From positions 21,495 through 85,494 of the IMG/VR virus record IMGVR_UViG_3300020215_000050: a stretch of DNA of 64,000 nucleotides. One strand, given 5' to 3'. The stretch comes from a virus. The translations under genes were made by a program, and so were the position numbers. Below the pieces are notes generated by a model. The model was not told the DNA's origin and searched no databases. It saw only the letters and a list, made by a program, of their open reading frames with translations. Positions 1 through 64,000 of this stretch are shown one piece after another (positions within the stretch are counted from its first letter, which is position 1; each line of letters opens with the position of its first letter).

Positions 1-550
1 GATGCCTCATATCGAGTATCCTCTCCTCGTAGGCGCTGTGGAAGAACTTGTTGAACGGGTTCCCTTTGTACGGCTTTGCGATCGACAGCCACGACGGGCT
101 GTGGTGCGTGACGATGACGTCGGCCCGGTGGTCGCTGTTGAAGACCCACTCGGTGTCGTACTCGTGGGCCTGCTGCATCCGGTACTCGTCGCACTGGACG
201 ATCTTCTGGTAGTCCCTCATGTGGCCCTGGAAGTGGACCCAGTCGAGGGGGCCGATGCGGGTCCACAGCGTGGCCCCGACGACCCTCACCCCCTCCTCGG
301 TCTCGGTGACGAACTGGCCGTCGCCGGGACCGGGAAAGAGCCTGCCCCAGTAGTCGTGGTTGCCGTAGACGATGGACATGTAGCCCTCGTCGTGCCGGCG
401 TGTCCACCGGACCATCTCCGCCAACCTGGAGTGGGTGTCGCCCGCGTTGACGTAGTGTACGCCCTTCTCGGGCAGGAAGTCCCATCGCTGGAACCCGTAC
501 ATGTCGTCGAACTCCAGGTGGAGGTCGGATATGATCCCGATCTTCGCCAT
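1..550 (-). CDS. Calcineurin-like metallophosphoesterase (3' end runs off the window)
   Basis: Manual translation from ATG at 550: MAKIGIISDLHLE...VNAGD...YGNHDYW...VVVTHHSP, matching the DxH, GD, GNHD and HH motifs. Not in the ORF track. Confidence 0.8.
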   Translation of the reverse strand, partial: MAKIGIISDLHLEFDDMYGFQRWDFLPEKGVHYVNAGDTHSRLAEMVRWTRRHDEGYMSIVYGNHDYWGRLFPGPGDGQFVTETEEGVRVVGATLWTRIGPLDWVHFQGHMRDYQKIVQCDEYRMQQAHEYDTEWVFNSDHRADVIVTHHSPSWLSIAKPYKGNPFNKFFHSAYEERILDMRH

Positions 551-1207
551 CTATTCCTTGACGGGGGCTGCCGCGGCGATCCAGTACGTCACGGCGGGGT
601 TGACGAACCTGACGAGACCCTCTGAGACCTGCAGGCGGTAGTCCTTTGCTAACACCAGCAGGTTGTCTTTGTCAAGGAACGTTTCAAATTCCTTGTCGGT
701 CTCGCCCACGTAGATCTTGTAGTGGTCCTTCGCCCGATTCTTGCGGTCGACGGCCCTCAGGACGACGTGTCCGCCGGCGCCGTTGATCGCGAGGTGCTGG
801 AGGCCGAGGACGTTCATCGCCTTCACGGCCTTGTCGAGGTCGGCCCACTGGAGGTCGAACTCGACGACGACGGGCGGACCCGCGGGCGGATTCTCGGGGG
901 GCACCGCGATGAGCGACTCCTCGCCGAGGGTGTACTCGATGGTCTGCCGGCCGTCCGTGATCGTCAGGTGGTTCTCGCCCACCTCGAGCTCAGGGTCGAC
1001 GCCCTTAAAGAGACTCAGCGCCCCCAGGAACTTCCCCAGCTCCGCTATCGCCGCCCTCGCCGGGAACTCCTCCGAGATCCGGGCCCACGCCGCTATGGTC
1101 TTGTTCGGCGTCATCGTGGCCAGCGTCTGCCCCGGGCGTATCAGCACCGACGGCTGGATCGAGTTGAAGTTCTTGAGTACTTCCACCGTTTCCTGACTTA
1201 TCTTCAT
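551..1207 (-). CDS. gp45: DNA polymerase sliding clamp, T4 gp45-like
   Basis: MKISQETVEVLKNFNSIQPS...FLGALSLF...DY.L.VS..LVRF...YWIA; 218 aa, typical T4-like clamp. Confidence 0.88.
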   Translation of the reverse strand: MKISQETVEVLKNFNSIQPSVLIRPGQTLATMTPNKTIAAWARISEEFPARAAIAELGKFLGALSLFKGVDPELEVGENHLTITDGRQTIEYTLGEESLIAVPPENPPAGPPVVVEFDLQWADLDKAVKAMNVLGLQHLAINGAGGHVVLRAVDRKNRAKDHYKIYVGETDKEFETFLDKDNLLVLAKDYRLQVSEGLVRFVNPAVTYWIAAAAPVKE

Positions 1208-2111
1208 CCTTCACTTCCTTCATTGTGACCTGTGGGACGACCGCCCGCACCTGCTGGGGTCGCTTGAGAACTCCGGGGTCCGCCGTCGCCGACGCCCCGA
1301 TCGAGGCGAGGGCCGCGAGGGACCCGCCGAAGATGTAGCTGCCGACGTGCTGGAGCTTCATCCAGGGGGCGAGCCACACCTTGTTCCGGGCCTTCATCTT
1401 CCGCACGTTCTGGCAGAACATGTAGTCCTCGGAGAGGTAGCGGCGGGACTTGGGCTCGATGATGCAGTCGAAGTACGCCATGATCTGGCGGGAGCCGTCG
1501 AATGCCTCGGTACGGACATGGTCGGGACGATACAGCTGCTCGGGGTAGTGGCGCTCGTACTCCTCGAACGTCGTCCGCTTGACCATCATGAAGCCCGTGC
1601 CGATCTCGAGCACCTCCGCGGGCTCCGAGATCTGGATCGTCCGGGGGGCTCCCGGCTCGACGACGGGGTTGAACACGTAGTCGCCGACGAACTCGTCGAG
1701 CCTGTTGGGGTCCTCGTCGGCCACGCCCTTGTTGACGGCGGCCCGGATCTTCTCCCAGCTGATGCACTTCTTCGGGTACGGGGCGCCGATGACGTCGTAG
1801 GGGGATTCCTCCGAGCACATGGCAAGGAGGGCGATCACGTCGTTGGCGTCGAAGCCGATGTCGGAGTCGATGAACATGAGGTGGGTGTAGCCGCTCCTGA
1901 GGAACTCGTCTGCGCAGTAGTTCCTTGCCCTTGTAATCAGGCTTTCATTAAAAAGGAAATAACTTTTGAACTCGATTCCATATTTTACGCAGAGGGCCGT
2001 CAGATCCGCTATGGACCTGGTGTACATGCCGGCGCACTGCCCCCCGTACATTGGGGTGGCCACGAAGAGCTTCCTCTTCCGCAGGTCCTCGATAGCTACC
2101 TTCAATTCCAT
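1005..2111 (-). CDS. GT-A-fold glycosyltransferase-like protein (conserved T4-like FVATPMYGG family)
   Basis: LFVATPMYGG, ESLITRARN, HLMFIDSDIGF (DxD), LSEDYMFC, HVGSY. The last ~67 codons overlap gp45. Confidence 0.65.
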   Translation of the reverse strand: MELKVAIEDLRKRKLFVATPMYGGQCAGMYTRSIADLTALCVKYGIEFKSYFLFNESLITRARNYCADEFLRSGYTHLMFIDSDIGFDANDVIALLAMCSEESPYDVIGAPYPKKCISWEKIRAAVNKGVADEDPNRLDEFVGDYVFNPVVEPGAPRTIQISEPAEVLEIGTGFMMVKRTTFEEYERHYPEQLYRPDHVRTEAFDGSRQIMAYFDCIIEPKSRRYLSEDYMFCQNVRKMKARNKVWLAPWMKLQHVGSYIFGGSLAALASIGASATADPGVLKRPQQVRAVVPQVTMKEVKDEDKSGNGGSTQELQLDPAVGADTPGADAGHDDAEQDHSGVGPDLGGVPGEGGDSGAGEVPGGAESL

Positions 2112-2117
2112 CCGGAA

Positions 2118-2474
2118 CTACTCCTTTTGTGTACTTTTCTTCTCCCGCTCCCACGCGTCCATCCGGGCTACGTAGTTGGCGAGTTTTTCTATCATCAAAA
2201 CAGCGAGCCGTGGCGTCAGGGTGAAGTGCCGCTCCGTCTTGTCCGTGTCGACGAAGCAGGCCTCCATGCCGATGGACCCGTCGTCGTTGTGCTTGTCCTT
2301 GAGGTAGAGGATGGCGGGCGTCCTCGACGCCTGCAGGGCCTGCCTGTACTTCTCGATCGCATGGTCGAGGGTCGCCATGGGCATGGTCGTACCGAAGCCG
2401 CAGGACCGGCACCAGCCGGGCGTGTCGCTCCTGTACGGGGCCTTGCAGTTGGGACAGTCGTCTCGTGGGATCAT
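2118..2474 (-). CDS. Hypothetical protein with N-terminal Zn ribbon
   Basis: CPNC...CRSC; start MIPRDD chosen at 2474 within track ORF 2118..2570. Confidence 0.5.
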   Translation of the reverse strand: MIPRDDCPNCKAPYRSDTPGWCRSCGFGTTMPMATLDHAIEKYRQALQASRTPAILYLKDKHNDDGSIGMEACFVDTDKTERHFTLTPRLAVLMIEKLANYVARMDAWEREKKSTQKE

Positions 2475-2476
2475 GC

Positions 2477-3682
2477 TCACAGGAACGCCTCCAGGGTCTG
2501 CTTGGGCTGGTAGTTCTCCACCCGGTGCTCCCGGCTGGGGTTGTACTGGTAGACCGTGCCCGACACCCACTCGAGGGAATCCGGCCTCTCGAGGGCCTGC
2601 TTGATCGCGTCCGCCATGTCCCTCGCCGTGTGGACGGGGACGTTCTGGCAGATGTGGTTGACGCTCCTCTCGGGGTTGAGCAGCTCGAAGTTGTCGGGGA
2701 GCCCCATGATCGACATGGCCTCCCGGTAGGTGATGTAGCGGTCCTCCCTGGGATGCGCCAGCATGTGGGGGTAGTGGCCGACGAAGGCGCCGATGTAGTC
2801 CTTGGCGAGGATCGTGTCCCGCTTCATGATCGAGCCGCCCGCCTTGAGCTTCTCATGGATCTCTCGGCACTTCTTGGCGACCTTGTGCTCGCCCCTCGCG
2901 TCCATCCAGTCCGCCACCCGCTCGTAGCTGTGGCCGGCCATCTCGATCAGCGACTTGGAGTCGTTCCCGCGGATGGGCATGTGCTCGAGGATGTCCGTCA
3001 TGTACTTGCGGTGGTCGACCCCCTGGTGGACCTCCTCGAGCAGGTAGCGGTAGAAGGGCTCGTCGGACGGCTTCTTCTTGTTGATCGGCTCCTGCTGGAA
3101 GTTCGACTTGACGCCGAGGATCAGCTCCTCGATGCGAGGATAGGGCTTATTGTAGTACGGGAGCACGGGGGCCATGTCGCCCTTCCACATGAAGTAGAAG
3201 GAGCGGTTCCTCACCTGAGGGAGCCCGTGGAGAAGCGTCTTCGTCTTGTAGTACGAGACGGTGTAGCCGTGCTTGGCGGCGATGGACTCGAGTCTCTCCC
3301 TCACCTTGTCCCCCATGCCGGACATCAGGTTGGGCGCGTTCTCGCCCCAGTAGACCCTCGGCTGGGCGTGCTCGAGCACCCACTCGGCCGCGGAGTACAG
3401 CCAGTCGTTGACCTTGGAGTCCCCGGAGGCCGTAAGGCTCAACATAGAAAGCCCCGCACAAGGACAAACGCTCGACACGACGTCGACCTTGGCGTCGGCC
3501 GGGAAGCCTCCCTGGTCGATGAGGTGATAGGGCACCTCGTTCTCCCAGTGGTTGAGCAGGTGGCTGTCGTTCGCGACGAACGGGGAGTACGACACGATGT
3601 ACTTGGGACGGCAGCCGAACGCCTGCTCGGAGGCGATGGCCTCGCCGCCGATGAGGGGGATGATTGTCGCGTGGTCGATCAA
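2477..3682 (-). CDS. C5-cytosine DNA methyltransferase-like protein with degenerate motif I
   Basis: Motif IV VCPCAGLS, motif VI WGENAP, motif VIII LPQVRNR, motif X CQNVP; motif I reads IPLIGG. TTG start at 3682 overlaps the upstream TGA. Confidence 0.75.
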   Translation of the reverse strand: MIDHATIIPLIGGEAIASEQAFGCRPKYIVSYSPFVANDSHLLNHWENEVPYHLIDQGGFPADAKVDVVSSVCPCAGLSMLSLTASGDSKVNDWLYSAAEWVLEHAQPRVYWGENAPNLMSGMGDKVRERLESIAAKHGYTVSYYKTKTLLHGLPQVRNRSFYFMWKGDMAPVLPYYNKPYPRIEELILGVKSNFQQEPINKKKPSDEPFYRYLLEEVHQGVDHRKYMTDILEHMPIRGNDSKSLIEMAGHSYERVADWMDARGEHKVAKKCREIHEKLKAGGSIMKRDTILAKDYIGAFVGHYPHMLAHPREDRYITYREAMSIMGLPDNFELLNPERSVNHICQNVPVHTARDMADAIKQALERPDSLEWVSGTVYQYNPSREHRVENYQPKQTLEAFL

Positions 3683-4278
3683 AGCGTGACCCTTTCGATG
3701 ACGAGGGGTTCGAGCCTGTAGCGCTCTACCGTTACGAAGTTCTTGTCCAGCAGGGCGGCGCATCGGGTCGAGAAGATGAAGCCGTCGGCCATGTGGTCGG
3801 CCGGGTTCGTCGGCAGCTTGAAGAGCGTGAACGCCTCCTCGTTGACCCTGAAGCGGACGTACCCCTTGATCCTGTCGACGGGCACGGGGCCCTTGTGGGC
3901 GAACGAGCCGACCCGGTCCGCGCTCCACGCCCAGTCCCTGCACATGCCCGCCTGGATCCGGCAGTAGCGCTGGATGACGGGGAACGGCCTGTCCTTGTAG
4001 ACGGCGGTGAACAGGATCGCGTCCTCGTCGGCGCAGAAGTTGGCCTCGTCGGGCTCCGTGTCGAACACCACGCCCTCGCAGTACGGGACCCTGCCCCAGT
4101 CGCGGTGGGCGACGACGCAGGCGAAGGCGGGGGCGTAGCAGTAGGAGAAGTAGACCCGGTCGGGCGAGGACGTCATCACGCCCTGCCAGTTGTCGAAGCC
4201 TCCGGCCATGCGGCGGGTCAGAAGACCGCGCTTGAGGATGGAATCGAGCCGTGCAGCGGATGTGCCGTGGAGGATCAT
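3679..4278 (-). CDS. ADP-ribosyltransferase/Tpt1-like fold protein
   Basis: LHGTS...ILKRGL...RVYFS...A...GPVPVDRI pattern of HGT-type NAD+-using enzymes. Confidence 0.5.
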   Translation of the reverse strand: MILHGTSAARLDSILKRGLLTRRMAGGFDNWQGVMTSSPDRVYFSYCYAPAFACVVAHRDWGRVPYCEGVVFDTEPDEANFCADEDAILFTAVYKDRPFPVIQRYCRIQAGMCRDWAWSADRVGSFAHKGPVPVDRIKGYVRFRVNEEAFTLFKLPTNPADHMADGFIFSTRCAALLDKNFVTVERYRLEPLVIERVTL

Positions 4279-4300
4279 GACGAACCAATGGTGAACTGAG

Positions 4301-5365
4301 TTATTTATTCAGGTAGCGGAGGGCCGTCTGCATGCCCATGTTGATCGCCTGGTCCATGTCGATGTAGACGAAGCTGCCGCAGCGGCCTATCGGCTCGACG
4401 TTGGGGTGCTTCTCCGCGAGCCTCTTCGCGTACCGGTCGTACAGGTCCAGGCTCCGCTCGTCCCTCACGGGGTAGTAGCGCTCGTAGTCGTTCTCCATGA
4501 AGTCGCACGGGTGCTCCTCCGTGAGCTTCGAGTAGCACGGGTGCGGGTCGTAGTTCCCGGGGAAGTGCTTCCACTCCGTCCTGCGGGTGAAGTACCGCCC
4601 GTCCGTGTAGTTGATGGTCGCCACGGGCTGGTAGGTCTCGTGGGGCTCGGTCCTCGCGATCGAGTGGAAGAACTTGAGCGAGCGGTACGGCAGCCAGCCC
4701 TCGTCGCACTCGAAGATCTCGTCCAGCGAGCCCGAGTAGAAGACCCGGTCGTAGTCGTCGAAGTAGTCGGGGTCCACCTTCACGCCGGTGCTGTACCGGA
4801 TCCTCTCGTGACAGAGGAGCTCGCGGACGAAGTCCGTGTAGCCGTCCATGGGCATCGCCTGCCACGGGTCGTTGGGGAAGTACAGGTCGTTGTCGTCCTC
4901 GCGGATGGGGACCCGATTGAGGACGCCCGGGGAGACCTCCTCGAGCGGCCTGCCCCACATGAGCTGGGTGTACGGCCGGTAGAAGACGTCGACGAGCTTC
5001 TCGCGGGGGACGGACTCGAGGGTCCGCTTGTTGGGCGGGAACGGGACGAGGGTGCCCTCCCACAGCCGGGCCTTCACCCGGTGCTGGTAGCCCATCCAGA
5101 CGACGAAGCGGGAGACGAACTCCCACACCCGCTGGTTCTTGGTGTGGAAGATGTGGGGGCCGTAGCGGTGGACCCGGATGCCGTACTCGTCGAGCTCGTC
5201 GTAGGCGTTTCCCGCCACGTGGTTCCTCTGCTCGAGGACCTGGACGTCGACCCCGCCCTCGGCCAGCAGCCGGGCGATCGTGGCCCCGCACAAGCCGGCG
5301 CCGACCACGAGCACGAGATTCCGGGATTGCCTACCCGGAATGGGCTGGATGGTGCTGCCGGTCAC
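4301..5365 (-). CDS. glf: UDP-galactopyranose mutase
   Basis: VGAGLCG FAD motif, GNAYD, HRYGPHIFHT, RYYP, GRCGSFVYIDMDQAI. GTG start at 5365 overlaps the TGA of the upstream gene. Confidence 0.92.
   Translation of the reverse strand: MTGSTIQPIPGRQSRNLVLVVGAGLCGATIARLLAEGGVDVQVLEQRNHVAGNAYDELDEYGIRVHRYGPHIFHTKNQRVWEFVSRFVVWMGYQHRVKARLWEGTLVPFPPNKRTLESVPREKLVDVFYRPYTQLMWGRPLEEVSPGVLNRVPIREDDNDLYFPNDPWQAMPMDGYTDFVRELLCHERIRYSTGVKVDPDYFDDYDRVFYSGSLDEIFECDEGWLPYRSLKFFHSIARTEPHETYQPVATINYTDGRYFTRRTEWKHFPGNYDPHPCYSKLTEEHPCDFMENDYERYYPVRDERSLDLYDRYAKRLAEKHPNVEPIGRCGSFVYIDMDQAINMGMQTALRYLNK
4302..4309 (-). promoter_or_regulatory. T4-type late promoter (AATAAATA)
   Basis: AT-rich octamer upstream of the ART-like gene, overlapping the glf stop. 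Confidence 0.5.
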
Positions 5366-6456
5366 TTGCGGGCATCCAGTATGGCCTGCAGCTCCGCCCT
5401 TTCGGTGGCCTTGTCCAGGGGGTGCTTGGAGTAGAGGCAGTCCCTCTGCTGGCGGGCGAGGGCGACCAGCCCGTCGAGGTCCTTCGACTCGACGTCCCGG
5501 GCCCTGAGCCCGACGTAGGCCTCGCCGTAGACCCTGCCCTCGTCGTCGTCGCAGACGAGGATCGAGCCGGCGTCGGCGACCTGGAGGGGCCTGGCCCGCC
5601 ACCAGCCCGAGCCCCGGTGGAAGTAGCCCGGCATCAGGCAGCCCCACTGCTGGGCGTAGATCTCGCACATCGTGTCCTCGGTCACCCTCTCGGACTGGTT
5701 CTCCCCCCGCCTGCCCCCGTAGATGTTCACGGGCCAGGTCACCCCCTGGCGGTCGAGCCACGAGCGGGTCTTGTTCTGGACGAGGGAGGAGAAGTTCCAC
5801 TCCCTCTTCTTCGCCTCGTTGGAGACGACCGACGAGCCGAACATGTCCACGACGCCCCGTCCGTAGTTGTTGTCGGGCCGGCGGTTGAGGTGGTAGGGGT
5901 TGGGGTTGTAGGTGAAGATCCTGTCCCTGGGCCAGCCCGTCCGGAGCTTGTCGATGTCCCCGCCCGCGAAGGCCGAGATGAGCAGCCGGTTCTGCTTCGA
6001 GCATATCGTGTCGATCGCGTGGACGAAGTCCATCGTGTGCTTGGCGAGGAACTCCTCGGTGTAGTGCTCCTTCTGGATGTCGAGGGTGTATGCCCTGAAC
6101 GCGTACGAGGCGTTGTTGTCCGTGAAGTACGCCCTGAACAGCTTGATGCTCGACATGATCTGGTCCGTCTGCCAGTCGTCGAAGGCGAGGATGCAATCGG
6201 GTCGGGCGTGGACGGCCCAGAAGCCGGCGAACAGGCGCTGGCAGTAGCCCTTGGGTGAGTGGAGGAACACGATGACCTCGTCCCACGCGGAGAGGTCCTC
6301 GCCCACCGTGACGTGGCGGTGCTCCACCTCGAAGCCCATGGCCTCCAGGCAGCGGATCAGCGAGTAGTGGCTGGCGACGACCTGCAGCTCCTGCCTAAGG
6401 TAGTAGTCCTTGGTCGTCTGGTTGGTGTTCATCCCGGTGATCAGGATACGCTTCAT
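5362..6456 (-). CDS. Putative GT-B glycosyltransferase, distantly like T4 beta-glucosyltransferase
   Basis: 364 aa; N-terminal KRILITG strand, LEAMGFEVE, ILAFDDW, C-terminal R.LQVADAGSILVCD; sits between gp42 and glf. Fold inferred from layout and context only. Confidence 0.5.
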   Translation of the reverse strand: MKRILITGMNTNQTTKDYYLRQELQVVASHYSLIRCLEAMGFEVEHRHVTVGEDLSAWDEVIVFLHSPKGYCQRLFAGFWAVHARPDCILAFDDWQTDQIMSSIKLFRAYFTDNNASYAFRAYTLDIQKEHYTEEFLAKHTMDFVHAIDTICSKQNRLLISAFAGGDIDKLRTGWPRDRIFTYNPNPYHLNRRPDNNYGRGVVDMFGSSVVSNEAKKREWNFSSLVQNKTRSWLDRQGVTWPVNIYGGRRGENQSERVTEDTMCEIYAQQWGCLMPGYFHRGSGWWRARPLQVADAGSILVCDDDEGRVYGEAYVGLRARDVESKDLDGLVALARQQRDCLYSKHPLDKATERAELQAILDARK

Positions 6457-6823
6457 TCTCTTCCTCTTGCCATCCGGCGAGATGCTTGCGGAGGTTCCGC
6501 ACAGACTTTTCCTCGAAGGACCGGTCGTTGAACTGCCGGTTGCGAGGGGAGGGGTGCGGCATCCTGAAGTGCTCTATCCCGAGTCGCTTCAAGATGCCGC
6601 TTACTTCTCCACCGAGCGCCACGATCGGCCCGCGATGGAAAGACAACACACCAGCGAGGAAGTCCAAGTCAACTGTCTTTTTGTCGAACTGACCGGGCTG
6701 GTGGGAAACGTTGACGAACGAGTAGTAGTCCGGGAACCAGGCGCTAAGCTTCGGAAACGTAGAGCCCCTCGCCGACGGGCGTTCGAAACCAGTCTGCCGA
6801 GCTGGGTTCATACCGATCACCAA
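6395..6823 (-). CDS. Uracil-DNA glycosylase superfamily protein
   Basis: VIGMNP, IVALG, MPHPSPRN motifs; start uncertain (TTG at 6823). Confidence 0.6.
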   Translation of the reverse strand: MVIGMNPARQTGFERPSARGSTFPKLSAWFPDYYSFVNVSHQPGQFDKKTVDLDFLAGVLSFHRGPIVALGGEVSGILKRLGIEHFRMPHPSPRNRQFNDRSFEEKSVRNLRKHLAGWQEEENEAYPDHRDEHQPDDQGLLP

Positions 6824-7385
6824 GGGTCGAGTAGCAGTCGATGGCGACCCCCGTCTTCTTGAAGATCTCGCAGGCGAGCCTGAACTCATGGACCCACTTC
6901 TCCTTGAACCTTGCCGCCGTCGGGGCCGCCATGACGACCCTCGCGATCCCCGCCTGGGCGATGCCCAGCGCGCACTGGGAGCAGACCATCATGCCCTCGA
7001 CGTATATCGTCGCCCCCTTCAAGCATATCCCCTCCCGGCAGGCGTTGTAAATGCAGTTCTTCTCGGCGTGGACGACGTAGCTGTACTTCACGTCCCTGTC
7101 GTCGTAGTGGGCCGGGTCGTCGTCGAAGCCGCGGGGGAAGCCGTTCCAGCCCTGGACGATCAGCCTGTTCTCGGCGACGCAGACCGCGCCCACTCGCGTG
7201 CTCGGGTCCTTCGACCACGTCGCGATGAGGCGGGCGACGGAGAGCCAGCGGCTGTCCCACGTCAGCTTGTCGTCGGCCTCGTCGTCCTGCTCCGCCGCGT
7301 CGCTCCAGCTGAGCAGGTCCTTGGTCACCGTCGCGCCCTTGGGCAGCTTGTACGGGTTCCTGACCGTCCAGGGGTCGTGAGACAT
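6744..7385 (-). CDS. cd: dCMP deaminase
   Basis: SKDPSTRVGA, GWNGFPRG, VHAEKNCI, VCSQCA (HAE plus CxxC); start MSHDPW at 7385. Confidence 0.9.
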   Translation of the reverse strand: MSHDPWTVRNPYKLPKGATVTKDLLSWSDAAEQDDEADDKLTWDSRWLSVARLIATWSKDPSTRVGAVCVAENRLIVQGWNGFPRGFDDDPAHYDDRDVKYSYVVHAEKNCIYNACREGICLKGATIYVEGMMVCSQCALGIAQAGIARVVMAAPTAARFKEKWVHEFRLACEIFKKTGVAIDCYSTLGDRYEPSSADWFRTPVGEGLYVSEA

Positions 7386-7639
7386 CAGAACGTGCCCAGG
7401 TAGTATGGACCGAGGGTGCCGTCTTCCTTCCGCTCCTCGCAGTAGACCTGGAACACCCGGTACTCCTTCGGCGACTTCTCTCCGATCGCGAGGTCGAGGA
7501 GCTTCTTCGCCCCGTCGGCCGCGGCCCTCATGTCCTTCTTGCAGGACTCGAGGTCGGAATAGACGACGGTCTCGAAGTCGGACTCGACCTCCCACGCGCC
7601 GTTGATCGTCAGTATCGCGATGATGATAAGCTTAACCAT
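7385..7639 (-). CDS. Small protein with signal-peptide-like N-terminus
   Basis: MVKLIIIAILTINGAW; coupled to both flanking genes. Confidence 0.5.
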   Translation of the reverse strand: MVKLIIIAILTINGAWEVESDFETVVYSDLESCKKDMRAAADGAKKLLDLAIGEKSPKEYRVFQVYCEERKEDGTLGPYYLGTF

Positions 7640-8381
7640 CCTTCTTCCTCCACCAGGCCCACGGGCTGTCGGACCTGAGCTCGTCGTATTGGTCTCTCGT
7701 GCAGCTGAACTTGCCCGTCTCGACGAAGTAGTCCAGCAGGTAGAACTGACGCTCGTAGAAGTGGAGCGAGCCCACCGTCCACCACAGCTCGCCGGGCTCT
7801 ATGCCCAGGTCCATCGCGAGCCTCTGGTGGATGTGGTGCTGCCAGTGGTAGTCGTTCCTGTAGCCGGCCCAGGCGTCGTTGGACCTCATGCACACGTGGG
7901 CCATCAGCTGGCCGTCCCTTATGAAGTACTGGACGGTGTTCGTGCAGACGAAGTCCTGCATCCCGCCCCGCCTCTGGTCGACGTGCATGGTCGGCCGGGT
8001 GTAGATCATGACCGCCCGCCGGGACGTCGGGTCCCTCACGAGCTCCTTGAGCACGTTGTGGTACTGGTTGCCGTTGCCCGGGCTGAAGACGAGATAGCCG
8101 TAGTTCGAGTTGATGAAGCCCTCGGGCGTGGCCACGCGCTTCCAGATCTCGGGGGGATCGGGCATGTCGTTGACGTTGAGCGACTCCGAGTAGTACCAGT
8201 CCTGCTCCTTCTTCAGGTAGGCCTGGTTGGGCTCGCCCAGGATGTAGGGGAAGTCCGCCTCGAAGCTCGCGGCGATGATCTCGCAGGTCCTGTTCGGCGC
8301 CTTCCCCAGGAATTTTCCCGATGAAAAAAGGTTGCCGAACCGCTTCCGGACCTGGTAGACGTTTGGGTGTCCCGGGTTCAT
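7632..8381 (-). CDS. gp42: dCMP hydroxymethylase, T4 gp42 orthologue
   Basis: Colinear with T4 gp42 motifs: EIIAASFEAD, INSNYG, SRRAVMIYTRP, DFVCTNTVQY, MRSND, YRNDY (Asp gives dCMP specificity), VGSLHFY. ATG at 8381. Confidence 0.93.
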   Translation of the reverse strand: MNPGHPNVYQVRKRFGNLFSSGKFLGKAPNRTCEIIAASFEADFPYILGEPNQAYLKKEQDWYYSESLNVNDMPDPPEIWKRVATPEGFINSNYGYLVFSPGNGNQYHNVLKELVRDPTSRRAVMIYTRPTMHVDQRRGGMQDFVCTNTVQYFIRDGQLMAHVCMRSNDAWAGYRNDYHWQHHIHQRLAMDLGIEPGELWWTVGSLHFYERQFYLLDYFVETGKFSCTRDQYDELRSDSPWAWWRKKDG

Positions 8382-8815
8382 TGGTCGCCCGCCACGCCCG
8401 GATCGATGTTCTGGATGCCGACGCCGATGACGTATGAGCCCATCCCGTTGTCGATGGTGTTCAGCATCGGCGTCGGGCGGTTGAACATGTCGCGGGCCGG
8501 CAGCTGGCCGTCCATCTGCTTCCTGAGGTACGAGACGGCGAACGAGGCGTAGTTGATGATGTCCTTGAACGTGTCCTCGAGCGGCTCGTGGTTCGGCCCT
8601 ACTCCCGGGGCGACCCTCGCCGTCTCGATGAGGGACCGGGCCCTCAGCATCTTCTGGTGGAGCATGTCGTAGATCGTGTCGATGCCGCGGAGGTAGTGGT
8701 CCGCCTGCTTGACCGTGCTCGCCGGGTTCTGGTAGTCCCTGCTCTTGGAGTTCTGGAGCTCGATGCACTCCTCGAGCACCTTTACAGACGCCCGCTTGTT
8801 CTCAATCGTCATCAT
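8378..8815 (-). CDS. Nucleotide-modification-associated domain 1 (DUF1599/Nmad1-like)
   Basis: K..DY, K..R and DTFKDIINYASF pattern; coupled (ATGA) to gp42. Confidence 0.6.
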   Translation of the reverse strand: MMTIENKRASVKVLEECIELQNSKSRDYQNPASTVKQADHYLRGIDTIYDMLHQKMLRARSLIETARVAPGVGPNHEPLEDTFKDIINYASFAVSYLRKQMDGQLPARDMFNRPTPMLNTIDNGMGSYVIGVGIQNIDPGVAGDQ

Positions 8816-9428
8816 CCTCTGACCTCGCATCCGCGTTCAGGAGGCGGCTGACCCGCTTGGCCCCCTCGGTGTGGTGGTTGAACCAGGGCTTGCCGCCCTT
8901 GTGGAGGGACGCCTGTATGTGGCCGTCCATGTAGCGGCCCCACACGATGATCCTCGGGTAGACGTCCCAGCCCTCGTCCGTTTCGTATATGTTCGCGCCG
9001 AGAATGATGTCAATCTTTCCCTTGCGGATTCTTCGAAGTTTTTTCTGAAGATTCAGCTCGCCGATCGAGAGGTACTCGGTCTTGAAGACGATGCAGTCGA
9101 TCTTGTAGCCCCGCCACAGGATGTCCCAGCCGGGATCAGCCGTCTCGCGGAAGACGTACCGCACGCCGAGGGCCTTGGCCACGGCGGGCTCGATCAGGAT
9201 GTACTGGACGTTGCGCTTGATCTTGTAGGGGGACCGGCCGTTCGCTCGGAATGGGTCGTCGGTGATGTGCTGAATCTGCCTCTCGAGCCAGCCCTCGGGG
9301 ACCTCGTTCCTGAGGAGCGTGATCTTCAGCGGCAGGGCCGCCTTGAGGTTGTCGAGGACTCGGGCTACGTTGGTGCTGGAGTGCTTCTCCAGATCCAACT
9401 CTATGTTCACGGCGACGTTCATGACCAC
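8802..9428 (-). CDS. Hypothetical protein, weak PD-(D/E)xK nuclease-like pattern
   Basis: 208 aa; GWDILWRGYKIDCIVFK; first gene of the modification operon. Confidence 0.4.
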   Translation of the reverse strand: MVMNVAVNIELDLEKHSSTNVARVLDNLKAALPLKITLLRNEVPEGWLERQIQHITDDPFRANGRSPYKIKRNVQYILIEPAVAKALGVRYVFRETADPGWDILWRGYKIDCIVFKTEYLSIGELNLQKKLRRIRKGKIDIILGANIYETDEGWDVYPRIIVWGRYMDGHIQASLHKGGKPWFNHHTEGAKRVSRLLNADARSEDDDD

Positions 9429-9498
9429 GAGCGTAATTATGCCCGCGGCTGGAAGTCAAACCTCTTTTACGAGTTCGTTAGAAAAATTTAAGATTCGG

Positions 9499-9753
9499 CT
9501 ACTCGCCCAGCGGCACCCCGTGGTACTCGAGGTTCGGGCCCAGGTCGATGACGTCCCCGTCCTCGACGAATCGGCAGGGCTCGGGGGTGCGGAGCCGGCC
9601 GAACAGGAGCTCGGTCCGGTCGACGTCGGACAGGCACGCCTCGAGCGTGTCGAAGAAGCCGTAGGATTCCTTGCCGTCGCCGAACTTCCCGTAGAGGACC
9701 CAGCCCGCCGACGCAGGCTGGGCCATGAGGGCGAGGGCGACCAGCCACCTCAT
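9499..9753 (-). CDS. Small secreted hypothetical protein
   Basis: Signal peptide MRWLVALALMAQPASA, then CxxxxC-like pattern. Confidence 0.55.
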   Translation of the reverse strand: MRWLVALALMAQPASAGWVLYGKFGDGKESYGFFDTLEACLSDVDRTELLFGRLRTPEPCRFVEDGDVIDLGPNLEYHGVPLGE

Positions 9754-9905
9754 GGGTGTTTCCCTTCTTCTATCACAATTAAAACGTCGAAGTACCAGAA
9801 GCCGAAGCCCGCGTTCCCGTACTCGTGGCCGTACTTGAATCGGCCCCAGTAGCGGGCGTACTTCGGCAGCCAGGTGACGAAGCAGCGGCGTCCTATTCTT
9901 AACAT
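9750..9905 (-). CDS. Hypothetical protein
   Basis: MLRIGRRCFVTWLPK; coupled overlaps on both sides. Confidence 0.35.
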   Translation of the reverse strand: MLRIGRRCFVTWLPKYARYWGRFKYGHEYGNAGFGFWYFDVLIVIEEGKHP

Positions 9906-10228
9906 GCGTACCACAGCTGGCTCCTGCTGGCGGCCTGCGGGTTGTAGCACCGGCCCCGCACGATGAGCTCCTCGAACATCGCGTCCCTGAGCTCGCAGAT
10001 GTACTCGAGCGACTTCTCGCTCATCGTCACGTTGGGGATCGACCCGCGGCAGAGCCCGTTCAGGTCGAAGGCGATGGGCATCAGCTCCTGCTCGTCCCAC
10101 AGGTGGAAGTGGGTGACGTTCTCCGCGGACAGGGCCGCGTAGGTCAGGAAGCCGACGCACAGGGCGAAGACGATCGCCACGTAGACGAGGAACCGGAACA
10201 GCCACCAGACGGCGCGGGCGGGTCCCAT
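9899..10228 (-). CDS. Hypothetical membrane protein
   Basis: N-terminal hydrophobic helix. Confidence 0.55.
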   Translation of the reverse strand: MGPARAVWWLFRFLVYVAIVFALCVGFLTYAALSAENVTHFHLWDEQELMPIAFDLNGLCRGSIPNVTMSEKSLEYICELRDAMFEELIVRGRCYNPQAASRSQLWYAC

Positions 10229-10443
10229 CAGTTAAACCTCGGTTCCGACAACTCGCCGTGCCAGACGAGGAACGTGTTCCCCGCCGCCGTCTTGACCCGG
10301 ATGAGCTCCTTCGGGTAGACCTCGTCGAACCCGACGACCTCCACCACCTGCCCGTTCGCCTCCATGTGGACGTCGTTGAACCACAGCTGCGGACCACCGC
10401 CCTGGCTGTAGGTGAACAGGTACTTCTTACCGACTTCAATCAT
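10228..10443 (-). CDS. Hypothetical protein
   Basis: ORF track; phage-like codon use; abutting neighbours. Confidence 0.55.
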   Translation of the reverse strand: MIEVGKKYLFTYSQGGGPQLWFNDVHMEANGQVVEVVGFDEVYPKELIRVKTAAGNTFLVWHGELSEPRFN

Positions 10444-10668
10444 TCATGCCCTCCTCTTTCTGAGCGGGGTCGGTTCCCACTGGGGGTCCCTCTTCCGCCT
10501 CGCCCACGCGACGTCCCTGGCGACCTCGCTCGTGGGCTTGCTCCAGACGTCCGCCACCAGCTGCACGCTGATAAGGCTGCCGATGACCTCCAGGTCCTTC
10601 TCGGCCGTCTCGTCGTTCATGGCGATCCAGTGGACCGCCAACCTGTATCTGTTCTCACCGTGGGCCAT
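10444..10668 (-). CDS. Hypothetical protein
   Basis: Start MAHGEN chosen; coupled to the upstream stop. Confidence 0.5.
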   Translation of the reverse strand: MAHGENRYRLAVHWIAMNDETAEKDLEVIGSLISVQLVADVWSKPTSEVARDVAWARRKRDPQWEPTPLRKRRA

Positions 10669-10895
10669 CAGTCGTCCAACTCCTGCCTGAGCTGGTCTAT
10701 CTTTGCTTCGAGCGATAGGGACTCGAGCTCGTAGTTGTGATCGGGGTGCGGAGCGATGTGGTACCCGGTCATGCCGAGCATCCTGCGACCCAGAGCGCCG
10801 CGCTTGCTGCGACGCTTCTCGTGCCTCTGCTCCACGGTACCGACGACCCTGCTCCATCGCCTGTGGTGGTACCGCTCGGTCTTGGGCCAGGTCAT
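10668..10895 (-). CDS. Hypothetical basic protein
   Basis: MTWPKTER; ATGA overlap. Confidence 0.45.
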   Translation of the reverse strand: MTWPKTERYHHRRWSRVVGTVEQRHEKRRSKRGALGRRMLGMTGYHIAPHPDHNYELESLSLEAKIDQLRQELDD

Positions 10896-11041
10896 CGGAT
10901 GCTCTGGTAGTCCCTGCGCGACTGCCACGCCACGATCCCCTTCTGCTGGCGCTTGCGGGCCCGGTCCCGCCACGTCTCCCGCAGCTTCAGCCGCTTCTTG
11001 ACGACGTACCTGTCCGTCTTGGTCCACTTCGGTCGCTTCAT
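10892..11041 (-). CDS. Hypothetical basic protein
   Basis: MKRPKWTK; ATGA overlap. Confidence 0.4.
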   Translation of the reverse strand: MKRPKWTKTDRYVVKKRLKLRETWRDRARKRQQKGIVAWQSRRDYQSIR

Positions 11042-11205
11042 CTCGGTATGTCCGCCACCAGGTCCATCGCGCTGAACAGGGCCCACAGGACCATGGCCAG
11101 CGTCGCGTACTTGCCCGCCTTGGGGTTGTCGCTGATGGAGTTGCCCCAGATGTAGATGCCGATCACTGCGATCCAGCCGAGGCCCATGAGGTAGTTCGGC
11201 ATCAT
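11038..11205 (-). CDS. Small membrane protein
   Basis: Two hydrophobic segments. Confidence 0.45.
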   Translation of the reverse strand: MMPNYLMGLGWIAVIGIYIWGNSISDNPKAGKYATLAMVLWALFSAMDLVADIPR

Positions 11206-11426
11206 CGGTCGTCCCTCACGAACTTGGGCGGCGGGATCGTCGCCCTGGGGTAGGAGCGGGTGGACATCTTGGGGATGTAGGTGATCCCGCCGCACTTGGC
11301 GTCGGGGATCGCCGCCGCCTTTTCGGCCACCAGGTCGGAGACGTTGAGGGCCTCGACCCGGGACACGCCGACGAAGGTCGCGAAGAACACGATCGCCGCC
11401 GCGTTGGTCGCGAGCAGCAGGGTCAT
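11202..11426 (-). CDS. Small membrane or secreted protein
   Basis: Hydrophobic N-terminus; ATGA overlap. Confidence 0.45.
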   Translation of the reverse strand: MTLLLATNAAAIVFFATFVGVSRVEALNVSDLVAEKAAAIPDAKCGGITYIPKMSTRSYPRATIPPPKFVRDDR

Positions 11427-11620
11427 GCCCCGGGTTCCTTCTCCACGGTGACGACGATGCTGTGGACCTCTTCGGGGTTGCCGACCCACAGGTAGTGGAG
11501 GCTGTACAGGTCGCTCGCGCTCCTGACGCGCATAGCGTCCTCGCTTATCTTTTGCCCGTCGACCCCGAAGTATTCCACCCGGCAGGCCAGCCGCATCGCC
11601 GTCTTGCTCTTGCATGTCAC
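11423..11620 (-). CDS. Hypothetical protein
   Basis: ORF track; GTG start. Confidence 0.45.
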   Translation of the reverse strand: MTCKSKTAMRLACRVEYFGVDGQKISEDAMRVRSASDLYSLHYLWVGNPEEVHSIVVTVEKEPGA

Positions 11621-11871
11621 CTCTTAGCCTCCTCTTCGAGTGTCTTCCGAATCTGCTCCACGAGTCCGTCGTTGCCATCCGCCCACTCGAGCTCCTTGCG
11701 GGCCCGGTTGAGCAGGGTCGTGACCCGCTCGTAGCCCTCCGCGGCGGACCTGAGGTCCTTCGCGAGCTCGCCCTTCGTTTTCCAGTCCTTCATGTGGGGG
11801 AAGACCTTGAGCGTCTCCTCGATGGCGAAGGCGTGGATCTCGAGCCGCTCCCTAAGGGTGTGCCTGGCCAT
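11617..11871 (-). CDS. Hypothetical helical protein
   Basis: ORF track. Confidence 0.55.
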   Translation of the reverse strand: MARHTLRERLEIHAFAIEETLKVFPHMKDWKTKGELAKDLRSAAEGYERVTTLLNRARKELEWADGNDGLVEQIRKTLEEEAKR

Positions 11872-12044
11872 CAGGATTCCTCGCTCCTATAGATGTAGTC
11901 CTCGATGGTCTGTACGTTCTCGAGGGTCCTGTCCGCGTTCCTAGGCCCGATGGCCATGCGGATGACGTGTAATCTCACCAGCCCGCGGATATTGTCCGCG
12001 GCGGTTAGGGCTTCCTCTCGGGAAACGGGTTTCTTGTCAGTCAT
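11871..12044 (-). CDS. Hypothetical protein
   Basis: MTDKKP start; ATGA overlap. Confidence 0.45.
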   Translation of the reverse strand: MTDKKPVSREEALTAADNIRGLVRLHVIRMAIGPRNADRTLENVQTIEDYIYRSEES

Positions 12045-12322
12045 GGCAGTCTCGCGGCCTCCTGCGTCATCCACACTGTGACCCTCGCCACGTCCCTCGC
12101 GAGGTCGGCGGCGTCCATGTAGGGGCGGTAGAGCTCGTTGACCTCCTCGTTTGTCATCGCCTCGAAGTCGACGAGGTCCTCGTACATCTCAAACAACCGC
12201 CACGCCCGCTTGACCAGCTTCTCTGCGTGGGCGCCCGTCCAGTTGTCCTGGTCTGCGGGGAGGCGGCAGCCCGTGCGGGACCACTCCCTCCACATCCGCT
12301 TTATCTTCTTCTCGTTCGTCAT
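12041..12322 (-). CDS. Hypothetical protein
   Basis: ORF track. Confidence 0.55.
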   Translation of the reverse strand: MTNEKKIKRMWREWSRTGCRLPADQDNWTGAHAEKLVKRAWRLFEMYEDLVDFEAMTNEEVNELYRPYMDAADLARDVARVTVWMTQEAARLP

Positions 12323-12642
12323 GCCTTCACCTTTGCCGGTTTGGTCGGAACCGCATAGGCCTCCGACGGTCTGTACTCGGCGATCAGGGTCAACACCCGG
12401 GCTGCGTTCTCCTCGGAGTCGTAGACCTCGCTCAGCTGGGCGAGCCGGCCCTGCGCCTGGATCAGGATGTACTTGGGCGAGTACACGCGGACGTAGCCGT
12501 CCAGCGTCGCCGGGTAGCTGAACAGGAAGTCGTAGTACTTCTTGTCTCCCGACCGGTTGACGTCGCAGCCGAGCGGGTTGTTCATACCGTGGCGGCTGCA
12601 GATGTCCGCGAGGCGCTGGGCCAGCTCACTTCGTTCGCTCAT
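12319..12642 (-). CDS. Hypothetical protein
   Basis: ORF track. Confidence 0.55.
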   Translation of the reverse strand: MSERSELAQRLADICSRHGMNNPLGCDVNRSGDKKYYDFLFSYPATLDGYVRVYSPKYILIQAQGRLAQLSEVYDSEENAARVLTLIAEYRPSEAYAVPTKPAKVKA

Positions 12643-12832
12643 TCCATACCTCCCACTTGTGCATGAGATACGCCACGGGCACGGTGAACCACCACGTCGC
12701 CACGATCAGCCAGAACTCCAGCTGGGAGACTCCCTTCCCCAGCTTCCAGTTCTCGTCCTCGATGATCCAGTAGGTGAAGGCGCACCCCCAGCCGTAGCAC
12801 CAGGCGAGCATGATCGCCATAAGCGTGTTCAT
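12626..12832 (-). CDS. Small membrane protein
   Basis: Two hydrophobic, Trp-rich segments. Confidence 0.5.
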   Translation of the reverse strand: MNTLMAIMLAWCYGWGCAFTYWIIEDENWKLGKGVSQLEFWLIVATWWFTVPVAYLMHKWEVWNERTK

Positions 12833-13125
12833 TGGGGCACGTCGTCGTAGAAGGGACCGTCGTCCTCGGCGACCTCCCTGACGGCCTCCTTGTACTCTTC
12901 GAGGATGTCCGTGTATGCCGGCTCGCCCCTGAACATGTAGGGCTCCGCGTTCTGGGCCTCGCCGACGGTCATGACGTAGGTGTTGCCGCCATGCCGATAG
13001 ACGTGGAGCTCGGCGGCGACCACCCCGGTCGTATTGCCCGTGTGCATGATCGCGTCCGGCTCGCGGGCGTGGAGCTGCTCAAGCACCTCGTCGTCGACGT
13101 CAAACATCGGTCCCTCGTCGATCAT
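12829..13125 (-). CDS. Hypothetical acidic protein
   Basis: ORF track. Confidence 0.5.
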   Translation of the reverse strand: MIDEGPMFDVDDEVLEQLHAREPDAIMHTGNTTGVVAAELHVYRHGGNTYVMTVGEAQNAEPYMFRGEPAYTDILEEYKEAVREVAEDDGPFYDDVPQ

Positions 13126-13126
13126 C

Positions 13127-13327
13127 CTACTTCTCCCTGATGTTGACTATGAGGGCCCCGTCGCTCTGCTGGACTTCGAACAGGAGCTTGTCGACCTGCT
13201 TGCGGCTGAGGAAGTCGCCGACCTGGGGCTCCAGCCTGTTCGTCAGGCTGGTGACCCTGTAGACGGTCTCGTCGTCGGTCAGACGCTTCCCGTGGAAGAC
13301 GAGGTTGATCACCTGCTTCATCGACAT
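13127..13327 (-). CDS. Hypothetical protein
   Basis: MSMKQVINL start. Confidence 0.5.
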   Translation of the reverse strand: MSMKQVINLVFHGKRLTDDETVYRVTSLTNRLEPQVGDFLSRKQVDKLLFEVQQSDGALIVNIREK

Positions 13328-13548
13328 CAGCGCCACCCCACTGAATCTGCGTCGTAGGAGAGGGCGGAGCCCTCGTCCACGTTGCCCTCGAGTCCGACGA
13401 AGGGCTGCTCGTGTCGCTTCAACTGGATCGGCTTCGGCTCCATCGGGCTGAGCCGGATCGTCGAGCCGGGCAGCCACACCTTCACCGTCGCGCTGCGATG
13501 CTCGGGCGGGACCTTGCTCAGATGGTCAATGAGCTCCTGTACCGTCAT
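13327..13548 (-). CDS. Hypothetical protein (MTVxELIxxL phage family)
   Basis: MTVQELIDHLSKVP, a common small phage protein N-terminus. Confidence 0.55.
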   Translation of the reverse strand: MTVQELIDHLSKVPPEHRSATVKVWLPGSTIRLSPMEPKPIQLKRHEQPFVGLEGNVDEGSALSYDADSVGWR

Positions 13549-13751
13549 GCTGGGACCAACCTCCTCTTTCTCCGTGTGTACACCTTGTGCAACCATATAC
13601 AAAAGGTCGCGATCAGGAAACCGCCCGTGATGACCACGTGGGCGTCCATGAGGATGTGGGCGAGGCGTTCCGCCTCGGTCACCCTCTGCTCGAGGGACGC
13701 CACGTATGACATCCCCGTGAGCATGTCCATGTCGTGCTGGGTCAGGGACAT
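13545..13751 (-). CDS. Small membrane protein
   Basis: C-terminal TM segment followed by a basic tail. Confidence 0.45.
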   Translation of the reverse strand: MSLTQHDMDMLTGMSYVASLEQRVTEAERLAHILMDAHVVITGGFLIATFCIWLHKVYTRRKRRLVPA

Positions 13752-13927
13752 CAGAGCTGCCCCGTCCGGAGGGTCCGGTCTGCGTACATCCAGCCCTCCT
13801 CCCACTGCACGTGCCTGGCCTCGTCGCCCCGCTTCATGTAGGGGTTGAGCAGGCTGCCCACCCCCTTGAGGCGGGCGTCTACGCCCTCGTCGTACGCCTC
13901 ACTGAGCATCGTCTTGAACTTTCCCAT
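13751..13927 (-). CDS. Hypothetical protein (AYxEG...NPY...WxEGW family)
   Basis: AYDEG...LNPY...QWEEGW pattern. Confidence 0.5.
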   Translation of the reverse strand: MGKFKTMLSEAYDEGVDARLKGVGSLLNPYMKRGDEARHVQWEEGWMYADRTLRTGQL

Positions 13928-14303
13928 CGATCCTCTCCCATCCCAAAGAGCAGCAAACCTCAAGCGACCCGTCTTCCCACTCGATGTAGTCGCCGACCAT
14001 CATTGACCGGGCGAACGCCCCGGGGATACGCTGTACCTTGATCCCCTGGGTCGCCCACGCAGGACGGGGGATCCCGTTCTGCAGTAACCTGTAGACCTGG
14101 TCGGCCGACTCGACGTCGACCTCCGCGGCCTTCTCGTACATGTCGAGCTCGACCGCCCGGGCGAACGCCCTGCCGTCGCCCGCGAGCCCACCGATCGTGG
14201 CGTCCATGTAGGCGATCCCCTCGGGGATCGAGGACCAGCCGCCGCGGTTGATCGCGGCCCGCTGCTCGTCGGTGAGCGTGATGAAGTAGACCGTGCCCCG
14301 CAT
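13899..14303 (-). CDS. YodL-like (RSxxVGD) domain protein
   Basis: C-terminal RSMMVGDYI...G.LEVCC..GW. Confidence 0.45.
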   Translation of the reverse strand: MRGTVYFITLTDEQRAAINRGGWSSIPEGIAYMDATIGGLAGDGRAFARAVELDMYEKAAEVDVESADQVYRLLQNGIPRPAWATQGIKVQRIPGAFARSMMVGDYIEWEDGSLEVCCSLGWERIDGKVQDDAQ

Positions 14304-14833
14304 CAGTTGAGCCCTCCCTCGATGATCGCGTTGACCGTGCCCTTCTTCGGGCGGCCGTTGGGGAAGAGGTCTATGCCCATCCGCTCGGCGCAGACCGGGC
14401 CGATGCCGACCTCGATCGACTCGGGGACGGTCAGGGGGCGGTGGCAGCAGCCGCAGCGGCCCTCGTGCCAGAACTCGATGTCCCTGTGGACCTGGCCGCG
14501 GTCGACGAGCCAGTTCCAGAAGTACGTGAAGGCGACGAAGGACGGGGCCGTCTCGGAGACCTTCGCCTTCTCGGTCCGCGCGAACTCGTTGAGCTTGATG
14601 CGGCCCATGTAGCGGAAGTGCGAGTCGTTGTCCGGTCCGTCGAGGACCTTGACGAAGAAGACGTCGGGGAACCTGCCGGGCTTGGCGTTCTCGGCCTTGC
14701 AGACGCGGTAGGTGAACCGCTTGCCCGTCTTCTTGGAGACGATCGTGAAGCGGGCGTCCCCGGCCAGGATGAACTTCTGGACGGTCAGGCCGTCGGTCAT
14801 CCGGTGGGGGTGGAAGTCAAGGTGGTCGGTCAT
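14303..14833 (-). CDS. DUF6011-like Zn-finger protein
   Basis: CGCCHRPLTVPESIEVGIGPVCA signature; first gene behind promoter cassette 1. Confidence 0.7.
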   Translation of the reverse strand: MTDHLDFHPHRMTDGLTVQKFILAGDARFTIVSKKTGKRFTYRVCKAENAKPGRFPDVFFVKVLDGPDNDSHFRYMGRIKLNEFARTEKAKVSETAPSFVAFTYFWNWLVDRGQVHRDIEFWHEGRCGCCHRPLTVPESIEVGIGPVCAERMGIDLFPNGRPKKGTVNAIIEGGLN

Positions 14834-14836
14834 GTC

Positions 14837-14903
14837 ATCCTCTCGGGTTTTTGTCCATCGAAGATTATTGTGCCATCCTACCAGGGATTCCGCCGGGAGT
14901 CAA
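14837..14903 (-). promoter_or_regulatory. Early sigma70-type promoter plus conserved 26-nt leader/SD (copy 1)
   Basis: TTGACT-N17-TAGGAT, then TTCGATGGACAAAAACCCGAGAGGAT before the ATG. Confidence 0.8.
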
Positions 14904-15106
14904 CCACTTTTTTCGTCACGTAAAATTTGTGTAAATCTGGGCCGGATCCGCCGGTACAGGTCCTCCGGGTCGTTGCTGGCCTCGGCCTCGATGCAGGCGG
15001 GGCAGAGACCCCAGCCGTTGGCCTCCATCATCTCCCAGCAGGCGTGGCAGGGGTGGAGGGCCCGCCGCCTGCGCTTCCGCCTGAACAGCCTGAGGAGCGC
15101 GTTCAT
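14900..15106 (-). CDS. Small Zn-finger protein
   Basis: CHAC...CPAC. Confidence 0.45.
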   Translation of the reverse strand: MNALLRLFRRKRRRRALHPCHACWEMMEANGWGLCPACIEAEASNDPEDLYRRIRPRFTQILRDEKSG

Positions 15107-15315
15107 CGGATGTCCGGGTCCCGCAGCAGCACCAGGGACTGCCGGAGATAGAGCATGCAGCCGAACAGGCCCATCAATGAGAAGAGCAGGCCGCAGCCGC
15201 CGAGGAATGGCGCGTCCCCCCGCAGGCTGTTCAGGTGGGCGAGGAACGTCACCGAGTTGACGACGACCCCGCAGCTCCAGCCGAACGCATAGAGGACGAG
15301 CTCAAGCTTACGCAT
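15103..15315 (-). CDS. Small membrane protein
   Basis: Two hydrophobic segments. Confidence 0.45.
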   Translation of the reverse strand: MRKLELVLYAFGWSCGVVVNSVTFLAHLNSLRGDAPFLGGCGLLFSLMGLFGCMLYLRQSLVLLRDPDIR

Positions 15316-15709
15316 CGATGGCCTCCCTGAACGGGCCGAGGACGGCCCTGACGTGGTTGATGTACGCCTCCCGGTTCCGGATCTTGCCCCGGGCGGCGGG
15401 GTGGATCAGCCTCGCGTGGTGGATCCTGTACCGCTCGAGGACGCGGGCCACCTTCGACCCGAGGGCGACGACGACGTGGTCGTCAACCATCGCCAGAAGG
15501 ATGGTCACCCGCCTCGAGTTGTCGCCGGACTCGGGCGCGTCCGGGTCGTCGCCGAAGATGTTGAAGAACCTGCAGTCGCGGACGTCGACCCCGACGCCCT
15601 CGCGGAGAGCGTCGGCGAGGGTCTTGCCCGCGAGCTGGCCGGACTGCCAGTTCCAGCCCCGCCTGTAGGCGGTGGGCGACGGCTTCTCGCCGACGAACAG
15701 GAACCTCAC
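15308..15709 (-). CDS. Second UDG-superfamily protein
   Basis: LFVGEKPS, VVALG, IHPAAR; GTG start at 15709 (GTGA overlap). Confidence 0.6.
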   Translation of the reverse strand: MRFLFVGEKPSPTAYRRGWNWQSGQLAGKTLADALREGVGVDVRDCRFFNIFGDDPDAPESGDNSRRVTILLAMVDDHVVVALGSKVARVLERYRIHHARLIHPAARGKIRNREAYINHVRAVLGPFREAIDA

Positions 15710-15921
15710 TCGGGGAACACGAGGTTGTAGACCTCGTCCTTCCCAAGGGCCTCGATCAGCGCGATCAGCACGTCGCGGGCGCTGTCCCCGTCCACGGTCT
15801 CCATGCCTTGGAGGGCAATGGCCGCCTCCTCGTCGTCCCAGACGTCGAACAGGACGTCGGCCTTGTCGAGACACTCCGAGAGCACCTCGGTCACTTGGTC
15901 CTTGGTAGGTCTGGTCATCAT
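15706..15921 (-). CDS. Hypothetical acidic protein
   Basis: MMTRPT start. Confidence 0.45.
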   Translation of the reverse strand: MMTRPTKDQVTEVLSECLDKADVLFDVWDDEEAAIALQGMETVDGDSARDVLIALIEALGKDEVYNLVFPE

Positions 15922-16145
15922 CAGTTGTCCTTCCCGCTCAGGTGGCAGCCGCAGACGATGCACTCGTAGTCCTCGTCCTGATAGTCGGGGTGCTCGGCGT
16001 CGTAGCCGAAGCAGTTCCCCCGGCCGTCGGGCCCCTCGCCCGTCTTGTTGACGTCGCCGTAGGAGAGGAGGGCCTCCGTCTCCGTCGGCATGTGCTTCTT
16101 GCAGAAGTCGAGCGGCTCGTTGCTCGAGTCGTAGATCCTTGGCAT
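15921..16145 (-). CDS. Hypothetical Zn-binding protein
   Basis: DFC...HP.Y....YECIVCG. Confidence 0.5.
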   Translation of the reverse strand: MPRIYDSSNEPLDFCKKHMPTETEALLSYGDVNKTGEGPDGRGNCFGYDAEHPDYQDEDYECIVCGCHLSGKDN

Positions 16146-16156
16146 CCGGTCCTCCT

Positions 16157-16474
16157 TTAGATTTCCACTCCGTCGCTCATGTTCTTGCGGTACTCGGCGA
16201 GGGTGACGTGGGTCTGGCCCTCGCGCCACTCGACGAACTCGCCGAGCTTGAGGGTCAGGCTGACCATGTCCGACTGGCGGCGGCCGCGGCACACCATCTT
16301 GGCGTTCCCCCGGTCGTCCCCGCAGTACAGGTCGAAGCACTCGACCCCGTCGTCGTCCGCGGTGCGGTAGAGGATGTAGTGGACCCTCCACGACACCCAG
16401 CCGATGTCCGTCTCGGCGTCGTCGGTCTCGCTCGTGCGGACCTTCAGAACCTGCTCGAACACGTGGTCCATCAC
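16157..16474 (-). CDS. Hypothetical protein
   Basis: ORF track. Confidence 0.5.
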   Translation of the reverse strand: MMDHVFEQVLKVRTSETDDAETDIGWVSWRVHYILYRTADDDGVECFDLYCGDDRGNAKMVCRGRRQSDMVSLTLKLGEFVEWREGQTHVTLAEYRKNMSDGVEI

Positions 16475-16680
16475 TTCCTCCCTGCGAACTGGCGCGCGAT
16501 TCGCGCGAGCCGGTTGAACTCGTCCATGTCGGCGGCGTATATCGCCTCACCGCCGTTCCCGTAGTGGTCGGGGTCGTCCTTGGACCCGTAGCGCGCCACG
16601 TAGCCGGCCAGCGTGCCGCCGTGCTCCTCGATCCAGCGCTGCTGGTCCACGAGCTGGTCGATCACAGACTTGCGCTTCAT
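16471..16680 (-). CDS. Hypothetical protein
   Basis: MKRKSVID start. Confidence 0.5.
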   Translation of the reverse strand: MKRKSVIDQLVDQQRWIEEHGGTLAGYVARYGSKDDPDHYGNGGEAIYAADMDEFNRLARIARQFAGRK

Positions 16681-16910
16681 GGTTGTTCCTCCTTCCGATC
16701 GTCCTGTCCGGCTGCCCACGCCGAGTAGGCGAAGGTGCCCCTGATGTACCTGCAGGGCAGGCCCTGGCGGCCGTTCCAGTAGGCGTTGCGGTGGCCGGCC
16801 CCGCGGTGGGGTCGACCCGCGTAGTAGAACTCGCTCGAGGGGTCCTTGCCGAGCCTGCGGCAGTTCTCGTAGAACTGCTGCAGCTTGGGGTCCTTGAACC
16901 GGGTCTTCAT
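16677..16910 (-). CDS. Hypothetical protein
   Basis: MKTRFKD start. Confidence 0.5.
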   Translation of the reverse strand: MKTRFKDPKLQQFYENCRRLGKDPSSEFYYAGRPHRGAGHRNAYWNGRQGLPCRYIRGTFAYSAWAAGQDDRKEEQP

Positions 16911-17092
16911 CCTGCGTCCCTCACGTCGACCTTGACCACGTCGTAGACCGCCTCGAGCCTCTGCACCTCGGAGACGACCCGTACGTCGTTCCTCCAGTCG
17001 GTGCCCCACTCGAAACCGATGTCGACGATCTTGCGGACGAGGATGTCGCCCTTGTTGAATGCGCGGATGACCGCGCGGTGGTGCAGGCCCAT
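16907..17092 (-). CDS. Hypothetical protein
   Basis: ORF track. Confidence 0.45.
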   Translation of the reverse strand: MGLHHRAVIRAFNKGDILVRKIVDIGFEWGTDWRNDVRVVSEVQRLEAVYDVVKVDVRDAG

Positions 17093-17583
17093 CAGTCCCT
17101 CCCTGCGTTCACGATCTTGGACATCTGCCGAAGGTCCTTCTTCAGCTGCTTCTCGTCGTAGGTCGGCGCCTCGACCACCGCCCGGACCTCGTCGATGTCG
17201 AAGTGGCGGAGGTAGGCGCGGACCTCGTCCCAGTACTCACCGGGGTAGTTGGGGATGCCCTGCCAGGTCCCGTCGAGGCTGAGCAGGTGCTCGAGCTTGC
17301 GGGCGGCCTCGAGCCCGTACCGGCGGGCGAGCTTGACGTAGGCGATCATGCGGGTCCCGATGACCTCGATCAGGTCCGGGCTCGCGAAGGCGTACCGGCG
17401 GCGGGGGCGGAAGTTCGGGCCGACGTTGGTCGGGTCGACCACGGCCTTGGCGTCGCACATGACGTGCCAGTGGTCCATCGGGCGGGAATTCTCCCACTGC
17501 CCGTCGGAGATCTGACCCTTGAGCTCGAGCTCGTACAGGGCGACCATGTCGGAGTTGGGGAAGGCGATCTGAAGGTGGCTCAT
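17092..17583 (-). CDS. Hypothetical protein, first gene behind promoter cassette 2
   Basis: ELKGQISDGQWENS motif; strong SD in the cassette. Confidence 0.65.
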   Translation of the reverse strand: MSHLQIAFPNSDMVALYELELKGQISDGQWENSRPMDHWHVMCDAKAVVDPTNVGPNFRPRRRYAFASPDLIEVIGTRMIAYVKLARRYGLEAARKLEHLLSLDGTWQGIPNYPGEYWDEVRAYLRHFDIDEVRAVVEAPTYDEKQLKKDLRQMSKIVNAGRD

Positions 17584-17586
17584 GTT

Positions 17587-17654
17587 ATCCTCTCGGGTTT
17601 TTGTCCATCGAAGATTATGGTTGACAATCTATCAGGAACCGGCCGGATTGTCAA
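17587..17654 (-). promoter_or_regulatory. Early promoter plus conserved leader (copy 2)
   Basis: TTGACA-N17-TAGATT and the identical 26-mer at 17587-17612. Confidence 0.8.
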
Positions 17655-17673
17655 CCTTTTGTTGTGATGAAAA

Positions 17674-18027
17674 TTAGTACCTGCCCGTGGTCCAGTACGG
17701 GTGCCAGAAGGGGAGGTCGACCCGACCGGACTTTGTCGTCGGGGGGTTCCGACGGCGGCGGCGGGCCTTCGTCACCCGCTTGGTGGTGGAGTAGATGCGG
17801 TCGTACTTGGAGCCGTACGTCTCGTGGTTATCGCCCGTGGACGACTCGGTCTTCGTGACCATCACGAACTCCTGGCCGTCGGGCTGGCGCTCGGTGATCT
17901 CCACGGCCATGATCTGGCCGCGGGGGTCGACGGACTCGTACGCCTTCGTGGCGTGGTCCAGGAACTCGAACTGGCTGGTGAACCAGTGGCCGCCGTGCGT
18001 CTTGACGGTGACGGTGTACTTCTTCAT
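17674..18027 (-). CDS. Hypothetical protein with basic C-terminus
   Basis: ORF track; GGAGGG SD. Confidence 0.55.
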   Translation of the reverse strand: MKKYTVTVKTHGGHWFTSQFEFLDHATKAYESVDPRGQIMAVEITERQPDGQEFVMVTKTESSTGDNHETYGSKYDRIYSTTKRVTKARRRRRNPPTTKSGRVDLPFWHPYWTTGRY

Positions 18028-18044
18028 GGGAGATCCCTCCTCGG

Positions 18045-18269
18045 CTAGTCGTTGATGACGATCAGGTGGATGTCGGTGGACTTCTGTACGTAGCGGACGT
18101 GGAGGATGTCGCCCTCGTCGTCCACCCGCTTGCTCGTGCGGACAAAGTCGGTCCCGTCGCCGATCGTGGTCGGCAGGGAGGCGGGCCAGCCCCTCAGTGA
18201 CAGGTCGCTGGCCTCGCAGACGAAGTCCCGACCGTTGCGGGACTTCGAGACGTCGTTGGGAGTGATCAT
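18045..18269 (-). CDS. Hypothetical protein
   Basis: EASDL...WP...L...ND pattern. Confidence 0.5.
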   Translation of the reverse strand: MITPNDVSKSRNGRDFVCEASDLSLRGWPASLPTTIGDGTDFVRTSKRVDDEGDILHVRYVQKSTDIHLIVIND

Positions 18270-18270
18270 G

Positions 18271-18480
18271 TTAGCCGACCACCATGAAGCCGGCCTGGGC
18301 GAACCAGATGGGTTGGGCCTCGCGGTTCCAACCGAGCGGGAAAATCGCGGTGAACCTGTTCTGGGTGTTCTTGACGATCAGGTACTCGAACCGATCGAGC
18401 TTCTTCATCCTGAGGCCTTGGAGGAGCTTGTCCTCGGTCGCGTACGACCGGCACTCGTCGATGTTCATCTTCTGGGCCAT
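18271..18480 (-). CDS. Hypothetical protein, first gene behind promoter cassette 3
   Basis: MAQKMNIDE; the track extension upstream is the shared leader. Confidence 0.6.
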   Translation of the reverse strand: MAQKMNIDECRSYATEDKLLQGLRMKKLDRFEYLIVKNTQNRFTAIFPLGWNREAQPIWFAQAGFMVVG

Positions 18481-18484
18481 GTTG

Positions 18485-18551
18485 ATCCTCTCGGGTTTTT
18501 GTCCATCGAAAATCATGGTCCCATCCTACCCCAGCCGGCCGGGAAAGTCAA
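18485..18551 (-). promoter_or_regulatory. Early promoter plus conserved leader (copy 3)
   Basis: TTGACT-N17-TAGGAT and the identical 26-mer at 18485-18510. Confidence 0.8.
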
Positions 18552-18590
18552 CATCTTTTTTGGTGATGGAAAAAGGCCCGGAAATTAACA

Positions 18591-18618
18591 GTTTACCGCA
18601 TTAAAAATCCGGTATAAT
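18591..18618 (+). promoter_or_regulatory. Probable promoter of the tRNA region
   Basis: GTTTAC...GGTATAAT in an AT-rich island, divergent from cassette 3. Confidence 0.55.
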
Positions 18619-18634
18619 TAAAGCCACGTTTCCT

Positions 18635-18717
18635 GTCCTCGTAGCCGAGGCCGCCTTCTAAGCGGTTATCCGTAACCGGAGCTGAGAATGCGGGTTCGAA
18701 TCCTGCCGAGGACGCCA
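18635..18717 (+). tRNA. Non-canonical tRNA-Arg(UCU)-like RNA lacking a D-arm
   Basis: GTCCTCG/CGAGGAC acceptor, GCCA end, loop CTTCTAA, T-loop TTCGAAT; only 8 nt between acceptor and anticodon stems; 23-nt variable region. Confidence 0.8.
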
Positions 18718-18723
18718 GAGCAT

Positions 18724-18800
18724 GTGGACGTGACCCGAATGGCTAGGGGCCGACCTGCAACGTCGCGTACATGTGGGTTCGACTCCCACCGTCCACTCCA
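18724..18800 (+). tRNA. tRNA-Cys(GCA)
   Basis: GTGGACG/CGTCCAC, loop CTGCAAC, U73, CCA. Confidence 0.88.
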
Positions 18801-18805
18801 CTACC

Positions 18806-18880
18806 GGGGCCTCATGTACCAAGGGGGCGAGACTGCCTTGCAAGCAGACTGGGACGGTTCGATTCCGTCAGGCTCCACCA
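18806..18880 (+). tRNA. tRNA-Ala(UGC)
   Basis: G3:U70 pair, loop CTTGCAA, A73, CCA. Confidence 0.9.
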
Positions 18881-18896
18881 ACTTTGGAGGTTCGCT

Positions 18897-19178
18897 ATGG
18901 AAGAAGACGGGCTGTCGGTCCTCGAGGGCACCATCCAGTTCCGCGAATACGCGCCGGAGGAGCTCGTCGTGTGGGACGGCAGATCCCTGACCACCAACGT
19001 GCTCAGGTTCAAGGAGCCCGAGGACGAGCGCGAGCTCGAGTGGAAGGACCGCCTGCAGAGGAAGCGACGGCGCCGTTTCAACCGCTCCATCGCGGCGAGC
19101 AAGATCCCCAACGGCGGCCGGAAGGGCATCGTCTCCCGCCGGGTCCTGATGAACCGGGTCCTCGATGTCGGAGCTTGA
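18897..19178 (+). CDS. Small basic protein, KGxV motif copy A
   Basis: GGAGG SD; RKRRRRF...NGGRKGIVSRRV. Confidence 0.6.
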   Translation: MEEDGLSVLEGTIQFREYAPEELVVWDGRSLTTNVLRFKEPEDERELEWKDRLQRKRRRRFNRSIAASKIPNGGRKGIVSRRVLMNRVLDVGA

Positions 19179-19419
19179 TCCCGTCCGCCTCCACAAGAGG
19201 TACATCCAGCGGTGGCAGAAGTCCGACGACTGCGCCGAGAAGTGGTCCGATCGGGTGTCGAGGGTCGACGACCTCAACCAGGACATCAAGGGGGAGGTCA
19301 ACCCGCGGGTGATGAAGAGGCTGAGGAGGTCCTATGTTACGAGATCTGTGGCCCGGATGCTCGTTGAGGAGGAGAAGAGAAAAGCACGACCACGCGCTCG
19401 TCGCCGAGTACTGCGGTAG
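19165..19419 (+). CDS. Small basic protein, KGxV motif copy B
   Basis: NQDIKGEVNPRV. Confidence 0.55.
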   Translation: MSELDPVRLHKRYIQRWQKSDDCAEKWSDRVSRVDDLNQDIKGEVNPRVMKRLRRSYVTRSVARMLVEEEKRKARPRARRRVLR

Positions 19420-19576
19420 GTACATCGTATGGTGGCAGAAGAGCGAGCCGTGGCGGAGGCGGAACCTGCTGAAGCGGATCGAGCGGAACAAGTACCTGGC
19501 ATTGCCTGGCCGAAGGAAGGGCCCGGTCGCTCCGTGGGTCTTGGCCTCAAATACCTCGAAGAGCTCAAGCCGCTAG
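19334..19576 (+). CDS. Small basic protein, KGxV motif copy C
   Basis: AGGAGG SD; PGRRKGPVAPWV. Confidence 0.5.
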   Translation: MLRDLWPGCSLRRRREKHDHALVAEYCGRYIVWWQKSEPWRRRNLLKRIERNKYLALPGRRKGPVAPWVLASNTSKSSSR

Positions 19577-19722
19577 TGAGGCGGAGGTTCTTGAGGAGGG
19601 TGCCGCTGCTGATGAGGCTGAACGGGATCCACAAGGGCAAGGTAGACAGAAGGGTGAAGATGTCATGGAAGGCTGGGACGGAGGCGGCGGGCCGGCGGAG
19701 CCGCAGTGGTCGGGACCGGTAG
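19534..19722 (+). CDS. Small basic protein, KGxV motif copy D
   Basis: NGIHKGKVDRRV; start uncertain (19429, 19534 or 19576). Confidence 0.45.
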   Translation: MGLGLKYLEELKPLVRRRFLRRVPLLMRLNGIHKGKVDRRVKMSWKAGTEAAGRRSRSGRDR

Positions 19723-19886
19723 TCAAGTCGGACAAGCTGGTGGAGAATCGCCTCCGCGAGCGGAGGAACCAGCGCACGAACCGGCAGGGACTGTACAGGA
19801 ACGGGTACAACAAGGGCAAGGTGAACGCCCGGGTGCTGCCGAGGGGCGGCATCTTTAGGGGGGTAAACTGGAGGAACTTTCTTTAG
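19665..19886 (+). CDS. Small basic protein, KGxV motif copy E
   Basis: NGYNKGKVNARV. Confidence 0.5.
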   Translation: MEGWDGGGGPAEPQWSGPVVKSDKLVENRLRERRNQRTNRQGLYRNGYNKGKVNARVLPRGGIFRGVNWRNFL

Positions 19887-19968
19887 GCCACGTAGCCGAG
19901 CGACGCTTCGAACGTCGTAACCGTAGCTGGAGCTGAGAAGGCGGGTTCGAATCCTGTCGTGGCCTCCA
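19886..19968 (+). tRNA. Non-canonical tRNA-Arg(UCG)-like RNA lacking a D-arm
   Basis: GGCCACG/CGTGGCC, loop CTTCGAA, T-loop TTCGAAT, CCA; 8-nt linker; 23-nt variable region. Confidence 0.8.
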
Positions 19969-19970
19969 AA

Positions 19971-20051
19971 GCTCACGTAACCCCCGGGCTTGCGAAGTCC
20001 GAGAAAGGTAACCGGAGGCAGATGCAGGTTCGAGTCCTGCCGTGAGCGCCA
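19971..20051 (+). tRNA. Non-canonical tRNA-Arg(GCG)-like RNA lacking a D-arm
   Basis: GCTCACG/CGTGAGC, loop TTGCGAA, T-loop TTCGAGT, GCCA; 7-nt linker; 22-nt variable region. Confidence 0.78.
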
Positions 20052-20069
20052 ATTTTCGAAGAGGTCGCC

Positions 20070-20354
20070 ATGATGACCGGGAGGCAGTGGTACGAGATCT
20101 GGACGCCGAGGGGCAAGACGAGGATGGAGATGGGTCACCCTGTCAGCTGGGAGAAGACCTACTCCTACCACCTGAGGAGGCAACTGAGGGTACATAGGAT
20201 CGACGGCGGCGACCTCTATCACTTCCACCGGCAGATGGAAAAACAGATCCAACAGCAGCGGCAGATGGACATCGTCATGGACTACGTTTGGGGGATTGCC
20301 GCCCACTTCGTCTTGATCGTCGTCGGCCTCGCGATGTTCCTGCTGCTGAGATAA
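20070..20354 (+). CDS. Hypothetical protein with C-terminal TM segment
   Basis: GAGG SD; hydrophobic C-terminus. Confidence 0.55.
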   Translation: MMTGRQWYEIWTPRGKTRMEMGHPVSWEKTYSYHLRRQLRVHRIDGGDLYHFHRQMEKQIQQQRQMDIVMDYVWGIAAHFVLIVVGLAMFLLLR

Positions 20355-20355
20355 A

Positions 20356-20431
20356 GCGCCCGTCGTCTACGGGAAAGGATGTCTCCCTTTCAAGGAGAAC
20401 GACGTGGGTTCGAATCCCACCGGGCGCGCCA
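20356..20431 (+). tRNA. tRNA-Glu(UUC)
   Basis: GCGCCCG/CGGGCGC, TCTCC-CTTTCAA-GGAGA, CCA. Confidence 0.88.
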
Positions 20432-20439
20432 ACTAAATA
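20432..20439 (+). promoter_or_regulatory. T4-type late promoter (ACTAAATA)
   Basis: Directly before tRNA-Ser(GCU). Confidence 0.5.
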
Positions 20440-20440
20440 C

Positions 20441-20529
20441 GGAGAGTCAACCGGGGAGGTTCCCGGGGCTCCCTGCTAAGGATGCCGGACCCGGTCGGGT
20501 CTGTGTTTCGAGTACACGGCTCTCCGCCA
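20441..20529 (+). tRNA. tRNA-Ser(GCU), atypical
   Basis: Loop CTGCTAA, long variable arm, G73, CCA; 6-bp D-stem, T53:A61. Confidence 0.75.
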
Positions 20530-20543
20530 CCAACGAGTGAACG

Positions 20544-20885
20544 ATGACGTTCAACCAGTACATGATCTGCCTGTTGATCCTCCTCGTGGCGGTCTTCATG
20601 TGGCTCGTCCTCGACCAGACGCCAGAGAAGAGGGAGCCGCCCAAGGCGACGACCCCGGAGCAGGCCAAGCTCGCAGTTGACAAAACGATCGAGAAAGATA
20701 ATTTACGACGACTCAAAAGGAAGGTGAACCGGACAGGCGCGCCGGACTCGCCTGGAAAGCGCAGTGGGCCTCCAAAAGGGGCTCGAGTTTCGAGTACTCC
20801 GCCTTCCGCCACTAGTTCCCTCGCGCGGGAAATGCTCCGCGGACACAGGCGCGAGCACGAGAGAAGGAAGAAAGACATGACATAG
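20544..20885 (+). CDS. Membrane-anchored hypothetical protein whose frame runs through tRNA-Ser(GGA)
   Basis: N-terminal TM segment; no stop before 20885. Confidence 0.4.
   Translation: MTFNQYMICLLILLVAVFMWLVLDQTPEKREPPKATTPEQAKLAVDKTIEKDNLRRLKRKVNRTGAPDSPGKRSGPPKGARVSSTPPSATSSLAREMLRGHRREHERRKKDMT
20719..20811 (+). tRNA. tRNA-Ser(GGA), atypical
   Basis: GGAAGGT/GCCTTCC, loop CTGGAAA, long variable arm, G73, CCA; T53:A61. Confidence 0.75.
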
Positions 20886-20907
20886 TGACCAACTATGGAG
20901 TGTCTAG

Positions 20908-21270
20908 ATGCGAGAGAAAGCGCAGTACCAGGTAGTCGTGAGGGACCGGATCTACCGGGCCAAGCACGACGGGACCTGGGGGATGTACTGGGACTGGTTC
21001 GTCGACTACAGGTGGTGGGGCTATCACCGGGCGATCGCGACCACCCAGGAGAGGCGGGCGAACAAGGGCCACCGGCAGGAGTTCCGAGAGGAGCGGTGGC
21101 CGGTGAAGTTCAGGATGAGGACCCGGATGGATCTTCCCAACGCCTGGGACGATCTCAACTTCGGCTCCAATAGGAAGTCATGGAAGGACCGCACGCGATG
21201 TCGAAGACAGTGGGAGGTGAACCTCCCTCCACGGAACTGCCCCCCTCCGAGGCTGAGGTGGGAGTGGTGA
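20908..21270 (+). CDS. Conserved basic phage protein (LPNAWDD...KSWK family)
   Basis: TTQERR...LPNAWDD...KSWK...RQW. Confidence 0.65.
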   Translation: MREKAQYQVVVRDRIYRAKHDGTWGMYWDWFVDYRWWGYHRAIATTQERRANKGHRQEFREERWPVKFRMRTRMDLPNAWDDLNFGSNRKSWKDRTRCRRQWEVNLPPRNCPPPRLRWEW

Positions 21271-21380
21271 CGTCGTGCGGGAACGTGTTCACTGACCTAG
21301 GGCTCGAGACCCCCACGGTCGCGGAGCTCAGGGCGGCCGTGAGATGGCGATGCGCCGTACGGGTCGTCTCCAACTCATAG
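21267..21380 (+). CDS. 37-aa peptide resembling the N-terminal GNVFxDLG motif of XRE/HigA-type regulators
   Basis: MTSCGNVFTDLGLETP; GTGA-coupled to the upstream gene. Confidence 0.4.
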   Translation: MTSCGNVFTDLGLETPTVAELRAAVRWRCAVRVVSNS

Positions 21381-21595
21381 CGGACATCTGGGTCTGCAGG
21401 CTCTTTGAGTTCGGGGCCACGCACTACAAGACCCTGGTGCGACCGATCCTGTTCCGCTTCCCTCCCGAGGCGGCGGGGAAGATTACGTTCTGGTCGCTGG
21501 AGGTCTGGAACCGGTCTCTGCAGAGACTCGAGGACTTGATCGAAGAGGCGGTGGCCAGGGACGAGACGAAGGTGCCCGACGACGGGCTCTGCTAG
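21344..21595 (+). CDS. Hypothetical protein
   Basis: ORF track. Confidence 0.4.
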   Translation: MAMRRTGRLQLIADIWVCRLFEFGATHYKTLVRPILFRFPPEAAGKITFWSLEVWNRSLQRLEDLIEEAVARDETKVPDDGLC

Positions 21596-21597
21596 AC

Positions 21598-21688
21598 GGA
21601 AGGTGAACCGTACGGGGTACGGCGACGCCTCGAAAGCGCACGGGCCCCCACTAAAGGGGCTGGGGATCGAGACCTCCGCCTTCCGCCA
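21598..21688 (+). tRNA. tRNA-Ser(CGA), atypical
   Basis: GGAAGGT/GCCTTCC, loop CTCGAAA, long variable arm, CCA; D-stem CCGTAC/GTACGG; T-loop ATCGAGA. Confidence 0.7.
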
Positions 21689-21689
21689 C

Positions 21690-21932
21690 TCACTTCAAGT
21701 TGGGAAACCACTGCCGCATCTGTCGGCGCCACTTGGAGTTCCGCCGGTTGTGCCACCAGAACCACCAGTCGTAGAAGTAGTCGTGCATGAAGTGGTCGAT
21801 CCTCTGCACGTGGACGTTGACCCACGAGCCGCATTGACACAGCTCGCAGGGGTCGTCGGGTCCCCCGTCGCGGTGGGCGGAGCAGATGGAGTACCACTCC
21901 TGCCGCCACAGCCCCCTGCCCCTGCTGACCAT
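21690..21932 (-). CDS. Hypothetical Cys/Trp-rich protein
   Basis: CSAH...CELC..G.W. Confidence 0.5.
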   Translation of the reverse strand: MVSRGRGLWRQEWYSICSAHRDGGPDDPCELCQCGSWVNVHVQRIDHFMHDYFYDWWFWWHNRRNSKWRRQMRQWFPNLK

Positions 21933-22135
21933 CAGACGATGATGAAGTAGACGAGCCAGGCGATCAGGGCGACGACGAGGCCCATGACGATCAGGAACAG
22001 CTCGACGATCGGGCTCGCGAAGTCGTAATCATGGTAGCTGCCACGGCCACGGAAGACTCCCATCTTCCTGCCGCACCACACCGCGCCGACGAAGCCCAGG
22101 ATCGTGGCTGCCGTCGGGATCAACCACCAGATCAT
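21932..22135 (-). CDS. Small two-TM membrane protein
   Basis: Hydrophobic segments. Confidence 0.55.
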   Translation of the reverse strand: MIWWLIPTAATILGFVGAVWCGRKMGVFRGRGSYHDYDFASPIVELFLIVMGLVVALIAWLVYFIIV

Positions 22136-22443
22136 TCGCCTTCCCTCCACACGTGTTCCATGCCCGCCGCCTCGAGCTCCTTCGTCAGGGCCTGCTCGTC
22201 GACGATGCGGGTCTCCCCGGTCGTGATCGTCTCCGCCATCTCCTCGAAGAGGGAGCCGGTCTTCTCGGGCTCGGGGGTGCCCTCGGTCCAGTGGTCGCCC
22301 TCGTCGGAGGCGTAGGCGGGTCGCTCGATGGTCAAGACGCTGACGGGGTCTACGTAGCCGAGCGACGGCTGCTTCGTGATCCCGATAAAGACGACTAGCT
22401 CAAGAATGATCGCAAAAACCAACCACTTGATCAACGGGTCCAT
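22132..22443 (-). CDS. Membrane-anchored hypothetical protein
   Basis: N-terminal TM segment. Confidence 0.5.
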   Translation of the reverse strand: MDPLIKWLVFAIILELVVFIGITKQPSLGYVDPVSVLTIERPAYASDEGDHWTEGTPEPEKTGSLFEEMAETITTGETRIVDEQALTKELEAAGMEHVWREGE

Positions 22444-22864
22444 CTTCCTCTCCCACGAACAGAGCCTTGGGAAGCGTCCCGAGGTTGTCCTTGTGCTGCG
22501 GACCCTCCCAGCCGACCGGCTTGATCAGGTCCGGCAATCCCAGCGGGTTCGGTCTTGACGCCTTTACCCCCGGTTCCTTGCTCATGTTCGCCCTGTGGAC
22601 CCTGTCCCAGGCCCTCTGCCCGTCCACGCCGAAGAGGTCGAGGGTGCCGATCGCGACGACGCACAGGTCGATCAGGGAGTCGACGACCCCGTCCGGATCC
22701 TGAAGCGACATCGCCGCACCCATCTCTCTCAACTCCTCGTCCAGGAATGCCTTCCTGAACCTAAGCATGGCCTCGAGCTTGCTGGCGTCGAAGTCTTTGA
22801 CCCGGCCATGGAACCCGTAGTGGGCGTGCATGGCGCGGATGTCCTTTACCCAGTCGCGACTCAT
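22400..22864 (-). CDS. MazG/PRA-PH-like nucleoside-triphosphate pyrophosphohydrolase
   Basis: FLDEELRE...VDSLIDL...AWDRVHRANMSK...DLIKP.GW. Confidence 0.8.
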   Translation of the reverse strand: MSRDWVKDIRAMHAHYGFHGRVKDFDASKLEAMLRFRKAFLDEELREMGAAMSLQDPDGVVDSLIDLCVVAIGTLDLFGVDGQRAWDRVHRANMSKEPGVKASRPNPLGLPDLIKPVGWEGPQHKDNLGTLPKALFVGEEDGPVDQVVGFCDHS

Positions 22865-22872
22865 CCGAGCTC

Positions 22873-23520
22873 CTAACCGGTCTTGATAGTGATGAAGTCT
22901 GGAACCTGCGTCGGCTGAAAGTCAAACTTTTTTGCAGGCTCGTTTGAAAGAATCTTAATCTCCGGCTCGGGGTCCCTCAGTCGAAGCCGATAGGAGGGTG
23001 GCTCCCCGGGCCTGGCGGGGCCGTACGGCTGGTTTCCCGTCCGTTTGAGTATCTTCTGCCACCGCCTCTGGGCCACGTCCCTGGACAGCCGGGTGAGCCG
23101 GGAGAGTAGGCTCAGGCCGTTGAGGTGGTCCAGCTCGTGCTGAAAGATGCGGGACCCGATGCCGTCTAGGGTCATGTTGGAGGTCTGCCCCGTCGGCGTC
23201 TGGAACCTGACCTTGACGACCTTCGGTCGCTTGACCTTGACCACGACGCCGGGGTACGTGAGGCAGCCCTCCTCGAGCTCGATCTCCTCCCGGGACTGGT
23301 CGATGATCCTCGGGTTGAAGCAGGCGAGATTGGGACTCGAGCGGACCGTGAACAGCCTGGCCCTCACCCCGACCTGGTTGGCGGCGAGGCCGATGCCCCC
23401 CTCCCTCCACATCGCGGCGATCAGGTCGTTGGCGAGCCGGACGGTCTCGTCGTTGAAGGCGTCGATCTCCGGCATCCTCTCTGAGAGGAGCGGGTCGTCC
23501 CACCTAGTCAGCTGCAGCAT
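22873..23520 (-). CDS. def: Peptide deformylase
   Basis: GIGLAANQ, EGCL, QHELDHL. Confidence 0.93.
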   Translation of the reverse strand: MLQLTRWDDPLLSERMPEIDAFNDETVRLANDLIAAMWREGGIGLAANQVGVRARLFTVRSSPNLACFNPRIIDQSREEIELEEGCLTYPGVVVKVKRPKVVKVRFQTPTGQTSNMTLDGIGSRIFQHELDHLNGLSLLSRLTRLSRDVAQRRWQKILKRTGNQPYGPARPGEPPSYRLRLRDPEPEIKILSNEPAKKFDFQPTQVPDFITIKTG

Positions 23521-23663
23521 TGAGGTGCTCCTCGGTCGCCACCATGATCCAGTAGTCGAGGCCGTCGCGGACGGTCACCGTTTGCCCGCGATAGCCCGTG
23601 AGGTATTTCCGAAAGAGGATCCTGGCCCTCATCTCGATCTCCACGTAGTCCTCGGGGCCGAGC

Positions 23664-23936
23664 CTATTCGGCCGACTCATAGGTCTTCTCGAAGATGTCG
23701 TGCTTGCAGGGGTACAGCTCGCCGTTGACGCCCCGGATGATCCAGTCGCCCGGGTTGCACCGCATGATGCCCTCGATGGTGCGGATCGTCAGGTGCTTGG
23801 GCGAGGCGTTGTCCTTGACCTCGATGACGTAGTCGAACATCGCGGTCTCGATCCAGACGGGCTGCTTTGAGGAGAGGAACTTGTCGTCGAAGCGCACGGC
23901 CTCGATCACGACCGGCTTCTTGCGGTACTTACCCAT
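23664..23936 (-). CDS. Conserved phage protein (YRKKPVVIEA family)
   Basis: YRKKPVVIEA...TIEG...GDWII.GV.GE.YPCK.DIFEKTYE. Confidence 0.75.
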   Translation of the reverse strand: MGKYRKKPVVIEAVRFDDKFLSSKQPVWIETAMFDYVIEVKDNASPKHLTIRTIEGIMRCNPGDWIIRGVNGELYPCKHDIFEKTYESAE

Positions 23937-23953
23937 TGCGAAACTCCATAAGT

Positions 23954-24496
23954 TTAGGTCCAGTAGGGGGTCTTCACCTGGAACATTGCCCCGTTATCTA
24001 TGCGCCGGGCGGTGAGGCCCAGGTACTCCCGCTCGTGGCCGAGGGCGAGGTCCATCGCGTAGTTGAGACGGGAGAACTCCTTCCCCGTGTCGGGGTTGGT
24101 GAAGTCGGGTCGGATGATGAAGGCCTTCGCGGCCTCGACCATGTTGTTCTTGATCTCGGGGTGCTTGATGTAGTAGGTGACCGCCGAGTCGCGGAGCCTG
24201 CCGTATCCCCGGTTGAAGCAGACGTCGCAGAGGGCCGAGAACTGGTAGTCGTTGAGCTCGATGCCCTTGTAGAGGATGCGGACCTGCTTGCCGACGAACT
24301 CCAGGTCGTTCCTGAGGATCTCCCAGGCCTCCTGCTCCGTCAGCACCATGCCCTCCTTGACGAAGGGCGGGGTGCCCAGGTTGTTCGTGTGGCCGAACCC
24401 GATGACGAGCGACCCGTCCTTGTCGGGGTAGACCGTGGGAACGAAGACCTCCCACCTCGCCGTCATGTTGACGGACGGTGCCAGGATCGTGTTCAT
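23954..24496 (-). CDS. GH24-type lysozyme
   Basis: WE...VYPD..G...IGFGH, QFSALCD..FN.G, GL..RR. Confidence 0.8.
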   Translation of the reverse strand: MNTILAPSVNMTARWEVFVPTVYPDKDGSLVIGFGHTNNLGTPPFVKEGMVLTEQEAWEILRNDLEFVGKQVRILYKGIELNDYQFSALCDVCFNRGYGRLRDSAVTYYIKHPEIKNNMVEAAKAFIIRPDFTNPDTGKEFSRLNYAMDLALGHEREYLGLTARRIDNGAMFQVKTPYWT

Positions 24497-24699
24497 CGCT
24501 CCTCGTCGATGGGCTTACCTGATACGTCGTAGCACCAGGTAAGCTTGTCCTTGTTGACCGATCGCATCATCGCCGCCTCCGCGTCCTCCTTGGAGTCGAA
24601 CTCCGCGAGGGGCGCGGCGGTCTTCACGTCGGAGCCCCGATACAGCTTGAACTTGTTGTTCGGGGTGTGACGGATGATGTATGCGACGTTGTAGGCCAT
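24493..24699 (-). CDS. Hypothetical protein
   Basis: ORF track. Confidence 0.5.
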   Translation of the reverse strand: MAYNVAYIIRHTPNNKFKLYRGSDVKTAAPLAEFDSKEDAEAAMMRSVNKDKLTWCYDVSGKPIDEER

Positions 24700-24700
24700 G

Positions 24701-25273
24701 CTACGCGTCGACGATGCCGCCGGTGCTGACGCCCGGGTCGGTCGGCTCCTCGACCGCCGGCTCGTTCATCTTGTCCACGGCCACGGCCTCGTCGGCCACG
24801 CCTTCGACCTCGGCCCTGTAGGCGTCGAACTCGGCCCGGGCGAACGCCGCGTCGGCGACTGCAGCCTCGGCTGCGTTCCATGCGTTTATGGCGTCGGCCT
24901 TGGCTGCCTCGGCCGCGGCGAGTGCGTCGGCCGCTGCCTTCTCGGCTGCCGCGATCATCGCGTCCTTGCGGGCGAGGTCGGCCTTGATGCCTTCGAGGGA
25001 AGCCCTCAGTTTGTCAATTGCGCTCATTAGTTCCTCCTTGGATTCGTTGATTGCGCGTATGATGTCATCGTTACTGCTCGGCTGGGGGGTAGGGGTCGGT
25101 TCCTCCGGCTCGCACGGCTCATCGGGCTCGACCACGGGCGGCTGCCTGGGAGGCCAGAAGTCCTTCCACCAGACCTGGTCCCGCTTCTTTCCTTGCTTCC
25201 ACATCCGCATGCTAGTCAGCCAGATGCTTAGCGACGCGAGCGCGAAAAGCGTCCATGTCGAAACTCGGGTCAA
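24701..25273 (-). CDS. Pro-rich linker plus Ala-rich coiled-coil protein, possibly spanin-like
   Basis: Lies between two lysins; weakly hydrophobic N-terminus; start uncertain. Confidence 0.4.
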   Translation of the reverse strand: MTRVSTWTLFALASLSIWLTSMRMWKQGKKRDQVWWKDFWPPRQPPVVEPDEPCEPEEPTPTPQPSSNDDIIRAINESKEELMSAIDKLRASLEGIKADLARKDAMIAAAEKAAADALAAAEAAKADAINAWNAAEAAVADAAFARAEFDAYRAEVEGVADEAVAVDKMNEPAVEEPTDPGVSTGGIVDA

Positions 25274-25751
25274 TCTTTCTCCCCTTCGGCAGCGCGTACT
25301 CCTTGTGCCCGCAGCACCAGGACTCGTCCTTGTCCAGCTTCTTCAGGATCGCGGCGACCCCGCGGGCGTAGCTGTCGAGCTGGGCCTCAGGCCACGGCTC
25401 GCCGATCCCGTCGTTCTCGGCCTCGATGCCGATGGCCCAGGCGTTTCCGCTCGAGACGCCCTTCCAAAAACCCGCCCCCGCGTGGTTGCTCTTGCCCGCC
25501 GCCGTCACGTGCCAGGTGCCGTCCCTCGCCAGCACGAGCTGGGAGAGCGGCCCGGCCAGGTCGTGCCTGCCCTCGGCGACGAGCTTGAGGGACGGGGCGT
25601 TGCCCGACTTCTTGTTCGAGGCGGTGTGGTGACAGATGATGAACTTGGGATTGAGCGGGCCCCTGCCTCGGTCCCGCCAGCCCGGGTACTCAACCACCTT
25701 GAGACCCGCCGCCCTCAGCACCCCCGGAAGCCACTGGAGAGAGTTTACCAT
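25212..25751 (-). CDS. N-acetylmuramoyl-L-alanine amidase (Amidase_2)
   Basis: ICHHTA, SNHAG, IGIEAEN, GHKE...KIDP. Confidence 0.88.
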   Translation of the reverse strand: MVNSLQWLPGVLRAAGLKVVEYPGWRDRGRGPLNPKFIICHHTASNKKSGNAPSLKLVAEGRHDLAGPLSQLVLARDGTWHVTAAGKSNHAGAGFWKGVSSGNAWAIGIEAENDGIGEPWPEAQLDSYARGVAAILKKLDKDESWCCGHKEYALPKGRKIDPSFDMDAFRARVAKHLAD

Positions 25752-26238
25752 TACGACCCTCGTTACTCTTAATGTTCTCTTCGTTGGCCGTATTTATTGC
25801 CTCCGCGGCTTTCACCCGCTGCCTAAGCTCTGTCGTGCTCCACGTGTGACCCCGCGGCACGTAGATTATTTTCATCGGCCCCATCGGCGAGTAGAGGTGG
25901 CTCCCCGTCACGCTCCTCCCCTTCCAGTCCTCGCCGACGAACCGGACGTCGTGGGGGAGTGTCCTGACCAGGTTGTCGAGGTCGGACTCGCTTGAGTAGG
26001 GGATGACGTCGTCCACCCAGCGGACACCCTTGACCTGGACCCACCTCTCGTAGACCGTCTGGACGGGCCGGTTCTTGTCGGGCCTGTCGACGACGTCCGT
26101 CTGGAGGCCGACGACCAGGCGGTCGCAGTGCTGCTTGCAGAACTCGAGCATCCTGACGTGGCCCGCGTGGAGCAGGTCGAACGTCGAGCAGGTGAACCCT
26201 ACCTTAGCGCGGGGATTGAAGCCGTTTCCGTTAGCCAT
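25690..26238 (-). CDS. TagD-like cytidylyltransferase
   Basis: TFDLLHAGH (HxGH), GEDW, STT; ATG at 26238. Confidence 0.85.
   Translation of the reverse strand: MANGNGFNPRAKVGFTCSTFDLLHAGHVRMLEFCKQHCDRLVVGLQTDVVDRPDKNRPVQTVYERWVQVKGVRWVDDVIPYSSESDLDNLVRTLPHDVRFVGEDWKGRSVTGSHLYSPMGPMKIIYVPRGHTWSTTELRQRVKAAEAINTANEENIKSNEGRNGKLSPVASGGAEGGGSQGG
25791..25798 (-). promoter_or_regulatory. Late promoter (AATAAATA)
   Basis: Upstream of the amidase. Confidence 0.65.
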
Positions 26239-26861
26239 AGTCTGTTCGCCTCCAGGGTGTCGATCCACTTGAGCTGGGTGGTGGTCGTCCAGCGACCTTC
26301 CGTGTCCCGCCTGTCCCAGATCCACCAGGCGTACGGGACCATGCCGCCGAGCTGCTTTCCCTCGTCGAAGAGGGACTCGTCGCAGTTGAACCGGGCCGTA
26401 AAGGCGAGCACCCGGGTCGGCGGGGTGTCCCTGAACAGGTTTCGGTACCGCCTCGTGCTCTCGGCGAACGTCAGCCGGCACAGGAAGGCGGTGTAGAGGT
26501 AGCCCAGTTTGTGGGCGGAGTGGATGAACTTCTCCGCCATGTCCTGCCCGTAGGGCGGGTTGGTGACGATCGCGTCCACGTCCAGTCGGATGGACGGGTC
26601 GATGAAGTCGATCCAGGGCCACACGTCGAACAGCTGCTCCTCGTACTGGTGGAGGTCCGTGGCGTGGACGTCGTAGCCGAGTCGGGCGAGCTCGCGGGCC
26701 ATCCAGCCCCTCCCCGCCGCGGGCTCCCAGATCCTCTGCGGGAGCCTCTCGTGCAGGTGGAGCGCGTAGGTGGCGATGGGCGGGGTCGGGTAGTGGTCGT
26801 TCGGGTTCCTGTCACGGCCCTCCTTGACCCGGTTGCCGACGTGCATCTTCTCGAAGCCCAT
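26199..26861 (-). CDS. N6-adenine/N4-cytosine DNA methyltransferase
   Basis: D.YPTP, IWEPAAGRG, IVTNPPY, YAWWIW. Confidence 0.82.
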   Translation of the reverse strand: MGFEKMHVGNRVKEGRDRNPNDHYPTPPIATYALHLHERLPQRIWEPAAGRGWMARELARLGYDVHATDLHQYEEQLFDVWPWIDFIDPSIRLDVDAIVTNPPYGQDMAEKFIHSAHKLGYLYTAFLCRLTFAESTRRYRNLFRDTPPTRVLAFTARFNCDESLFDEGKQLGGMVPYAWWIWDRRDTEGRWTTTTQLKWIDTLEANRLWLTETASIPALR

Positions 26862-28570
26862 CAGATCGCCGTCAGCCTGTTGAAGTTGCCCGCCTTCTCG
26901 AACAGGATCGCCCTGTCGAACTGGTCGAGCACCTGGTCCGTCTTGTGGCTGATGACGAACGCGTTGTCGGAGTCGAGCGACCGCAGGATGTTCAGGAACG
27001 TCTCCGTCCCGTACTTGTCGAGGCAGCTGTCCATGATCTCGTCGAGGATCAGCAGGTTCGTGTTCGCCGAGTTCCTCAGCCGGGCGATGGCCCGGAAGGT
27101 GAAGAGGAGGGCGATGTCGATCCTGAATTTCTCCCCCGCCGAGAAGTTGTGGTAGTTCTGCTCGTCCCTGCCCCGGCCCAGGATCGTCTCCTCGAAGTTC
27201 TCGTTGAACTCGAACCCGACGTAGAAGTCCAGGTCGGCCAGGTACTTCTTGAGCAGCTTGTTGATCACGGGGATGTACTGCTTGATGATCGCCGCCTTGA
27301 TGCCCGAGTCCTTGAGCAGGGTGGACACGGTCGACAGCGCCTCCCTCTCCCTCGTGAGCTCCCGCCTCTCGAGGTCCACGTCGGCGAGCTCGAGCTGGTA
27401 CTTCTCGATGTACTCCCCGTGGTAGACGTTGGGGTCCCGCTCGAGGGCCTTCTTGATCTTCGCCTCGATGGACCGGATCTCGGCGGCGAGGGAGGTTATC
27501 GTCTGCTTGTGGAGGAGCAGCTCCGTTGAGAGGTCCTGGTACGCCTTTTTATCATCGCGAATCCGCCGGGCCTCCTCGTCGAGTGCGACGTGCTTGTCCT
27601 CCTCCTGCTTCCTCAGCGTCTCGTACTGCTGGATCGCGTGCCTCGCCTGGGACGTCTCGCGCGCCCGGTGGTCGTCGTCCATCTCCTGCCCGCAGGTGGG
27701 GCACGAGGTCTTGTCCTCGTAGAAGGCGATGTCGTCGTGCTTCTCGGCGATCAGGTGGTCGTAGGTGTGGATCATCTTGAGGACCGACTGCAGCTCCCGC
27801 TTGTTCTCGTCCTCCTTGTGGAGCGACGGCTCGAGGGCCCGCATGTTCCTCAGGGTCTCCTCGAACTGGTTCAGCGTGGCGACGCCCTTCTCTTCGGCGG
27901 CCCGCTTCTCGGCGTTGAGGTCCTCGATCTCCTCCTCGACGTTGGTCGCCACCTGCCTCTTGAGGTTCTCGTGGATGGCGATCTTGTCCTCCAGGGAGGC
28001 CCGCTTCCTGTCCGCGTCCGCCAATCGGTCCCTGTTGTCGTCGACCCGCGTCTTGAGGAGGACGTTCATGACCGAGAAGACCTCGATGTCGAGCAGCTTC
28101 TCGATCATCTCCCGCCTCTGCGCCGCCGGCTGCTCCATGAAGGGCACGTGGCGGTTCGACATGATCACGCACTGCATGAACGTCTTGTGGTTCATCTTCA
28201 GGATGCGCTCGAGGAACTCCTGGTCGTCCCTCACCGAGGCCAGCGCCTTGAGCGAGGAGCCGTTCTGTAGGATCTCGAAGAGGTTGGGCTTCACGCCCCT
28301 CCTGACGAGCCAGTTGGACCCGCCCGCCACGAACTCCACCTCGCACAGGCAGTCCTTCTTGTTGATCGAGTTGACGACCCCGCTCTTGTTGAGCTTGCGC
28401 ACGGGCTTCCCGTACAGGGCGAAGCTGATGGCCTCCAGGAACGTCGTCTTGCCCGCCCCGTTCTCCCCGCAGAACAGGGTCGTCTTGGCGGCGTCGATCT
28501 GGATCTCGTTGAAGGTATTCCCGGTAGAAAGAAAGTTCTTCCACCGGACTTTCTTGAAGGTGATCTGCAT
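26861..28570 (-). CDS. gp46: Recombination ATPase, T4 gp46 (SbcC/Rad50-like)
   Basis: GENGAGKT, CPTC hook, FSAGE, LILDE. Confidence 0.95.
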   Translation of the reverse strand: MQITFKKVRWKNFLSTGNTFNEIQIDAAKTTLFCGENGAGKTTFLEAISFALYGKPVRKLNKSGVVNSINKKDCLCEVEFVAGGSNWLVRRGVKPNLFEILQNGSSLKALASVRDDQEFLERILKMNHKTFMQCVIMSNRHVPFMEQPAAQRREMIEKLLDIEVFSVMNVLLKTRVDDNRDRLADADRKRASLEDKIAIHENLKRQVATNVEEEIEDLNAEKRAAEEKGVATLNQFEETLRNMRALEPSLHKEDENKRELQSVLKMIHTYDHLIAEKHDDIAFYEDKTSCPTCGQEMDDDHRARETSQARHAIQQYETLRKQEEDKHVALDEEARRIRDDKKAYQDLSTELLLHKQTITSLAAEIRSIEAKIKKALERDPNVYHGEYIEKYQLELADVDLERRELTREREALSTVSTLLKDSGIKAAIIKQYIPVINKLLKKYLADLDFYVGFEFNENFEETILGRGRDEQNYHNFSAGEKFRIDIALLFTFRAIARLRNSANTNLLILDEIMDSCLDKYGTETFLNILRSLDSDNAFVISHKTDQVLDQFDRAILFEKAGNFNRLTAI

Positions 28571-29637
28571 TACGACTCGAGGTTGAGGGCTTCGTTATAT
28601 AGGTCGAGCACGAGGGACTCGACGCGGGCCTTGTCCGCCTGCGTCTCCACGCCCTCGACGTACTTCTTGATCGCGGTGATCGTGTCCTCGGTGCCCTCGA
28701 GCACCTCCTCGTCCGTGACGAGGTTGGCGTTCTTGTGGTCGTCGACGATCTGCACGCCCGCCGGTCCGCCCTTCTCGAGCTGGCCGATTATGCTGTCGAA
28801 CAGGAACGGGTTCTCTTTGTTCTTCACGATGACCTTCACGTGCTTGCCCCTGTACTTCTCGTAGTCGCCCGGGAGGAGGCCGAAGTCCTCGAAGCCGACG
28901 TCGTCGTAGACGAACGCCTCGTAGAGGTTGTATGGGTTGGGGACGAACTCGAGCTCCAATGACGAGGTGTCTAGTACGTGGAAGCCCCTTTCGTCCCCGA
29001 AGTCCGACCAGTCCTGCTGGGAGTGGGAGCCCAGGTAGGTGATGTTTCCCTTGGTCTGCTTCTTGTGGTAGTGTCCCGAGAGGACGAGCTCGAACCTGCT
29101 GAACTCGCCGGCCCTGAAGCCCTTCTCGGAGAGGACGCCCTTGCGGTAGAGGAAGCCCTGGATGTCGAGGTGGCCCGCGGCGACCCGCGCGCTGGTTGCG
29201 GCCATGGCCCCCTGGATCGCGCCCTGGTTCTCCTTCGTGGAGTAGGGGAGGAGGAGGAACCGGCAGTCGCCGATCGTCGTCTCCGTCGGGAACTCGATGA
29301 CGTGGATCCTGGGCAGCCAGCCCGCGAGCTCCCGCCACGAGTTGACCTGGAGGGTGTCCCTGTAGTAGGAGTCGTGGTTGCCCACCACCCCGTAGAGGTG
29401 GAGCCGCCTGTCGGCGAGCGGGTGGAAGAAGGTGCACCTCATGTTGTGGGCGGTCCAGAACGAGATCGACTGCCTCTTGTGGGTGAGGTCGCCGAGGTGG
29501 AGCACCGTCTCGATGCCGAGCTGGTCGATCTTGGGGAAGAACACCTCGCCGAAGAACTTCTCGTTGGCGTCGTGGACCATCTGGGACGAGTCCTGGACGC
29601 CGAAGTGGGTGTCGGTTATGATCGCGATCTTAGTCAT
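28570..29637 (-). CDS. gp47: Recombination nuclease, T4 gp47 (SbcD/Mre11-like)
   Basis: ITDTHFG, HLGD, GNHD, SGHYH. Confidence 0.95.
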   Translation of the reverse strand: MTKIAIITDTHFGVQDSSQMVHDANEKFFGEVFFPKIDQLGIETVLHLGDLTHKRQSISFWTAHNMRCTFFHPLADRRLHLYGVVGNHDSYYRDTLQVNSWRELAGWLPRIHVIEFPTETTIGDCRFLLLPYSTKENQGAIQGAMAATSARVAAGHLDIQGFLYRKGVLSEKGFRAGEFSRFELVLSGHYHKKQTKGNITYLGSHSQQDWSDFGDERGFHVLDTSSLELEFVPNPYNLYEAFVYDDVGFEDFGLLPGDYEKYRGKHVKVIVKNKENPFLFDSIIGQLEKGGPAGVQIVDDHKNANLVTDEEVLEGTEDTITAIKKYVEGVETQADKARVESLVLDLYNEALNLES

Positions 29638-30226
29638 CGAGGGAGGCCTGCTCGGCGTCGTCGACCCGCTTGCCCTGCCTCTTCTGGCGGTTCTCCTCCT
29701 CCTTCGCCTCGAAGTTCCGGACGAGCTCGCTCATGTAGGGGTTGGCCAAGTTCTTCTCCGCGCCGGCCGAGCCCGTGGGTCTACCGTCCTGCTCCTGGTC
29801 GATCAGGTGGGCGTTGTTGATGACGTACGCCTCCGTCGCCTTGTGCTTGATGTAGAGCTGCTTCTTCTCCTTCTGGATCCTCCTCAGGAAGGCCCTCAGG
29901 ATGATGAGGCTGAAGTAGCCGAAGGGGTTGGTGCTCTTCGCCGGGTCGAAGTTGTCGATGGCCGAGACGCAGTTCTCGATCGCGTCGCCGACCATGTCTT
30001 CCCTGAACGGGTAGTTGATGAAGTTGTGCTTGAGCGAGTAGCGGTTCGCGATGAGCCAGAAGCACTCCCCGATGTACTCGGGGATCCTGGGGCGGATCCC
30101 GCCCTCCCTCTCAGCGTCCTCGACGGCGCTCTTGAACTTGACCAGCTCCGTGAACATCTTCTTGTTGTTCACGTAGTGGCGGCTCTCCTTGGGGGGTTTC
30201 GCCCCCATCTTCGTTTCTTGGGTCAT
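29630..30226 (-). CDS. gp55: Late-transcription sigma factor
   Basis: HYVNN, YIGEC, NFINY.FREDM..DAIENC, NPFGYF. Confidence 0.95.
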   Translation of the reverse strand: MTQETKMGAKPPKESRHYVNNKKMFTELVKFKSAVEDAEREGGIRPRIPEYIGECFWLIANRYSLKHNFINYPFREDMVGDAIENCVSAIDNFDPAKSTNPFGYFSLIILRAFLRRIQKEKKQLYIKHKATEAYVINNAHLIDQEQDGRPTGSAGAEKNLANPYMSELVRNFEAKEEENRQKRQGKRVDDAEQASLDD

Positions 30227-30482
30227 CCGACCTCTCTGTCCATCCGGACCGTCGAGACTATGGGTACACAGCTGATTCGCTGGGAGTCAAACAAAAATGT
30301 GCCAAAAATCGACCTTAAATTGGTATAACCTTCCTACGGGAATTTGTGATCGAGGCCCGGTTCAACCACCGCCGGCGATTAACGCGAGTTAACTTGACAA
30401 GGCTTCATCCAATGTTTACTCGGCGCGCCAGCGACGGGCGCGGAATAGATCAGGGTCCGCTCAAGGAACATCAATCAAGCTT

Positions 30483-32048
30483 CTAGAAACCTTCATCGAG
30501 TGCTTCATTGAACTCCTTGTCGTCGAAAGAGAAGCCAGTTCCCCCGGCTTTGCTGACAGTACCGTCCCAGGCCCCGATGAGGTCGACGTCGACGAAGCGG
30601 TACTTGAACCCCTCCCGGCCGTACTGCTCAATCCTTGACTCCATCTGCCGCCACGTGAGATTGTTCCACTTCTTCCAGCGGAGGTCGTCGGCGACGTCCC
30701 AGACGGTGCAGCGGCTCTTGCCCTCGGCCGTCCTCAGCCCGCGACCGATCGACTGGAGGAGCCGGATCTTGGACCTGAACGGGGAGGCGAAGACGACGTG
30801 GTGAAGCCTGCGAATGTTTATCCCAGTGGAAAAGACGCCGTAGCTGGCGACGGTCACGCACCCGTCGGAAAGCTCGACGGCGCGTCGGATCTCCTCTCGC
30901 TCCTCCTTCGACACCCCTCCGTGTACGAAGTGTGTCTCGGGTCCAAGGGCCTCTACGAGAACTTCCCCCTGAAGCTTCACCAGCCTGAACAGGACGAGCA
31001 CGTTGCCCTTAAGTCCCTTGACCAGGTCTGCGATCATGCGGACGCGGCCCTGGTGGCCGACGATGGTGCGCATCTCCTCCTGAAAGGCATGCCTGTCTCC
31101 AAGCTTCTTGGCGGCCATGACCCCCGCGTAGTTAAGCTTACGGACGTTCTCGCTGTAGCGTGCACGAACTACGTTGACCTCAAGCTTGGCGACGAAGCCC
31201 TGGTCCATCAGGGTCTTTGTGTCGACCTCCTTGATCAGTGGACCAAACAGGCCCTCGAGCACCATCAGGTGGACCTTGGAGCCGTCGAGGGATCCGGTAA
31301 AGCCGTGACGGAAGCGGACCTCGTTGGCCTTCTCCATGATGCCCTGCAGGGACTTGGCGTCAAACCCATGGGCCTCGTCTCCTATTATACACCCAAACTG
31401 GTTGAACCATGGCCGGGGAAGCTTGTAGACGCTCTGCCAGGTGGTAACCACGTATGGCCCCTTTCCTTCGACGTCCTTTGGAACCCCCCCAACTATCTGA
31501 TAGGGGTCGACCCTGCCGCCGGAGTAGTCCGCGAAGTCGCCGGCCATCTGAGTTACGAGGCCCTTGTTGGGGACGATGACGAGGGAGGGCCTACCTGTCG
31601 TCTGCGCGTAGTGGCTGCAGAGGGCGTAGATGATGATGCTCTTGCCCGAGGAGGTGGGGGAGATGACTAGCGACCGGTCCCGCTCGAGGCACTTCCGGAT
31701 CGTCACCATCTGGTAGTCGCGCTTCTCGAACGCCGACCTCACCGCCTGCGACCACCAGGTCTCGTCAAGCTTGTAGCCGACGGGGTACAGCTCGGGGTCG
31801 ATCCTCAGCTCGTAGCGACGCTGCCGGCAGAACTCGACGAGCCGGTAGATGTTGCCCCGGTAGAGCATGCGGAGGAGGGGGTTGAACAGCCGGATCTTGC
31901 CGTCCCACACGCCGAGCTTGACCTTGGGGCTCCACTTGGCGCCGGGCACTTCGAACGTGAAGAGGTCCGCGAGCTCCTGGGCTATTCCGTCGTCGCACTC
32001 AACGAAGCAGAATGTCTCGTCGACGCGACGGACGTCTACGACGTCCAA
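30483..32048 (-). CDS. uvsW: UvsW RNA-DNA helicase
   Basis: WDGKIRLF, SPTSSGKS, GDEAH, LQSIGRGLR. Confidence 0.95.
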   Translation of the reverse strand: MDVVDVRRVDETFCFVECDDGIAQELADLFTFEVPGAKWSPKVKLGVWDGKIRLFNPLLRMLYRGNIYRLVEFCRQRRYELRIDPELYPVGYKLDETWWSQAVRSAFEKRDYQMVTIRKCLERDRSLVISPTSSGKSIIIYALCSHYAQTTGRPSLVIVPNKGLVTQMAGDFADYSGGRVDPYQIVGGVPKDVEGKGPYVVTTWQSVYKLPRPWFNQFGCIIGDEAHGFDAKSLQGIMEKANEVRFRHGFTGSLDGSKVHLMVLEGLFGPLIKEVDTKTLMDQGFVAKLEVNVVRARYSENVRKLNYAGVMAAKKLGDRHAFQEEMRTIVGHQGRVRMIADLVKGLKGNVLVLFRLVKLQGEVLVEALGPETHFVHGGVSKEEREEIRRAVELSDGCVTVASYGVFSTGINIRRLHHVVFASPFRSKIRLLQSIGRGLRTAEGKSRCTVWDVADDLRWKKWNNLTWRQMESRIEQYGREGFKYRFVDVDLIGAWDGTVSKAGGTGFSFDDKEFNEALDEGF

Positions 32049-32215
32049 TTACCGGGATCCGCCTTCATCTTCTTGTAGACGAAGTGAGGTCGGATCTCCT
32101 TCCTGTAGCGGAGGTACCAGAGCGTGTCGCCCCACCGCCAGGCGACGATGAAGCCGTCGCTCCTGGGGTGGACGTTGAGGCCCGTTCTGTAGGTGTGCTC
32201 GCCGATGTGGATCAT
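32036..32215 (-). CDS. Small hypothetical protein
   Basis: Manual ORF MIHIGEHTY...; ATGA overlap with uvsY. Confidence 0.4.
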   Translation of the reverse strand: MIHIGEHTYRTGLNVHPRSDGFIVAWRWGDTLWYLRYRKEIRPHFVYKKMKADPGNWTS

Positions 32216-32649
32216 GATATGCCGGCCTTGAAGAGGAGGTACTTTACGGCGTTGCCGATGGTAAAGCTTCGGCTATTTATCGAGTGCACGATGGATTCGA
32301 GGAGCTTCACCTTCTCCTGCTGGAGGCCGATCCTGAGGTTGAGCTGGATCATGTCGTCGTCCGCGGCGAGGTACATGTCGACGTCGTTCTTCAGCACCCT
32401 CTTCCGCTCGGGCTCCCAGCCCCTCTCCTTGAGCTCGTCGACGGACATCATGCCCGTCAGCCTCTCCCACTTGGCGAGGCGGAGCCTGTCCCGGTCGGCC
32501 TCCAGGTTGCGCATGATCATGCGCTCCTCGGAGAGGAACCTGCTGTACTTGGCGTGGAGTCGGGGGATGTCGCGGGAGTGGTCGTCGAGGCGGTCGGCCT
32601 CTATGACGGCGTCCTTCGCCCACTCATTGTTTATTTCGTCTAACCGCAC
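32212..32649 (-). CDS. uvsY: UvsY recombination mediator
   Basis: IP.LHAKY, D...Y..AD, I.NA.....F..G; adjacent to uvsW. Confidence 0.88.
   Translation of the reverse strand: MRLDEINNEWAKDAVIEADRLDDHSRDIPRLHAKYSRFLSEERMIMRNLEADRDRLRLAKWERLTGMMSVDELKERGWEPERKRVLKNDVDMYLAADDDMIQLNLRIGLQQEKVKLLESIVHSINSRSFTIGNAVKYLLFKAGIS
32274..32281 (-). promoter_or_regulatory. Late promoter (GATAAATA)
   Basis: Inside the uvsY 3' end, upstream of uvsW. Confidence 0.55.
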
Positions 32650-32755
32650 GTCGAAACATCGATCTCATGCTGGGGAATACGATGACCTTGGCCCTCGGCC
32701 CGCGCTTCCGACGGGACTTCTTGTACGGCTTGGGGAACTGAACGACGACGCCCAT
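32624..32755 (-). CDS. 43-aa basic peptide with two VxxFP motifs
   Basis: Manual ORF MGVVVQFPKP...KVIVFPS; GGAG SD. Confidence 0.4.
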   Translation of the reverse strand: MGVVVQFPKPYKKSRRKRGPRAKVIVFPSMRSMFRRAVRRNKQ

Positions 32756-32815
32756 GCGACCTCCACTATACCCGTACAGCCTAAGCAGGCGCCGAGCCGA
32801 AAGTCAAATTAAATT

Positions 32816-33361
32816 CTAAGGCTCGCGGAGCCACTCGTAGGTGTAGTGTCGAATCTTGAACACGACCGTGGCCTTCTGGATCTCCGACTCGGGCGCCTCG
32901 GAGGTGCCCTCGAGGCCGGTCAGCGAGGTCGGCCAGATGTCCCAGAAGTGGATCTCGTAGTTGGGGTTCTTGGCCGACGTCAGGATCATCAGCGTGGCGT
33001 CCGACTTGACGCCCTCGCCGCTCGCCCTCTGCATCCTGCTGAAGTCCCGATCGGAGAGGACCTTGTACTGGTCGTAGTCCGTCGGGTGGCCCAGGTACGT
33101 CATCCAGTCGACGATCTCCAGGTAGTTCTTCAGGTCCTCGTCGACGTTGAACGTGATGCTCAGGTCGCCGTACCACAGCTTGTCGCCGGGCTCGGGGATC
33201 GGGTTGAGCTGGGTCGTCCTCTGGACGGGGTTGACGGCGTAGCTCGGGAACTGGTAGCGGCTGACGAAGAAGGTGACGTTGGGCGCCCGCTTGAGGAGGA
33301 AGCGGAAGTTCTGGTTCGTCAGGAAGTTGATGTTCGTCGGCTGACGGGTGAGCGCGGGCAT
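32816..33361 (-). CDS. gp3: Tail completion protein
   Basis: NFL....F...R.P.V.FF, PGD...GDL...F.VDE.L.NY.EI..W, SDATL.IL. Confidence 0.9.
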   Translation of the reverse strand: MPALTRQPTNINFLTNQNFRFLLKRAPNVTFFVSRYQFPSYAVNPVQRTTQLNPIPEPGDKLWYGDLSITFNVDEDLKNYLEIVDWMTYLGHPTDYDQYKVLSDRDFSRMQRASGEGVKSDATLMILTSAKNPNYEIHFWDIWPTSLTGLEGTSEAPESEIQKATVVFKIRHYTYEWLREP

Positions 33362-33366
33362 GCCGC

Positions 33367-33374
33367 TATTTAGG
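33367..33374 (-). promoter_or_regulatory. Late promoter (CCTAAATA)
   Basis: Upstream of gp3. Confidence 0.65.
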
Positions 33375-33548
33375 TCACTTCTCGGAAGCGGAGAGTGGGA
33401 TGTCGGCCTGGAGCTGCTCGAGCTGCATCCGCTCCACCCGGTACTCCACGACCTCGTTCACCGCGACGTTGGTGATCGAGGACCCTATGGCCATGCTCAA
33501 GGCCCCGAGCACGATGAGGACGAGGAGCTGCTTGGTAGTTAGAAACAT
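33375..33548 (-). CDS. Small membrane protein
   Basis: Manual ORF MFLTTKQLLVLIVLG. Confidence 0.45.
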   Translation of the reverse strand: MFLTTKQLLVLIVLGALSMAIGSSITNVAVNEVVEYRVERMQLEQLQADIPLSASEK

Positions 33549-33558
33549 GGCGACCTCT

Positions 33559-33804
33559 CTAGCCGGCCTGGGCGGTGAGGAATGCCCAGAGCTTGTTTGC
33601 GAGCATCACGATGGCGCCGGTGAAGAGGCCGACGATCGCGACGAGCATCTTCCAGGAGCCCTTGGCCCCCGAGATGGTGTCCCGGATCTCCCTGACGTCC
33701 GCCGCTATGGCCTTGATCTCCGCCTCGAGCTGATCGAGGCGACCGCCGTGGGAGGCGAGCTCCCTGTGGATGGCGATGTCGCCGTCCTTGTCCTTGTCAG
33801 CCAT
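33559..33804 (-). CDS. XhlA-like coiled-coil plus TM protein, holin candidate
   Basis: RLDQLE coiled coil followed by a C-terminal TM segment. Confidence 0.45.
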   Translation of the reverse strand: MADKDKDGDIAIHRELASHGGRLDQLEAEIKAIAADVREIRDTISGAKGSWKMLVAIVGLFTGAIVMLANKLWAFLTAQAG

Positions 33805-33827
33805 CGGTCCCCTTTAGATACAAGAGA

Positions 33828-33849
33828 GGGGGAGGTTTGACCCTCCCCC
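33828..33849 (-). terminator. Probable intrinsic terminator after gp23
   Basis: GGGGGAGG/CCTCCCCC 8-bp stem, followed by a pyrimidine-rich tract on the minus strand. Confidence 0.6.
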
Positions 33850-33911
33850 ACAGTTTAATGTAGTGCGCTTTCCTTCTTAACCGGAGCCTACGTCCGGCTG
33901 ACTCGTCCTCG

Positions 33912-35282
33912 TTAGAGGATGTTGTCGACGAGGACCCTTCTGTAGTAGACGTTGGAGTCCTTGATCAGCGTAGCCGCCATGGAGCCAACCGCGCCGTTGA
34001 GGACGCCCAGGGAGAATGGGTTCTGAGCCATTGCGTACCTGGTCTTGAAGCCGATTGCAGGCTGGAAGGTGTCGAAGGAGACGGCCCTCAGCATCTGCAG
34101 CGGGACGTACGGGCAGTAGAACAGGCCGGCGTCCATCGGGGTGGAACCCTTGTAGCCGATCGTCATGTAGTTGCCCGTCGCGTACGGGTCGATGTAGACC
34201 CTGAACCGCTTGAAGGCGATTCCCGCGAACGTGTTGCCCGTGTCATCGACGGTCATGCTCGACGTGATCGCCGGCGTGTAGTCGATGGCGCCCGCCATCT
34301 GGAGGGCGGAGGCGACGTTGGAGGAGCAGATGACGATGTTGCCCTTTCCGCGCCTGGTCTCCTTGGCGATCTGGTTGGCCTCGAGGTCCATGAAGAACGC
34401 CAGGCCCTTGAACTTCTCGCCCAGCCACCTGCCGTTGGCGTCGGTGTCGAGGTCGAAGCGTCCGACCGTGGTGGTGCCGGAAGCGGCGCCCCTCTTGGCC
34501 GTGATGTTGATCGTCCTGATGAGCTCTCGGTTGATCTCGGCGACGATCTCGGTCGAGAGGATGCCCGCGAGCTCCTTCTCGGCGTCGAGGCCGTGGACCG
34601 CCTTGAGGTCCTGTGCGAGCTCGATCGAGTACTGGGCCTTCAGGGCGCGGCCGTTGGCCGTGACCGTCATCTTGTCGATGGTGAAGGCCATCTCAGGGAA
34701 GGCAACGTTGCCGGAGCTACCCAGAGCTTCGAGCTGCAGGGTGGCCATGGCGTCGCCGTAGTTGTAGATGCCGGTCTGGGCGAGGTTCGCCGTGCCGGTC
34801 GTGGTGTTGCCCGGGTAGCCGCCGACGTGCTTGTCGCCCAGGGTGTTGGCACCGGCCACCACCGAGGAGAAGCTCGTGTTAGGCTCGTCGTAGAAGGCCT
34901 CGTCGCCAGTCGTGTTGCTGTAGAGGGCCCTCAGGGCGAAGATGAGACCCGACGGGCCCGTCATCGGCTGCACGCCGGCGACGTCGTATGCCATCAGGTT
35001 GGGCATGCTCCTGCGGAGCAGGGTGATGAGGACGGGGTCCTGATACTCGATCTGGCCGCCGCCCCAGTTGTTGGTGGGCGCGTCCTCGGTCAGGGACATC
35101 CTGTTGTACTTACCGGAGGTCTTGAGGTCCTTCTCGGTGTTCTCCAGGAGCTGGGCGACCGTGGCTGCCCTCCACCTGTCCGGCTTGCCGAAGCTGTCCT
35201 TGATCGGCTCAAAGGCGCTATCCTCAAGCAGATCCTTCCACTTGCCGATGAGCTCCTCGTTGATGGTGAACTGGGACTCCAT
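33912..35282 (-). CDS. gp23: Major capsid protein
   Basis: GVQPMTGPSGLIFA, RALKAQYSIELAQDLKAVHGLDAE, FYCPYVPL, FKTRY. Confidence 0.98.
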   Translation of the reverse strand: MESQFTINEELIGKWKDLLEDSAFEPIKDSFGKPDRWRAATVAQLLENTEKDLKTSGKYNRMSLTEDAPTNNWGGGQIEYQDPVLITLLRRSMPNLMAYDVAGVQPMTGPSGLIFALRALYSNTTGDEAFYDEPNTSFSSVVAGANTLGDKHVGGYPGNTTTGTANLAQTGIYNYGDAMATLQLEALGSSGNVAFPEMAFTIDKMTVTANGRALKAQYSIELAQDLKAVHGLDAEKELAGILSTEIVAEINRELIRTINITAKRGAASGTTTVGRFDLDTDANGRWLGEKFKGLAFFMDLEANQIAKETRRGKGNIVICSSNVASALQMAGAIDYTPAITSSMTVDDTGNTFAGIAFKRFRVYIDPYATGNYMTIGYKGSTPMDAGLFYCPYVPLQMLRAVSFDTFQPAIGFKTRYAMAQNPFSLGVLNGAVGSMAATLIKDSNVYYRRVLVDNIL

Positions 35283-35315
35283 AGTCGTTTCCCCTTTTGT
35301 GTTCTTATTGGTTTT

Positions 35316-35323
35316 TATTTATT
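35316..35323 (-). promoter_or_regulatory. Late promoter (AATAAATA)
   Basis: Upstream of gp23. Confidence 0.75.
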
Positions 35324-35341
35324 ACCGCAAACTCTTCAGCT

Positions 35342-36082
35342 TTACGCAAGCCTACGAGCGGTGTCGAGATAGGCCTTCATCCGAGGATCGGTCGGCTTCA
35401 CGACTTCCTCGTTGATGCTGTCGGTGACCGGGTCCTTCTTCGGCTCTTCGACCTTGGTGAAGATCGACTCCCGGATGGTCGCGACCTTCGCCTTGAAGTC
35501 CTCGACGTCGGTGTACTTGATCCCCTCGGCGAGGGCCTTGAGCTTCTCGGCCTGGGTGTCCGTCAGTCCGGCTGCCGCCTCGACGACGATGTCGTCGAGC
35601 TCGTTCGCCTCGACCTTCTCGGACAGGTCCATGATCAGCTGGGTCGCCTCGTCGAGCTTCGTCTTGAGCTCCTCGTTCGCGGCCACAAGCTGCTCGACGA
35701 CGTCGTTGCCTTCCTCGTCGACCTCGATCCTGTGCTCGGTGAAGAGCTGGGCGAGACCGGACAGGAGGGACTCCGCCATCTCGACCTTCAGGCTGGACTC
35801 GATCGCCAGCTGGTTCTCTTCCTTCCACTGCTCGGCGACGTACGAGAGGTACTTGTCGACGTTCTCCTCGATGCCGGCGACGGCCTCGGCGAGCCTCTTC
35901 TCGACTTCCTCCTCGATCTTCGCCTCTACCTCGGCGCGGACCTCGTCGGCCTTCGCGGAGACAGCAGCTTCGAATACCGTCTTGGCCTTGGTCTTGATCT
36001 CCTCGGAGGCGTCCTCGCCGAACAGGGTGGCGAGCTCCTCGTCGAGGCTGACCTTCTTTACTTCCTTAATCTTCTCGGGCAT
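35342..36082 (-). CDS. gp22: Prohead core scaffolding protein
   Basis: TVFEAAV, DKYLSYVAEQW.EEN.LAIE. Confidence 0.92.
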   Translation of the reverse strand: MPEKIKEVKKVSLDEELATLFGEDASEEIKTKAKTVFEAAVSAKADEVRAEVEAKIEEEVEKRLAEAVAGIEENVDKYLSYVAEQWKEENQLAIESSLKVEMAESLLSGLAQLFTEHRIEVDEEGNDVVEQLVAANEELKTKLDEATQLIMDLSEKVEANELDDIVVEAAAGLTDTQAEKLKALAEGIKYTDVEDFKAKVATIRESIFTKVEEPKKDPVTDSINEEVVKPTDPRMKAYLDTARRLA

Positions 36083-36111
36083 TGATGCTGCTCCCAACTT
36101 TTTGTTGTGAT

Positions 36112-36119
36112 TATTTATT
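36112..36119 (-). promoter_or_regulatory. Late promoter (AATAAATA)
   Basis: Upstream of gp22. Confidence 0.75.
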
Positions 36120-36139
36120 GTACGCGTTTCTTCAGGCCC

Positions 36140-36790
36140 TTAGAAGCTCGAGATGAGCTTCTTCCAGACCCTCAGCTTGGCTTCCTCGAGCTCCCTCGAG
36201 CTCTGGCGCTTGATGAACATCCGGGCGTGCTCGAGGTCGACCTCCTTGAAGGCCCCCCCTTCCCACACCCACTCCTTGCCCTCCATGATGCCGTTCACGA
36301 AGGCATCGGGGGCGGACGGGTCCGCGACGATGTCGGCCGCGGTGGCGAGGTGGAAGTCGTCCTGGACCTCCATGATGCCGTCCTTACCGGGCTTGAGCGA
36401 GCCCATGCCGCGGGAGGATACCCCCAGGCGGGCGCCCTCGCCGATCAGCCCCCTGGCGATGTTGCCGTACGGGGTGTCGGTGATCTTGGCCTTGCCGATG
36501 AAGTTGCCGCCGTCCTGGCGGATGGACTTGATGAGGTGGCTCACCCGCTCGAGGTTGATCTGGGGACCGGTCGGGTGCCCCAGCTCGCCGTAGGCCCGTC
36601 CCTTCTGGACGTAGTTCTCGACGTAGCGGTTCACCTCCCGGGCCAGCGTCTGGACGGGGTAGATGCGCTTGTTCCTGTTGGGGATGCCGCCCTGCAGGTA
36701 GATGCCCTCGATGTAGAGGCTCTTCTTACCGTCTGCGGCGGCCTCCTCGATGACCTGGACGTCCTCGGTAAGTTCGGTGATGAGCTTCAT
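36140..36790 (-). CDS. gp21: Prohead protease
   Basis: GELGHP, GVSSRGMGSL, DIVADPSAPDAFV. Confidence 0.97.
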   Translation of the reverse strand: MKLITELTEDVQVIEEAAADGKKSLYIEGIYLQGGIPNRNKRIYPVQTLAREVNRYVENYVQKGRAYGELGHPTGPQINLERVSHLIKSIRQDGGNFIGKAKITDTPYGNIARGLIGEGARLGVSSRGMGSLKPGKDGIMEVQDDFHLATAADIVADPSAPDAFVNGIMEGKEWVWEGGAFKEVDLEHARMFIKRQSSRELEEAKLRVWKKLISSF

Positions 36791-36791
36791 G

Positions 36792-37640
36792 TTAGTCCCT
36801 GTATCCCCTACCCGCGCGTCTCTTCGCCGCGAGCCGTCTGCGGAGCATGGCCGCAGCGTCGGCGGCGGTACCGTGCCTCTCGGCCTGGCGCTCCTGCTTG
36901 AAGCCCTGCTCGGCCGCCATGTCGTTGCCGTACTTATGCCAGCGCTTCATGTGGAACTCGGACTTGCGCTTCAGGTCGGTCTCGCGCTCGCCGTGCTTCT
37001 TCTGCTTGGCCCACAGCTCCTTGTCCGTCTTGTGACGGATGTTGGGGTTGTTCCGGCCCCGGTACTTCTCGCCGCCGAAGACGGCCTCGCCGATCTCCGT
37101 CTCTTCCCTTGCGAGCTTCTTGGCTGCGGTCCGGACGCCCTTCATGCGGTTGGCGACCTTGCGACCGGCGTCGGCGACCTGCTTATCCAGCCGTTTGCCG
37201 ACATCCCACTCGTGGTGCTGATAGGCGAGGCCCGCGGACTTCGCCTTCTCGTGCTTCTTGTCGGTCTGATAGACGGCGCTGTCGGTCGCCTTGCCGATGT
37301 ACCGGCTCAGCGTGCCCTTGGAGAGCTCGTTGATCTCGGTCTCTTCCTTGTAGGTGTACTTACTGATGAACGGGTTGCGTCCGCCCCTGCTCTTTGGATA
37401 TGCCCATCCGGCGAGTCGATCGACGGCCTTGGCCACCCCGGCCGTGCGGTTTCGAATCTTCCTCTGGTTGGCCCAGGCGGCGGAGAGGTGCTTCGCGTCC
37501 TTGGGGTCGCGGTAGTCGTAGATCCCCGCGCCGACGCCGTTCTCGAAGTTCTTTCGATTAGCATCTACGTGCGCCCGTTTGACGTACCGACTAAGGGTGC
37601 CCTTGGAGAGCTCCGCGATGTACTGCTTGAAGGTCTTCAC
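36792..37640 (-). CDS. Multi-module internal-head-like protein
   Basis: GTG start MKTFKQYIAE (like the T4 capsid-targeting sequence); two ELSKGTLSRY modules. Confidence 0.6.
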   Translation of the reverse strand: MKTFKQYIAELSKGTLSRYVKRAHVDANRKNFENGVGAGIYDYRDPKDAKHLSAAWANQRKIRNRTAGVAKAVDRLAGWAYPKSRGGRNPFISKYTYKEETEINELSKGTLSRYIGKATDSAVYQTDKKHEKAKSAGLAYQHHEWDVGKRLDKQVADAGRKVANRMKGVRTAAKKLAREETEIGEAVFGGEKYRGRNNPNIRHKTDKELWAKQKKHGERETDLKRKSEFHMKRWHKYGNDMAAEQGFKQERQAERHGTAADAAAMLRRRLAAKRRAGRGYRD

Positions 37641-37642
37641 GG

Positions 37643-38224
37643 CTACACCTCTATCTTGTGGTTGTTGGCGGCGGCCCTGAGCTTCTTCGACAGCTCGAGG
37701 ATGAGGGTGCCGCCCGTCGAGGCGGTCGTGTTGGCGACGATGGTGCCGCCCCGGAACTCGGTCTCGGCGACCTCCATCGGCCACCAGCCGGAGCCGAACA
37801 GCTCCATGACCGTGTTGGAGCCGCGCTTGATGATCCAGCCCTGGGACGCCCCGTTCGCGGACCACTTGACCTCCTTGATGTCGACGGCCTCGATCGTCTC
37901 CGCGTGCCTGTAGTCCGTGATCGCGGCGTTGGTGCCCGTGGTCGAGCCGACGACGTTCATGAAGGTCGCGTTCACGACCTGGTTGATCTGGACGACGACG
38001 TTGGAGGTGGAGTTGCCGACGTAGAACATGAAGTCGCCGTTGGCGAACTTGGTCGTGAAGCTCGTGCCCGTGCCGATGACGTTGGCCTGGGTGTCGACGA
38101 CGGCGATCGTGCCCCCCAGGTCCGCCTCTCCGAGGGGCAGGGACAGGTCGGTGAAGGCCAGCGTCACGTTCGAGCTGAGTCGAACCGTGGCGTTCCCGTT
38201 CCTCTTGTTGCTGTAGACTGGCAT
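37643..38224 (-). CDS. Virion structural protein
   Basis: Head gene cluster; TLILELSK C-terminus; late promoter variant upstream. Confidence 0.6.
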   Translation of the reverse strand: MPVYSNKRNGNATVRLSSNVTLAFTDLSLPLGEADLGGTIAVVDTQANVIGTGTSFTTKFANGDFMFYVGNSTSNVVVQINQVVNATFMNVVGSTTGTNAAITDYRHAETIEAVDIKEVKWSANGASQGWIIKRGSNTVMELFGSGWWPMEVAETEFRGGTIVANTTASTGGTLILELSKKLRAAANNHKIEV

Positions 38225-38262
38225 TCTGGGCTTCCCCTATCTTTACCCGTACTTATGCGCGG

Positions 38263-39546
38263 TCAGGACTTGATGCGCTGGACCTGGCGGAGCCAGATGT
38301 CGTTCTTCTCCCGGTCCTTCTTGCGGAGGCCGGCGATCTTCTGGTTGACGGCCTGGATCTTCTTCCGGCGCTCCTCCCACGAGAGGGCGGTGTTCTTGGT
38401 GATGTACTCGACCTGGGCCTTCCGCATCCGGATCGCGTCGAGGAGCTTGTGGCGGACCTTCCACATGTTCTTGTGGCTCTGGTTCGCGGACCTGACGACG
38501 TCGGCGTTGTCGTCGTCGAGGCACCTCTCGGCCGCCCTCTTGGCGTCGGCGTAGTTCTTGTGGCCGTCGCTGTGGCCGTGGACCCGCCAGCTCTTGGGCT
38601 CGACCTGGCTGAACTTGACGGACTTGTCGCCCCTCCACAGGACGTACCCGTTCTTCCCGTCTTTCCTGACCGTCTCCTTGACGACCTTCGGGCGGTAGCC
38701 CTTGATGATGGTCTCGGCGTCGTAGGCGACCCTGCGGGCGATGGGGGCGAAGCTCGGGTTCGACATCTTGTCGGCGGCCCACTGCTTCATGTGCTGGGCC
38801 CGCTGGAGGCGCATCTGGTCGGTCTCGTTGTCGTTGTCGACCGCGTCCTTCTTCTGGCTCCTCACGGCGGACCACCAGTTCTTGTCCCTGTTCTTCTTCG
38901 TCCTGAGGAAGTTGCCGGCCTTGGTGTCGATGTGGCCCGGGTACTTGATCTCGACGGACTCGTGTCGGGGGGCCCACCTCGCCTTGCCGGGCGCGGGCCT
39001 GTCGTCGTACTTCTTCTTGCTCTTGGCGTAGCCGTGCTGCGGGTGGTACCAGCGCCCGTCGGACTGCTGCTTCCACTTGGCGAAGTCCCGCCTGTAGCCC
39101 GCTTCCCTCTTTGCGCGGGCGGCGGCGTACTCCTTCTCCCTCGCGGGGTCGGAGCGCTCCCTGTTCAGGTCGTGGCTGTGGGGGACGATGCCCGTGATGG
39201 AGATGCGGTGGCCGTGCCGCTTGGCGATGGCGTCGGCGGCGGACTTCCTGTCGGGCGCGTGGATCTCGCCCTCGCCGCCCTTGTCGCGGTCGTTGTGGTC
39301 CCTAAACCGGTACTTCCACTTCTCCTCGGTGAGGTCGAAGTACCAGACGCCCTCTTTGATGCGCTCCATGTTCTTCTTGACCCTCTGGTACCGCTTGTCG
39401 ATGAACTTCTTTCGGATCTCGTTCCCAGAGAGCTGCGCCCTCGCCATGTCGCCCTTGTGGACGGCGGCCTGAAGGGAGAGCTGCTTTAGCTTGACCGCCC
39501 TCGCCTGCTGGAAGGGATCGAGCTGCTTCTTTGGGATGATCCCCAC
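38263..39546 (-). CDS. Basic multi-module head-associated protein (gp68 position)
   Basis: 427 aa, K/R-rich, HESVE and VKE linkers; between gp67 and gp21. Confidence 0.55.
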   Translation of the reverse strand: MGIIPKKQLDPFQQARAVKLKQLSLQAAVHKGDMARAQLSGNEIRKKFIDKRYQRVKKNMERIKEGVWYFDLTEEKWKYRFRDHNDRDKGGEGEIHAPDRKSAADAIAKRHGHRISITGIVPHSHDLNRERSDPAREKEYAAARAKREAGYRRDFAKWKQQSDGRWYHPQHGYAKSKKKYDDRPAPGKARWAPRHESVEIKYPGHIDTKAGNFLRTKKNRDKNWWSAVRSQKKDAVDNDNETDQMRLQRAQHMKQWAADKMSNPSFAPIARRVAYDAETIIKGYRPKVVKETVRKDGKNGYVLWRGDKSVKFSQVEPKSWRVHGHSDGHKNYADAKRAAERCLDDDNADVVRSANQSHKNMWKVRHKLLDAIRMRKAQVEYITKNTALSWEERRKKIQAVNQKIAGLRKKDREKNDIWLRQVQRIKS

Positions 39547-39554
39547 ACCCGGGA

Positions 39555-40397
39555 CTACTTCTTCTTGATGACCAGCTTGACTTCGCGCTCGGAGCCGCCG
39601 TCGGAGTCGTCGTCGTCCCCGTCGCCGTCGTCGTCGGTCTTGCCGTCGCCGTCGCCGTCCGAGGTCGGCCTCGGATCGGAGCCGCCGTTGTCGTCACCCT
39701 CGTCGGAGTCGTCGGAGCCCTCGTCGCTGCCCTTGTCGAACGGGTTCTTTTTCTTCTTCTTGGGCTTCTCCTCGCCGTCACCGTCGCCGAAGTCGCCCTC
39801 CTCGATGAACTCCTCGATCAGCTCCTCGTCGGTGACGCCGAGGTCCTGCTCGCCGATGAGAGCCAGCGTCCTGAGCCTGAGCTCCTCGTCGATCGCCTCA
39901 GCGACGTCGGTTGCCTTGCCCGCGAGCGCGGCCTCGATGATCCTTCTTCCGATGCTCATGTTGGTTTCTTCCTTCTTTTCCTGGCGGGCCTTGTCGCGCA
40001 GCTTCTTCTTCGCCAGATCGATGTAGGGCTTTCTGCTCCTCCAACCCTTACGGGACGAGAGCTCCCTGTGGTCGAAGTGGGTGTCGTCCACGCTGGCGGC
40101 GCTGACGTAGTCTCGAAGCGCCCCTCTAGAGATCTCGTCGATCTGCTTCTTGGCCACTTCCGTTTCCTCTTTCGCAAGCTTCCTCGTGGCCCTGAATATG
40201 CCCTGGAAGCGGTTCTTTTCCTTCCGCTGACGGTCGGCCTGCCTCTTGGGGTCGGCCTTGTCGTGCGGGTGGTTGCTGTAGTTGCCCTTGCCCGCGTCGT
40301 AGCCGCGGTTCCACGCCTTGTCGGCCTTGTCCGTGGCGGCAGCCCGGACGTAGCTCGCCATCTTCTGACGGGAGAGCTCCGTGAGCTGCCTCTTCAC
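39555..40397 (-). CDS. gp67: Internal-head modules fused to a gp67-like acidic prohead core domain
   Basis: Two ELS/EIS...YV modules, then MSIGRRIIEAAL...IDEEL and a D/E/G tail; internal SD and ATG at 39960. Confidence 0.5.
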   Translation of the reverse strand: MKRQLTELSRQKMASYVRAAATDKADKAWNRGYDAGKGNYSNHPHDKADPKRQADRQRKEKNRFQGIFRATRKLAKEETEVAKKQIDEISRGALRDYVSAASVDDTHFDHRELSSRKGWRSRKPYIDLAKKKLRDKARQEKKEETNMSIGRRIIEAALAGKATDVAEAIDEELRLRTLALIGEQDLGVTDEELIEEFIEEGDFGDGDGEEKPKKKKKNPFDKGSDEGSDDSDEGDDNGGSDPRPTSDGDGDGKTDDDGDGDDDDSDGGSEREVKLVIKKK

Positions 40398-40398
40398 G

Positions 40399-40974
40399 CT
40401 AGGTCCTCGCCTTCGGGCTCGTCGTGCTGACCTGATAGATCTTGCCGGCGATGATGAAGTCCTCGCCGCTGATCTTGGTCATCGGGCCGGTCTTGAACCG
40501 GACGTTGAACCAGCCCGCCTCGGGGGCGTGGGAGACGATCTGGGCAGGCTTGCCGCCCTTCGTCAGGTAGGTGTTGCCGTCCTTCAGGTGCATGAACGCG
40601 GCGACGTTGGCCTCGTCGAGCTCCTTGGACTCGCCGACCTGCTTCCTGCGAGCGGGCTCGCCGAGGACGGTGACCGCCCGGGGGTTCCACTTGTCGGAGA
40701 ACTTGGTGGCGGCGCCCGCCTTCTTCGTGGCCGCGACCATTCGGTCCCAGTTCGTGGCGTGGGACGGGTCGTTGACGCCGCCCCTGCCCATCTCGGTGGC
40801 CTTCTGGCTGCCCGTCGGGGTGGCCTCGCCGGCCTTCCTGGTCGTGTTCCAGATCTCGTCCTGGGTGAACCAGCCCGCGATCTCCTCGCGGAGTGCCTCG
40901 TCGACGGCCTCGTTGAGGCCCTTCTCGTCTGCCTCAAGGCAGCCCTGGATGATCTTTCTGATGGCGTCGCGCAT
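40399..40974 (-). CDS. Head-associated protein, gp67-like N-terminus
   Basis: Directly after portal; ESKELDE linker. Confidence 0.5.
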   Translation of the reverse strand: MRDAIRKIIQGCLEADEKGLNEAVDEALREEIAGWFTQDEIWNTTRKAGEATPTGSQKATEMGRGGVNDPSHATNWDRMVAATKKAGAATKFSDKWNPRAVTVLGEPARRKQVGESKELDEANVAAFMHLKDGNTYLTKGGKPAQIVSHAPEAGWFNVRFKTGPMTKISGEDFIIAGKIYQVSTTSPKART

Positions 40975-40984
40975 GCGAGTCCCC

Positions 40985-42739
40985 CTAGACTTTCTTTTGT
41001 TTCGTATTTATTGGCACCACGGTTTCACCCGAGATGAGGGTATTGGCGCCCGGCTTCTGGCCCCAGGGAGGGGCGGGCTGGGGCTGTCCCGGCATCGGGT
41101 TCGGGGTGCCGTCGGGCGGGATCATGCCGCCCATGCCCGGGTCGTTCCCGTTCGCGGTCGGGTCGAAGGCGAGGATCGGCTCCTGGAACCGGGGGTCGTC
41201 CTTCTCCCCGTCCATCTGCTCGTCCATCTCCTCGATCTCGTCGTCCGTCTGGCGGAGGATCCTCTTTCTGACGAACTCGTGGCTGTAGTACTTGCCGACG
41301 AAGTCTTGGATGTCCTTGGCGATCTCGAGCCTGCGGGAGAGGATCTCGTTCTCCTTCATCTCCGCGAAGTGGTTGTCGATCGCGAACTCGAACCACGCGC
41401 CCCGGTAGAACTCGGGGATGTCCTCCTTGGCGATGATGTTCTTGAGGAGAAGCTGCTTGCACAGGCTCTCGAACAGCAGGACGGAGAACCTCCTCCTCAG
41501 CCTGTCGACGAACTTGGCGAACTTGACCTCGTCCCTCGAGATCTCGGTGACCCTCGACATCGTGAACCCGCTCGTCTCCGGCTCGAGGCGGGAGATGGGC
41601 ACGTTCAGCGCCATGTAGAGGTTCTTCTTGATGAGGTTGATGTCCTCGAGCTGGCTCAGGAAGGTGCCCTGCGAGTTGAGGGTCGTGATCTCCGTGCCCT
41701 TCGAGCCCTCGCGGCGGGAGAGCCAGAAGTCCTCGAGCATGGTCATGAACTTGCGGTCGTCCCGGATCTCGCCGGTGGAGGCGTCGTAGACGAGCTTGTT
41801 CTTGTGCTTGACCATCATGTCGCGCAGGTGCTGCTCGGCCTTCTGCTTGGGCAGGTTGCCGACGTCGATGTAGAACACCCGGCGCTCCGGCGCCCTCGTG
41901 AACCTGTAGATGACGAGGCTGTTCTCCAGCGCCTTGAGCTGGTTGAGGGGCACGATGGCCTTGTGCAGGTAGCCCAGCGTCAGGTTGCCCGACGTGTCCG
42001 TCAGGCCCGACGTGACGTGGACGACCGTGTCCTTGGCGATCCTCAGGCCGGTGATGTTGGAGTCGACGCCCATCGTGTTCCGGCTGTTGGGCACGGTGAA
42101 GCCGACGTCCGAGTACAGGTAGTACTCGTTCTTGAGCTTGGTCAGGACGACGCCATTCTTGTCCTTCTCCCGCTTGACCTCCTTGATCTTCCGGATCTTG
42201 CGGGGGTCGACGTAGCGAAGTTCTTTGATGCCCTCCTGCGGGGCCTTCTCGTCGATGATGACGTGGTAGTAGAGCCGCCCGTCGACGTACCAGCGGCGGA
42301 AGATGTCGTAGGCGTGGCTGTTGAAGTCGAGGAGCTCGACGATCCGGTCGAACTCGGCGTAGATCTTGTCCTGGATGGGCTTCTTCGAGAACGGGCTGTC
42401 CTTCTCGAAGCTCTCGAGGTTGATCTGGACGACGTCCTCGGCGTCGGTGGAGATGGCCTCGTTGACGATGTCGTCGATGGCGTAGTCCACCACCGGGTAC
42501 ATCGACATCTCGCGGTACTTGTTGACGAGCTCCGCCTCGGAGCGGGCCGAGCCCTCGAGGTCCAGGTAGCTGCCGTAGAAGGCGCCCTCGCCGACGATGA
42601 CGGAGCCGTCGTCGTTGGGAGGCGGCACGAAGGACGGTCGCTTCTCCTCGCGCTCCTCCTCCTTCCTGTCCTTGCGGACTATCGTCCAGCCGAACAGATC
42701 GAGCAGGGCGTTGCGCGGATTCGTTGGATCGTCGGCCAT
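40985..42739 (-). CDS. gp20: Portal protein
   Basis: IYRFTRAPERRVFYIDVGNLPK.KAEQ, EDFWL.RREG, RDEVKF.KF. Confidence 0.98.
   Translation of the reverse strand: MADDPTNPRNALLDLFGWTIVRKDRKEEEREEKRPSFVPPPNDDGSVIVGEGAFYGSYLDLEGSARSEAELVNKYREMSMYPVVDYAIDDIVNEAISTDAEDVVQINLESFEKDSPFSKKPIQDKIYAEFDRIVELLDFNSHAYDIFRRWYVDGRLYYHVIIDEKAPQEGIKELRYVDPRKIRKIKEVKREKDKNGVVLTKLKNEYYLYSDVGFTVPNSRNTMGVDSNITGLRIAKDTVVHVTSGLTDTSGNLTLGYLHKAIVPLNQLKALENSLVIYRFTRAPERRVFYIDVGNLPKQKAEQHLRDMMVKHKNKLVYDASTGEIRDDRKFMTMLEDFWLSRREGSKGTEITTLNSQGTFLSQLEDINLIKKNLYMALNVPISRLEPETSGFTMSRVTEISRDEVKFAKFVDRLRRRFSVLLFESLCKQLLLKNIIAKEDIPEFYRGAWFEFAIDNHFAEMKENEILSRRLEIAKDIQDFVGKYYSHEFVRKRILRQTDDEIEEMDEQMDGEKDDPRFQEPILAFDPTANGNDPGMGGMIPPDGTPNPMPGQPQPAPPWGQKPGANTLISGETVVPINTKQKKV
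41005..41012 (-). promoter_or_regulatory. Late promoter (AATAAATA)
   Basis: Inside the portal 3' end, upstream of the gp67 block. Confidence 0.7.
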
Positions 42740-42766
42740 CAGTCCCTCATGGTGTTACGGGACTAC

Positions 42767-43345
42767 TTAGCTGTTCGACGCGCCGGAGCCCTCGCCGCCG
42801 AGAACGTTGTCGTCGTTCTCCATCCAATCGAATGCGAACGTAACGGGGAACTCGACGATGGCGTCGGTGGCGTCCCAGCTCAGGTCGATGGGTGCGACCA
42901 CGGTCGGCCAGGCGCCGATCAGCTTGTAGGTCCTCAGTAGGTTGCCCGCCTGGCCGTACTTGTAGACGTAGGCGTCGGTCTTGTAGGTCGCGGGGTTGGC
43001 GGAGAACGGGTTGAACACGGTGTTCTTCCTGACCGTGTTGATCCTGTGGCTCCAGCGCTCCATCGCCTTGCGGACGAGGTAGTCCTCGTCGTTGATGATG
43101 TTGATCGTCCACTCGGGCCAGGTCCGGTCGCCGTGGACCTTCACCTTGACGCCGAAGTACGGGACCTGGACGACGCCGAGGGTCATGCCCGGGATCTGCG
43201 CGGCCTTCGCCATGAACGTCAGCTCCTGGCTGGCGGCCCCGTCGCCCGTGCCGGCGCCCGGGATCGTCATGCGGACCTCGAAGTGGCTCGGCCTGTCGCC
43301 GCCGAACTGGAGGGCCGCCTTCATCTGCTCGATGTCGAATGCCAT
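42767..43345 (-). CDS. gp19: Tail tube protein
   Basis: GDRTWPEWTI.IINDED, GAWPT.V.PIDLSWD, VTFAFDW. Confidence 0.96.
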   Translation of the reverse strand: MAFDIEQMKAALQFGGDRPSHFEVRMTIPGAGTGDGAASQELTFMAKAAQIPGMTLGVVQVPYFGVKVKVHGDRTWPEWTINIINDEDYLVRKAMERWSHRINTVRKNTVFNPFSANPATYKTDAYVYKYGQAGNLLRTYKLIGAWPTVVAPIDLSWDATDAIVEFPVTFAFDWMENDDNVLGGEGSGASNS

Positions 43346-43368
43346 GTTGGTAGTTTCCCCTTTAGGAG

Positions 43369-44172
43369 TTATTTATTGCGGTTGCGCTCGAGGAACTCCC
43401 GGAGGGTCTGCTTGCCCTCGGGCTCGTAGCCGGCCCTGAGACCCATCCTCCTCTGGGCGTCCTTCTTCCGCTGCGAGCGGAGGTTCTGGATCTCCCTGTG
43501 GATGGGATGGTCCCGGTCGATCTTCTTGCCCACCGAGTCGTAGCCGCGACCGACCTGCGCCTTGAGCTTATTGATCGTGGCGTTGTACTTGGACTCGTCG
43601 AGCTCGACGGACTCATTATAGCCCTTGACCTTGAGCGGTTTTGCACCCATCTTTCGCATCTTGCGATCGTGGGCCCTTTGAATCTGCATGGCAGCTGAGA
43701 CTCGTCGATCGAAGATGTCCCTGTCATGAGGCTGCCAGACCTTCTTTCCCTTGGCAACGGCATCCTCATAGGACTCGTCCACCTCGACGGACTCATGGGC
43801 GTGCGAGTAGGCCTTCTTGTACGCCCTGTCGACCCTCGCGAGCCTGGCGTTCCTCTTTTTGGTCATGGAGTCGAACGCCTCGGCGTCGTCCTTGGCGTCC
43901 CAGAACGCCGCCTTGAACTCCCTCCAGCGCTTCACGGCCTTCGGTCCCGAGGAGTCCTTCCAGGTCTTGCTCTCGTCCAACTCGACCTCCTCGTGCCTGT
44001 TGTAGTAGCCCGTGTTCTTGATGAAGCCCTGGCCGCCCCGCATGACCTTCCGGACCCAGTCGTCGAGGTCGTCCCTCTGCTTGTGGGTCTCGGGTCGCTC
44101 GGCGGGCTGCTTTGACACAGCCGCCTGGACCCTGCGCCTCGCTACGTTCGATCTCGGCTTATAGAGCCTCAT
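43369..44172 (-). CDS. Multi-module internal-head-like protein
   Basis: Three E(E/S)VE(L/V)DES linkers; C-terminal KQTLREFL. Confidence 0.55.
   Translation of the reverse strand: MRLYKPRSNVARRRVQAAVSKQPAERPETHKQRDDLDDWVRKVMRGGQGFIKNTGYYNRHEEVELDESKTWKDSSGPKAVKRWREFKAAFWDAKDDAEAFDSMTKKRNARLARVDRAYKKAYSHAHESVEVDESYEDAVAKGKKVWQPHDRDIFDRRVSAAMQIQRAHDRKMRKMGAKPLKVKGYNESVELDESKYNATINKLKAQVGRGYDSVGKKIDRDHPIHREIQNLRSQRKKDAQRRMGLRAGYEPEGKQTLREFLERNRNK
43370..43377 (-). promoter_or_regulatory. Late promoter (AATAAATA)
   Basis: Upstream of gp19. Confidence 0.75.
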
Positions 44173-44190
44173 CGGGGGAGTCCTCCCTTG

Positions 44191-46242
44191 TTAGAACTTA
44201 CCGATGACTTCCTCGAACTCAACCCCGGTGCGTACCGCGATGAAGTTGAGCGTGATGAAGTTGATCGAGCGGGCCGGCTTGATGTAGATGTCGCCGACGA
44301 ACCGGTTGCTGTCGATGACCTCAGGCGTGTTGTTCGTCTCGTTGCAGACGACCCTGAAGTCGAAGATGCCCCGGCGGCCCTGGACGTCCCTCAGGAAGGG
44401 CTCGACCATGTTCCTGAACTGGGCCCGCGTGAACTCGTCGTTGAACTCGAAGAGGCTGAACTTTGCCGCGGTGGCAATTGCCTTCTCGAGAACGATGAAC
44501 AGCCTCCGCACGTTGATGCGGTCGAAGGCCGACGGCTTGGCGAGGAGGGTCTTGTCGCCGTACAGGATCGTGCCCAGGCCCGGGAACGTGGTCACCGGGT
44601 TGACGCCCGACTTGTACAGCTGGTCCCTCTGTCCCTGGTTCGGGTTGTAGGCCAGCTTGATGATGTTCTTGATCACGCCTCGGTTGAAGCCGCCGGGAGA
44701 CCACCACGGGTCCCTGTCGGTGTCCGTGCGCACGATCAGGCCGGCGATGTCGCCGTTGAGCGGCACCCACCTGTACGCGTCGTTGTACCGATCGTACATG
44801 TACTTGTAGCCGGAGTCCAGCATCGCGTAGGAGCTCGTCGTCAGGGCGTTCCTGAAGTCGATGATGTCCTCGTGCGTGCCGAACGGGTTGTTGACGACGT
44901 CGTTGATGTCCGGGGACACCAGGGCGACGCAGTCCTTCCTCGTGTGGCAGATGTTGTCGATGACGTAGTTGGCGTACTGCTCGCCGTGGACTCCGCCCCT
45001 CGCCTTGCCGCAGAGGATCAGGCTGATGTCGATGTCCTCCGCCGACCGGAACTGGTCGATGGCCGCTGCGAGCCTGGAGACGCTGATGGCGCCCTCGGTG
45101 TCGGGCTGGGTGCCGCCCGTGAAGCTCATGCTCAGCGGGATCGTGTTCGCCATGGGAGCGACGGCGATGGCGTTGGCCGAGGCCGCGCCCGCCCTGTCGT
45201 GCGCCCACCAGACGAACCGGGAGCCGGTCATCAGGACGTCCTTGTAGTAGATGGAGCCGCCCTGCTCGCCCTTGGCGTCGGTCGCCCTCGAGAGGTTCTT
45301 CCACACCTCAAGGATCGTGCCCGGGATGCCCGAGAACTGGCCGTCCTCGTCCGTGACGACGATGTGGAGCTCGTCGCCCGAGGCCGTGCCGTTGGCGTTC
45401 CTCGTCGAGACGTAGATGGAGGCGCCGGGGGCCGTATCGACGACGTCGTAGTACTCCCAGTACCTCTGGATGGAGGAGGTGCTCGTGTTCGACGAGGTCA
45501 GGTTGGCGGCGTCCGCCATGAAGTACTTGGTCTCGAAGGTGATGTTCGCCGTGGCCGTCGCGTTGGCGGTGACCGACGGGGCGGTCTTCGACTTGACCTT
45601 CATGTACTGCTGGCCGATCGTCGAGTTGCCCGCGAGGAGGTAGTCGCCGATCGAGATCCTGCTCAGGAAGCTGTTCGCCGTCGTGTTGCAGACGGTGTTC
45701 GACTCCGTCGCGGAGTTCGCCGTGAGGGTGGCGACGTTGGAGCCGACCGTCCAGGCGACGGTGATGAGGACGTTGGAGTCCGCCGTGAAGAGGTTGCACG
45801 TAAAGGCGTTGGCCGAGTCGCAAACGGCGATCTTCAGCGAGTTGCCCAGGGTGCCCGGGTACTTGGCGTAGTAATAGCTGTTGGCCGCGAAGGAGTCGAC
45901 GGAGTTGACGTAGTCGACCTCGTTCTTGATCTGGCGGTTGACGCCCGTGCCGCCGTCGTAGGCGACTGCGTTGTTCGCGACGTTGGAGGCCGCCCTCGAG
46001 ACGTAGAGCTTGTTGCCGTAGCTCAGGAAGGAGGCGGCGCAGAGCCAGGTCTCGAAGTTGGAGGAGGTCGGCTTGCCGTACCTGAGGACGAGCTCGTCCT
46101 CGTTGGTCACCAGCTCGCGGTCCTCGACGGGACCCCAGGCCATGACGCCGGCGATCGCGCCCTCGGTCGTCGAAACGGCCGGCACGATCGTCGTCAGATC
46201 GATCTCGTTAACCTGGACGCCTGGAGAGACTAGGAATCCCAT
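44191..46242 (-). CDS. gp18: Tail sheath protein
   Basis: SPGVQVNEID, AFDRINVRRLF, KPARSINFITLNF. Confidence 0.98.
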   Translation of the reverse strand: MGFLVSPGVQVNEIDLTTIVPAVSTTEGAIAGVMAWGPVEDRELVTNEDELVLRYGKPTSSNFETWLCAASFLSYGNKLYVSRAASNVANNAVAYDGGTGVNRQIKNEVDYVNSVDSFAANSYYYAKYPGTLGNSLKIAVCDSANAFTCNLFTADSNVLITVAWTVGSNVATLTANSATESNTVCNTTANSFLSRISIGDYLLAGNSTIGQQYMKVKSKTAPSVTANATATANITFETKYFMADAANLTSSNTSTSSIQRYWEYYDVVDTAPGASIYVSTRNANGTASGDELHIVVTDEDGQFSGIPGTILEVWKNLSRATDAKGEQGGSIYYKDVLMTGSRFVWWAHDRAGAASANAIAVAPMANTIPLSMSFTGGTQPDTEGAISVSRLAAAIDQFRSAEDIDISLILCGKARGGVHGEQYANYVIDNICHTRKDCVALVSPDINDVVNNPFGTHEDIIDFRNALTTSSYAMLDSGYKYMYDRYNDAYRWVPLNGDIAGLIVRTDTDRDPWWSPGGFNRGVIKNIIKLAYNPNQGQRDQLYKSGVNPVTTFPGLGTILYGDKTLLAKPSAFDRINVRRLFIVLEKAIATAAKFSLFEFNDEFTRAQFRNMVEPFLRDVQGRRGIFDFRVVCNETNNTPEVIDSNRFVGDIYIKPARSINFITLNFIAVRTGVEFEEVIGKF

Positions 46243-46275
46243 CTTTTCCCCCTAAGTGTGATTATTCTTTGGCGG

Positions 46276-46283
46276 TATTTATG
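46276..46283 (-). promoter_or_regulatory. Late promoter (CATAAATA)
   Basis: Upstream of gp18. Confidence 0.75.
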
Positions 46284-46320
46284 GAAGGGGTTCCTTTGAT
46301 AAATGGGCGAGGGTGACTTA

Positions 46321-46554
46321 ATGCCTCGCAGACTGTCATATAGAGCCCGAAAACACCTGAGCGCCATGCGACTCGGTGAGGGGAACCCCATGCACGGTCG
46401 GTCGCACGATTTGTCATCACGGCAAAAGATGTCGCGGGTTAGGACGGGCAAGACGTGGGTCTTCGACCTCCTCTCAGGCGAGACGAGGTGCGTGGCTGGT
46501 AACCTCCTGGAAAGGCTCCTAAGGGAAGGCTGGGTCCGGGGCCGCCGGTTTTAG
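46321..46554 (+). pseudogene. NUMOD3-like DNA-binding remnant of a homing endonuclease
   Basis: GEGNPMHGRSH...RQKMS...GW.RGR; no nuclease domain; antisense insertion between gp17 and gp18. Confidence 0.55.
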
Positions 46555-48260
46555 TGGAACTTATCCGTCGGCCAGTCGTCGAGCGGGTTCCATCCCCGGA
46601 ACTGCTGCTCGAACTCGTCGCCGTCGGCGGGATCGAGCGGGGTCTCCGACTGCCCGTCGGCGATGAAGCCGAACGGGAGCGTCAGCTCCTCCTGCTGCTG
46701 GAGGATGGCCGCCTTGATGTCGACCTTGTCGTTCTCCTCCTTGAAGTACTCCTGCGTCGTCAGCCAGGCGAACAGGACGAGGGTCATCACGAGGTCGTCG
46801 TGCTTCCCCTCCTCGGCCTCGAACGAGTCCTTCTTCTTCTTGGACGAGAAGGTAGACAGCTCGAGCTTCACCTCCGGGTCCCACACCTCGAACTGGCCCT
46901 TCTCGATCAGCATCTTGAGCTGGGTGCAGCCGATCTTCTTGACCTGCTTGTTCGTGTTGACGCCGAACCGGGCCGCGGCCGCGAAGCCGCCTCCCACCCT
47001 CGTGCCCGTCTTGGCCTTGACTGTCGTCATGATGACGTTGTCGTACTCGAGGTGGTAGAGCAGGCCCTCGACGACGGACACGCCGGCGTCGTTGGACTCG
47101 ACCAGGGCGACGGCCCGGTTGTACTTCAGGCAGACGTTGTAGACGACGTCGGCGAGCGCGATGGGCGGGATCTCGTTGTTACGGTAGGTCGCCACCACCT
47201 CGTAGGGGAGGGTCGTGATGTCGACCACCGTGAAGGCGGAGTAGTCGAGGCGGACGCCCCTCGCGACGTCGACCGTGCAGACGTACTGGTGACCCTCGGC
47301 GGGGTGGGCGAAGACCTTGATCTTGGGCGAGTCCGTCACCTCGATGGGGTTCTTGACCTTCATCGCCGCGAGGACCTTGCCGTTGATGAGGGTGCCCGCG
47401 GAGCCCAGGAACTCGGTGTTGAACTCCTGGTCGAACTCGTCCTGGGTCATCTGCGAGAGCATCTCGCCCTTCCACTTCTCGTCCCGGCCCGGCGTGTCCC
47501 ACCAGTTGCACTCCACCCTCTTGTAGGTGTTCTCGCCGCGGACGGAGCCCATCCAGATCTCGTAGAACAGGTCCAGGCCCCTCGGCGTCGAGGTGATGAT
47601 GATCTTGGTGCGCTTGCCCTTGGAGATGGTGGGGAGGACCGACTTCCAGAACTCGTGCTGCATGTTCGGGTGGACGTGGCAGAACTCGTCCATGTAGACG
47701 AGGTTGAAGGTCGAGCCGCGGATGGCGCTCGTCGTCGTGGCGCCGCACATCACGCCCGAGCCGTTGCCGAGCTGGATCGACGTCTTGTTCCACGTCACGA
47801 TGGGCTGCTGGAGCCAGGGCGGCAGGTACTCGTAGGCGAGCCGGAGGCGGTTCATGATCGTGTCCCGGGCCTGGGACAGCTTGTTCGACACGATCGCGAT
47901 CTGGTAGCGCCTCTCGAAGAGCAGGTGCCACAGGATGATGCCGACGACGATCGTCGTCTTCCCGCTCTGGCGGGGGAGCTTGCAGATGGTGAACCTGTTC
48001 TTGCAGGCCTTCTCCGCCATCTCGAGCTGGTACGAGTAGGGCTCGAAGGCGACGAGGCCTCGGTCGGGGTCGACGATCCTGACGTACTTGCGGATGAAGT
48101 ACTCGTGGTCGACGACGCACCGCTGGTACTCGTCGACCATCTCTTGGGTCCACTCGAAGGAGACCCCGGGCTTGTACAGGCGCGGGTTGCCGCGGAAGCC
48201 GAGCGCCCCCTGGACGAGCTTTGCCTCGATCTTGGGCTGGAAGAGCTGGGTCTCGGTCAT
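46551..48260 (-). CDS. gp17: Terminase large subunit
   Basis: PRQSGKTT, YMDEF, STPRG, HDDLVM. Confidence 0.98.
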   Translation of the reverse strand: MTETQLFQPKIEAKLVQGALGFRGNPRLYKPGVSFEWTQEMVDEYQRCVVDHEYFIRKYVRIVDPDRGLVAFEPYSYQLEMAEKACKNRFTICKLPRQSGKTTIVVGIILWHLLFERRYQIAIVSNKLSQARDTIMNRLRLAYEYLPPWLQQPIVTWNKTSIQLGNGSGVMCGATTTSAIRGSTFNLVYMDEFCHVHPNMQHEFWKSVLPTISKGKRTKIIITSTPRGLDLFYEIWMGSVRGENTYKRVECNWWDTPGRDEKWKGEMLSQMTQDEFDQEFNTEFLGSAGTLINGKVLAAMKVKNPIEVTDSPKIKVFAHPAEGHQYVCTVDVARGVRLDYSAFTVVDITTLPYEVVATYRNNEIPPIALADVVYNVCLKYNRAVALVESNDAGVSVVEGLLYHLEYDNVIMTTVKAKTGTRVGGGFAAAARFGVNTNKQVKKIGCTQLKMLIEKGQFEVWDPEVKLELSTFSSKKKKDSFEAEEGKHDDLVMTLVLFAWLTTQEYFKEENDKVDIKAAILQQQEELTLPFGFIADGQSETPLDPADGDEFEQQFRGWNPLDDWPTDKFH

Positions 48261-48261
48261 G

Positions 48262-48519
48262 CTACTTTCGGCGTCTGACGCCCATGTACGCGATGACGCC
48301 GGCCTGGGTGACCACCACGAAGGCGAGGAACTTCGACCACCACTGGGCGTCGGCCCTCACGGCCTCCGTCGTCTCGTTCTTCATGTTGTGGAACCAGCTC
48401 CGGTCCTCCTGCCACTGGACCCTCTCGGGCGCGGGAGGACGGGGCAGGGCCCGGTCCGTGACGACCATCGCCGGGAAGGACAGGGCGGAGCAGATGAATG
48501 CGACGAGGAGGAGCTTCAT
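48262..48519 (-). CDS. Small membrane protein
   Basis: Signal-like N-terminus and C-terminal TM segment. Confidence 0.5.
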   Translation of the reverse strand: MKLLLVAFICSALSFPAMVVTDRALPRPPAPERVQWQEDRSWFHNMKNETTEAVRADAQWWSKFLAFVVVTQAGVIAYMGVRRRK

Positions 48520-48815
48520 ACCCGGAACACCCTGATGTGGGGATAGGCGTGCTTCAGCTCCTTGACGATTGAGCGCACCTCCCCCAGGTTGTTGGCGCCC
48601 TGGGCGTCCCACTCGTGCTCGCCGACGGGCTGGACGAGGTACTTGCCGGGATAGAAGAGCGGGGTCGACACCTCGGCGTGCATGGCGTCGCGGAGCCCCC
48701 AGTAAACGGCCTGCGGGATCGGGTGCCCGTGGGCGTCCCGCTGGTCGCGGGCCTGCATCGACCAGTCGAGGTCCTTCTTGCGGACCTCGTTGATGTACTG
48801 GCAGAAGGTCTTCAT
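48516..48815 (-). CDS. Putative internal head protein
   Basis: MKTFCQYINE, like the T4 capsid-targeting sequence. Confidence 0.5.
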   Translation of the reverse strand: MKTFCQYINEVRKKDLDWSMQARDQRDAHGHPIPQAVYWGLRDAMHAEVSTPLFYPGKYLVQPVGEHEWDAQGANNLGEVRSIVKELKHAYPHIRVFRV

Positions 48816-49234
48816 TCCATCTCGTCCTCTTCCGCGGGCTTCAGCCTCTTGAGCAGCTCGTCGGGGCTCAGGATGAGGATGTTGTTCACGGGCCCGGCGG
48901 ACGGCTTGTCCTGCTCCTCGGTGTCCATCCTCTCCTCGCGGTTCATGTCGAGGAGGCTCCTGTTCGCCTGGATCATGGTCGTGACCATGCGGTCGAGCAC
49001 CTCGTAGTCGCGGGCCTGCTGGCTCTGGGAGGCGTTCTGCTTGAGGTCGTTGATCGCCTCCATGCCGATCTCGATGACCTCCTTGACGTTCTTCCTCGCG
49101 AGGTCGAAGTCGGGGTCCGTCGTCTTGATGGGCACGAGCTCCCCCGTCTTGGGGTCGTAGGTCTCGACCTCCTGCTTGGGGGCGGGTTTCCTGTCGAGGA
49201 AGTCGTCGATCTTCTGGTTCGAGTCGCTAGGCAT
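48812..49234 (-). CDS. gp16: Terminase small subunit
   Basis: DFDLARKN...G..A...L...A..SQ.ARDYEV...NNI.I.S..ELLK.L. Confidence 0.88.
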   Translation of the reverse strand: MPSDSNQKIDDFLDRKPAPKQEVETYDPKTGELVPIKTTDPDFDLARKNVKEVIEIGMEAINDLKQNASQSQQARDYEVLDRMVTTMIQANRSLLDMNREERMDTEEQDKPSAGPVNNILILSPDELLKRLKPAEEDEME

Positions 49235-50045
49235 CGGGCCACTCCTCGTGGGTTATGATGTAGCCCCAGTCGTCGTCCTCGTCGATGAGGTCGATCGAGA
49301 CGGACTCGGCGAGCACCGTCGTCGGCTCGCCGTTCGCCGTGAGGCCCGGGCGTATCGTGACGGTGGAGGACGGCAGCGTGTTGCCGACGTCCGTGTTCGC
49401 GTAGAAGTTGGTCTCCGCGATCTTGATGATCTTCCTCTCCCTGACCGGGCCGTAGAGCTGGACCTTCATCGTGAAGGCGAGCTGCCAGATCACCATCCGC
49501 CTCTTCTCGAAGCCCTGGTCGTAGGTGTCCTCGTTGGAGATGGACACGAGCTCGACGGGGCAGTCGGTGGCGATGTCTGGCATCTCGTCGAGGATCTTGA
49601 CCGTCACCGTCCAGTCGGGGGTGAAGAAGGGCACGATCTGCTCGACGATCCTCAGCGCGTCCTCGCTCCTGTTGGCGAGGATCGACACCTCGAAGTCGAG
49701 GTTGTAGGGTACCGGGACGTAGACGCCGTCGTACTGGTTGTCGTCCGCCGTGCTCTCGGCGGCGATGCGGATCGTGCTCGGCAGCTTCCTGACCGGCGCG
49801 TAGTTCATGCTCCGCATGACGAAGGCGATCCTGGGCATCGTCAGGTTCTGGCTTGGGAGCGCGTTGGGGTCCTCCTCGACGCGGGCGAGCCACCTCTCCC
49901 TCGGCCCGTAGCTGATGGGCACGCGGATCCGCTGGTCCTCGCCGCCGTCGGAGTCCGTCCTCGAGACGACGATGTCGTTGAAGAGGGTGCCGAAGACGAC
50001 GATGAACTTCCTCAGCTGGGCGTGGTAGAAGTCGTTTCCGAACAT
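49227..50045 (-). CDS. gp15: Tail terminator/sheath stabiliser
   Basis: FYH..LRK.I..FGTLFNDI, VPISYGP, VPYNL.F, IVEQI.P.F.P. Confidence 0.95.
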   Translation of the reverse strand: MFGNDFYHAQLRKFIVVFGTLFNDIVVSRTDSDGGEDQRIRVPISYGPRERWLARVEEDPNALPSQNLTMPRIAFVMRSMNYAPVRKLPSTIRIAAESTADDNQYDGVYVPVPYNLDFEVSILANRSEDALRIVEQIVPFFTPDWTVTVKILDEMPDIATDCPVELVSISNEDTYDQGFEKRRMVIWQLAFTMKVQLYGPVRERKIIKIAETNFYANTDVGNTLPSSTVTIRPGLTANGEPTTVLAESVSIDLIDEDDDWGYIITHEEWPDA

Positions 50046-50049
50046 GTTC

Positions 50050-50057
50050 TATTTAGT
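50050..50057 (-). promoter_or_regulatory. Late promoter (ACTAAATA)
   Basis: Upstream of gp15. Confidence 0.7.
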
Positions 50058-50772
50058 ACCGGGTCCCCTCGCTGAACGGGTCGTCCTCGGACCAGTCGAT
50101 CGCGTCGTCCGCCTCGTCCTCGAGCTCCGCGTTCTGGTCTGCGTCGGTCGCGTCGCCCCTCTCCTCAAGGATGAGGACCCAGCCCCGCTGGTCGGTGATG
50201 AGGTCGCCCGCCTCGGTCTTGACCGCGTTGATGAGGATGTCCTCGCTGATCGGCGTGAACAGGTCGTCGACGGCCGGGATGCCGGTGTTGAAGATCGAGC
50301 CGTCGGACTCGTAGAGCTCGAGGTTCAGGTCCCACACCGGGAGGCTGCCGAGGGGATAGAAGAGGCCCGTCGCGTCCACGAAGGCCACCCGGTAGACGGC
50401 ATTGGTCATGGGCACGAATACGAGATCGCCCTCCCTGGGCCTCTCCAGGCCCTCCTGCGACCCCACCTCGTCGACGAAGGACCTCCTCGGTACCGTCACG
50501 ACGATGCCGTAGTTGGTCTCGATGCCGAACTTGGAGAGGAGCGCGCCCTCGCCCGCGAACTGCTGGGTCGTCTTGACGTAGAACTCGAGCATGTACGCGG
50601 AGTCGAACCTGTCGTACTCGGATTCCTTGAGCACCCCGTCCCGGTTCTGGACCGTCCTCGGCAGGTAGAAGCAGTCGTGGCCGTACTCGCGGATCGCCTC
50701 GGTGACGAGGTCCTCGATGAGCCTCTGCTCCATGACGGAGGTGAAGTGGTTGTGGTACGTCTTCGTCGGCAT
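50053..50772 (-). CDS. gp14: Neck protein
   Basis: EQ.LIEDL..E.I..YG...YLPR, SKFG, RPREGDL, DPF. Confidence 0.93.
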   Translation of the reverse strand: MPTKTYHNHFTSVMEQRLIEDLVTEAIREYGHDCFYLPRTVQNRDGVLKESEYDRFDSAYMLEFYVKTTQQFAGEGALLSKFGIETNYGIVVTVPRRSFVDEVGSQEGLERPREGDLVFVPMTNAVYRVAFVDATGLFYPLGSLPVWDLNLELYESDGSIFNTGIPAVDDLFTPISEDILINAVKTEAGDLITDQRGWVLILEERGDATDADQNAELEDEADDAIDWSEDDPFSEGTRY

Positions 50773-50773
50773 G

Positions 50774-52096
50774 CTACTTCCAGGGGCCGTAGTGGCGGGT
50801 GACCATCGACTTCACGGTCGCCTCGTGGGGCTGGTACCGCTTCTCGACGCCGGGGGAGAACGTCTTGTAGAACTCCGCCTTGGGCCAGCCCTTGCCCGCG
50901 TACTTGGAGGAGCCCGCCTCCATCGTCTGCCAGTCGTAGACCCTGTCCCCGTCCTCGACCCAGGCGTGGGCGTACCTCTCCCCCGACCACGGGTTCTGGA
51001 CCGTGCCGTGGACGAGGCTGCCCCCGTCCCTGACCCTCTTGCAGGCCCAGCTGAAGCACTGACCCATCGCGATCTTGGACTCCTTGATGACCTTGGAGAC
51101 CTTGATGTCCCGCCTGCCCGACTTCCAGGCCTTGGCGAAAGCCTGGGCCCTCGCGGACACCTCGCTCGTCGCCTCGACGTCGTGGGCCTCCTCGCCGTCC
51201 CTGTGGCGGGTGTAGACCTTGAACTTATCCTCCTTGAGGAGTCCCTTCTCCCTCAGGATCGCCTTCCCCATCTCGGGGACCGGTTTGTTGTAGAAGCAGT
51301 CGAAGCAGTAGGTCTTCCCCTTCCGGGCCTCGCCCGCGTTCGCCCACTGCTGGTGTCCGCACTCGAAGGTGATCACGGACTGCTTGCCCCTCTTGCCGAG
51401 CATGCGCGCCCGCAGGCGGTCGGGCTCGGTCCTGTCGACGATCCTCCTCAATGGGGCGGACTCGTCGATGCTTTCCTCATTGAGCTGGCTCGCCCCCAGG
51501 AGCTGGATTCTCTCCGCCTCGAGCTCGTCCATGACCGGCCGACGGCCGACCACCTTGGTGTTCCTCGCGTCGTAGACGACGTAGGCCGAGTGCCTCTTCC
51601 CGCCCGTCACGAGCCCGCCGTTGTATCGGAGCCCGTCGTAGCCCGCCCTCTTCAGGAGCTCCCTCGCCTTGGCCGTGTTGACCATGCCGTCGGAGAGCCC
51701 GCGGAAGAGCTGGTCCCCCGTCAGCCTCATCTGTCCCGCCCTGAGCCGGCCCAGGACCGCGTGCTTGTCGTCGCCGAGCTTCAGCAGCCGGGCGTGCCGG
51801 GCGAAGGCCTCGAGGTCCTTGGGCAGGAGGGCCTGGAGGTGCGGCCCGGTGTAGACGTGGTCGACGTCGAAGACCCGCTTCATGTGGACGTCGACGTCCA
51901 TGATCTGGGGGGCCTTGCCTCCCCTCGACTTCCCCGCCTTGGCGTACCCCTTGGCGACCTCGGGGTCGTCCGTCAGGTAGGCGTCGCCGCCCCCGTAGTA
52001 GTCGTTCTTGACGCGGGCGAAGGCGGAGCTGAACCTGTCGAAGTGGTGGCCGGTGCCGTGGTGGAGGACGGCCCGCTCAACGAGATAGAGCCTCAT
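50774..52096 (-). CDS. Polyvalent protein: ART domain, Zn ribbon and papain/transglutaminase-like domain
   Basis: HHGT...FD.F...G..YLT...A..YA...GYDG...YVVY (ART-PolyVal-like); CGH...CFDC; CFSWA...HAWVE...VYD. Confidence 0.65.
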   Translation of the reverse strand: MRLYLVERAVLHHGTGHHFDRFSSAFARVKNDYYGGGDAYLTDDPEVAKGYAKAGKSRGGKAPQIMDVDVHMKRVFDVDHVYTGPHLQALLPKDLEAFARHARLLKLGDDKHAVLGRLRAGQMRLTGDQLFRGLSDGMVNTAKARELLKRAGYDGLRYNGGLVTGGKRHSAYVVYDARNTKVVGRRPVMDELEAERIQLLGASQLNEESIDESAPLRRIVDRTEPDRLRARMLGKRGKQSVITFECGHQQWANAGEARKGKTYCFDCFYNKPVPEMGKAILREKGLLKEDKFKVYTRHRDGEEAHDVEATSEVSARAQAFAKAWKSGRRDIKVSKVIKESKIAMGQCFSWACKRVRDGGSLVHGTVQNPWSGERYAHAWVEDGDRVYDWQTMEAGSSKYAGKGWPKAEFYKTFSPGVEKRYQPHEATVKSMVTRHYGPWK

Positions 52097-52099
52097 GCG

Positions 52100-52846
52100 T
52101 CACCCCGTCATGTCGTGGACGGGCATGCTGAAGCTGTTGATCATGTCCGACTCCATCTTCTCGATCTCGTCGACGGCCTCCTGGTAGATGCTCTTTCCGT
52201 CGAGGGTCAGACCGCCGGGGAGGGGAATGCCCGAGAACTTGGACAGGTTCGCCCCCCACTGCCTCTTGACGAGGGCCTTGGCGTACCTCTGCAGCCACCA
52301 GTCGCCCCAGGCGTCCGTGTACGTCGCCGGGTCGTTCTTCTGGTAGGCCTCGATGATGATGTGGTTGCCGACCTGGAGCTTGCTCGCGGAGATGTCCAGG
52401 TAGAGCGTGTCCCGGTGGCGGGTGTACCGGATCGGGACCTTGCCGACGAGGATCTCCTGGAACATGGCCAGGTTCGTCCTGAGCACGACGTAGTTGCTCA
52501 TGGTGTCGGTCATGCTGCCGTTCTGGATGTCGGAGACGTAGATCTGGTAGGGGATGTTCGTCAGCGGGTCGCCCGTCAGGCCTCCCCAGCCCGTGTCGAA
52601 GATGCCGACGACGCCGATGATCGTGTCGTCGAGGGTGATCGTCTTGTTCGCTACCGTGTTGGCGTTTATCGTGTGGTCGAGGTAGACCTTCTCGGACCCG
52701 TCGTAGTGATAGTCCTGCCAGTACTTGATCGCCTCGTCGATCCGGTCCTCGACCTGGTCGTCGTCTACGTTGATCTCAATGACGGGAGCGCCGAGGCCGC
52801 GGAGGATGTAGGCCTTGAACTCTTCCCGGGTGGTCGGCGTGGCCAT
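52100..52846 (-). CDS. gp13: Neck protein
   Basis: LRGLGAPVIEINV.DDQVEDR, WL.RYA.AL.KRQWG.NL.KF, GG.TLDG. Confidence 0.95.
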   Translation of the reverse strand: MATPTTREEFKAYILRGLGAPVIEINVDDDQVEDRIDEAIKYWQDYHYDGSEKVYLDHTINANTVANKTITLDDTIIGVVGIFDTGWGGLTGDPLTNIPYQIYVSDIQNGSMTDTMSNYVVLRTNLAMFQEILVGKVPIRYTRHRDTLYLDISASKLQVGNHIIIEAYQKNDPATYTDAWGDWWLQRYAKALVKRQWGANLSKFSGIPLPGGLTLDGKSIYQEAVDEIEKMESDMINSFSMPVHDMTG

Positions 52847-52865
52847 GATTCCCCTCTTTTTTGGG

Positions 52866-52873
52866 TATTTATG
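52866..52873 (-). promoter_or_regulatory. Late promoter (CATAAATA)
   Basis: Upstream of gp13. Confidence 0.75.
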
Positions 52874-52975
52874 GAAGTAAGCCTTGACAATCCGGCGCCC
52901 GCGTGTCGGTATGGCGACGGGTACGAACCGCCAGTTTCTTTAGATTTTATTGAGAAAAAAACAAGGAGAAGCCGC

Positions 52976-53764
52976 TTGCAAGACCTTACGCCCTTCCGCA
53001 ACCTCCTGGACTGGAAGCTGCTCCAGGGATCCCACCAGTGGCCCGGCCACGAGGGAGGCACCTGCATCAACGAGATGGCCCACGTCATGGCGGGATACGA
53101 GTACCGGCCCGTCTGCGGCCAGTTCGAGATCCCGGAGCACATCAGCCGCCCCATCGGCATCGTCGCCATGCTGATCAACGACGGCCCGAGCGACCGGCAC
53201 CGCCAGAACCTCAAGAAGCACGTCCTCGCGATCGCCCACAGCGCCGACAGGCCCGAGGTCGAGGCCCGCAGGGTGGCGGCCTTCTTCACCGGCGTGATCC
53301 AGTACCTGTGGGACCGGCAGGCCCACAGGCTCGTCAACTACGCGACCGCCCTGTGCCAGCACATGCAGAAGCTGTTCTCGAAGACCCGATATTCGACGAC
53401 GGATGCGTCTGCGTTCCCCCTGGTCGACAGCGAGACGGCAGTGTCCATCGACTGCGTCTCCACCCGGGGGTGGCACGACCGCGACGGCACGGAATTCATC
53501 ACCGTGCTGCAGAGGCTCCACCAAGAAGTCAGCGCCCACCTGCGGGGAGAGGCGGTCATGGACGCCCTCACCCTCGGCCTCGAGGCGATGCTCGCCGTCG
53601 GGAAGCAGTCGGACCTGACGCCCCAGGCGGCGGACAGGCTCGCGGCGGAGTGGATGCATCACCGGGCGGTGGAGAGACCCAAGGTGCCGTCGGAGAAGCT
53701 GTCGAAGGAGGAGCTGCTGAAGCTCTGCGAGAACGTGAAGCTCGACTTCGCGGGCGTCATCTAG
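52976..53764 (+). CDS. Hypothetical protein (GSH...GxC...LND family), antisense insertion
   Basis: TTG start with AAGGAG SD; TTGACA upstream at 52884; 3' part of track ORF 50702..53764. Confidence 0.6.
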   Translation: MQDLTPFRNLLDWKLLQGSHQWPGHEGGTCINEMAHVMAGYEYRPVCGQFEIPEHISRPIGIVAMLINDGPSDRHRQNLKKHVLAIAHSADRPEVEARRVAAFFTGVIQYLWDRQAHRLVNYATALCQHMQKLFSKTRYSTTDASAFPLVDSETAVSIDCVSTRGWHDRDGTEFITVLQRLHQEVSAHLRGEAVMDALTLGLEAMLAVGKQSDLTPQAADRLAAEWMHHRAVERPKVPSEKLSKEELLKLCENVKLDFAGVI

Positions 53765-54681
53765 TCCTTCTTCCAGAACAGGCTGTCGTCGGGCCCCCTC
53801 TCGAAGCCGAGCAGGCGGGCCCGCACGTCTGCCTGGGCCATCAGCTTTTCGGCGGCGTCGACGACGAACTCGTGCAGGATCTCGATCCCCCACGTGTTTA
53901 TGTTCGTCTCGTCCTTGAGGTACTGTCGGATCGCGATGAGCATCGACGACGGGTTGACGCCGAGCTGCTCAAGGTACTCCTGCTCGCCCTTCGTGATCGT
54001 CCCCGTCTGCCTGACGTCCCTGATGCACTGGACGATCGAGCGGCACAGGTGGCTCTTCGCCTCCTCCCTCTCGAAGTCCTCCTCCGTCCAGCCCTCGTAC
54101 TTCGCCATCATCTCGTCGTAGAGGTTGCTCAGCGCGAGGACGTCCTTCATGGCGCCCTCGATGTAGGTGAGTCCCGTCGCCATGCCCTCCTTGAGCTCGG
54201 CGATCTCGATCTGGATGTCGAGCATCCTGTCCTCGATCTCGGTGGCCTCCTTCTCGCCTCCGGTCAGGTCGCCCCGGATCCGGGTCTCCAGCTGCCCCAG
54301 CTCCCTCTCGAGCCTGCTCAGCTTGACCTCGTTCCGGATCTGCCGCCACTTCGCCTCGTTGAGGGCCTGCCTCTTGTTCGCCACCTCGGCCGCTATCTGC
54401 CTGAGGTTCTTGAAGTCGCCGAGGTAGCTCAGGTTGAGGTTTCGCCACGTGAACTGGGAGTGGCTCCTGTTCCACACCCGCTGCATGTCGGCGGTCTTCC
54501 TGAGGGCCTCGTCGACCCTCTTGGCGTTGTCCTGGACGCTGAGGCCGCCGAAGCTCCTCACCTGCCCGTAGCTGGTCTTACCGAACGCCGTCTCGAGCGA
54601 GACGGAGTGGTTCGGGTACGGTAGGGTGAGCGCCTTCTTGGTCTCGGTGTCGATGATCGTCAGCGCGGTGTTGCTGGACAT
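53761..54681 (-). CDS. Coiled-coil protein (RSHSQ family)
   Basis: 306 aa, helical; downstream of the oxygenase. Confidence 0.65.
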   Translation of the reverse strand: MSSNTALTIIDTETKKALTLPYPNHSVSLETAFGKTSYGQVRSFGGLSVQDNAKRVDEALRKTADMQRVWNRSHSQFTWRNLNLSYLGDFKNLRQIAAEVANKRQALNEAKWRQIRNEVKLSRLERELGQLETRIRGDLTGGEKEATEIEDRMLDIQIEIAELKEGMATGLTYIEGAMKDVLALSNLYDEMMAKYEGWTEEDFEREEAKSHLCRSIVQCIRDVRQTGTITKGEQEYLEQLGVNPSSMLIAIRQYLKDETNINTWGIEILHEFVVDAAEKLMAQADVRARLLGFERGPDDSLFWKKD

Positions 54682-54756
54682 GCTATCTCCTGAAGATGAA
54701 CAGGTACCCGGCCGTGAAGGCCGCTAGGTACAGAAACAGGTACTCGGGCGGCATGG

Positions 54757-55962
54757 TCATCGGAAGGGCACGTGTCCGTGCACCCAGATGACGATCGCCC
54801 ACCTCGTCCCCGCCGTGACGGGCTTGACCTCGTGCCAGGCGAAGCTCGGGAATATCGCGATCGCGCCCCGGTGCTTGGGCGCGGCGACCCACTCGCCCGT
54901 CGTCGTCTTCACCACGAGGTCGCCGCCCTCGTAGTCCCTGGGGTCGGAGAGCTGGACGGATGCCGAGATCTTCCTCGTCGCCGCCTTGCCCGGCCCCCAG
55001 TCGCAGTGCTCGTCGTAGTGGCCGGGGACGTCCGTCGCCGTCGCGGGCTCGTCGTACTTGAGGAGCTGGAGCCCGTGGGTGATGCCCGCGAGGTCGAACC
55101 TGTACAGCTCGTTCGCCTTCAGCACCCGCTCCGAGATCCTGTCGAAGATCCACGAGGTCTCGGGGGAGTAGTCTATGCTGAAGACCTCGGCCTTGCGGAC
55201 CTGCTCGTTCCTGTTGCTCTCGATCGTGCCGATCGACGCCTGCTCGCCGTAGCCGCCCTCGGCGATCTTGACGATCCTCGCGCACTCCTCGTCCGTGAAG
55301 CAGGGCAGGACCATCAGGTCGGGCACGTAGTTCTGGTCGATGGAGTAGACGAGCCCGGGGTACCACACGGGCCTCCGCGTCGGCTGGGCCTGGTCTACGA
55401 CCGTCTTCCTCTCGCTCGCGAGCGAGCCCCTGCCGTCGAACGCCCTGTCCCTGTACGGGCCGTCGGCGTCGACGTAGTGGAGAAAGATCTGGGTCTGCCA
55501 CTCGCCCCTGAACGGGGCCCTCCAGTGCTCGACGTCGCATCCCTTATACAGGGCGAGCTCGCCGGCGAGGAGGTCGACCCTCGCCTCGCCGAAGTAGATG
55601 GGCCATATCGCCTGGCCGGCGGGGTAGTCGAGGGTGAGGGTCGCGCTGATCTCGCACTCGGGCCGGTCGCGGTGCCGCTTGAGCTCCTCCCCCTTCCGGT
55701 AGACCCTCGCGTACGAGTAGGTCGGGAGCAGCCTCTTCCCCAGCGTCTCGCCGATGGGCTTGGCGAGCCTGGCGAGGAGCCCGTCCATCTCGGGGAGGCT
55801 GTAGAAGCTGTCGGAGAGGGGGCACTGCGGGTCCCTCGTCGCCTGGCCGGCTGCGGCCCCGTCGATGAGGCGGCGGGAGAGCTCGATGCATGCGTCGCGG
55901 GGGAGTGCGTCCTTAATCACCACCCACCCGTAGCGCTCGAAGTGCTGCTTGGCGGTCGTCAT
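54757..55962 (-). CDS. Tandem two-domain 2OG-Fe(II) oxygenase (prolyl-hydroxylase-like)
   Basis: Domain 1 HRDR.ECEIS...HWR...FLHYV; domain 2 H.D...RKIS..VQLS.P.DYEGG...HEV.PVT.GTR. Confidence 0.85.
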   Translation of the reverse strand: MTTAKQHFERYGWVVIKDALPRDACIELSRRLIDGAAAGQATRDPQCPLSDSFYSLPEMDGLLARLAKPIGETLGKRLLPTYSYARVYRKGEELKRHRDRPECEISATLTLDYPAGQAIWPIYFGEARVDLLAGELALYKGCDVEHWRAPFRGEWQTQIFLHYVDADGPYRDRAFDGRGSLASERKTVVDQAQPTRRPVWYPGLVYSIDQNYVPDLMVLPCFTDEECARIVKIAEGGYGEQASIGTIESNRNEQVRKAEVFSIDYSPETSWIFDRISERVLKANELYRFDLAGITHGLQLLKYDEPATATDVPGHYDEHCDWGPGKAATRKISASVQLSDPRDYEGGDLVVKTTTGEWVAAPKHRGAIAIFPSFAWHEVKPVTAGTRWAIVIWVHGHVPFR

Positions 55963-55989
55963 AGATGCTCCATATCAAAAGTCCGTGGG

Positions 55990-55997
55990 TATTTAGG
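55990..55997 (-). promoter_or_regulatory. Late promoter (CCTAAATA)
   Basis: Upstream of the 2OG oxygenase. Confidence 0.65.
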
Positions 55998-57087
55998 CCC
56001 CCATGGCGAAGTGCCCAGTCGCGTGCTGCCCGACGAGGTCCGCGATGTCCGCGGCCGCGCCGAGGCCCGCGAACGAGAACTTCTGGATCGTGAAGACGGC
56101 CGTGGCCGGGCCCGGGCTGGTGGCGGGGGTCGTCGGGGCGCCCCCCACGGTGTAGCCGTGCGTGGAGGAATCGCATGTCGCGAAGGCGTCCACGCCGGTC
56201 GCCACGCTGCCGACGCTGGTGGCGTTGACGTCGCTCGAGAACGGGAACTTGTCGATGCTCGTGACCGTCGCCGACGAGACGGTCCAGACGAAGTGCCCGT
56301 CGGTCGAGGAGGACGCGCCCCCGTACTCGCCCTGGCTGCTCGTCGTCATGTTTCCGACGAAGGTCGACGTGCCGCCGGAGGCGAAGGGAAACTTGGTCAT
56401 GTCGTCCGTCGTCACCCCGGCCGGGCCGGCGCTCCTGCCCCCTCCCCGGTAGCCGTGGGTCGAGGAGGAGAGGCCGAGGGCGACGATGAACCCTACGCTG
56501 ACGTCGCCGACGTCCGTGGCGGTTACGCTGGTGAAGGTGAACGGGAACTTCTGGATGTGCGTGACCGAGACCTCGCCGGGAGTGTTGAAGTCGCCGCCGG
56601 AGTGGCCGCCCGCCGCGAAGCCGTGGGTCTCCGACTGGTGGCCCGTGTGTCCCGACGTGTTCGCCGCAAGGTTGCCGATGGAGCTTCCCGCCTGGTCGGA
56701 GATGAGGCGCATGCCCTCGATTGTCGTCAGCCTGACTGCGTTGGGGCTGACCTGCATGCCGCCCGAGACCCAGGACATGCCCATGCCGATGCTCCGGGCC
56801 GCGGCCCTCCAGGCGTTGGTGATCGTCAGGTCGTTGGCCCGCGCGACGGCGTCCTGGTCGGAGGCGAACGGGAACTTATCCACGTCGCCGGTCTGGTGGG
56901 AGGCGGTGAACGGTCCGAAGTGCTTGATGCCGCCGAGGTCGAAGCCCCAGTCGAGCCTCGCGTTCAGCGCGGTCTCGGGCGTGGTGTAGAACCGGTGCTC
57001 GATCCTGGACGCCCTCAGGTCGTCGGTCGTCAGACTGAGGTTGCCGTCGATGACCGTGTTCGCGCCTATCTTGTACGTGTTCGCCAT
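55993..57087 (-). CDS. Repeat (Kelch/propeller-like) virion-associated protein, paralogue 3
   Basis: ~50-aa repeats: KFPF.S...A..VGD....SS.THGY..GG. Confidence 0.65.
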   Translation of the reverse strand: MANTYKIGANTVIDGNLSLTTDDLRASRIEHRFYTTPETALNARLDWGFDLGGIKHFGPFTASHQTGDVDKFPFASDQDAVARANDLTITNAWRAAARSIGMGMSWVSGGMQVSPNAVRLTTIEGMRLISDQAGSSIGNLAANTSGHTGHQSETHGFAAGGHSGGDFNTPGEVSVTHIQKFPFTFTSVTATDVGDVSVGFIVALGLSSSTHGYRGGGRSAGPAGVTTDDMTKFPFASGGTSTFVGNMTTSSQGEYGGASSSTDGHFVWTVSSATVTSIDKFPFSSDVNATSVGSVATGVDAFATCDSSTHGYTVGGAPTTPATSPGPATAVFTIQKFSFAGLGAAADIADLVGQHATGHFAMGA

Positions 57088-57088
57088 G

Positions 57089-58096
57089 TCAGTACGCCTG
57101 CGTGCATCCGGCTTCCATGATGCTCGTCATGTCCCGCCCGCTGTCCGTCGCGTTGCCCTCGCTAGCGAAGGAGAAGCGCTGGAGCATGTTCAGCGTGCCG
57201 CCGGCGATCCATGCCGTATGCGAGCTCGAGAGACCGGTGTACCTGCTCCCCGACACGGCGAGGTTGCCGACGTCGACGGCGCTGGCGGTAGACGAGAAGC
57301 TGAACTTGTCGATGATGTTTGAGCTGGACGAGAAAACTTCGGTGCCCCCGACCACGTAGCCGTGGGTGGTCGAGGACAGACCCCCGACGCGCCCGCGGTC
57401 CTCCGTCAGGGAGCCGATGGTGCTCGTGCTCGCCCAATTCGCGAACGGGAACCTCGCGGTGTGCCCCGAAACGTCGAACGAGGCGGGGCTGCTGAGGCCC
57501 CCCGCGTTGAAGGACTGCGTGTCGGAGCTGATGCCCGCCAGGGCGGCCAGGGAGAAGCCGATGAGGGTGGTCGTGTCCTCGCCGTTCTGGTCGCTCGCGA
57601 GGTGCATGTGGCCGATCGTCTGGACCTCCACGGTGGTGAAGCCGCCGATGTAGAAGCCCGAGGTCGGGCTCGAGGTGCCGGCGCCGTCCCTGGTCGCGGC
57701 GTGGAGGTCGCCGACGTCCGTGGCGCTGGCCGCGGAGACCATCGCGAACTTGTCGATGACGTTGCTGTTGGAGCTGTTGGATGGCGCCCCGCCGAGGACG
57801 TACCCGTGGGTCGCGGAGCTCACGCCCATGCCCACCGTCCGGGCGACGGTCAGGTCGCCGTGGTCGGAGGCGTTGTCGCTCGAGACCATCGAGAAGCGAT
57901 CGATGCCGGTGTTCGGGGTCCAGGCGGGCGTCGAGTCCGTGCTCGACCAGGCCGACACGAAGCCGTAGACGATCCCCATGCCCGCGGGCAGCATCACCAT
58001 CGTGGAGTTCGCGAGGGCGGAGTTCGCGGCGACGTTGGCGAACACCGCGTTGCGGTCGTTGTCGATGACGAAGACGTCTCCGATCTTGAAGCTCAT
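57089..58096 (-). CDS. Repeat (Kelch/propeller-like) protein, paralogue 2
   Basis: Same repeat; N-terminus MSFKIG..VID. Confidence 0.65.
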   Translation of the reverse strand: MSFKIGDVFVIDNDRNAVFANVAANSALANSTMVMLPAGMGIVYGFVSAWSSTDSTPAWTPNTGIDRFSMVSSDNASDHGDLTVARTVGMGVSSATHGYVLGGAPSNSSNSNVIDKFAMVSAASATDVGDLHAATRDGAGTSSPTSGFYIGGFTTVEVQTIGHMHLASDQNGEDTTTLIGFSLAALAGISSDTQSFNAGGLSSPASFDVSGHTARFPFANWASTSTIGSLTEDRGRVGGLSSTTHGYVVGGTEVFSSSSNIIDKFSFSSTASAVDVGNLAVSGSRYTGLSSSHTAWIAGGTLNMLQRFSFASEGNATDSGRDMTSIMEAGCTQAY

Positions 58097-59094
58097 TCCT
58101 GGAACCCGCCCGATAGGAACCTGGCTATGCTCAGGTCGGTGTGGTCGATCGCGTATCCCTCGGAGGCGTAGGGAAACTTCTCGACGATGTTCGTGCCCGA
58201 GTTCGTGCCGAGGGCCCCGCCCAGGACGAAGCCGTGCCAGTACGAGCTCGCCGTGGCCATCGCCCCCTTGTTGTTGGCGAGCGTGCCGACGTTGACGGCG
58301 TTGCCCTCGCTCGAGAACGGGAACGTGGAGTAGGTGTTGATGAACGCCGGACTGGTGCCGCCCATGCCGTAGGCCGACTCGAAGGAGCTGATGCCGCTCA
58401 CCCCGTGCGTGGCCGCGGGCAGGTCGGACACGTCGGTGGCGTCCTGGTCGGCCGAGAACGGGTACTTGTCGATCCTGTTGGTGGCCACCGACCCGGGAGG
58501 GGCGAAGCCGCCGAGGGTGTAGCCGTGGGTGCCGGAGACCGCCCCGTGGGGGGCGCAGTGTCGGGTCTGGGTCAGGGCCCCGACGCTGGTCGAGGTGCTG
58601 GCGGAGATGGCGAACGGGAACTTCTCGATCACGCTGGTGCGGACGGTCGCCGGCGTGGACGTGTACCCGCCGGCCGCGTAGCCGTGGGTCGACGAGGAGG
58701 TGCCGGCGGAGCTCGACCTCGCCGTGTCGAGGTCGCCGACGTCGGTGGAGGGCTGGTCGCCGCTGAACGGGTACTTGTTGATCTGGGTGCCGACGGTGGG
58801 CTGGCGGGTGCCCGCGGTGAAGCCGGCCGTGTCTCCCCTTATCGACGAGGCCTCCGTCACCGTGGCGATGGGCTGGGCGACGAACCCCATACCACCCTGG
58901 TTGCCGGAGGACAGGGCGATGCGGTCGACGGTGGTCAGCCCGAGGGTGCCGCCGGCGCAGTAGCCGTACGCCATGCCCTGGAAGACGCCGACCGGGGTCG
59001 TGTTCGAGATGGAGACGTAGCGGGCGACGACGTTGGCGAGGACGACGTCCTGGTCGTTCTCGATGACGAGGTTTGAGTTGACCTTGAAGCCCAT
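58093..59094 (-). CDS. Repeat (Kelch/propeller-like) protein, paralogue 1
   Basis: Same repeat; N-terminus MGFKV...VIE. Confidence 0.65.
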   Translation of the reverse strand: MGFKVNSNLVIENDQDVVLANVVARYVSISNTTPVGVFQGMAYGYCAGGTLGLTTVDRIALSSGNQGGMGFVAQPIATVTEASSIRGDTAGFTAGTRQPTVGTQINKYPFSGDQPSTDVGDLDTARSSSAGTSSSTHGYAAGGYTSTPATVRTSVIEKFPFAISASTSTSVGALTQTRHCAPHGAVSGTHGYTLGGFAPPGSVATNRIDKYPFSADQDATDVSDLPAATHGVSGISSFESAYGMGGTSPAFINTYSTFPFSSEGNAVNVGTLANNKGAMATASSYWHGFVLGGALGTNSGTNIVEKFPYASEGYAIDHTDLSIARFLSGGFQE

Positions 59095-59101
59095 GGTCCG
59101 C

Positions 59102-59109
59102 TATTTAGG
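59102..59109 (-). promoter_or_regulatory. Late promoter (CCTAAATA)
   Basis: Upstream of the propeller-repeat trio. Confidence 0.65.
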
Positions 59110-59126
59110 ACCGGGCCTTCGGGGCC

Positions 59127-60578
59127 TTACTGGTAGGCAACCGCGGTGGCCGCGACGTCGGCGGTCGTGCCCGAGTAGTCGCACGAGATGGACCGGGGGG
59201 TCTCCGTCGTGGCGAGGGGTCGCTGCAGGCCCGCGCTGTACATGGCGCCGCCGTTTGAGAAGGTGCCCCAGGCCACCACGCCCGACCAGGTGTTCGTGAG
59301 GCCCGTCTCGTGCGCGAAGCAGGACGCGAGGGCCACGCCGCCCGCGGTGGTATTGATGTTGACGGCCTGAGAGGCGGCCGTGGTGTTGGCGCCCGTCGTC
59401 TGGCCCGTGGCGGTGGTCGAGTTCAGGTTGTAGACGGCGAAGACGCAGGCGGACGCGTTGGTCACGGCCTCCGACATGGTCACTGCCACGTCTTCGATGT
59501 GGCCGGCCGTGTTCACCACCTGGTAGGTGGCGGCCTCCTCGAGGCCGACCGTCGCGGTCTCGTTGACCTCGGTCATGCTCGTGCCGCCGATGGTGGCCGA
59601 GCTGAAGTTGAAGTTCGTGGCGCCGTCCTCGACGCCGAACTGAACGACGGAGAGTCGATTGGCGTCGGGCATGCCCACGCCGGCGTTGGCCAGGGTGTAG
59701 GTGGTCAGGGCGGTGTTGCTGACCACGCAGGAGGTCAGGTAGGCGCGGACCTCGGTGCCGTTACCGAAGGTCACCGCGACGCCGGCCGAGTTCACGGCGT
59801 CGGAGACCGTGTCGCAGGTGACGGACTTGGGTTCCTCGCCCGTGTCCTCGGTGAAGGTCGCGGCCGACCACTGAAACTCGCCGTTGGCGTCCGCACTCTC
59901 GGTGAAACCCGTCCAGTTGAAGCCGGCGGTGCCGCTGTCGGCCACGCACATCCCGGCGCTTACGGAGAAGTCCGCCGTCTTGGGGGCCATGGATATGGAG
60001 GCCCCGCTCTGGCCGAGGGTGAACGTGTGCTCGATCGGGATGATTGAGGTCAGGTCGGTGATCGACCAGACGCAGACGGTCATCGCGGTCGCGGCCTCGG
60101 AGGCGGTCACGACGATGTCTTCCGACGTGCCCGCGGGGTTGTCCAGGATCCAGGCGTCGACCGTGGTGAGGGCCGCGGTGGTGCGGTTCCCGTTCAGCGG
60201 CGACGCCGCGTCGCCCCCGACGGTCAGGGCCGTGGTCCAGACCTCGGTCGCGGAGTCCTCGACGCCCACCATGACGAGGGTCTTCCTGTCCGTCCCCGTC
60301 GCGCCCACGGAGTGGCCCGAGAAGGTGTAGGTGGTGAGGTCGGACGCGCTGTTGGTGCAGCCGATGAAGGCTATCGTCGGGTTGGCAGCGGGAGCGGAGT
60401 CCACCTTCTTGGCCCAGAAGCCCGTCAGGTGGGAGCCCGCCCCGTAGCCGAAGGCGAGGTCCCCGTGGGTCTCCGTCGCCGGGCTGCTGACCTGCCTTTC
60501 GAGCTCGTCGATGGAGCCCGCCGGTACGGGCAGGGAGAGCAGGCAGACGGCGATGAGGCCGAGGAGGAACTTCTTCAT
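59127..60578 (-). CDS. Thr/Ser/Ala-rich beta protein with signal peptide, three internal modules
   Basis: MKKFLLGLIAVCLLSLPVPA; repeated LT.YT....G...R..V..GVED modules. Confidence 0.65.
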   Translation of the reverse strand: MKKFLLGLIAVCLLSLPVPAGSIDELERQVSSPATETHGDLAFGYGAGSHLTGFWAKKVDSAPAANPTIAFIGCTNSASDLTTYTFSGHSVGATGTDRKTLVMVGVEDSATEVWTTALTVGGDAASPLNGNRTTAALTTVDAWILDNPAGTSEDIVVTASEAATAMTVCVWSITDLTSIIPIEHTFTLGQSGASISMAPKTADFSVSAGMCVADSGTAGFNWTGFTESADANGEFQWSAATFTEDTGEEPKSVTCDTVSDAVNSAGVAVTFGNGTEVRAYLTSCVVSNTALTTYTLANAGVGMPDANRLSVVQFGVEDGATNFNFSSATIGGTSMTEVNETATVGLEEAATYQVVNTAGHIEDVAVTMSEAVTNASACVFAVYNLNSTTATGQTTGANTTAASQAVNINTTAGGVALASCFAHETGLTNTWSGVVAWGTFSNGGAMYSAGLQRPLATTETPRSISCDYSGTTADVAATAVAYQ

Positions 60579-60579
60579 G

Positions 60580-63423
60580 TTACGGCTCCACGAAGCTGGA
60601 CTGCGTCCAGTAGAGGGTGTAGCCGAGCAGGTAGGCGTCGACGGCCATGTTGTCGGAGGCGTTGCCGACGACCCTCTCGGCCTCGACGTAGATGGTGTCG
60701 CCGGCCTGCGGCGTGCCCGCGCAGGTCATCGCCGCCGTCTCGGGGCCGGTGTACTGGTCCGAGGTGGTGCCGCCGGTGTCCGTCGAGGTCACCTGCGTGC
60801 CGAGGGCGGCGTCCATGGCGTCGTCGTTGCTCGTCGCCAGGCAGCTGAAGCCCCACACCACGCCGAAGTTGGTGGCCGTGGCAGGGTGCGTCCAGACCGG
60901 GACGACCGTCAGGGTGCCCTCGTTCCACGTGTCGGGCATGCGGATCGTGAAGCCCGCGCCCTCCTCCGTGGCCGTGTCGTAGTTGCACGTCCGGATCATG
61001 ATGTCGTTGGTGCCGAGCTCGAGGTCGGCGACCTCGCAGCCGTTGGTCGTCCGCGGGATCAGCGAGCCGGCCGGGATCCAGATGGCGTTCTTGCCGATGA
61101 TCGAGGTCCACGCCGGCGTCGTCGAGGAGCCGCCGGACAGGAGGGCCTGGTTCGTCGTGCCGTAGTTGGCGCCGGCGATGCCGAACGCGCCCGAGGCGGC
61201 GATGCGGAGCCTCTCCACCACGCCGCCCGAGCCTCCCGCGCCGTCGGGGGTGGTGGAGAAGACGATGCGTCCCGGGCTGTCCGACGAGTCGGAGGCGGTG
61301 AACCACTCGCCGTCGACCTCGAACAGGATCTGGGCCGCCCGGTTGTTTGAGTCCGACCCGTCGGAGCCGTCGGCCGAGATGAGGCCGATGTCGTCGCCGT
61401 CGTCGATCAGGGTCTCCGAGCCCGGCGTGGCGTTGTCGGACTTGTAGAAGCTCAGGCTCGCGCCGTTGGTGTCGTCCGCGTGGGCCGAGAGCACCATGTT
61501 CCACAGGTTGGCCGGGTTGGTGTTCGTGATGCCGAGCTTGGCGTCGACGCCCTCGGAGATGGTCTGGTCCATCGTGCCGGTGGAGTCGAACATCGCGTGG
61601 CCGAGGCTGTCGATCATGAGCCGCGACGTGGGCGACGACGAGCCGTCGGAGGAGGTCATGAGCTCGATGCGCCCGGGCATGTCGGTGGTGTCGCCGGCAG
61701 TGGTCGGCTCGGCGTCGACGAAGCCGCGGATCAGGGCCGCCGTGTCGAAGTTGGTGCCGTTCGATCCCTCGAAGGAGATGGTGCCGAGCCGCTCGCCGCT
61801 GGCGACGTTGGCGTGGGTGCCCGCCGTTGCGTCGGCCGACTTGGCGAGGATGATGTAGGCTGCGTCCGCGTCGTCGATGTCGTGGCGGGCGACGCCGACG
61901 CTGGAGCCGGAGAGGGTGCTGCTGCCGACGACCTGGATGCGTGGCCTGACGTTGACGTTCCAAAGGGCCGACGTCGAGGTCACCCCGAACGCAAGCACGT
62001 CGTTGTCGTCGACGATGACGGCCGTGTCCTGGAGGGTCGTGCCCCCCGTTCCGTCGTAGGTGGCGATGCCGTTGTCCGTCGAGGTGCCCGGGCCGGTGAC
62101 GCCGGAGCCGCCCGCGTCCGTGCCGTCGCCGACGCAGCTGTCGGGGATGGGGGTAGAGTCGTTCTCGAGGGTGCAGGTGAAGTCTGACGTGATCGCCGAG
62201 GGGGCGATGAAGCCGATGTAGTTGCTGCCGTTCCCCTCGTCCTCGCGCAGCCGGAGCTCCGTCTGGTCGTGCAGGTTGACCGAGACGACGTCGAACGTCG
62301 CGTCGGTGGAGTTGATGGTCAAGCGGTTCGTGACGGTGCCCGCGCCGTCGGTGCGGATGCGCAGCGTGGCGTCCTCGGAGGTGGCCGTCGCGTCGTCGAT
62401 GATGACGTCGATGTTGGCGTAGACCTCGTAGCCGCCGCCGGCGTCCCGGCCCGTCCAGGTGAGGTTGCCGATCTCGTCGCTCGCGGCGGCGGAGCCGCTG
62501 TCCCGGTACAGCTCGTAGATGGGTCCGCCCGACGCGCCGGCGTCGGTGCTGTAGCCGATGACCCGCCCGAGCGGGTCGCTCAGGATGTACATCTTGTCGC
62601 CGGGCGTGGTCGAACCGTCGGGCGTCGTGGCGAAGATCAGCATGCCCGGCATGTCGTCGGCGCCGACGTCATTTGAGCCGGACCAGTTGTCGGTCGACGC
62701 CTCGATGGTCGCGCCGACCTCGAAGTCCGTGCCGTCGGAGCCGAGGAAGACGATGTGGCCCAGGTCGTCGCCGTCGGTGATGAGGTCGTAGGCGCCGATC
62801 GTCGCCCCCTCGGACTTGGCGATGAAGAGGCGGGCCGGGCTGCCGGCGGAGGTGTTCCACCTCGACAGGCCGAGCGAGGCGTCGCTGCCCGTGCTGTGGG
62901 CCTGGAGGTCCGGCGTCAGGTCGGTGCCGTCGGGGCTCTCGAAGGTAGCGATGGCCGCCGTGTGTCCGGACACCAGGACGTTGTTGTCGTCGATGAGGAT
63001 GGTCGTGTCCTGGATCGCCGCGCCGCCGGTGCCGTCCCAGGTAGCGATGCCGTTGTCGGTCGAGCTTCCCGGCCCGGTGACCCCGGAGAGGGTGGCGCAC
63101 TCGAAGGCGGTGTCGCCGGAGTTCCTCCTGACCACCTGGCTGCCCGAGCAGGTAAGGTTGTCGGTCATGTCCGTGGACAGGCCGAACATCAGGAAGCCCG
63201 AGCCCGTCTCGTCGCCCAGGATCGTCCTCAGCTCCGCCGACGTGTCGATGTCGACGAAGTCCGTCTTGTCGGTGTTGATGCCGTCGAGCTCGAGGTTGAG
63301 GTCGTTGAACTCCTCGACGTCCGAGGAGCCGACGGGCGGCGGGTCGTAGTCGAAGGCGGCCGCCTGGGCCCCTACGGTCAGTCCAAAGAGGACGAGGAGG
63401 GTCGCGAGGAATCTAGTGGTCAT
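60580..63423 (-). CDS. Large fibre-like protein with signal peptide and repeated modules
   Basis: MTTRFLATLLVLFGLTVGAQA; two VTGPG.STDNGIAT.DGTGG repeats; three G.I.F.GS.G...PG....T..DG modules. Confidence 0.7.
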   Translation of the reverse strand: MTTRFLATLLVLFGLTVGAQAAAFDYDPPPVGSSDVEEFNDLNLELDGINTDKTDFVDIDTSAELRTILGDETGSGFLMFGLSTDMTDNLTCSGSQVVRRNSGDTAFECATLSGVTGPGSSTDNGIATWDGTGGAAIQDTTILIDDNNVLVSGHTAAIATFESPDGTDLTPDLQAHSTGSDASLGLSRWNTSAGSPARLFIAKSEGATIGAYDLITDGDDLGHIVFLGSDGTDFEVGATIEASTDNWSGSNDVGADDMPGMLIFATTPDGSTTPGDKMYILSDPLGRVIGYSTDAGASGGPIYELYRDSGSAAASDEIGNLTWTGRDAGGGYEVYANIDVIIDDATATSEDATLRIRTDGAGTVTNRLTINSTDATFDVVSVNLHDQTELRLREDEGNGSNYIGFIAPSAITSDFTCTLENDSTPIPDSCVGDGTDAGGSGVTGPGTSTDNGIATYDGTGGTTLQDTAVIVDDNDVLAFGVTSTSALWNVNVRPRIQVVGSSTLSGSSVGVARHDIDDADAAYIILAKSADATAGTHANVASGERLGTISFEGSNGTNFDTAALIRGFVDAEPTTAGDTTDMPGRIELMTSSDGSSSPTSRLMIDSLGHAMFDSTGTMDQTISEGVDAKLGITNTNPANLWNMVLSAHADDTNGASLSFYKSDNATPGSETLIDDGDDIGLISADGSDGSDSNNRAAQILFEVDGEWFTASDSSDSPGRIVFSTTPDGAGGSGGVVERLRIAASGAFGIAGANYGTTNQALLSGGSSTTPAWTSIIGKNAIWIPAGSLIPRTTNGCEVADLELGTNDIMIRTCNYDTATEEGAGFTIRMPDTWNEGTLTVVPVWTHPATATNFGVVWGFSCLATSNDDAMDAALGTQVTSTDTGGTTSDQYTGPETAAMTCAGTPQAGDTIYVEAERVVGNASDNMAVDAYLLGYTLYWTQSSFVEP

Positions 63424-63424
63424 C

Positions 63425-64000
63425 TTACCATCCGAACATGATGATCAAATCGGTGCCGTCGAACAGGAGCTCGTACCACTTCGTCAGGTTGAGCTCGTTG
63501 GCCGCCAGGGCCTGCCCCACCGGCCCCTTGATCGTCAGGGCCGAGACCGAGTCGATCGCGAGGGTGGGGGCCGTCGCCGTGTTGTTGGCCGTCGGCTTAT
63601 ATAGGAACGTGTCGTTGGTCTGGAGGGCGGAGAGGGACTTTCCCGTCGTCGCCGTGGCCGCCTGGGCGGTGCCCCCGGAGTTCGTCAGACGGTAGCGTTT
63701 GGTGCCGAGGGGGGCGTGGACGACCCCGTTGATGCTCAGGGAGCTCGAGTTCACGACCGCGTTGACCGTGGAGTTGCCCAGAGCGACCGACGCCAGCCCC
63801 ACCGTGGTGGACACGAGGGAGTTCTGGCTCAGGAACTGGTTGATCGTGATGGTCGTGTTGACCGTCGAGTTTCCGACGAAGAAGCCCGTGGGGAGCACGT
63901 CGACGTTGGCGCCGACCGATAGGTCCGCCGGCCCGACGACGATCGACAGGGTTGAGTTGGCGACGGTAATGTTCGTCTGGTTGTGGACGGCGTTGACGGT
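63425..64000 (-). CDS. Fibre/structural protein with GNSTVN repeats (5' end outside the window)
   Basis: Frame open to the window edge; two GNSTVN copies. Confidence 0.7.
   Translation of the reverse strand, partial: TVNAVHNQTNITVANSTLSIVVGPADLSVGANVDVLPTGFFVGNSTVNTTITINQFLSQNSLVSTTVGLASVALGNSTVNAVVNSSSLSINGVVHAPLGTKRYRLTNSGGTAQAATATTGKSLSALQTNDTFLYKPTANNTATAPTLAIDSVSALTIKGPVGQALAANELNLTKWYELLFDGTDLIIMFGW

Follow-up and report, generated by a model that had tools for sequence, protein, structure and literature searches.

The window, a stretch of 64,000 nucleotides, belongs to a 123-kb, 74% complete contig of an uncultured high-GC T4-like phage. The GC3 frame plot and the start-codon listing show that positions 551–9428 constitute a single co-directional run on the minus strand, with junctions that are mostly overlaps of 1–8 nt or gaps of 2–22 nt. 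The run is opened by a 208-aa ORF (8802–9428) for which GC3 favours coding, and is closed by the sliding clamp gp45 (551–1207), identified by PF09116 (5.8e-9) and by an alignment with cyanophage sliding clamps that begins at residue 1 (~40% identity); this agrees with the tightly overlapped run ending at gp45 described in the initial annotation. The "nuclease-like" label given there to the first ORF is unsupported, with zero matches in Pfam, PHROGs, NCBIfam and PADLOC. A tblastn homologue of this ORF is also absent from the comparison set, which consists of 80 related IMG/VR viral loci carrying the glycosyltransferase described below. A small 84-aa ORF (7385–7639) displays a GC3 frame signal, and has neither a family match in the profile searches nor a homologue in the related loci.

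The gene at 7632–8381 encodes a gp42-type dCMP hydroxymethylase that matches the T4 enzyme (PDB 1b49) with an E-value of 3.3e-61. Its motifs are DFVC, which contains the catalytic Cys and the ThyA L143→D replacement, MRSND, in which Asp169 is kept, and YRNDY, with N177→D. ThyA position 169 separates 5hmC from 5hoC synthases (Lee et al., NAR 2026, PMC13326640), and, because Asp169 is kept, the protein should be a dCMP hydroxymethylase with 5hm-dCMP as its predicted product, and not 5hoC as made by the RB69-type enzyme. The match to 1b49 agrees with the dCMP-specific gp42 proposed earlier, and Asp169 sharpens the assignment to the 5hmC type. The dCMP deaminase (6744–7385; PF00383, E = 2.1e-18) is likewise as annotated, and its homologue lies between gp42 and the glycosyltransferase in 55 of the 80 loci. 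A DUF1599/Nmad1-like gene (8378–8830) has a homologue directly 5′ of gp42 in 59 loci; it matches phrog_1485 (1.5e-11), and its family assignment stands as a lead, the PF07659 match (E = 8.9e-5) reaching 23.2 bits against a cut-off of 25. Away from the run, a MazG/PRA-PH-type pyrophosphohydrolase (22586–22762, minus strand, at 44080–44256 of the contig; PF01503, E = 3.3e-10) is a candidate dCTPase by analogy to gp56, and in 40 of the 80 loci gp42 is preceded, 2–5 kb away, by a gene of this family. A search of the 123-kb contig, itself 74% complete, revealed neither an hm-dCMP kinase candidate of the gp1, thymidylate-kinase or small P-loop kinase type nor a TET gene.

The glycosyltransferase (H; 5362–6456) adopts a GT-B fold in a confident AF2 model (pLDDT 92.9, pTM 0.91), as had been anticipated from the sequence. 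Foldseek, the check suggested for this gene, returned T4 beta-glucosyltransferase (BGT; 1qkj, E = 1.4e-7) as the best solved match. A second, independent aligner, VIA, also placed T4 BGT at the top (Z 16.5, rmsd 3.6, 290 aligned) and T4 alpha-glucosyltransferase (AGT) third (Z 15.8) among 48,161 chains; numerous unrelated enzymes with a GT-B fold trail T4 BGT by no more than ~2 Z units. No sequence-profile match of H to T4 BGT was found, nor any to Pfam and NCBIfam families; the protein belongs to phrog_14998 (6.1e-33), and 655 homologues are present in metagenomes.

H is followed by a UDP-galactopyranose mutase (Glf; 4301–5365), whose GTG start shares the GTGA at positions 5365–5362 with the stop codon of H, as read directly. 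Glf matches PF03275 above the Pfam cut-off (1.1e-43), NAD_binding_8, and the UGM structures 3gf4 (K. pneumoniae, 1.6e-56), 1wam and 1i8t with E-values of 1e-46 to 1e-56. All aligned UGM active-site residues (Arg, Tyr, Trp, His) are present. The protein is ~25 residues shorter than bacterial UGM, in the helical domain, and its TIGR00031 match (1.9e-77, 260.8 bits) lies under the equivalog cut-off of 303.75. Its identity as a genuine UDP-galactopyranose mutase is well supported by these sequence comparisons, and both this identity and the GTGA coupling to the GT-B gene had been correctly recognized in the initial annotation.

The neighbourhood of H was compared across the 80 related loci, a check that had also been suggested. 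H is accompanied by gp42, located upstream in 74 loci (the remaining six have less than 700 nt of upstream flank), and by Glf in more than half, directly 3′ in 45. A GalE-like epimerase (TIGR01179, 1.3e-64) is found directly 5′ of H in 15 loci, all 15 with Glf, and is confined to Glf-carrying loci in this set; the phage under study has none. About 44% of the related loci contain H without Glf, and on two long contigs of this kind (104 and 125 kb) Glf is absent anywhere. The 22 distinct H proteins from Glf-less loci all fall in one derived clade of the H tree (SH-aLRT 99), nested among Glf-linked H proteins. In the H tree, the loss of Glf falls on a long branch with strong support; it is accompanied by fixed substitutions in H, and the clade displays eleven diagnostic residue changes clustered at positions 22–28 and 279–291. 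This correlation between Glf and the H clade rests on a single evolutionary event. Judged from gene content, Glf is dispensable in the sister clade, so that H can work without a phage Glf, via host UDP-Galf or another donor.

On the sequence and the model, H probably transfers Galf from UDP-Galf onto 5hmC in DNA. It is unlikely that H is instead a DNA 5hmC glycosyltransferase with a pyranose donor (UDP-glucose or UDP-galactopyranose), and that Glf serves another purpose, such as depleting or diverting the UDP-galactose of the host, or supplying another transferase. An entire H clade working without phage Glf is compatible with a pyranose donor, as are the top structural match to a glucosyltransferase and the use of UDP-Glc or UDP-GlcNAc by the characterised DNA glycosyltransferases of T4 and TET-linked cassettes. 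The overlap of the H stop with the Glf start, however, is at odds with it, together with an H–Glf adjacency that persists, with either gene first, across four or more unrelated genomic contexts, and with an epimerase that occurs only where Glf is present and flanks the other side of H. Moreover, Glf has no consistent link to any other transferase, and its loss is matched by the branch and substitutions in H described above.

Eight genomes of cultured or deposited phages with H relatives were examined, and each encodes a thymidylate-synthase homologue of the dCMP-specific, C5-hydroxy(methyl)ating kind or has a TET/JBP gene. The H–Glf pair moves as a unit in Aeromonas phage 25, Erwinia phage FBB1, Actinomycetia phage DSL-LC01 and phage C48C1. 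In the first two, the order is Glf–H and the pair is located in the early region. C48C1 lacks a thymidylate-synthase homologue and has a TET/JBP dioxygenase (PF12851, 3.3e-17) directly upstream of H–Glf. In Morganella phage Rgz1, an H relative lies inside an RB69-like arabinose (arabinofuranose) cluster with a D169N 5hoC synthase, implying that the H family also accompanies another furanose donor.

The usual role of Glf is to feed cell-wall and O-antigen glycans, and seroconverting phages and glycosylating actinophages are models for an H–Glf pair that acts on virion proteins or host envelope glycans and not on DNA. Such a target, with which the absence of a sequence signature of a DNA enzyme in H and the similar scores of many lipid- or glycan-acting GT-B enzymes are consistent, is nevertheless highly improbable. 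Wherever flank exists, H is positioned in a replication and nucleotide-metabolism block, directly downstream of gp42 and dCMP deaminase, and in C48C1 it stands directly behind the TET/JBP gene. The cytosine C5-hydroxy(methyl)ating or TET/JBP genes in each of the eight H-carrying genomes, and the first and third ranks of the two T4 DNA glucosyltransferases, also argue for DNA.

Five further genes complete the run. A mini UDG-superfamily-like protein (6395–6823), the last ~20 codons of which overlap the start of H, contains the motifs G(I/M)NP and PHPSxxNR in an alignment with 22 homologues. Its model (pLDDT 84.8) gives weak Foldseek matches, mostly to UNG, D4, SMUG1 and TDG, and PF03167 is its Atlas lead, with a Pfam E-value of 0.16. 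A DarT/PARP-like protein with an ADP-ribosyltransferase fold (3679–4278) corresponds in the Atlas to a DarT-domain cluster (TM 0.68), DUF4433 (TM 0.63) and the DarT family (TM 0.51), and has no Pfam or PADLOC match; its gene is absent from all 80 related loci and is an insertion specific to the phage under study. A 118-aa Zn-ribbon-like protein (2118–2474) contains an N-terminal CxxC...CxxC motif, read in the sequence, and has no family match in profile searches. The UDG-like, ADP-ribosyltransferase-like and zinc-finger assignments made initially stand as leads.

The C5-cytosine methyltransferase-like protein (2477–3682) is confirmed as such by PF00145 (6.3e-17), with a variant motif I (PLIGG) and motif IV (CPCAG). 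Conservation of the motifs PLIGG, CPCAGLS, GENAP, QxRxR, RE and QNVP reaches 100% across 55 distinct homologues, and the gene adjoins H or Glf in 76 of the 80 loci and recurs near H–Glf in the unrelated actinophage DSL-LC01. We know of no activity of this protein on 5hmC. A conserved gene of this type in a phage that is expected to have no unmodified cytosine does not fit readily into the Galf-5hmC reading.

The GT-A-like protein (1005–2111) matches phrog_1574 (6.5e-60) over residues 1–264, and its GT-A assignment is a lead from an Atlas match to a Glycos_transf_2 cluster (TM 0.78). The tail of the gene (1005 to ~1230) overlaps the start of gp45 out of frame, and GC3 turns to the gp45 frame at ~1230. 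The gene is present in 62 of the 80 loci, and relatives are found in DLP6, Cr30, phiM12-type, Synechococcus (cyanophages) and Pelagibacter phages, groups in which the phage-collection search revealed no H relatives. The proposed extension of the sugar by this protein is unsupported, since its relatives are common in phage groups without a found H relative. A base more complex than mono-Galf-5hmC that needs the methyltransferase-like protein, the GT-A-like protein or both, or another hydroxymethyl pyrimidine as acceptor, appears quite unlikely. The linkage of the former to H–Glf, its invariant catalytic motifs with a non-canonical motif I, the frequency of the latter, and the di- and tri-saccharides on RL38JI, RB69 and DLP3 DNA (PMC13326640) would fit such a base, but Aeromonas phage 25, FBB1 and C48C1 all retain H–Glf and lack both genes, and the wide distribution of GT-A relatives also speaks against it.

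Fold and neighbourhood support the original proposal of an hmC pathway linked to Glf, with Galf as the candidate DNA hypermodification. In this pathway, the gp42-type enzyme would convert dCMP into 5-hydroxymethyl-dCMP, as its active-site residues suggest, and the dCMP deaminase and the MazG-type pyrophosphatase elsewhere on the contig would tune nucleotide pools like T4 cd and gp56. After phosphorylation by a kinase, hm-dCTP would be incorporated by the phage polymerase. UDP-galactopyranose, presumably from the host, would be isomerised to UDP-galactofuranose by Glf, and H would put galactofuranose on the hydroxymethyl group of 5hmC in DNA, a step to which fold, linkage and comparative contexts point. 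The predicted product, galactofuranosyl-5hmC, would protect the phage DNA against restriction and other nucleases and would represent a furanose variant of the phage sugar coat against host nucleases. A literature search found no publication on Galf-5hmC; the closest reports Gal-5-hydroxycytosine with a phage Glf (PMC13326640).

The predicted pathway is analogous to the T-even glucosyl-5hmC pathway (T4 gp42, gp56, gp1, Cd, alpha-/beta-glucosyltransferase) in its gp42 active-site residues, dCMP deaminase, pyrophosphatase and a GT-B transferase nearest to BGT and AGT, and in a hydroxymethyl handle made on the nucleotide with the sugar added later. By contrast, H does not belong to the T4 BGT or AGT families at the level of sequence, the gp1 kinase was not found on the present partial contig, and a dedicated Glf is coupled to H (with a GalE-like epimerase in relatives), so that a furanose hexose is predicted instead of the glucopyranose of T4. 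A precedent is Rhizobium phage RL38JI, which has its own Glf and a proposed UDP-Galf synthesis and in which base-proximal galactose is found on 5hoC; RB69 and DLP3 bear furanose sugars (Araf) on DNA (PMC13326640). There, as here, a thymidylate-synthase homologue places an oxygen handle on cytosine C5, but in those phages a flavin-dependent D169N enzyme produces 5-hydroxycytosine as the handle, whereas the present phage keeps Asp169 and is expected to make 5hmC; the transferases of these three phages are not among the BLAST relatives of H. Phage cassettes of C5-MTase, TET and GT glycosylate 5hmC in DNA, and their characterised transferases accept UDP-Glc or UDP-GlcNAc and reject UDP-Gal (Burke et al., PNAS 2021, PMC8256090). 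They resemble C48C1, with TET/JBP directly upstream of H–Glf, and the present cassette in its C5-methyltransferase-like gene, although 5hmC is expected here from gp42 and not from TET. With the bacterial UGMs (K. pneumoniae and E. coli Glf; 3gf4, 1i8t), the present Glf shares the FAD-binding fold and active-site residues, but it is located in a phage DNA-modification context and not in a cell-wall glycan locus.

The G+C content of the window is 62–69%, and raw ORF lists are therefore crowded with spurious frames. A GC3 frame plot and a start-codon listing resolve a single co-directional run on the minus strand, from 9428 down to 551, with overlaps of a few bases at most junctions. The source record, a viral contig in IMG/VR, measures 123 kb at an estimated completeness of 74%, and a megablast search of 12 kb of the window against the phage collection gave no match. 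The run opens with N (8802–9428), placed by frame plot and start codons; the initial annotation had labeled it nuclease-like, a label we drop, as no family is detectable in any library searched. It continues with M (8378–8830), which has a weak DUF1599 match in the profile search, the thymidylate-synthase homologue L (7632–8381), the ORF K (7385–7639; frame plot and start codons) and J (6744–7385), whose earlier assignment as a dCMP deaminase agrees with the profile search. Toward its other end lie the Zn-ribbon-like ORF D (2118–2474), again placed by frame plot and start codons, and B (551–1207), the gp45 sliding clamp by profile search. N, K, D and the DarT/PARP-like ORF F are lineage-specific additions, because they have no homologues in 80 related viral loci.

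L had been proposed to be a dCMP-specific hydroxymethylase of the gp42 type, and the comparison bears this out. The protein aligns over nearly its whole length (residues 9–232) with T4 dCMP hydroxymethylase (PDB code 1b49, E 3.3e-61) and matches PF00303 (1.7e-14). It carries the motifs DFVC, MRSND and YRNDY in this order; DFVCTN and YRNDY align to DFMCTN and FRNDY of T4. As in T4, the catalytic Cys (C146 in ThyA) is present, L143 is replaced by Asp, Asp169 is kept and N177 is replaced by Asp. An Asp at ThyA N177 denotes dCMP specificity, and an acidic residue at L143 accompanies a non-methyl product (PMC13326640). Homologues of the RB69 type make 5-hydroxycytosine (5hoC), and their signature is an Asn where E. 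coli ThyA has Asp169 (Lee et al., NAR 2026, PMC13326640). A 5-hydroxy-dCMP synthase such as RB69 gp48 would need this D169N exchange and was rejected for L, which reads MRSND, with Asp, where gp33 of Morganella phage Rgz1 and PDB 9iqu read MRSQN. Because the Cys, L143D, Asp169 and N177D all match T4, the product of L is predicted to be 5hm-dCMP, not 5ho-dCMP.

Other parts of the nucleotide pathway were sought along the contig. A MazG/PRA-PH pyrophosphatase (22586–22762) is, by family, a candidate dCTPase analogous to gp56. No hm-dCMP kinase (gp1-type, thymidylate-kinase family or small P-loop ORFs), epimerase or TET/JBP gene was found on the 123-kb contig; none of these absences counts as evidence, given a completeness of only 74%.

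The gene G (4301–5365) encodes Glf, the UDP-galactopyranose mutase (UGM). It matches the Pfam GLF family (PF03275) with 149.8 bits against a cut-off of 26.3 (E 1.1e-43), and scores 260.8 bits with the NCBIfam equivalog TIGR00031, below the cut-off of 303.75, so that naming at the equivalog level is not reached. G aligns to UGM structures from K. pneumoniae, E. coli and other sources with E values of 1e-46 to 1e-56, and is about 25 residues shorter than the structures compared. In the alignment to K. pneumoniae UGM (3gf4), the segments VGAGLCGA, GPHIFHT, YTQLMWG, LNRVPIR, TRRTEWKHF, YYPVR, GRCGS and YIDMD all have counterparts. The FAD-binding GxGxxG and the conserved Arg, Tyr and Trp are in place; the latter we take to be the substrate-binding residues of UGM. 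The stop codon of the neighboring gene H overlaps the start of G in a GTGA at 5365–5362, read directly in the sequence, in line with the coupling reported in the initial annotation.

H (5362–6456) resists assignment by sequence. No family was found in Pfam (even at E≤5), NCBIfam or PADLOC, nor did any glycosyltransferase come up when PDB sequences were searched by profile; the only family match at this level is phrog_14998, whose function is not assigned. Membership in the T4 beta-glucosyltransferase family (GT63, PF09198) was rejected for want of a profile match. A structural model built from an alignment of 39 sequences has a pLDDT of 92.9 and a pTM of 0.91. In Foldseek, T4 beta-glucosyltransferase (BGT, 1qkj) ranks first (E 1.4e-7, TM 0.55), and T4 alpha-glucosyltransferase (AGT) is also matched. 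An independent all-against-representatives alignment (VIA) again places T4 BGT first (1c3j; Z 16.5, rmsd 3.6, 290 residues aligned), with T4 AGT (1y6f) third at Z 15.8. The GT-B fold with its two Rossmann domains, as supposed for H at the outset, is secure in the model, and the proposed structural comparison with T4 BGT came out in its favor. Kinship to glucosyltransferases that act on DNA is only suggestive, because many other GT-B enzymes score Z 14–16. A BFVD search returned uncharacterized viral proteins and generic glycosyltransferases, nothing informative. H has 655 homologues in metagenomes, many of them on environmental T4-like contigs of 100–190 kb.

The surroundings of H are conserved beyond this phage. 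A UFOVP247-type freshwater T4-like contig has the same order, with PRA-PH, DUF1599, the thymidylate-synthase homologue, dCMP deaminase, a 117-aa protein and a GalE-like epimerase, followed by H, Glf, a C5-methyltransferase-like gene, DUF3310, a homologue of the GT-A-like gene C and gp45. The window proteins were mapped onto 80 IMG/VR loci with H homologues of 48–57% identity. Upstream of H, gp42 is found in 74 loci; the remaining six have less than 700 nt in this direction, so every locus with a flank (74 of 74) carries it. The C5-methyltransferase-like gene E is present in 76 loci and C in 62. Glf occurs in 45, each time directly after H. The gene-neighborhood co-occurrence that the initial annotation proposed to check is thereby found for gp42 with H throughout the flanked loci, and for Glf in 45 of the 80. 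The GalE-like epimerase (best NCBIfam match GalE, 1.3e-64) is found in 15 loci, all of them Glf-positive. In two loci (IMG/VR 3300006803_000027 and 3300025887_000010; L071 and L072), gp42 lies about 3 kb upstream of H, Glf follows H and a PRA-PH gene lies downstream; E, C and gp45 are absent from the following 10 kb.

Directly observed here are the fold or family to which each enzyme belongs, the active-site residues in L and G, the way the genes are coupled, and the comparative pattern. Based on them, gp42 (L) would make 5hm-dCMP, and the base would then enter DNA; Glf would convert UDP-Galp of the host to UDP-Galf; and H would transfer galactofuranose (Galf) from UDP-Galf to 5-hydroxymethylcytosine (5hmC) in DNA. 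We regard this sequence of steps as probable. Alternatively, H may use a pyranose donor, with Glf serving another role, a reading we judge distinctly unlikely. The loci that lack Glf bear on it. In these 35 loci E directly follows H, and no GLF domain was found anywhere on two long Glf-less contigs (104 and 125 kb). Among the 56 distinct H proteins in a maximum-likelihood tree, all 22 without a linked Glf fall in a single clade (SH-aLRT 99), nested among Glf-linked H, and the outgroups are Glf-linked as well. Eleven positions are fixed differently in this clade, clustered at 22–28 and 279–291. The pattern fits a single loss of Glf with an accompanying change in H, which as one event is not a statistical correlation.

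A further alternative to Galf transfer by H alone is that E or C is required as well, for a product of greater complexity; we consider this highly unlikely. E (2477–3682) adjoins H or Glf in 76 of the 80 loci. It matches PF00145 with 62.4 bits, in a Pfam alignment that begins only at profile position 52. The motifs CPCAG (IV, Pro-Cys), GENAP (VI) and QVRNR (VIII, QxRxR) are invariant in 55 homologues. Motif I reads PLIGGE, not the canonical SAM-binding FxGxGG, and is 100% conserved in the family; PLIGG, CPCAGLS, GENAP, QxRxR and QNVP are all invariant in 55 distinct homologues. The label of C5-methyltransferase-like protein stands for E with this proviso on motif I. Such a gene is puzzling in a phage predicted to have no unmodified cytosine. 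The unrelated actinophage DSL-LC01 has a similar gene too, 4 kb away from its H-Glf pair.

C (1005–2111) has no match in Pfam or NCBIfam. It is GT-A-like by its Atlas model (TM 0.78 to a PF00535 cluster), with feature matches to Anp1 and Glycos_transf_2 clusters. The proteins nearest to C come from Stenotrophomonas phage DLP6 (68%) and Caulobacter phage Cr30 (58%), with others in the phiM12 group, cyanophages and pelagiphages; a search of the phage collection with H turned up no relative in any of these groups. For this reason C is unlikely to be specific to the pathway proposed for H and Glf, and the earlier suggestion that it extends the glycan has been set aside. The ORF of C lacks a stop at the point where its homologues terminate (about residue 290) and continues for about 75 low-complexity residues (1005–1230), which overlap the first 203 nt of gp45 in a different frame. 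Because GC3 in this stretch tracks the gp45 frame, the tail is probably a non-functional read-through or an assembly indel.

The UDG-like ORF I (6395–6823) overlaps J by about 80 nt and H by 62 nt, and keeps its place between the genes for dCMP deaminase and H in 36 of the 80 loci. Its motifs GMNP and PHPSPRNR are conserved (family form G-I/M-N-P and P-H-P-S-x-x-N-R) and recall MUG and SMUG enzymes. The core of about 115 residues is about half the size of known UDGs; the PF03167 match is weak (E 0.16), as are the Foldseek matches to UNG, SMUG1 and TDG (E 0.12–0.5, TM up to 0.52). F (3679–4278) is an insertion between Glf and E that is peculiar to this phage; none of the 80 related loci contains it. 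The ORF has no profile match in Pfam or PADLOC, and Atlas structure matches to DarT-domain, DUF4433 and DarT clusters (TM 0.51–0.68) give it a resemblance to DarT/PARP-type ADP-ribosyltransferases. Judging by this fold, F may ADP-ribosylate DNA, with the DNA of the host as its target.

Relatives of H are also found in deposited phage genomes. In the early region of Aeromonas phage 25 and its relatives, and of Erwinia phage FBB1, Glf precedes H between motA and asiA; Actinomycetia phage DSL-LC01 has the reverse order, H-Glf, with the two genes overlapping. There the pair is directly followed by a gene for a hypothetical protein of 329 aa (L090:9145–10134), ahead of a MazG-like gene, and this protein might be a second transferase. 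In phage C48C1 (Kyanoviridae), H-Glf lies directly downstream of a TET/JBP dioxygenase gene (PF12851, 3.3e-17), and no thymidylate-synthase homologue was found. TET/JBP enzymes produce hydroxymethyl pyrimidines in DNA (Burke et al. 2021). C48C1 (L001; regions 7580–8998 and 1108–3413) likewise has no C5-methyltransferase (PF00145), and its dioxygenase may act on cytosine methylated by the host or, like JBP, on thymine. Unusual cargo for a phage lies a few kb upstream: an isocitrate-lyase-family gene and one for a 2Fe-2S/4Fe-4S protein.

More distant relatives of H occur in Gordonia phage Forza, a Manatee Spring siphovirus and the Morganella and Providencia Gualtarviruses, in every case together with a dCMP-type thymidylate-synthase homologue in the genome. 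In Morganella phage Rgz1 the H relative lies between genes for arabinose-5-phosphate isomerase and an NDP-sugar synthase, and the thymidylate-synthase homologue reads MRSQN, the 5hoC signature (D169N). With these arabinose genes at its flanks and a 5hoC-type synthase, the H family accompanies the arabinofuranose (Araf) pathway as well. The transferase, gp40 of vB_MmoM_Rgz1 (L091:4995–6062), sits inside an RB69-like arabinose-nucleotide cluster, and the family is also present in Providencia phages PSTRCR_121 and PSTRCR_127. The genera that PMC13326640 lists as arabinosylating do not include the Gualtarviruses, whose first transferase would differ in family from RB69 gp46:47. DNA glycosyltransferases of the RB69, DLP3 and RL38JI types are not among the BLAST relatives of H or Rgz1 gp40, and gp40 does not match the solved glycosyltransferase of phage HY126 in sequence.

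All eight H-carrying genomes examined contain a C5-hydroxy(methyl)ating enzyme or a TET/JBP gene; five have Glf and one has Araf genes. This context, with gp42 at every flanked locus and TET/JBP in C48C1, predicts that H is a DNA 5hmC glycosyltransferase. A target other than DNA, such as virion proteins, is the least probable alternative we weigh. For H as a Galf transferase we infer the acceptor and the donor, as well as the anomeric configuration and the level, DNA or nucleotide, at which transfer would occur. More broadly, H could represent an unnamed family of DNA furanosyltransferases that place Galf or Araf onto 5hmC made by gp42, onto hydroxymethyl bases made by TET/JBP, or onto 5hoC (D169N), with E adding further chemistry in freshwater and actinophage members to give a base beyond a simple glycoside; this wider proposal is rather unlikely.

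If H does transfer Galf to 5hmC, galactofuranosyl-5hmC would be a new natural DNA base, and phage DNA glycosylation would reach beyond glucose and arabinose to include a furanose hexose, carried on the handle known from T4. The modification could be common in nature, given the abundance of the H-Glf module in environmental T4-like contigs. It would affect the outcomes of restriction, CRISPR and type IV defense, and possibly bias sequencing libraries of such phages; enzymatic labeling of 5hmC with a sugar foreign to mammals would be one candidate use of H and Glf. Aeromonas phages 25, Aes508 and phiAS4 and Erwinia phage FBB1 are cultured carriers of gp42, Glf and H, which opens the prediction to a direct test.

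Our literature search found no paper on Galf-5hmC, and for Glf together with hydroxymethylcytosine solely PMC13326640 was relevant. Among known systems, genes 42 and 56 occur without a known glucosyltransferase in Aeromonas phages 25, 31 and 44RR, and how phage 25 protects its hmC DNA was left open (Petrov et al. 2010). Phage 25 carries Glf-H, and this pair is a candidate answer to the missing glucosyltransferase. The nearest precedent is RL38JI, which has galactose on 5hoC and a phage Glf, and for which UDP-Galf synthesis has been proposed (Lee et al. 2026, PMC13326640). Its transferases are not BLAST relatives of H, and its handle is 5hoC, in contrast to the 5hmC predicted here.

What the first reader, a model, noticed from the sequence alone, without database searches (positions are those of the whole stretch)
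18635..20051. Three tRNA-Arg-like genes with the D-arm removed and a D-loop-like motif placed 3' of the anticodon arm
Seen in sequence: 18635-18717 (UCU), 19886-19968 (UCG) and 19971-20051 (GCG) each have a perfect 7-bp acceptor stem of different sequence (GTCCTCG, GGCCACG, GCTCACG with matching 3' strands, i.e. covariation rather than decay), an encoded CCA, a canonical T-arm and a 5-bp anticodon stem with a 7-nt loop. Only 7-8 nt (TAGCCGAG, TAGCCGAG, TAACCCC) lie where the ~19-nt D-arm belongs. The 22-23-nt variable region carries GTAACCGGAG / GTAGCTGGAG / GTAACCGGAG, and in copies 1 and 2 it can close a short hairpin (TCCG-TAAC-CGGA; CCG-TAGC-TGG). Established knowledge: D-loops read AGYUGG-like, G18G19 dock on the T-loop, and A20 plus C35 are the main ArgRS identity elements. 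All three RNAs have C35 and keep GGA. The other tRNAs here (Cys, Ala, Glu, Ser) keep D-arms. Inference: this is a topologically rearranged tRNA class in which the G18-G19-A20 loop is supplied from the variable position. It could be chargeable but invisible to host anticodon nucleases, or act as a decoy. I know of no described tRNA family with this layout.
Basis: partly seen in the sequence, partly recalled or inferred. Interest (0 to 1): 0.92.

Follow-up and report, generated by a model that had tools for sequence, protein, structure and literature searches.

The report
Phage arginine tRNAs with rewired core
The three odd genes are very probably working arginine tRNAs of a widespread, phage-borne class whose D-loop lies after the anticodon arm, a non-cloverleaf layout that gene finders miss and that I could not find described in any paper.

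Summary
At 18635-18717 (UCU), 19886-19968 (UCG) and 19971-20051 (GCG) lie three tRNA-sized genes. Each has a perfect acceptor stem, an encoded CCA, a normal T arm and anticodon arm, no D hairpin, and a D-loop-like motif 3' of the anticodon arm.

They are not decayed tRNAs. I collected 83 distinct sequences of the same layout from 64 loci. These include cultured Pseudomonas, Microbacterium and Mesorhizobium phages, where the genes are unannotated. None was found in 302 sampled bacterial genomes.

The D-arm is rewired, not removed. Covariation and RNAalifold show that the retained 5' strand (nt 9-13) pairs with two short strands on either side of the relocated loop. The loop's second purine covaries with the base before the T stem, as in the canonical 15:48 pair. 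All 78 Arg members have A after GG (the A20 position). The five Ile and Lys members have U there.

The ideas of nuclease evasion or a decoy role remain untested.

Most likely these are host-charged arginine tRNAs. They are the only Arg tRNAs in this T4-like soil phage record. Expression and charging were not shown. This scan has met the same class before on other DNA. I found no paper on it.

The parts
18635..18717 (+). W1: rewired tRNA-Arg(UCU), type 1, with encoded CCA
   Evidence: Read directly. R1 gives 96.3 bits. Rfam tRNA gives 35.5 bits with the D-arm deleted. ARAGORN makes no call.
18643..18647 (+). W1 retained D-stem 5' strand (A9 G10 C11 | C12 G13)
   Evidence: Pairs with 18681-18683 (H2) and 18671-18672 (H1). 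Covariation; predicted de novo by RNAalifold.
18650..18666 (+). W1 anticodon arm, anticodon TCT at 18657-18659
   Evidence: All 5 pairs covary in A1.
18671..18672 (+). W1 H1 3' half-strand (C G) just before the loop
   Evidence: 13:37 is GC in 28 and AU in 3; 12:38 is invariant CG. It is CG in phage PA11.
18673..18680 (+). W1 relocated D-loop-like bulge TAACCGGA (A14, R15, Y16, Y17, G18, G19, A20 equivalents)
   Evidence: TAACTGGA, the commonest form of this motif in the family (the window's own copies read TAACCGGA or TAGCTGGA), is the same 8-mer as the D-loops of canonical phage tRNA-Arg in member contigs. GG and the following A are invariant in Arg members.
18681..18683 (+). W1 H2 3' half-strand (G C T) just after the loop
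   Evidence: 10:48 is GC in 25 and AU in 6. 11:47 is CG in 28, AU in 1, UA in 1, UG in 1. 100% of cells are paired.
18684..18689 (+). W1 6-nt connector to the T stem; its last base, T18689, partners the loop's second purine (A18675)
   Evidence: 15:48-like covariation: A:U 74, G:C 6, G:G 3, with no exception (column pair 41:55).
18690..18706 (+). W1 T arm with TTCGAAT loop
19886..19968 (+). W2: rewired tRNA-Arg(UCG), type 1, with encoded CCA; anticodon at 19908-19910
   Evidence: R1 gives 90.1 bits. Not called by ARAGORN or by Rfam tRNA.
19894..19898 (+). W2 retained 5' strand (A G C | C G)
   Evidence: Pairs with 19932-19934 and 19922-19923.
19924..19931 (+). W2 relocated D-loop-like bulge TAGCTGGA; G19926 goes with G19940 before the T stem
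   Evidence: G:G is one of only three combinations seen at this pair.
19971..20051 (+). W3: rewired tRNA-Arg(GCG), type 2, with encoded CCA; anticodon at 19992-19994
   Evidence: R1 gives 50.2 bits. Rfam tRNA gives 33.1 bits with the D-arm deleted.
19979..19984 (+). W3 5' strand (A A | C C | C C)
   Evidence: C19981 and C19982 pair with G20008 and G20007. C19984 pairs with G20003. 11:38 is CG in 11 and GC in 1; 14:33 is CG in 7 and GC in 3. A19979 and A19980 face G20018 and G20017 as non-standard A.G pairs, which is inferred.
20009..20016 (+). W3 relocated D-loop-like bulge TAACCGGA
20019..20023 (+). W3 5-nt connector CAGAT; T20023 partners A20011

Best explanation
The three genes are functional elongator tRNA-Arg isoacceptors: UCU for AGA/AGG, UCG for CGA/CGG and GCG for CGC/CGU. 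They belong to a phage-borne tRNA class with a rewired core. The acceptor stem, T arm and anticodon arm are standard.

The 5' strand of the D-stem stays in place after U8. It does not close on a D-loop. Instead it forms two short helices around the anticodon arm. H1 pairs nt 12-13 (up to 14) with the 2-3 nt just before the relocated loop. H2 pairs nt 9-11 with the 2-3 nt just after the loop. The D-loop sequence (UA-R-YY-GG-A) therefore sits as an 8-nt bulge on the 3' side of a composite D/anticodon arm. A 4-6 nt purine-rich connector leads to the T stem.

Shown here: the two helices, the 15:48-type pair, and the isotype-specific base after GG.

Inferred: the bulge docks G18 and G19 on the T-loop to give an L shape; host ArgRS reads the A20 equivalent together with C35; and the tRNAs are made, end in CCA, are charged, and decode the phage's Arg codons. 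No phage ArgRS or CCA-adding enzyme lies in the record.

Why the core is rewired is not known. The simplest reading is a rearrangement that works, arose in a phage tRNA-Arg, and then spread and diversified by anticodon change.
For: Family and conservation:
- 83 distinct sequences from 64 loci share the layout but have unrelated acceptor and anticodon stems.
- R1 separates members (44-99 bits) from the ordinary tRNAs of the same loci (38 bits or less).

Structure:
- Type 1 (31 sequences): H2 is 100% paired, with 10:48 GC 25 / AU 6 and 11:47 in four pair types; 13:37 is GC 28 / AU 3. Shuffles reach the observed score 0 times in 500.
- Type 3 (19 sequences): 12:37 is GC 8 / AU 6 / UA 5 and 13:36 is CG 9 / GC 7 / AU 3, all paired.
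- Type 2, which includes W3: 11:38 and 14:33 covary.
- RNAalifold finds H2 and H1 without being told.

D-loop identity:
- The 15:48-like pair is A:U 74, G:C 6, G:G 3, with no other combination.
- The 8-mer TAACTGGA equals the D-loops of canonical tRNA-Arg in the same contigs.

Arginine identity:
- All six Arg anticodons occur, and C35 and A37 are kept.
- A follows GG in 78 of 78 Arg members. U follows GG in all 4 Ile and the 1 Lys member. This matches bacterial identity sets: A20, C35 and A/G/U73 for Arg, and U20/U21 for Ile (PMC9976931).
- CCA is encoded in 65 of 83.

This phage:
- No canonical tRNA-Arg lies in the 123-kb record.
- AGG is used at about 20 per 1000 codons.
- No ArgRS, CCA-adding enzyme or RtcB was found.
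- Soil relatives differ in the flanking ORFs but not in W2 or W3.
Against: - No expression, end-maturation or aminoacylation data exist for any member that I could reach.
- Nearest-neighbour energies do not favour the proposed fold in W1 and W2: -23.7 and -21.9 kcal/mol against MFE folds of -37.2 and -32.0.
- H1 and H2 are only 2-3 bp each, and in W3 the H2 position holds A.G pairs.
- Geometry is unresolved. Only one nucleotide separates the GG from the H2 strand, so canonical G18/G19 docking on the T-loop and a straight H2-H1 stack may not both hold.
- Sampling was biased. Most members were fished with a GGAG-containing pattern, so the 78-of-78 count for A20 and the dominance of Arg are partly by construction. 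About ten Arg members and all five non-Arg members came from motif-relaxed or model searches.
- Several member phages also carry a canonical tRNA-Arg, sometimes with the same anticodon. The rewired copy is therefore not always needed for decoding.
Confidence: 0.75

Rival explanations
1. The RNAs are tRNA mimics that do not work in translation. They might be decoys or sponges for a host factor that senses or cuts tRNA-Arg, or serve as primers or regulators. On this reading the Arg-type loops are kept for that partner, not for decoding.
For: Canonical tRNA-Arg genes with the same anticodon sit beside rewired ones in some phages, for example L062, L085, L103, L021 and L029, which suggests a non-redundant role. 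The architecture departs from every tRNA known to be used by bacterial ribosomes. No expression or charging data exist.
Against: A decoy for an anticodon-directed factor would not need a perfect covarying acceptor stem, an Arg-compatible discriminator, an encoded CCA, the A20 equivalent, and a full spread over all six Arg anticodons. In this record they are the only Arg tRNAs. No conserved protein partner lies nearby: the commonest neighbour family occurs in 7 of 63 loci.
Confidence: 0.1
2. They are class-II-like tRNAs that lost the D-arm and carry an independent hairpin in a long variable region. This is the first reader's local hairpin, comparable to D-armless mitochondrial tRNA-Ser with an added variable arm.
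For: In W1 the stretch TCCG-TAAC-CGGA can pair, and in type 1 the pairs 37:44 and 38:43 are always possible.
Against: The hairpin is only 74-75% paired and shows no change on both sides in type 1 or type 3. The same pre-loop bases covary with nt 12-14 of the 5' strand. The hairpin would also bury G18 and G19.
Confidence: 0.04
3. They are decaying tRNA pseudogenes or assembly artefacts.
For: ARAGORN misses them, and Rfam scores are low or absent.
Against: There are compensatory changes in every helix, invariant tertiary-type positions, 83 distinct sequences in independent assemblies and in five cultured-phage records, and no variation in soil relatives that do vary in the flanks.
Confidence: 0.01
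4. The gene is a precursor that is cut and rejoined (intron removal or permutation) into an ordinary cloverleaf tRNA.
For: Permuted and intron-bearing tRNA genes exist in algae and archaea (established knowledge). Some tRNA-rich phages encode RNA ligases, for example RtcB in Pumpernickel near its tRNA cluster.
Against: No single excision restores the order D-stem, D-loop, D-stem, anticodon arm, because the acceptor ends are already in place and the blocks are swapped internally (read from the sequence). No RtcB lies in this record. Covariation supports the unprocessed fold.
Confidence: 0.02

Closest known systems
Canonical bacterial and phage tRNA-Arg (Rfam RF00005), e.g. the ordinary tRNA-Arg genes in member contigs L046:11260-11333 and L049:8607-8682
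   Same: The acceptor stem, T arm, anticodon stem-loop, Arg anticodons, C35, A37 and discriminator A/G/U are shared. The D-loop 8-mer TAACTGGA with the A20 equivalent is the same, and so is 15:48-type covariation.
   Different: The order of the blocks along the chain differs. The anticodon arm lies between the D-stem 5' strand and the D-loop. The D-stem 3' strand is split into two 2-3-nt pieces on either side of the loop. There is no D hairpin, and the junction has three arms instead of four.
D-armless mitochondrial tRNA-Ser(AGY) of animals (PMC4013460, PMC9427863)
   Same: Both lack a D hairpin, both have a three-arm secondary structure, and both are missed by standard finders.
   Different: The mitochondrial tRNAs have lost the D-loop and its G18/G19 contact and depend on co-evolved mitochondrial factors. 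Here every D-loop element is kept but moved, sequences are G+C-rich with perfect stems, and the setting is bacterial translation.
Class II tRNAs (Ser, Leu, Tyr) with a long variable arm
   Same: Both have a region of about 20 nt between the anticodon stem and the T stem.
   Different: In class II tRNAs that region folds on itself and a D hairpin is present. Here it pairs with nt 9-13 and carries the D-loop.
Permuted tRNA genes of Cyanidioschyzon merolae and split or intron-bearing archaeal tRNA genes
   Same: The gene order of tRNA parts departs from the textbook order.
   Different: Those are rearranged at the gene level and processed to an ordinary cloverleaf. Here the 5' and 3' ends are in place, and the mature RNA itself would be non-cloverleaf.
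Viral tRNA-like structures of plant RNA viruses (TLS-Val, TLS-His; PMC8127992)
   Same: An L-like shape with D-loop/T-loop-type contacts would be built from a different strand topology, and the RNA is recognised by a host synthetase.
   Different: TLSs are 3' ends of genomic RNAs with a pseudoknotted acceptor, and they are not decoding adaptors. These are free-standing genes with a standard acceptor stem and anticodon arm.

Membership tests
tRNA (Rfam RF00005, cloverleaf) | 7-bp acceptor stem, discriminator, CCA end | tested here: met
   The acceptor pairs are 100% paired and all covary.
tRNA (Rfam RF00005, cloverleaf) | T arm: 5-bp stem with a T54-Psi55-C56-R57-A58 type loop | tested here: met
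   The loop is TTCGA(A/G)T in all three, and GTTCGA is nearly invariant in A1.
tRNA (Rfam RF00005, cloverleaf) | Anticodon arm: 5-bp stem and 7-nt loop with U33 and a purine at 37 | tested here: met
tRNA (Rfam RF00005, cloverleaf) | D hairpin (10-13 paired with 22-25 around the D-loop) 5' of the anticodon arm | tested here: not met
   Infernal deletes the D-arm. Only 7-8 nt are present there. The 5' strand pairs with bases 3' of the anticodon arm.
tRNA (Rfam RF00005, cloverleaf) | Score at or above the Rfam gathering threshold (29 bits) | tested here: inconclusive
   W1 scores 35.5 and W3 33.1 bits in the local scan. In the whole-window scan only W3 was reported. W2 falls below the threshold.
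Bacterial tRNA-Arg identity set (A20, C35, U/G36, A/G/U73; PMC9976931) | C35 and G36/U36 in the anticodon, and an Arg-compatible discriminator | tested here: met
   The anticodons are TCT, TCG and GCG, and the discriminators are G, T and G. Family-wide the discriminator is G 40, A 26, T 16, C 1. The identity set is cited.
Bacterial tRNA-Arg identity set (A20, C35, U/G36, A/G/U73; PMC9976931) | A20 next to G18 and G19 in the D-loop | tested here: met
   GGA is present in all three and in 78 of 78 Arg members. The Ile and Lys members have GGU. The loop is displaced, so whether ArgRS can reach it could not be tested here.
Bacterial tRNA-Arg identity set (A20, C35, U/G36, A/G/U73; PMC9976931) | Aminoacylation by ArgRS | not testable with these tools
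   This needs an in vitro charging assay or acid-gel northern blots.
D-armless mitochondrial-type tRNA | Loss of the D-loop and of the G18/G19 elements, with a short replacement loop | tested here: not met
   The D-loop motif is retained and conserved, only displaced.
Class II tRNA | A self-paired variable arm together with a normal D hairpin | tested here: not met
   The local hairpin has no covariation, and there is no D hairpin.
Rewired-core phage tRNA class (defined here by model R1) | H2 (nt 9-11 with the bases after the loop), H1 (nt 12-13 with the bases before the loop), a UA-R-YY-GG bulge, and a 15:48-type partner before the T stem | tested here: met
   W1 scores 96.3, W2 90.1 and W3 50.2 bits. 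The pairs were checked base by base.

The most novel reading that the evidence does not exclude
The rewired core is an adaptation, not a frozen accident. On this reading these tRNAs are charged by host ArgRS and decode normally. Because their D-region topology or gene sequence differs, they escape something that acts on ordinary tRNA-Arg or its gene. Candidates are a host defence nuclease or modification-dependent sensor, a phage-made factor that disables host tRNA-Arg, or tRNA-gene-targeting homing endonucleases; an HNH endonuclease gene abuts the PA11 copy. That would explain why some phages keep a canonical and a rewired tRNA-Arg with the same anticodon side by side.
Probability: 0.2. Interest if true: 0.92.

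Novelty: new variant of a known kind. Interest (0 to 1): 0.85.

Why it matters
All tRNAs known to serve bacterial ribosomes are cloverleaves. A conserved, widespread class with the core blocks in a different order would show that the L-shape and synthetase identity (A20 for ArgRS, U20/U21 for IleRS) can be built from another topology. That bears on tRNA folding, on how ArgRS, EF-Tu, RNase P and the ribosome recognise shape, and on the design of orthogonal tRNAs.

There is also a practical gap. ARAGORN overlaps only 7 of the 83 members, and mistypes 6 of those 7. The genes are unannotated in five cultured-phage records. Phage tRNA repertoires and codon-supply analyses therefore under-count arginine. 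For this phage the three genes are its whole Arg-decoding set in the held record.

Cultured carriers, above all Pseudomonas aeruginosa phage PA11, make the question directly testable.

Tried and rejected
- **RNA evidence.** No RNA holder was listed for the cluster. Only DNA contigs of four soil runs could be laid. Expression therefore could not be tested.
- **Literature.** Seven full-text searches and one candidate paper that I read (PMC9897764) gave no description of this layout.
- **Cellular genomes.** None of its 120 hits was a member by my parser, and none of the 100 I also searched with R1 was. In 302 sampled genomes of two phyla, the best R1 hits (41-43 bits) are ordinary tRNA-Arg, Gln and Gly. 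This means 'not found in those searched', not absent.
- **Partner proteins.** No ArgRS, CCA-adding enzyme or RtcB was found in the record. PHROGs gave nothing for the small ORFs between the tRNAs. Clustering 1127 neighbour ORFs found no family shared by more than 7 of 63 loci.
- **Promoter.** The simple promoter scan found no + strand sigma-70 site before W1. By eye, a TATAAT hexamer lies at 18613-18618.
- **Pairs tested and dropped.** 14:36 in type 1 is paired in 13 of 31. 10:47 and 13:34 in type 2 failed. The local hairpin failed.
- **Single-sequence folding.** It gives unrelated rod-like folds.
- **Three-dimensional model.** I could not settle one. A straight H2-H1 stack and canonical GG docking on the T-loop look hard to reconcile, because only one nucleotide lies between GG and H2.
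Full report
**1. What is in the window**

The sequence at the stated coordinates is as described. W1 (18635-18717, anticodon TCT), W2 (19886-19968, TCG) and W3 (19971-20051, GCG) share these features:
- a perfect 7-bp acceptor stem, different in each gene;
- a discriminator followed by an encoded CCA;
- a 5-bp T stem with a TTCGA(A/G)T loop;
- a 5-bp anticodon stem with a 7-nt loop that keeps U33 and A37.

Only 7-8 nt separate the acceptor stem from the anticodon stem, and 21-23 nt separate the anticodon stem from the T stem. ARAGORN finds only tRNA-Cys, tRNA-Ala and tRNA-Glu in the window. Rfam's tRNA model matches W1 (35.5 bits) and W3 (33.1 bits) only by deleting the D-arm and inserting 19-20 nt in the variable region. 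W2 gets just a weak tRNA-Sec match.

The window is part of a 123-kb IMG/VR virus record estimated to be 74% complete. The phage is T4-like, with Gp23 capsid, sheath, T4-type terminase, UvsW and a Rad50-like protein. Its G+C content is about 63%. The DNA occurs in soil metagenomes.

**2. A family, not a local oddity**

Pattern scans of IMG/VR, a descriptor script and a covariance model R1 built from 31 ungapped relatives gave 83 distinct sequences of the same layout from 64 loci. The source contigs range from 4 to 424 kb.

R1 scores members at 44-99 bits and the several hundred ordinary tRNAs of the same loci at 38 bits or less. Canonical tRNAs of sampled bacterial genomes reach 43.4 bits, so near the boundary membership must also be judged by length and structure.

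Members also lie unannotated in cultured phages:
- Pseudomonas phage PA11 (NC_007808 47672-47751, 82.4 bits), where the gene overlaps the end of an annotated HNH endonuclease CDS;
- Microbacterium phages Pumpernickel and Zooman;
- Mesorhizobium phage Cp1R7A-A1.

ARAGORN overlaps only 7 of the 83 members and mistypes 6 of those.

In cellular genomes I found none. In 302 sampled genomes of two phyla, the best hits are ordinary tRNAs.

The flanks of member genes share no protein family in more than 7 of 63 loci. The gene therefore travels on its own through very different phages.

**3. How it is wired**

Three subtypes differ in the 5' segment: type 1 has TAGCCGAG (W1, W2), type 2 has TAACCNN (W3), and type 3 has TACCNNA. 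In all three, the bases after U8 pair with two short strands that flank the D-loop-like motif.

| Alignment | Helix or pair | Result |
|---|---|---|
| Type 1, 31 sequences | H2 (9-11 with 47-49) | 100% paired; 10:48 GC 25 / AU 6; 11:47 CG 28, AU 1, UA 1, UG 1 |
| Type 1, 31 sequences | H1 (12-13 with 37-38) | 13:37 GC 28 / AU 3; the same pair is CG in phage PA11 |
| Type 3, 19 sequences | H1 | 12:37 GC 8 / AU 6 / UA 5; 13:36 CG 9 / GC 7 / AU 3; all paired |
| Type 2, 12 sequences | H1 region | 11:38 CG 11 / GC 1; 14:33 CG 7 / GC 3; the H2 position holds A.G pairs |

RNAalifold predicts H2 and H1 (type 1) and H1 (type 3) with no guidance.

The secondary structure is therefore a three-way junction of acceptor stem, T arm and one composite arm. 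Read from the junction, the composite arm is H2, then an 8-nt bulge on its 3' strand, then H1, then a small internal loop, then the anticodon stem.

**4. The bulge is the D-loop**

Three lines of evidence support this.
- The motif reads U-A-R-Y-Y-G-G-A. Its commonest form, TAACTGGA, is identical to the D-loops of ordinary tRNA-Arg genes in the same contigs.
- Its second purine covaries with the base just before the T stem, exactly as the canonical Levitt pair 15:48 does: A:U 74, G:C 6, G:G 3, and nothing else. G15:G48 is a known natural variant in E. coli tRNA-Cys (established knowledge).
- The base after GG follows the isotype. It is A in all 78 Arg members, and U (as UU) in the four Ile (GAU, UAU) members and the one Lys (CUU) member.

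A20 with C35 is the main bacterial Arg identity set, and U20/U21 belong to the bacterial Ile set (PMC9976931). The discriminators (G 40, A 26, U 16, C 1) also fit Arg.

One caveat applies. Most members were retrieved with patterns that contain GGAG, so the Arg counts are partly by construction. About ten Arg members and all five non-Arg members came from relaxed or model-based searches.

**5. What it most likely does**

All six Arg anticodons occur in the class, with canonical anticodon loops, covarying acceptor stems and usually an encoded CCA (65 of 83). That is what selection for decoding would keep.

In this record the three genes are the only Arg tRNAs among 13 tRNA genes that I could recognise. 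AGG makes up about 27% of Arg codons, roughly 20 per 1000 in a crude ORF set. The held 123 kb contains no ArgRS, CCA-adding enzyme or RtcB. Related soil strains differ in the flanking ORFs but show no difference in W2 or W3.

My best reading, at about 0.75, is that these are host-charged, translating tRNA-Arg. Transcription, processing, charging and decoding are all inferred. No RNA data were available.

**6. What remains open**

The reason for the rewiring is unknown. Several member phages carry a canonical tRNA-Arg as well, sometimes adjacent and with the same anticodon (L062, L085, L103, L021, L029). That hints at a non-redundant property such as resistance to a factor acting on ordinary tRNA-Arg or on its gene, but nothing tests this.

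The three-dimensional fold is also open:
- The connector of type 1 (6 nt) equals position 26 plus positions 44-48 of a normal tRNA. This suggests the anticodon arm has in effect moved from the 26/44 junction into the 5' side of the D-loop.
- The repeated TAGCCG before and after the anticodon arm in some members (L015, L028, L102) suggests an origin by partial duplication. Both points are inference.
- Only one nucleotide links GG to H2, so a straight H2-H1 stack and canonical elbow docking may not both hold.
- Nearest-neighbour energies favour other folds for W1 and W2, as often happens for G+C-rich tRNAs.

**7. Comparison with what is known, and verdict**

The class works like tRNA-Arg and meets every tested tRNA feature except the D hairpin. 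It is not:
- a D-armless mitochondrial-type tRNA, because the D-loop is kept;
- a class II tRNA, because there is no self-paired variable arm;
- a permuted or intron-bearing gene, because no excision gives a cloverleaf.

I found no paper that describes it. Earlier agents of this scan reported the same class on other DNA, reached the same wiring, and likewise found no paper. I derived the wiring model and ran the first covariation test before reading those notes; the remaining structure tests followed.

Verdict: a real, conserved, phage-borne non-cloverleaf tRNA class. It is a new variant of a known kind and of high interest, and its function is still to be shown at the bench.

Noticed in passing
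window 20441-20529 and 20719-20811 (+): There are two class-II tRNA-Ser-like genes (anticodons GCU and GGA) with an encoded CCA. Neither ARAGORN nor Rfam calls them, even at E up to 1. Both seem to have a 3+3-bp anticodon stem with one bulged base on the 3' side, and the first has a 5-bp D stem with a 6-nt loop. The second has 75-78% matches, unannotated, in Microcystis phage Mwe-JY26, Caulobacter phage BL57 and phage DSS3_MAL1.
   Followed up: partly
window 18806-18880 (+): tRNA-Ala(UGC) keeps the G3:U70 identity pair, but I could draw no convincing D stem. ARAGORN calls it; Rfam's tRNA model does not, even in the permissive scan.
   Followed up: no
L081:6307-6383(-), L081:6220-6296(-), L074:10049-10125(-), L102:2915-2991(+), L049:11003-11080(-): The same rewired layout occurs with non-Arg anticodons: Ile GAU (three), Ile UAU (one) and Lys CUU (one). 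All have GGUU instead of GGA after the loop purines. Their 5' strand covaries with the pre-loop bases (CTC/GAG against CTG/CAG).
   Followed up: partly
L340:1464-1543 (Pseudomonas phage PA11, NC_007808 47672-47751): The rewired tRNA-Arg(UCU) starts inside the last ~27 nt of an annotated HNH endonuclease CDS that resembles T5 F-TflI. Pumpernickel has a homing endonuclease and an RtcB-like ligase about 2 kb upstream of its copy.
   Followed up: no
G000:C1:1459-1533 and 5191-5276 (same record, outside the window): ARAGORN reports a tRNA with a 4-base anticodon (ttca) and an 86-nt tRNA-Ile(tat) in a second tRNA cluster of the phage.
   Followed up: no
whole record G000 (window included): AGG is as frequent as CGC and CGG, at about 20 per 1000 codons in a crude long-ORF set. 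That is unusual for DNA with 63% G+C.
   Followed up: no
window 18897-19886 and 20070-20354 (+): Small basic ORFs of 73-97 aa fill the gaps between the tRNA genes and match no PHROG family. The stop codon of ORF 19665-19886 overlaps the first base of W2.
   Followed up: partly
window 4301-6286 (-): A 661-aa ORF carries a UDP-galactopyranose mutase domain (E 4.6e-43) in a T4-like phage.
   Followed up: no
L062:4247-4326, L111:3169-3248, L026:2772-2851, L312:2681-2760 and others: Where ARAGORN does call a member, it mistypes it as Gln, Pyl, Val, Met or undetermined, apparently by reading the wrong hairpin as the anticodon arm. This is a possible source of spurious odd tRNAs in phage annotations.
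   Followed up: partly

What the first reader, a model, noticed from the sequence alone, without database searches (positions are those of the whole stretch)
18897..19886. Five overlapping basic mini-ORFs sharing a G-x-x-K-G-x-V-x-x-(R/W)-V motif, wedged between the odd tRNAs
Seen in sequence: NGGRKGIVSRRV (18897), NQDIKGEVNPRV (19165), PGRRKGPVAPWV (19334), NGIHKGKVDRRV (19534 frame) and NGYNKGKVNARV (19665), mostly preceded by an Arg-rich helix. The last two share a DNA repeat, AACGGG-N4-ACAAGGGCAAGGT (19621 and 19800). All five are on the tRNA strand. Inference: a diverged tandem paralogue family of RNA-binding peptides, possibly chaperones or partners of the D-armless tRNA-Arg RNAs, ribosome binders, or Arg-supply sensors.
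Basis: partly seen in the sequence, partly recalled or inferred. Interest (0 to 1): 0.62.

Follow-up and report, generated by a model that had tools for sequence, protein, structure and literature searches.

The report
Five paralogous basic phage mini-proteins
A soil T4-like phage carries five real, related, very basic small-protein genes inside its tRNA operon; I found the family in no other genome, and the odd arginine tRNAs beside it occur in many phages without it, so it is most likely a lineage-specific accessory acting on host translation, with no function shown.

Summary
Observation confirmed, with one correction: ORF2 lacks the first Gly. Five of the six genome-wide K-G-x-V-x-x-(R/W)-V matches lie within 700 bp (0.13 expected per genome). 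Each copy sits in the locally coding frame. Leave-one-out profiles recover four of the five as top hit. In strain variants, ORFs 1, 4 and 5 carry 10 synonymous changes out of 12 (24% expected), so these three are conserved genes; ORF3 shows no such constraint. No homologue was found in 1.8 billion proteins, four family libraries or cultured phages, and the scan had not seen this family on other DNA. The proposed partnership with the rearranged tRNA-Arg is not supported: that tRNA occurs in 86 other phage loci (and earlier scan notes), and none of 49 such records carries the family. An Arg-sensor role is rejected. Best reading (about 0.4): small helix-loop-helix RNA/ribosome-binding accessory proteins made from the tRNA transcript. 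The main rival is a diversifying counter-defence array. Two weak leads: the motif aligns on the trigger-factor ribosome-docking loop (not significant library-wide; its Phe and Pro are missing), and ORF5's stop codon overlaps base 1 of the next tRNA.

The parts
18591..18618 (+). Promoter-like element (GTTTAC, 16 nt, TATAAT) 16 nt before the first tRNA; probable start of the tRNA/ORF polycistron
   Evidence: Only such match in the genome and one of 3 perfect TATAAT. T4-early-type consensus is from memory; missed by the strict sigma-70 scan.
18635..18717 (+). Rearranged (D-armless-looking) tRNA-Arg(UCU)
   Evidence: Rfam RF00005 35.5 bits; pattern match
18724..18800 (+). tRNA-Cys(GCA)
   Evidence: ARAGORN
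18806..18880 (+). tRNA-Ala(UGC)
   Evidence: ARAGORN
18897..19178 (+). O1, 93 aa: acidic N-terminal half, Arg-rich helix, motif at 19113-19145
   Evidence: Strong SD (-10.0 kcal/mol), GC3 0.89; 4 synonymous + 2 conservative changes in a variant; AF2 helix 44-68, loop, helix 81-88, low confidence
19165..19419 (+). O2, 84 aa; coding signal to about 19330, then a run-on tail under O3; motif at 19279-19311 (Gln for the first Gly)
   Evidence: GC3 0.93-1.0 in the core; leave-one-out rank 1, weak; weak SD, start overlaps the end of O1
19334..19576 (+). O3, 80 aa; motif at 19508-19540; shares an upstream segment with O2; the fastest-changing copy
   Evidence: SD -12.7 kcal/mol; repeat D7; variant has mostly non-synonymous changes and an in-frame 3-nt deletion
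19534..19722 (+). O4, 62 aa from GTG 19534 or 48 aa from GTG 19576 (which overlaps the O3 stop); motif at 19624-19656
   Evidence: 3 of 3 variant changes synonymous; leave-one-out E 4e-5; AF2 helix 3-32, turn, helix 39-49, low confidence
19665..19886 (+). O5, 73 aa (or 48 aa from GTG 19740); motif at 19803-19835; the last base of its TAG stop is base 1 of the next tRNA
   Evidence: 3 of 3 variant changes synonymous; GC3 0.86; overlap seen in sequence
19886..19968 (+). Rearranged tRNA-Arg(UCG)
   Evidence: 75% identical to the first copy; pattern match
19971..20051 (+). Rearranged tRNA-Arg(GCG)
   Evidence: Rfam RF00005 33.1 bits; pattern match

Best explanation
O1-O5 are five protein-coding genes that arose by tandem duplication inside the tRNA operon of a T4-like soil phage. 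O2/O3 and O4/O5 still share DNA repeats. SHOWN: paralogy (strong for O1, O4, O5; weaker for O2, O3), coding-frame signature, and purifying selection on O1, O4 and O5. INFERRED: they are transcribed with the tRNAs from the promoter at 18591-18618; tRNA processing leaves a roughly 1-kb five-gene message; coupled starts and SD sites drive translation. Each product is a 50-90 aa, mostly unstructured protein that folds on binding as a basic helix, a Gly/Lys loop and a short capped helix. I think it most likely binds RNA of the host translation apparatus (rRNA surface or tRNA) and adjusts or protects translation during infection, with the copies tuned to different hosts or sites. It is a lineage-specific accessory, not an obligatory partner of the rearranged tRNA-Arg.
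For: Motif clustering and leave-one-out recovery. In all five copies the motif is in the frame with the GC3 signature, across three different frames. 10 of 12 variant substitutions in O1/O4/O5 are synonymous against 24% expected, binomial P 2e-5. pI 10-12, and O2, O3 and O5 are among the most basic small ORFs of the genome. Two independent low-confidence models give helix-loop-helix with the break on the motif. Embedded between tRNA genes with no + strand terminator-like site. The phage also encodes an RMF-family protein above the Pfam cut-off and a peptide deformylase within about 5 kb, so it invests in ribosome-level control.
Against: No homologue with a known function in Pfam, PHROGs, NCBIfam, PADLOC, PDB sequences, 1.84 billion representatives or cultured phages. 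Basic charge fits DNA or acidic-protein binding as well as RNA binding. Position in a tRNA cluster is weak evidence: such clusters hold many unrelated small ORFs. Models have pLDDT under 60. The strain variants are few, low-depth contigs from one habitat. O3 shows no synonymous excess.
Confidence: 0.4

Rival explanations
1. A diversifying counter-defence array: each paralogue binds a host anti-phage protein (for example a tRNA-cutting nuclease or a restriction enzyme), and the locus expands and diverges under host pressure, as anti-defence genes in tRNA-rich regions do.
For: Tandem expansion, restriction to one lineage, and fast amino-acid change in O3. T5-like tRNA-rich regions hold an anti-retron protein, ORF75 (PMC11555353), and T6 amplifies its tRNA locus under Septu pressure (PMC13096335). 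From memory: T-even ipI, a small variable inhibitor of GmrSD, lies next to the tRNA cluster.
Against: The same T5 paper found few known anti-defence genes in that region. No capsid-targeting-type N-terminus on O1-O5, although other ORFs of this genome have one. O3's pattern (2 of 11 synonymous; 4 changes flank an indel and are ambiguous) matches neutral drift as well as positive selection.
Confidence: 0.28
2. Trigger-factor-loop mimics (a specific form of the best explanation): the helix-loop-helix docks on uL23 at the tunnel exit and displaces or modulates trigger factor or SRP, helping the phage deformylase reach nascent chains.
For: A degenerate DNA scan for the motif returned about a dozen trigger factors. 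Profile alignment to 47 independently collected trigger-factor N-domains registers exactly on the G-F-R-x-G-x-x-P signature: score 19.2, pairwise P 0.002, 0 of 200 column shuffles reach it. Conserved G, G and hydrophobic positions coincide.
Against: The residues invariant in trigger factor are missing: Phe 0 of 5, Arg 2 of 5 (and lost in an O3 variant), Pro 0 of 5; the FRK triplet is needed for ribosome binding (PMC11725819). HHalign probability is 14%; P 0.002 would be expected about 50 times in a Pfam-sized library. An unrelated quinone-reductase/ADH tail, picked up by the same motif scan, scores 22.5. Shadow frames in this genome outscore the ORFs on the trigger-factor PSSM.
Confidence: 0.08
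3. Dedicated folding chaperones or partners of the three rearranged tRNA-Arg RNAs.
For: The array lies between the first and second rearranged tRNA on the same strand; the proteins are Arg-rich.
Against: 86 other viral loci carry this tRNA type. In 49 records searched whole (15 of them at least 90% complete) there is no credible match; the two weak hits are poly-Arg stretches, one on the strand opposite the tRNA. No protein family recurs next to the tRNA. Five proteins against three tRNAs.
Confidence: 0.06
4. Basic DNA-binding or internal virion proteins that condense or shield the phage DNA.
For: High positive charge and helical models.
Against: No capsid-targeting-type N-terminus; far from the head genes and on the opposite strand; promoter looks sigma-70/early-like.
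Confidence: 0.08
5. Arg-supply sensors (leader peptides whose stalling controls the downstream tRNAs).
For: 15-21% Arg, with AGG/CGG codons that the flanking tRNAs could read.
Against: No + strand terminator-like site before 21390; no shared RNA structure, z from -1.8 to +1.6; invariant residues are Lys, Gly, Val; AGG is simply this phage's commonest Arg codon, 179 of 507; Arg codons change synonymously in variants.
Confidence: 0.02
6. Non-functional remnants or a chance alignment of shadow ORFs.
For: No homologues; inconsistent gene calls; O3 evolves like neutral sequence.
Against: GC3 signature, SD sites, synonymous bias and motif clustering. May apply to O3 alone.
Confidence: 0.05

Closest known systems
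Small accessory ORFs of phage tRNA-rich regions (T5-like TRR with ORF75, PMC11555353; T6 tRNA-segB locus, PMC13096335)
   Same: Small, lineage-variable genes interleaved with tRNA genes on the tRNA strand; a locus prone to tandem amplification.
   Different: No sequence similarity; here five diverged paralogues of one family; no homing endonuclease seen in the operon; no anti-defence activity tested.
Trigger factor N-terminal ribosome-binding domain (Pfam PF05697; signature G-F-R-x-G-x-x-P)
   Same: Helix, Gly-x-x-Lys-Gly loop, helix, with matching spacing of Gly and hydrophobic positions.
   Different: Invariant Phe and Pro are absent in all five and Arg in three; 50-90 aa against a 144-position domain in a 430-aa chaperone; similarity not significant library-wide.
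Alternative ribosome-rescue factors ArfA / BrfA
   Same: Small, very basic, largely unstructured; BrfA is made from a non-stop mRNA (PMC11633108), and O5 would lose its stop codon if RNase P cuts at tRNA base 1.
   Different: No match to ArfA/BrfA models or structures; the cut would be by RNase P, not RNase III; only one of five genes has this arrangement.
T-even internal protein IPI locus (from memory: small basic variable proteins beside the tRNA cluster that inhibit GmrSD)
   Same: Tandem small basic genes next to tRNAs in a T4-like phage that, according to an unchecked scan note, sugar-modifies hmC.
   Different: No capsid-targeting-type N-terminus and no PHROG match.

Membership tests
Trigger factor ribosome-binding domain (PF05697) | Signature G-F-R-x-G-x-x-P | tested here: not met
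   Phe 0/5, Arg 2/5, Pro 0/5, all 100% in 47 trigger factors
Trigger factor ribosome-binding domain (PF05697) | Pfam Trigger_N match over the 144-position domain | tested here: not met
   No Pfam hit at E 0.1; only 26 columns align, probability 14%
Trigger factor ribosome-binding domain (PF05697) | Helix-loop-helix around the signature | tested here: inconclusive
   AF2 models show helix-loop-helix with the break on the motif, but pLDDT 57-59
Trigger factor ribosome-binding domain (PF05697) | Binding to uL23 on the ribosome | not testable with these tools
   Needs ribosome binding or cryo-EM
ArfA/BrfA ribosome-rescue factors | Sequence match to ArfA or BrfA families | tested here: not met
   No Pfam, NCBIfam or PDB-sequence hit
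ArfA/BrfA ribosome-rescue factors | Expression from a non-stop mRNA | tested here: inconclusive
   O5 stop overlaps tRNA base 1; 0 such cases among about 100 ORF-tRNA junctions in 70 other phage loci, rough ORF calls; processing itself not observed
ArfA/BrfA ribosome-rescue factors | RF2-dependent peptidyl-tRNA release | not testable with these tools
   Biochemical assay needed
Obligatory partner of rearranged phage tRNA-Arg | Co-occurrence with the tRNA across phages | tested here: not met
   0 credible matches in 49 records carrying the tRNA; none in the flanks of 86 loci. Caveat: a five-sequence profile has limited reach.
Attenuator leader peptide (Arg sensor) | Downstream terminator/antiterminator coupled to a short ORF | tested here: not met
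   No + strand terminator-like site until 21390; no conserved fold
T-even internal proteins (IPI-like) | N-terminal capsid-targeting sequence | tested here: not met
   Pattern from memory; found at the start of the ORF at 48516-48815 but not at O1-O5 starts
Phage anti-defence proteins | Rescue of phage growth on a defence-carrying host | not testable with these tools
   Plating assay needed

The most novel reading that the evidence does not exclude
The five genes are minimal phage mimics of the trigger-factor ribosome-docking helix-loop-helix (or otherwise new ribosome-surface ligands) that remodel access to the tunnel exit together with the phage deformylase and RMF-like protein, with O5 output gated by tRNA processing that removes its stop codon.
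Probability: 0.08. Interest if true: 0.75.

Novelty: new member of a known kind. Interest (0 to 1): 0.3.

Why it matters
As it stands this is an undescribed small-protein family, but one of many lineage-restricted paralogue arrays in phage variable regions, with no host and no function. Its main practical value is negative: the widespread rearranged tRNA-Arg does not need this protein family, which narrows how that tRNA can work. If the ribosome-exit or non-stop-mRNA leads held up, it would be a new way for phages to control co-translational processing, and tRNA maturation would act as a switch on a phage protein.

Tried and rejected
Homology: PHROGs, Pfam, NCBIfam and PADLOC gave nothing. phmmer and profile searches of the 5.8-billion set, at near and longer lengths, and of 1.84 billion representatives found only this phage and one strain variant; an ankyrin hit was a repeat artefact. 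tblastn of O1, O4 and O5 against 50,697 phages was empty. ESM Atlas gave no usable feature hit. No PDB sequence match at E 10. Degenerate DNA motif scans of viral, metagenome and genome contigs gave 7, 92 and 10 matches: none is a small basic ORF in a tRNA cluster and none is tandem. The nearest T4-like relatives by capsid protein (10 records including DLP-6) and 80 deformylase loci had no match. Fold search of the O1 model gave only generic long helices, Z at most 3.6, which is uninformative. Co-folding of the O1 core with E. coli uL23 returned 'no answer' and is evidence neither way. No RNA holder was listed among sequencing runs, which says nothing about expression. An RNA- or DNA-level repeat was rejected: the copies sit in three frames, always the coding one, differ at third positions and share no fold. 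A frameshift polyprotein was judged unlikely: the shifts needed are +1, +1, -1, -1 and O3 has its own strong SD. Literature searches found no description of the family.

Full report
Setting. The window lies on a 123-kb viral contig; an ENA assembly of the same phage is 189 kb. Its capsid protein is T4-like, closest to Stenotrophomonas phage DLP-6 at 62%. The runs that hold it are soil metagenomes, and the host is unknown. The stretch 18.6-21.7 kb is a + strand island in a region whose genes otherwise lie on the - strand. It starts at a promoter-like element, GTTTAC-16-TATAAT at 18591-18618, the only one of its kind in the genome. It holds nine tRNA or tRNA-like genes and nine small ORFs, and has no terminator-like site before 21390.

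The observation. The core K-G-x-V-x-x-(R/W)-V occurs six times in the six frames of the genome, five times within 19122-19835, against 0.13 expected per genome. Since the motif was chosen after the fact, I built profiles from four ORFs and searched 1,914 genome segments for the fifth: O1, O2, O4 and O5 came first, O3 came 39th. O3 is linked by a 29-nt repeat shared with O2 (79%) and O4/O5 by a 37-nt repeat (76%), which suggests duplicated pairs. One correction: O2 has Gln where the others have the first Gly.

They are genes. GC3 is 0.80-0.89, and the ORF frame has the best synonymous codon score on the + strand for every copy (for O3 a reverse frame scores higher). A sliding window shows one coding frame at a time, handing over from frame 0 to 1, 2, 1 and 0, and each motif lies in the frame that is coding at that point. 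O1 and O3 have strong SD sites; O2, O4 and O5 start inside the preceding gene. Strain variants give a direct test. A 682-bp variant contig has 3 of 3 synonymous changes in O4 and 3 of 3 in O5, and a Logan contig has 4 synonymous and 2 conservative changes in O1: 10 of 12 against 24% expected, P 2e-5. O3 differs: 2 of 11 synonymous plus an in-frame 3-nt deletion. Four of these changes flank the deletion and are ambiguous, so O3 is either relaxed or diversifying. The variants are few and of low depth. Translation itself was not observed.

No relatives. All five are singletons at 90% identity. Profile searches of 1.84 billion representatives and of the 5.8-billion set return only this phage and the strain variant. 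Family libraries, cultured phages, PDB sequences and the ESM Atlas give nothing. DNA scans for the motif found no small basic ORF in a tRNA cluster. The phage has no close relative in IMG/VR (best capsid 71%, best deformylase about 50%), so the family may be confined to an unsampled lineage. A 40-position profile needs about 41 bits to show in such searches, so distant homologues are not excluded.

Relation to the odd tRNAs. A pattern built from the three rearranged tRNA-Arg genes matched 88 IMG/VR loci, 86 of them genuine, all with Arg anticodons. Forty-nine of these records, 15 of them at least 90% complete, were searched whole; the phage's own genome served as positive control and gave five hits, the others none of substance. 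Clustering 1,769 neighbouring ORFs showed no family that travels with the tRNA. A private association in this lineage cannot be excluded. The Arg-sensor idea lacks an attenuator and a shared RNA fold, and AGG is simply the phage's main Arg codon.

What they look like. The proteins have pI 10-12 and 15-21% Arg; O2, O3 and O5 are among the most basic small ORFs of the genome. Two AlphaFold2 models, both of low confidence, give a long basic helix, a break on the Gly/Lys motif and a short second helix. The residue after the conserved Val is Ser, Asn, Ala, Asp or Asn, typical helix N-caps (established knowledge). This is the anatomy of a peptide that folds on a negatively charged surface. Together with the position in the tRNA transcript and the nearby RMF-family gene (29.2 bits, cut-off 27.9) and deformylase, I put binding to host rRNA or tRNA first, at about 0.4. 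That step is inference. A diversifying counter-defence array is second (0.28): tRNA-rich regions hold an anti-retron protein in T5-like phages and are amplified under nuclease pressure in T6 (PMC11555353, PMC13096335). The two readings can overlap.

Lead 1, trigger factor. The metagenome motif scan returned about a dozen trigger factors. Against 47 trigger-factor N-domains collected independently by Pfam model, the family profile aligns exactly on the ribosome-binding signature (score 19.2, pairwise P 0.002, no shuffle as good). But the three invariant residues are largely missing (Phe 0/5, Arg 2/5, Pro 0/5), the FRK triplet is required for binding (PMC11725819), a motif-selected quinone-reductase tail scores 22.5, and P 0.002 is expected many times in a full library. 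These are not trigger-factor family members; mimicry stays at about 0.08.

Lead 2, non-stop message. The last base of the O5 stop codon (19886) is base 1 of tRNA-Arg(UCG). RNase P cleavage there would leave an O5 mRNA without a stop, as in BrfA regulation by RNase III (PMC11633108). None of about 100 roughly called ORF-tRNA junctions in 70 other phage loci shows this. It is one instance in a tightly packed operon, so chance is a fair explanation.

Verdict. A real, selected, undescribed family of five small basic phage proteins; not an obligatory partner of the rearranged tRNAs and not an attenuator. Tandem families of small accessory proteins are common in phages, and no function or host is known, so interest is modest (0.3).

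Noticed in passing
window 13751-13927 (-): Phage-encoded ribosome modulation factor family protein, Pfam PF04957 29.2 bits against a cut-off of 27.9; no tblastn match in 50,697 cultured phage records.
   Followed up: partly
window 18635-18717, 19886-19968, 19971-20051; loci L094-L180: The rearranged tRNA-Arg is a widespread phage family: 86 IMG/VR loci, all with Arg anticodons (UCU, ACG, UCG, CCU, GCG), mostly missed by ARAGORN.
   Followed up: partly
window 20441-20529, 20719-20811, 21598-21690 (+): At least two of the three tRNA-Ser genes (GCU and GGA, paired by eye) have an 8-bp acceptor and 4-bp T-stem, matching the (8/4) tRNA-Ser of alpha-proteobacterial phages (PMC5389517); the GGA copy matches Caulobacter phage DNA. 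A hint to the host group, though the RMF-like gene points elsewhere.
   Followed up: partly
window 20544-20885 (+): Membrane-anchored ORF with no stop before tRNA-Ser(GGA) at 20719; its frame runs through the tRNA, so processing would also leave a non-stop message. A strain variant ends at 96 aa instead of 113.
   Followed up: partly
window 20908-21270 (+): A further Arg/Trp-rich basic ORF in the tRNA operon, phrog_12793 (E 1e-5); 8 of 9 variant changes are synonymous. Unrelated to O1-O5.
   Followed up: partly
window 22873-23520 (-): Peptide deformylase with a C-terminal extension of about 60 aa, 3 kb from the array.
   Followed up: no
L117, tRNA strand 225-515: 96-aa basic ORF directly after a rearranged tRNA-Arg whose N-terminus recalls ArfA (resemblance from memory, not tested).
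   Followed up: no
window 18885-19106: Assemblies break or form a strain bubble inside O1: the 189-kb contig starts and ends here, and a variant contig diverges 5' of 18967. The O1 N-terminal half may be swappable.
   Followed up: partly
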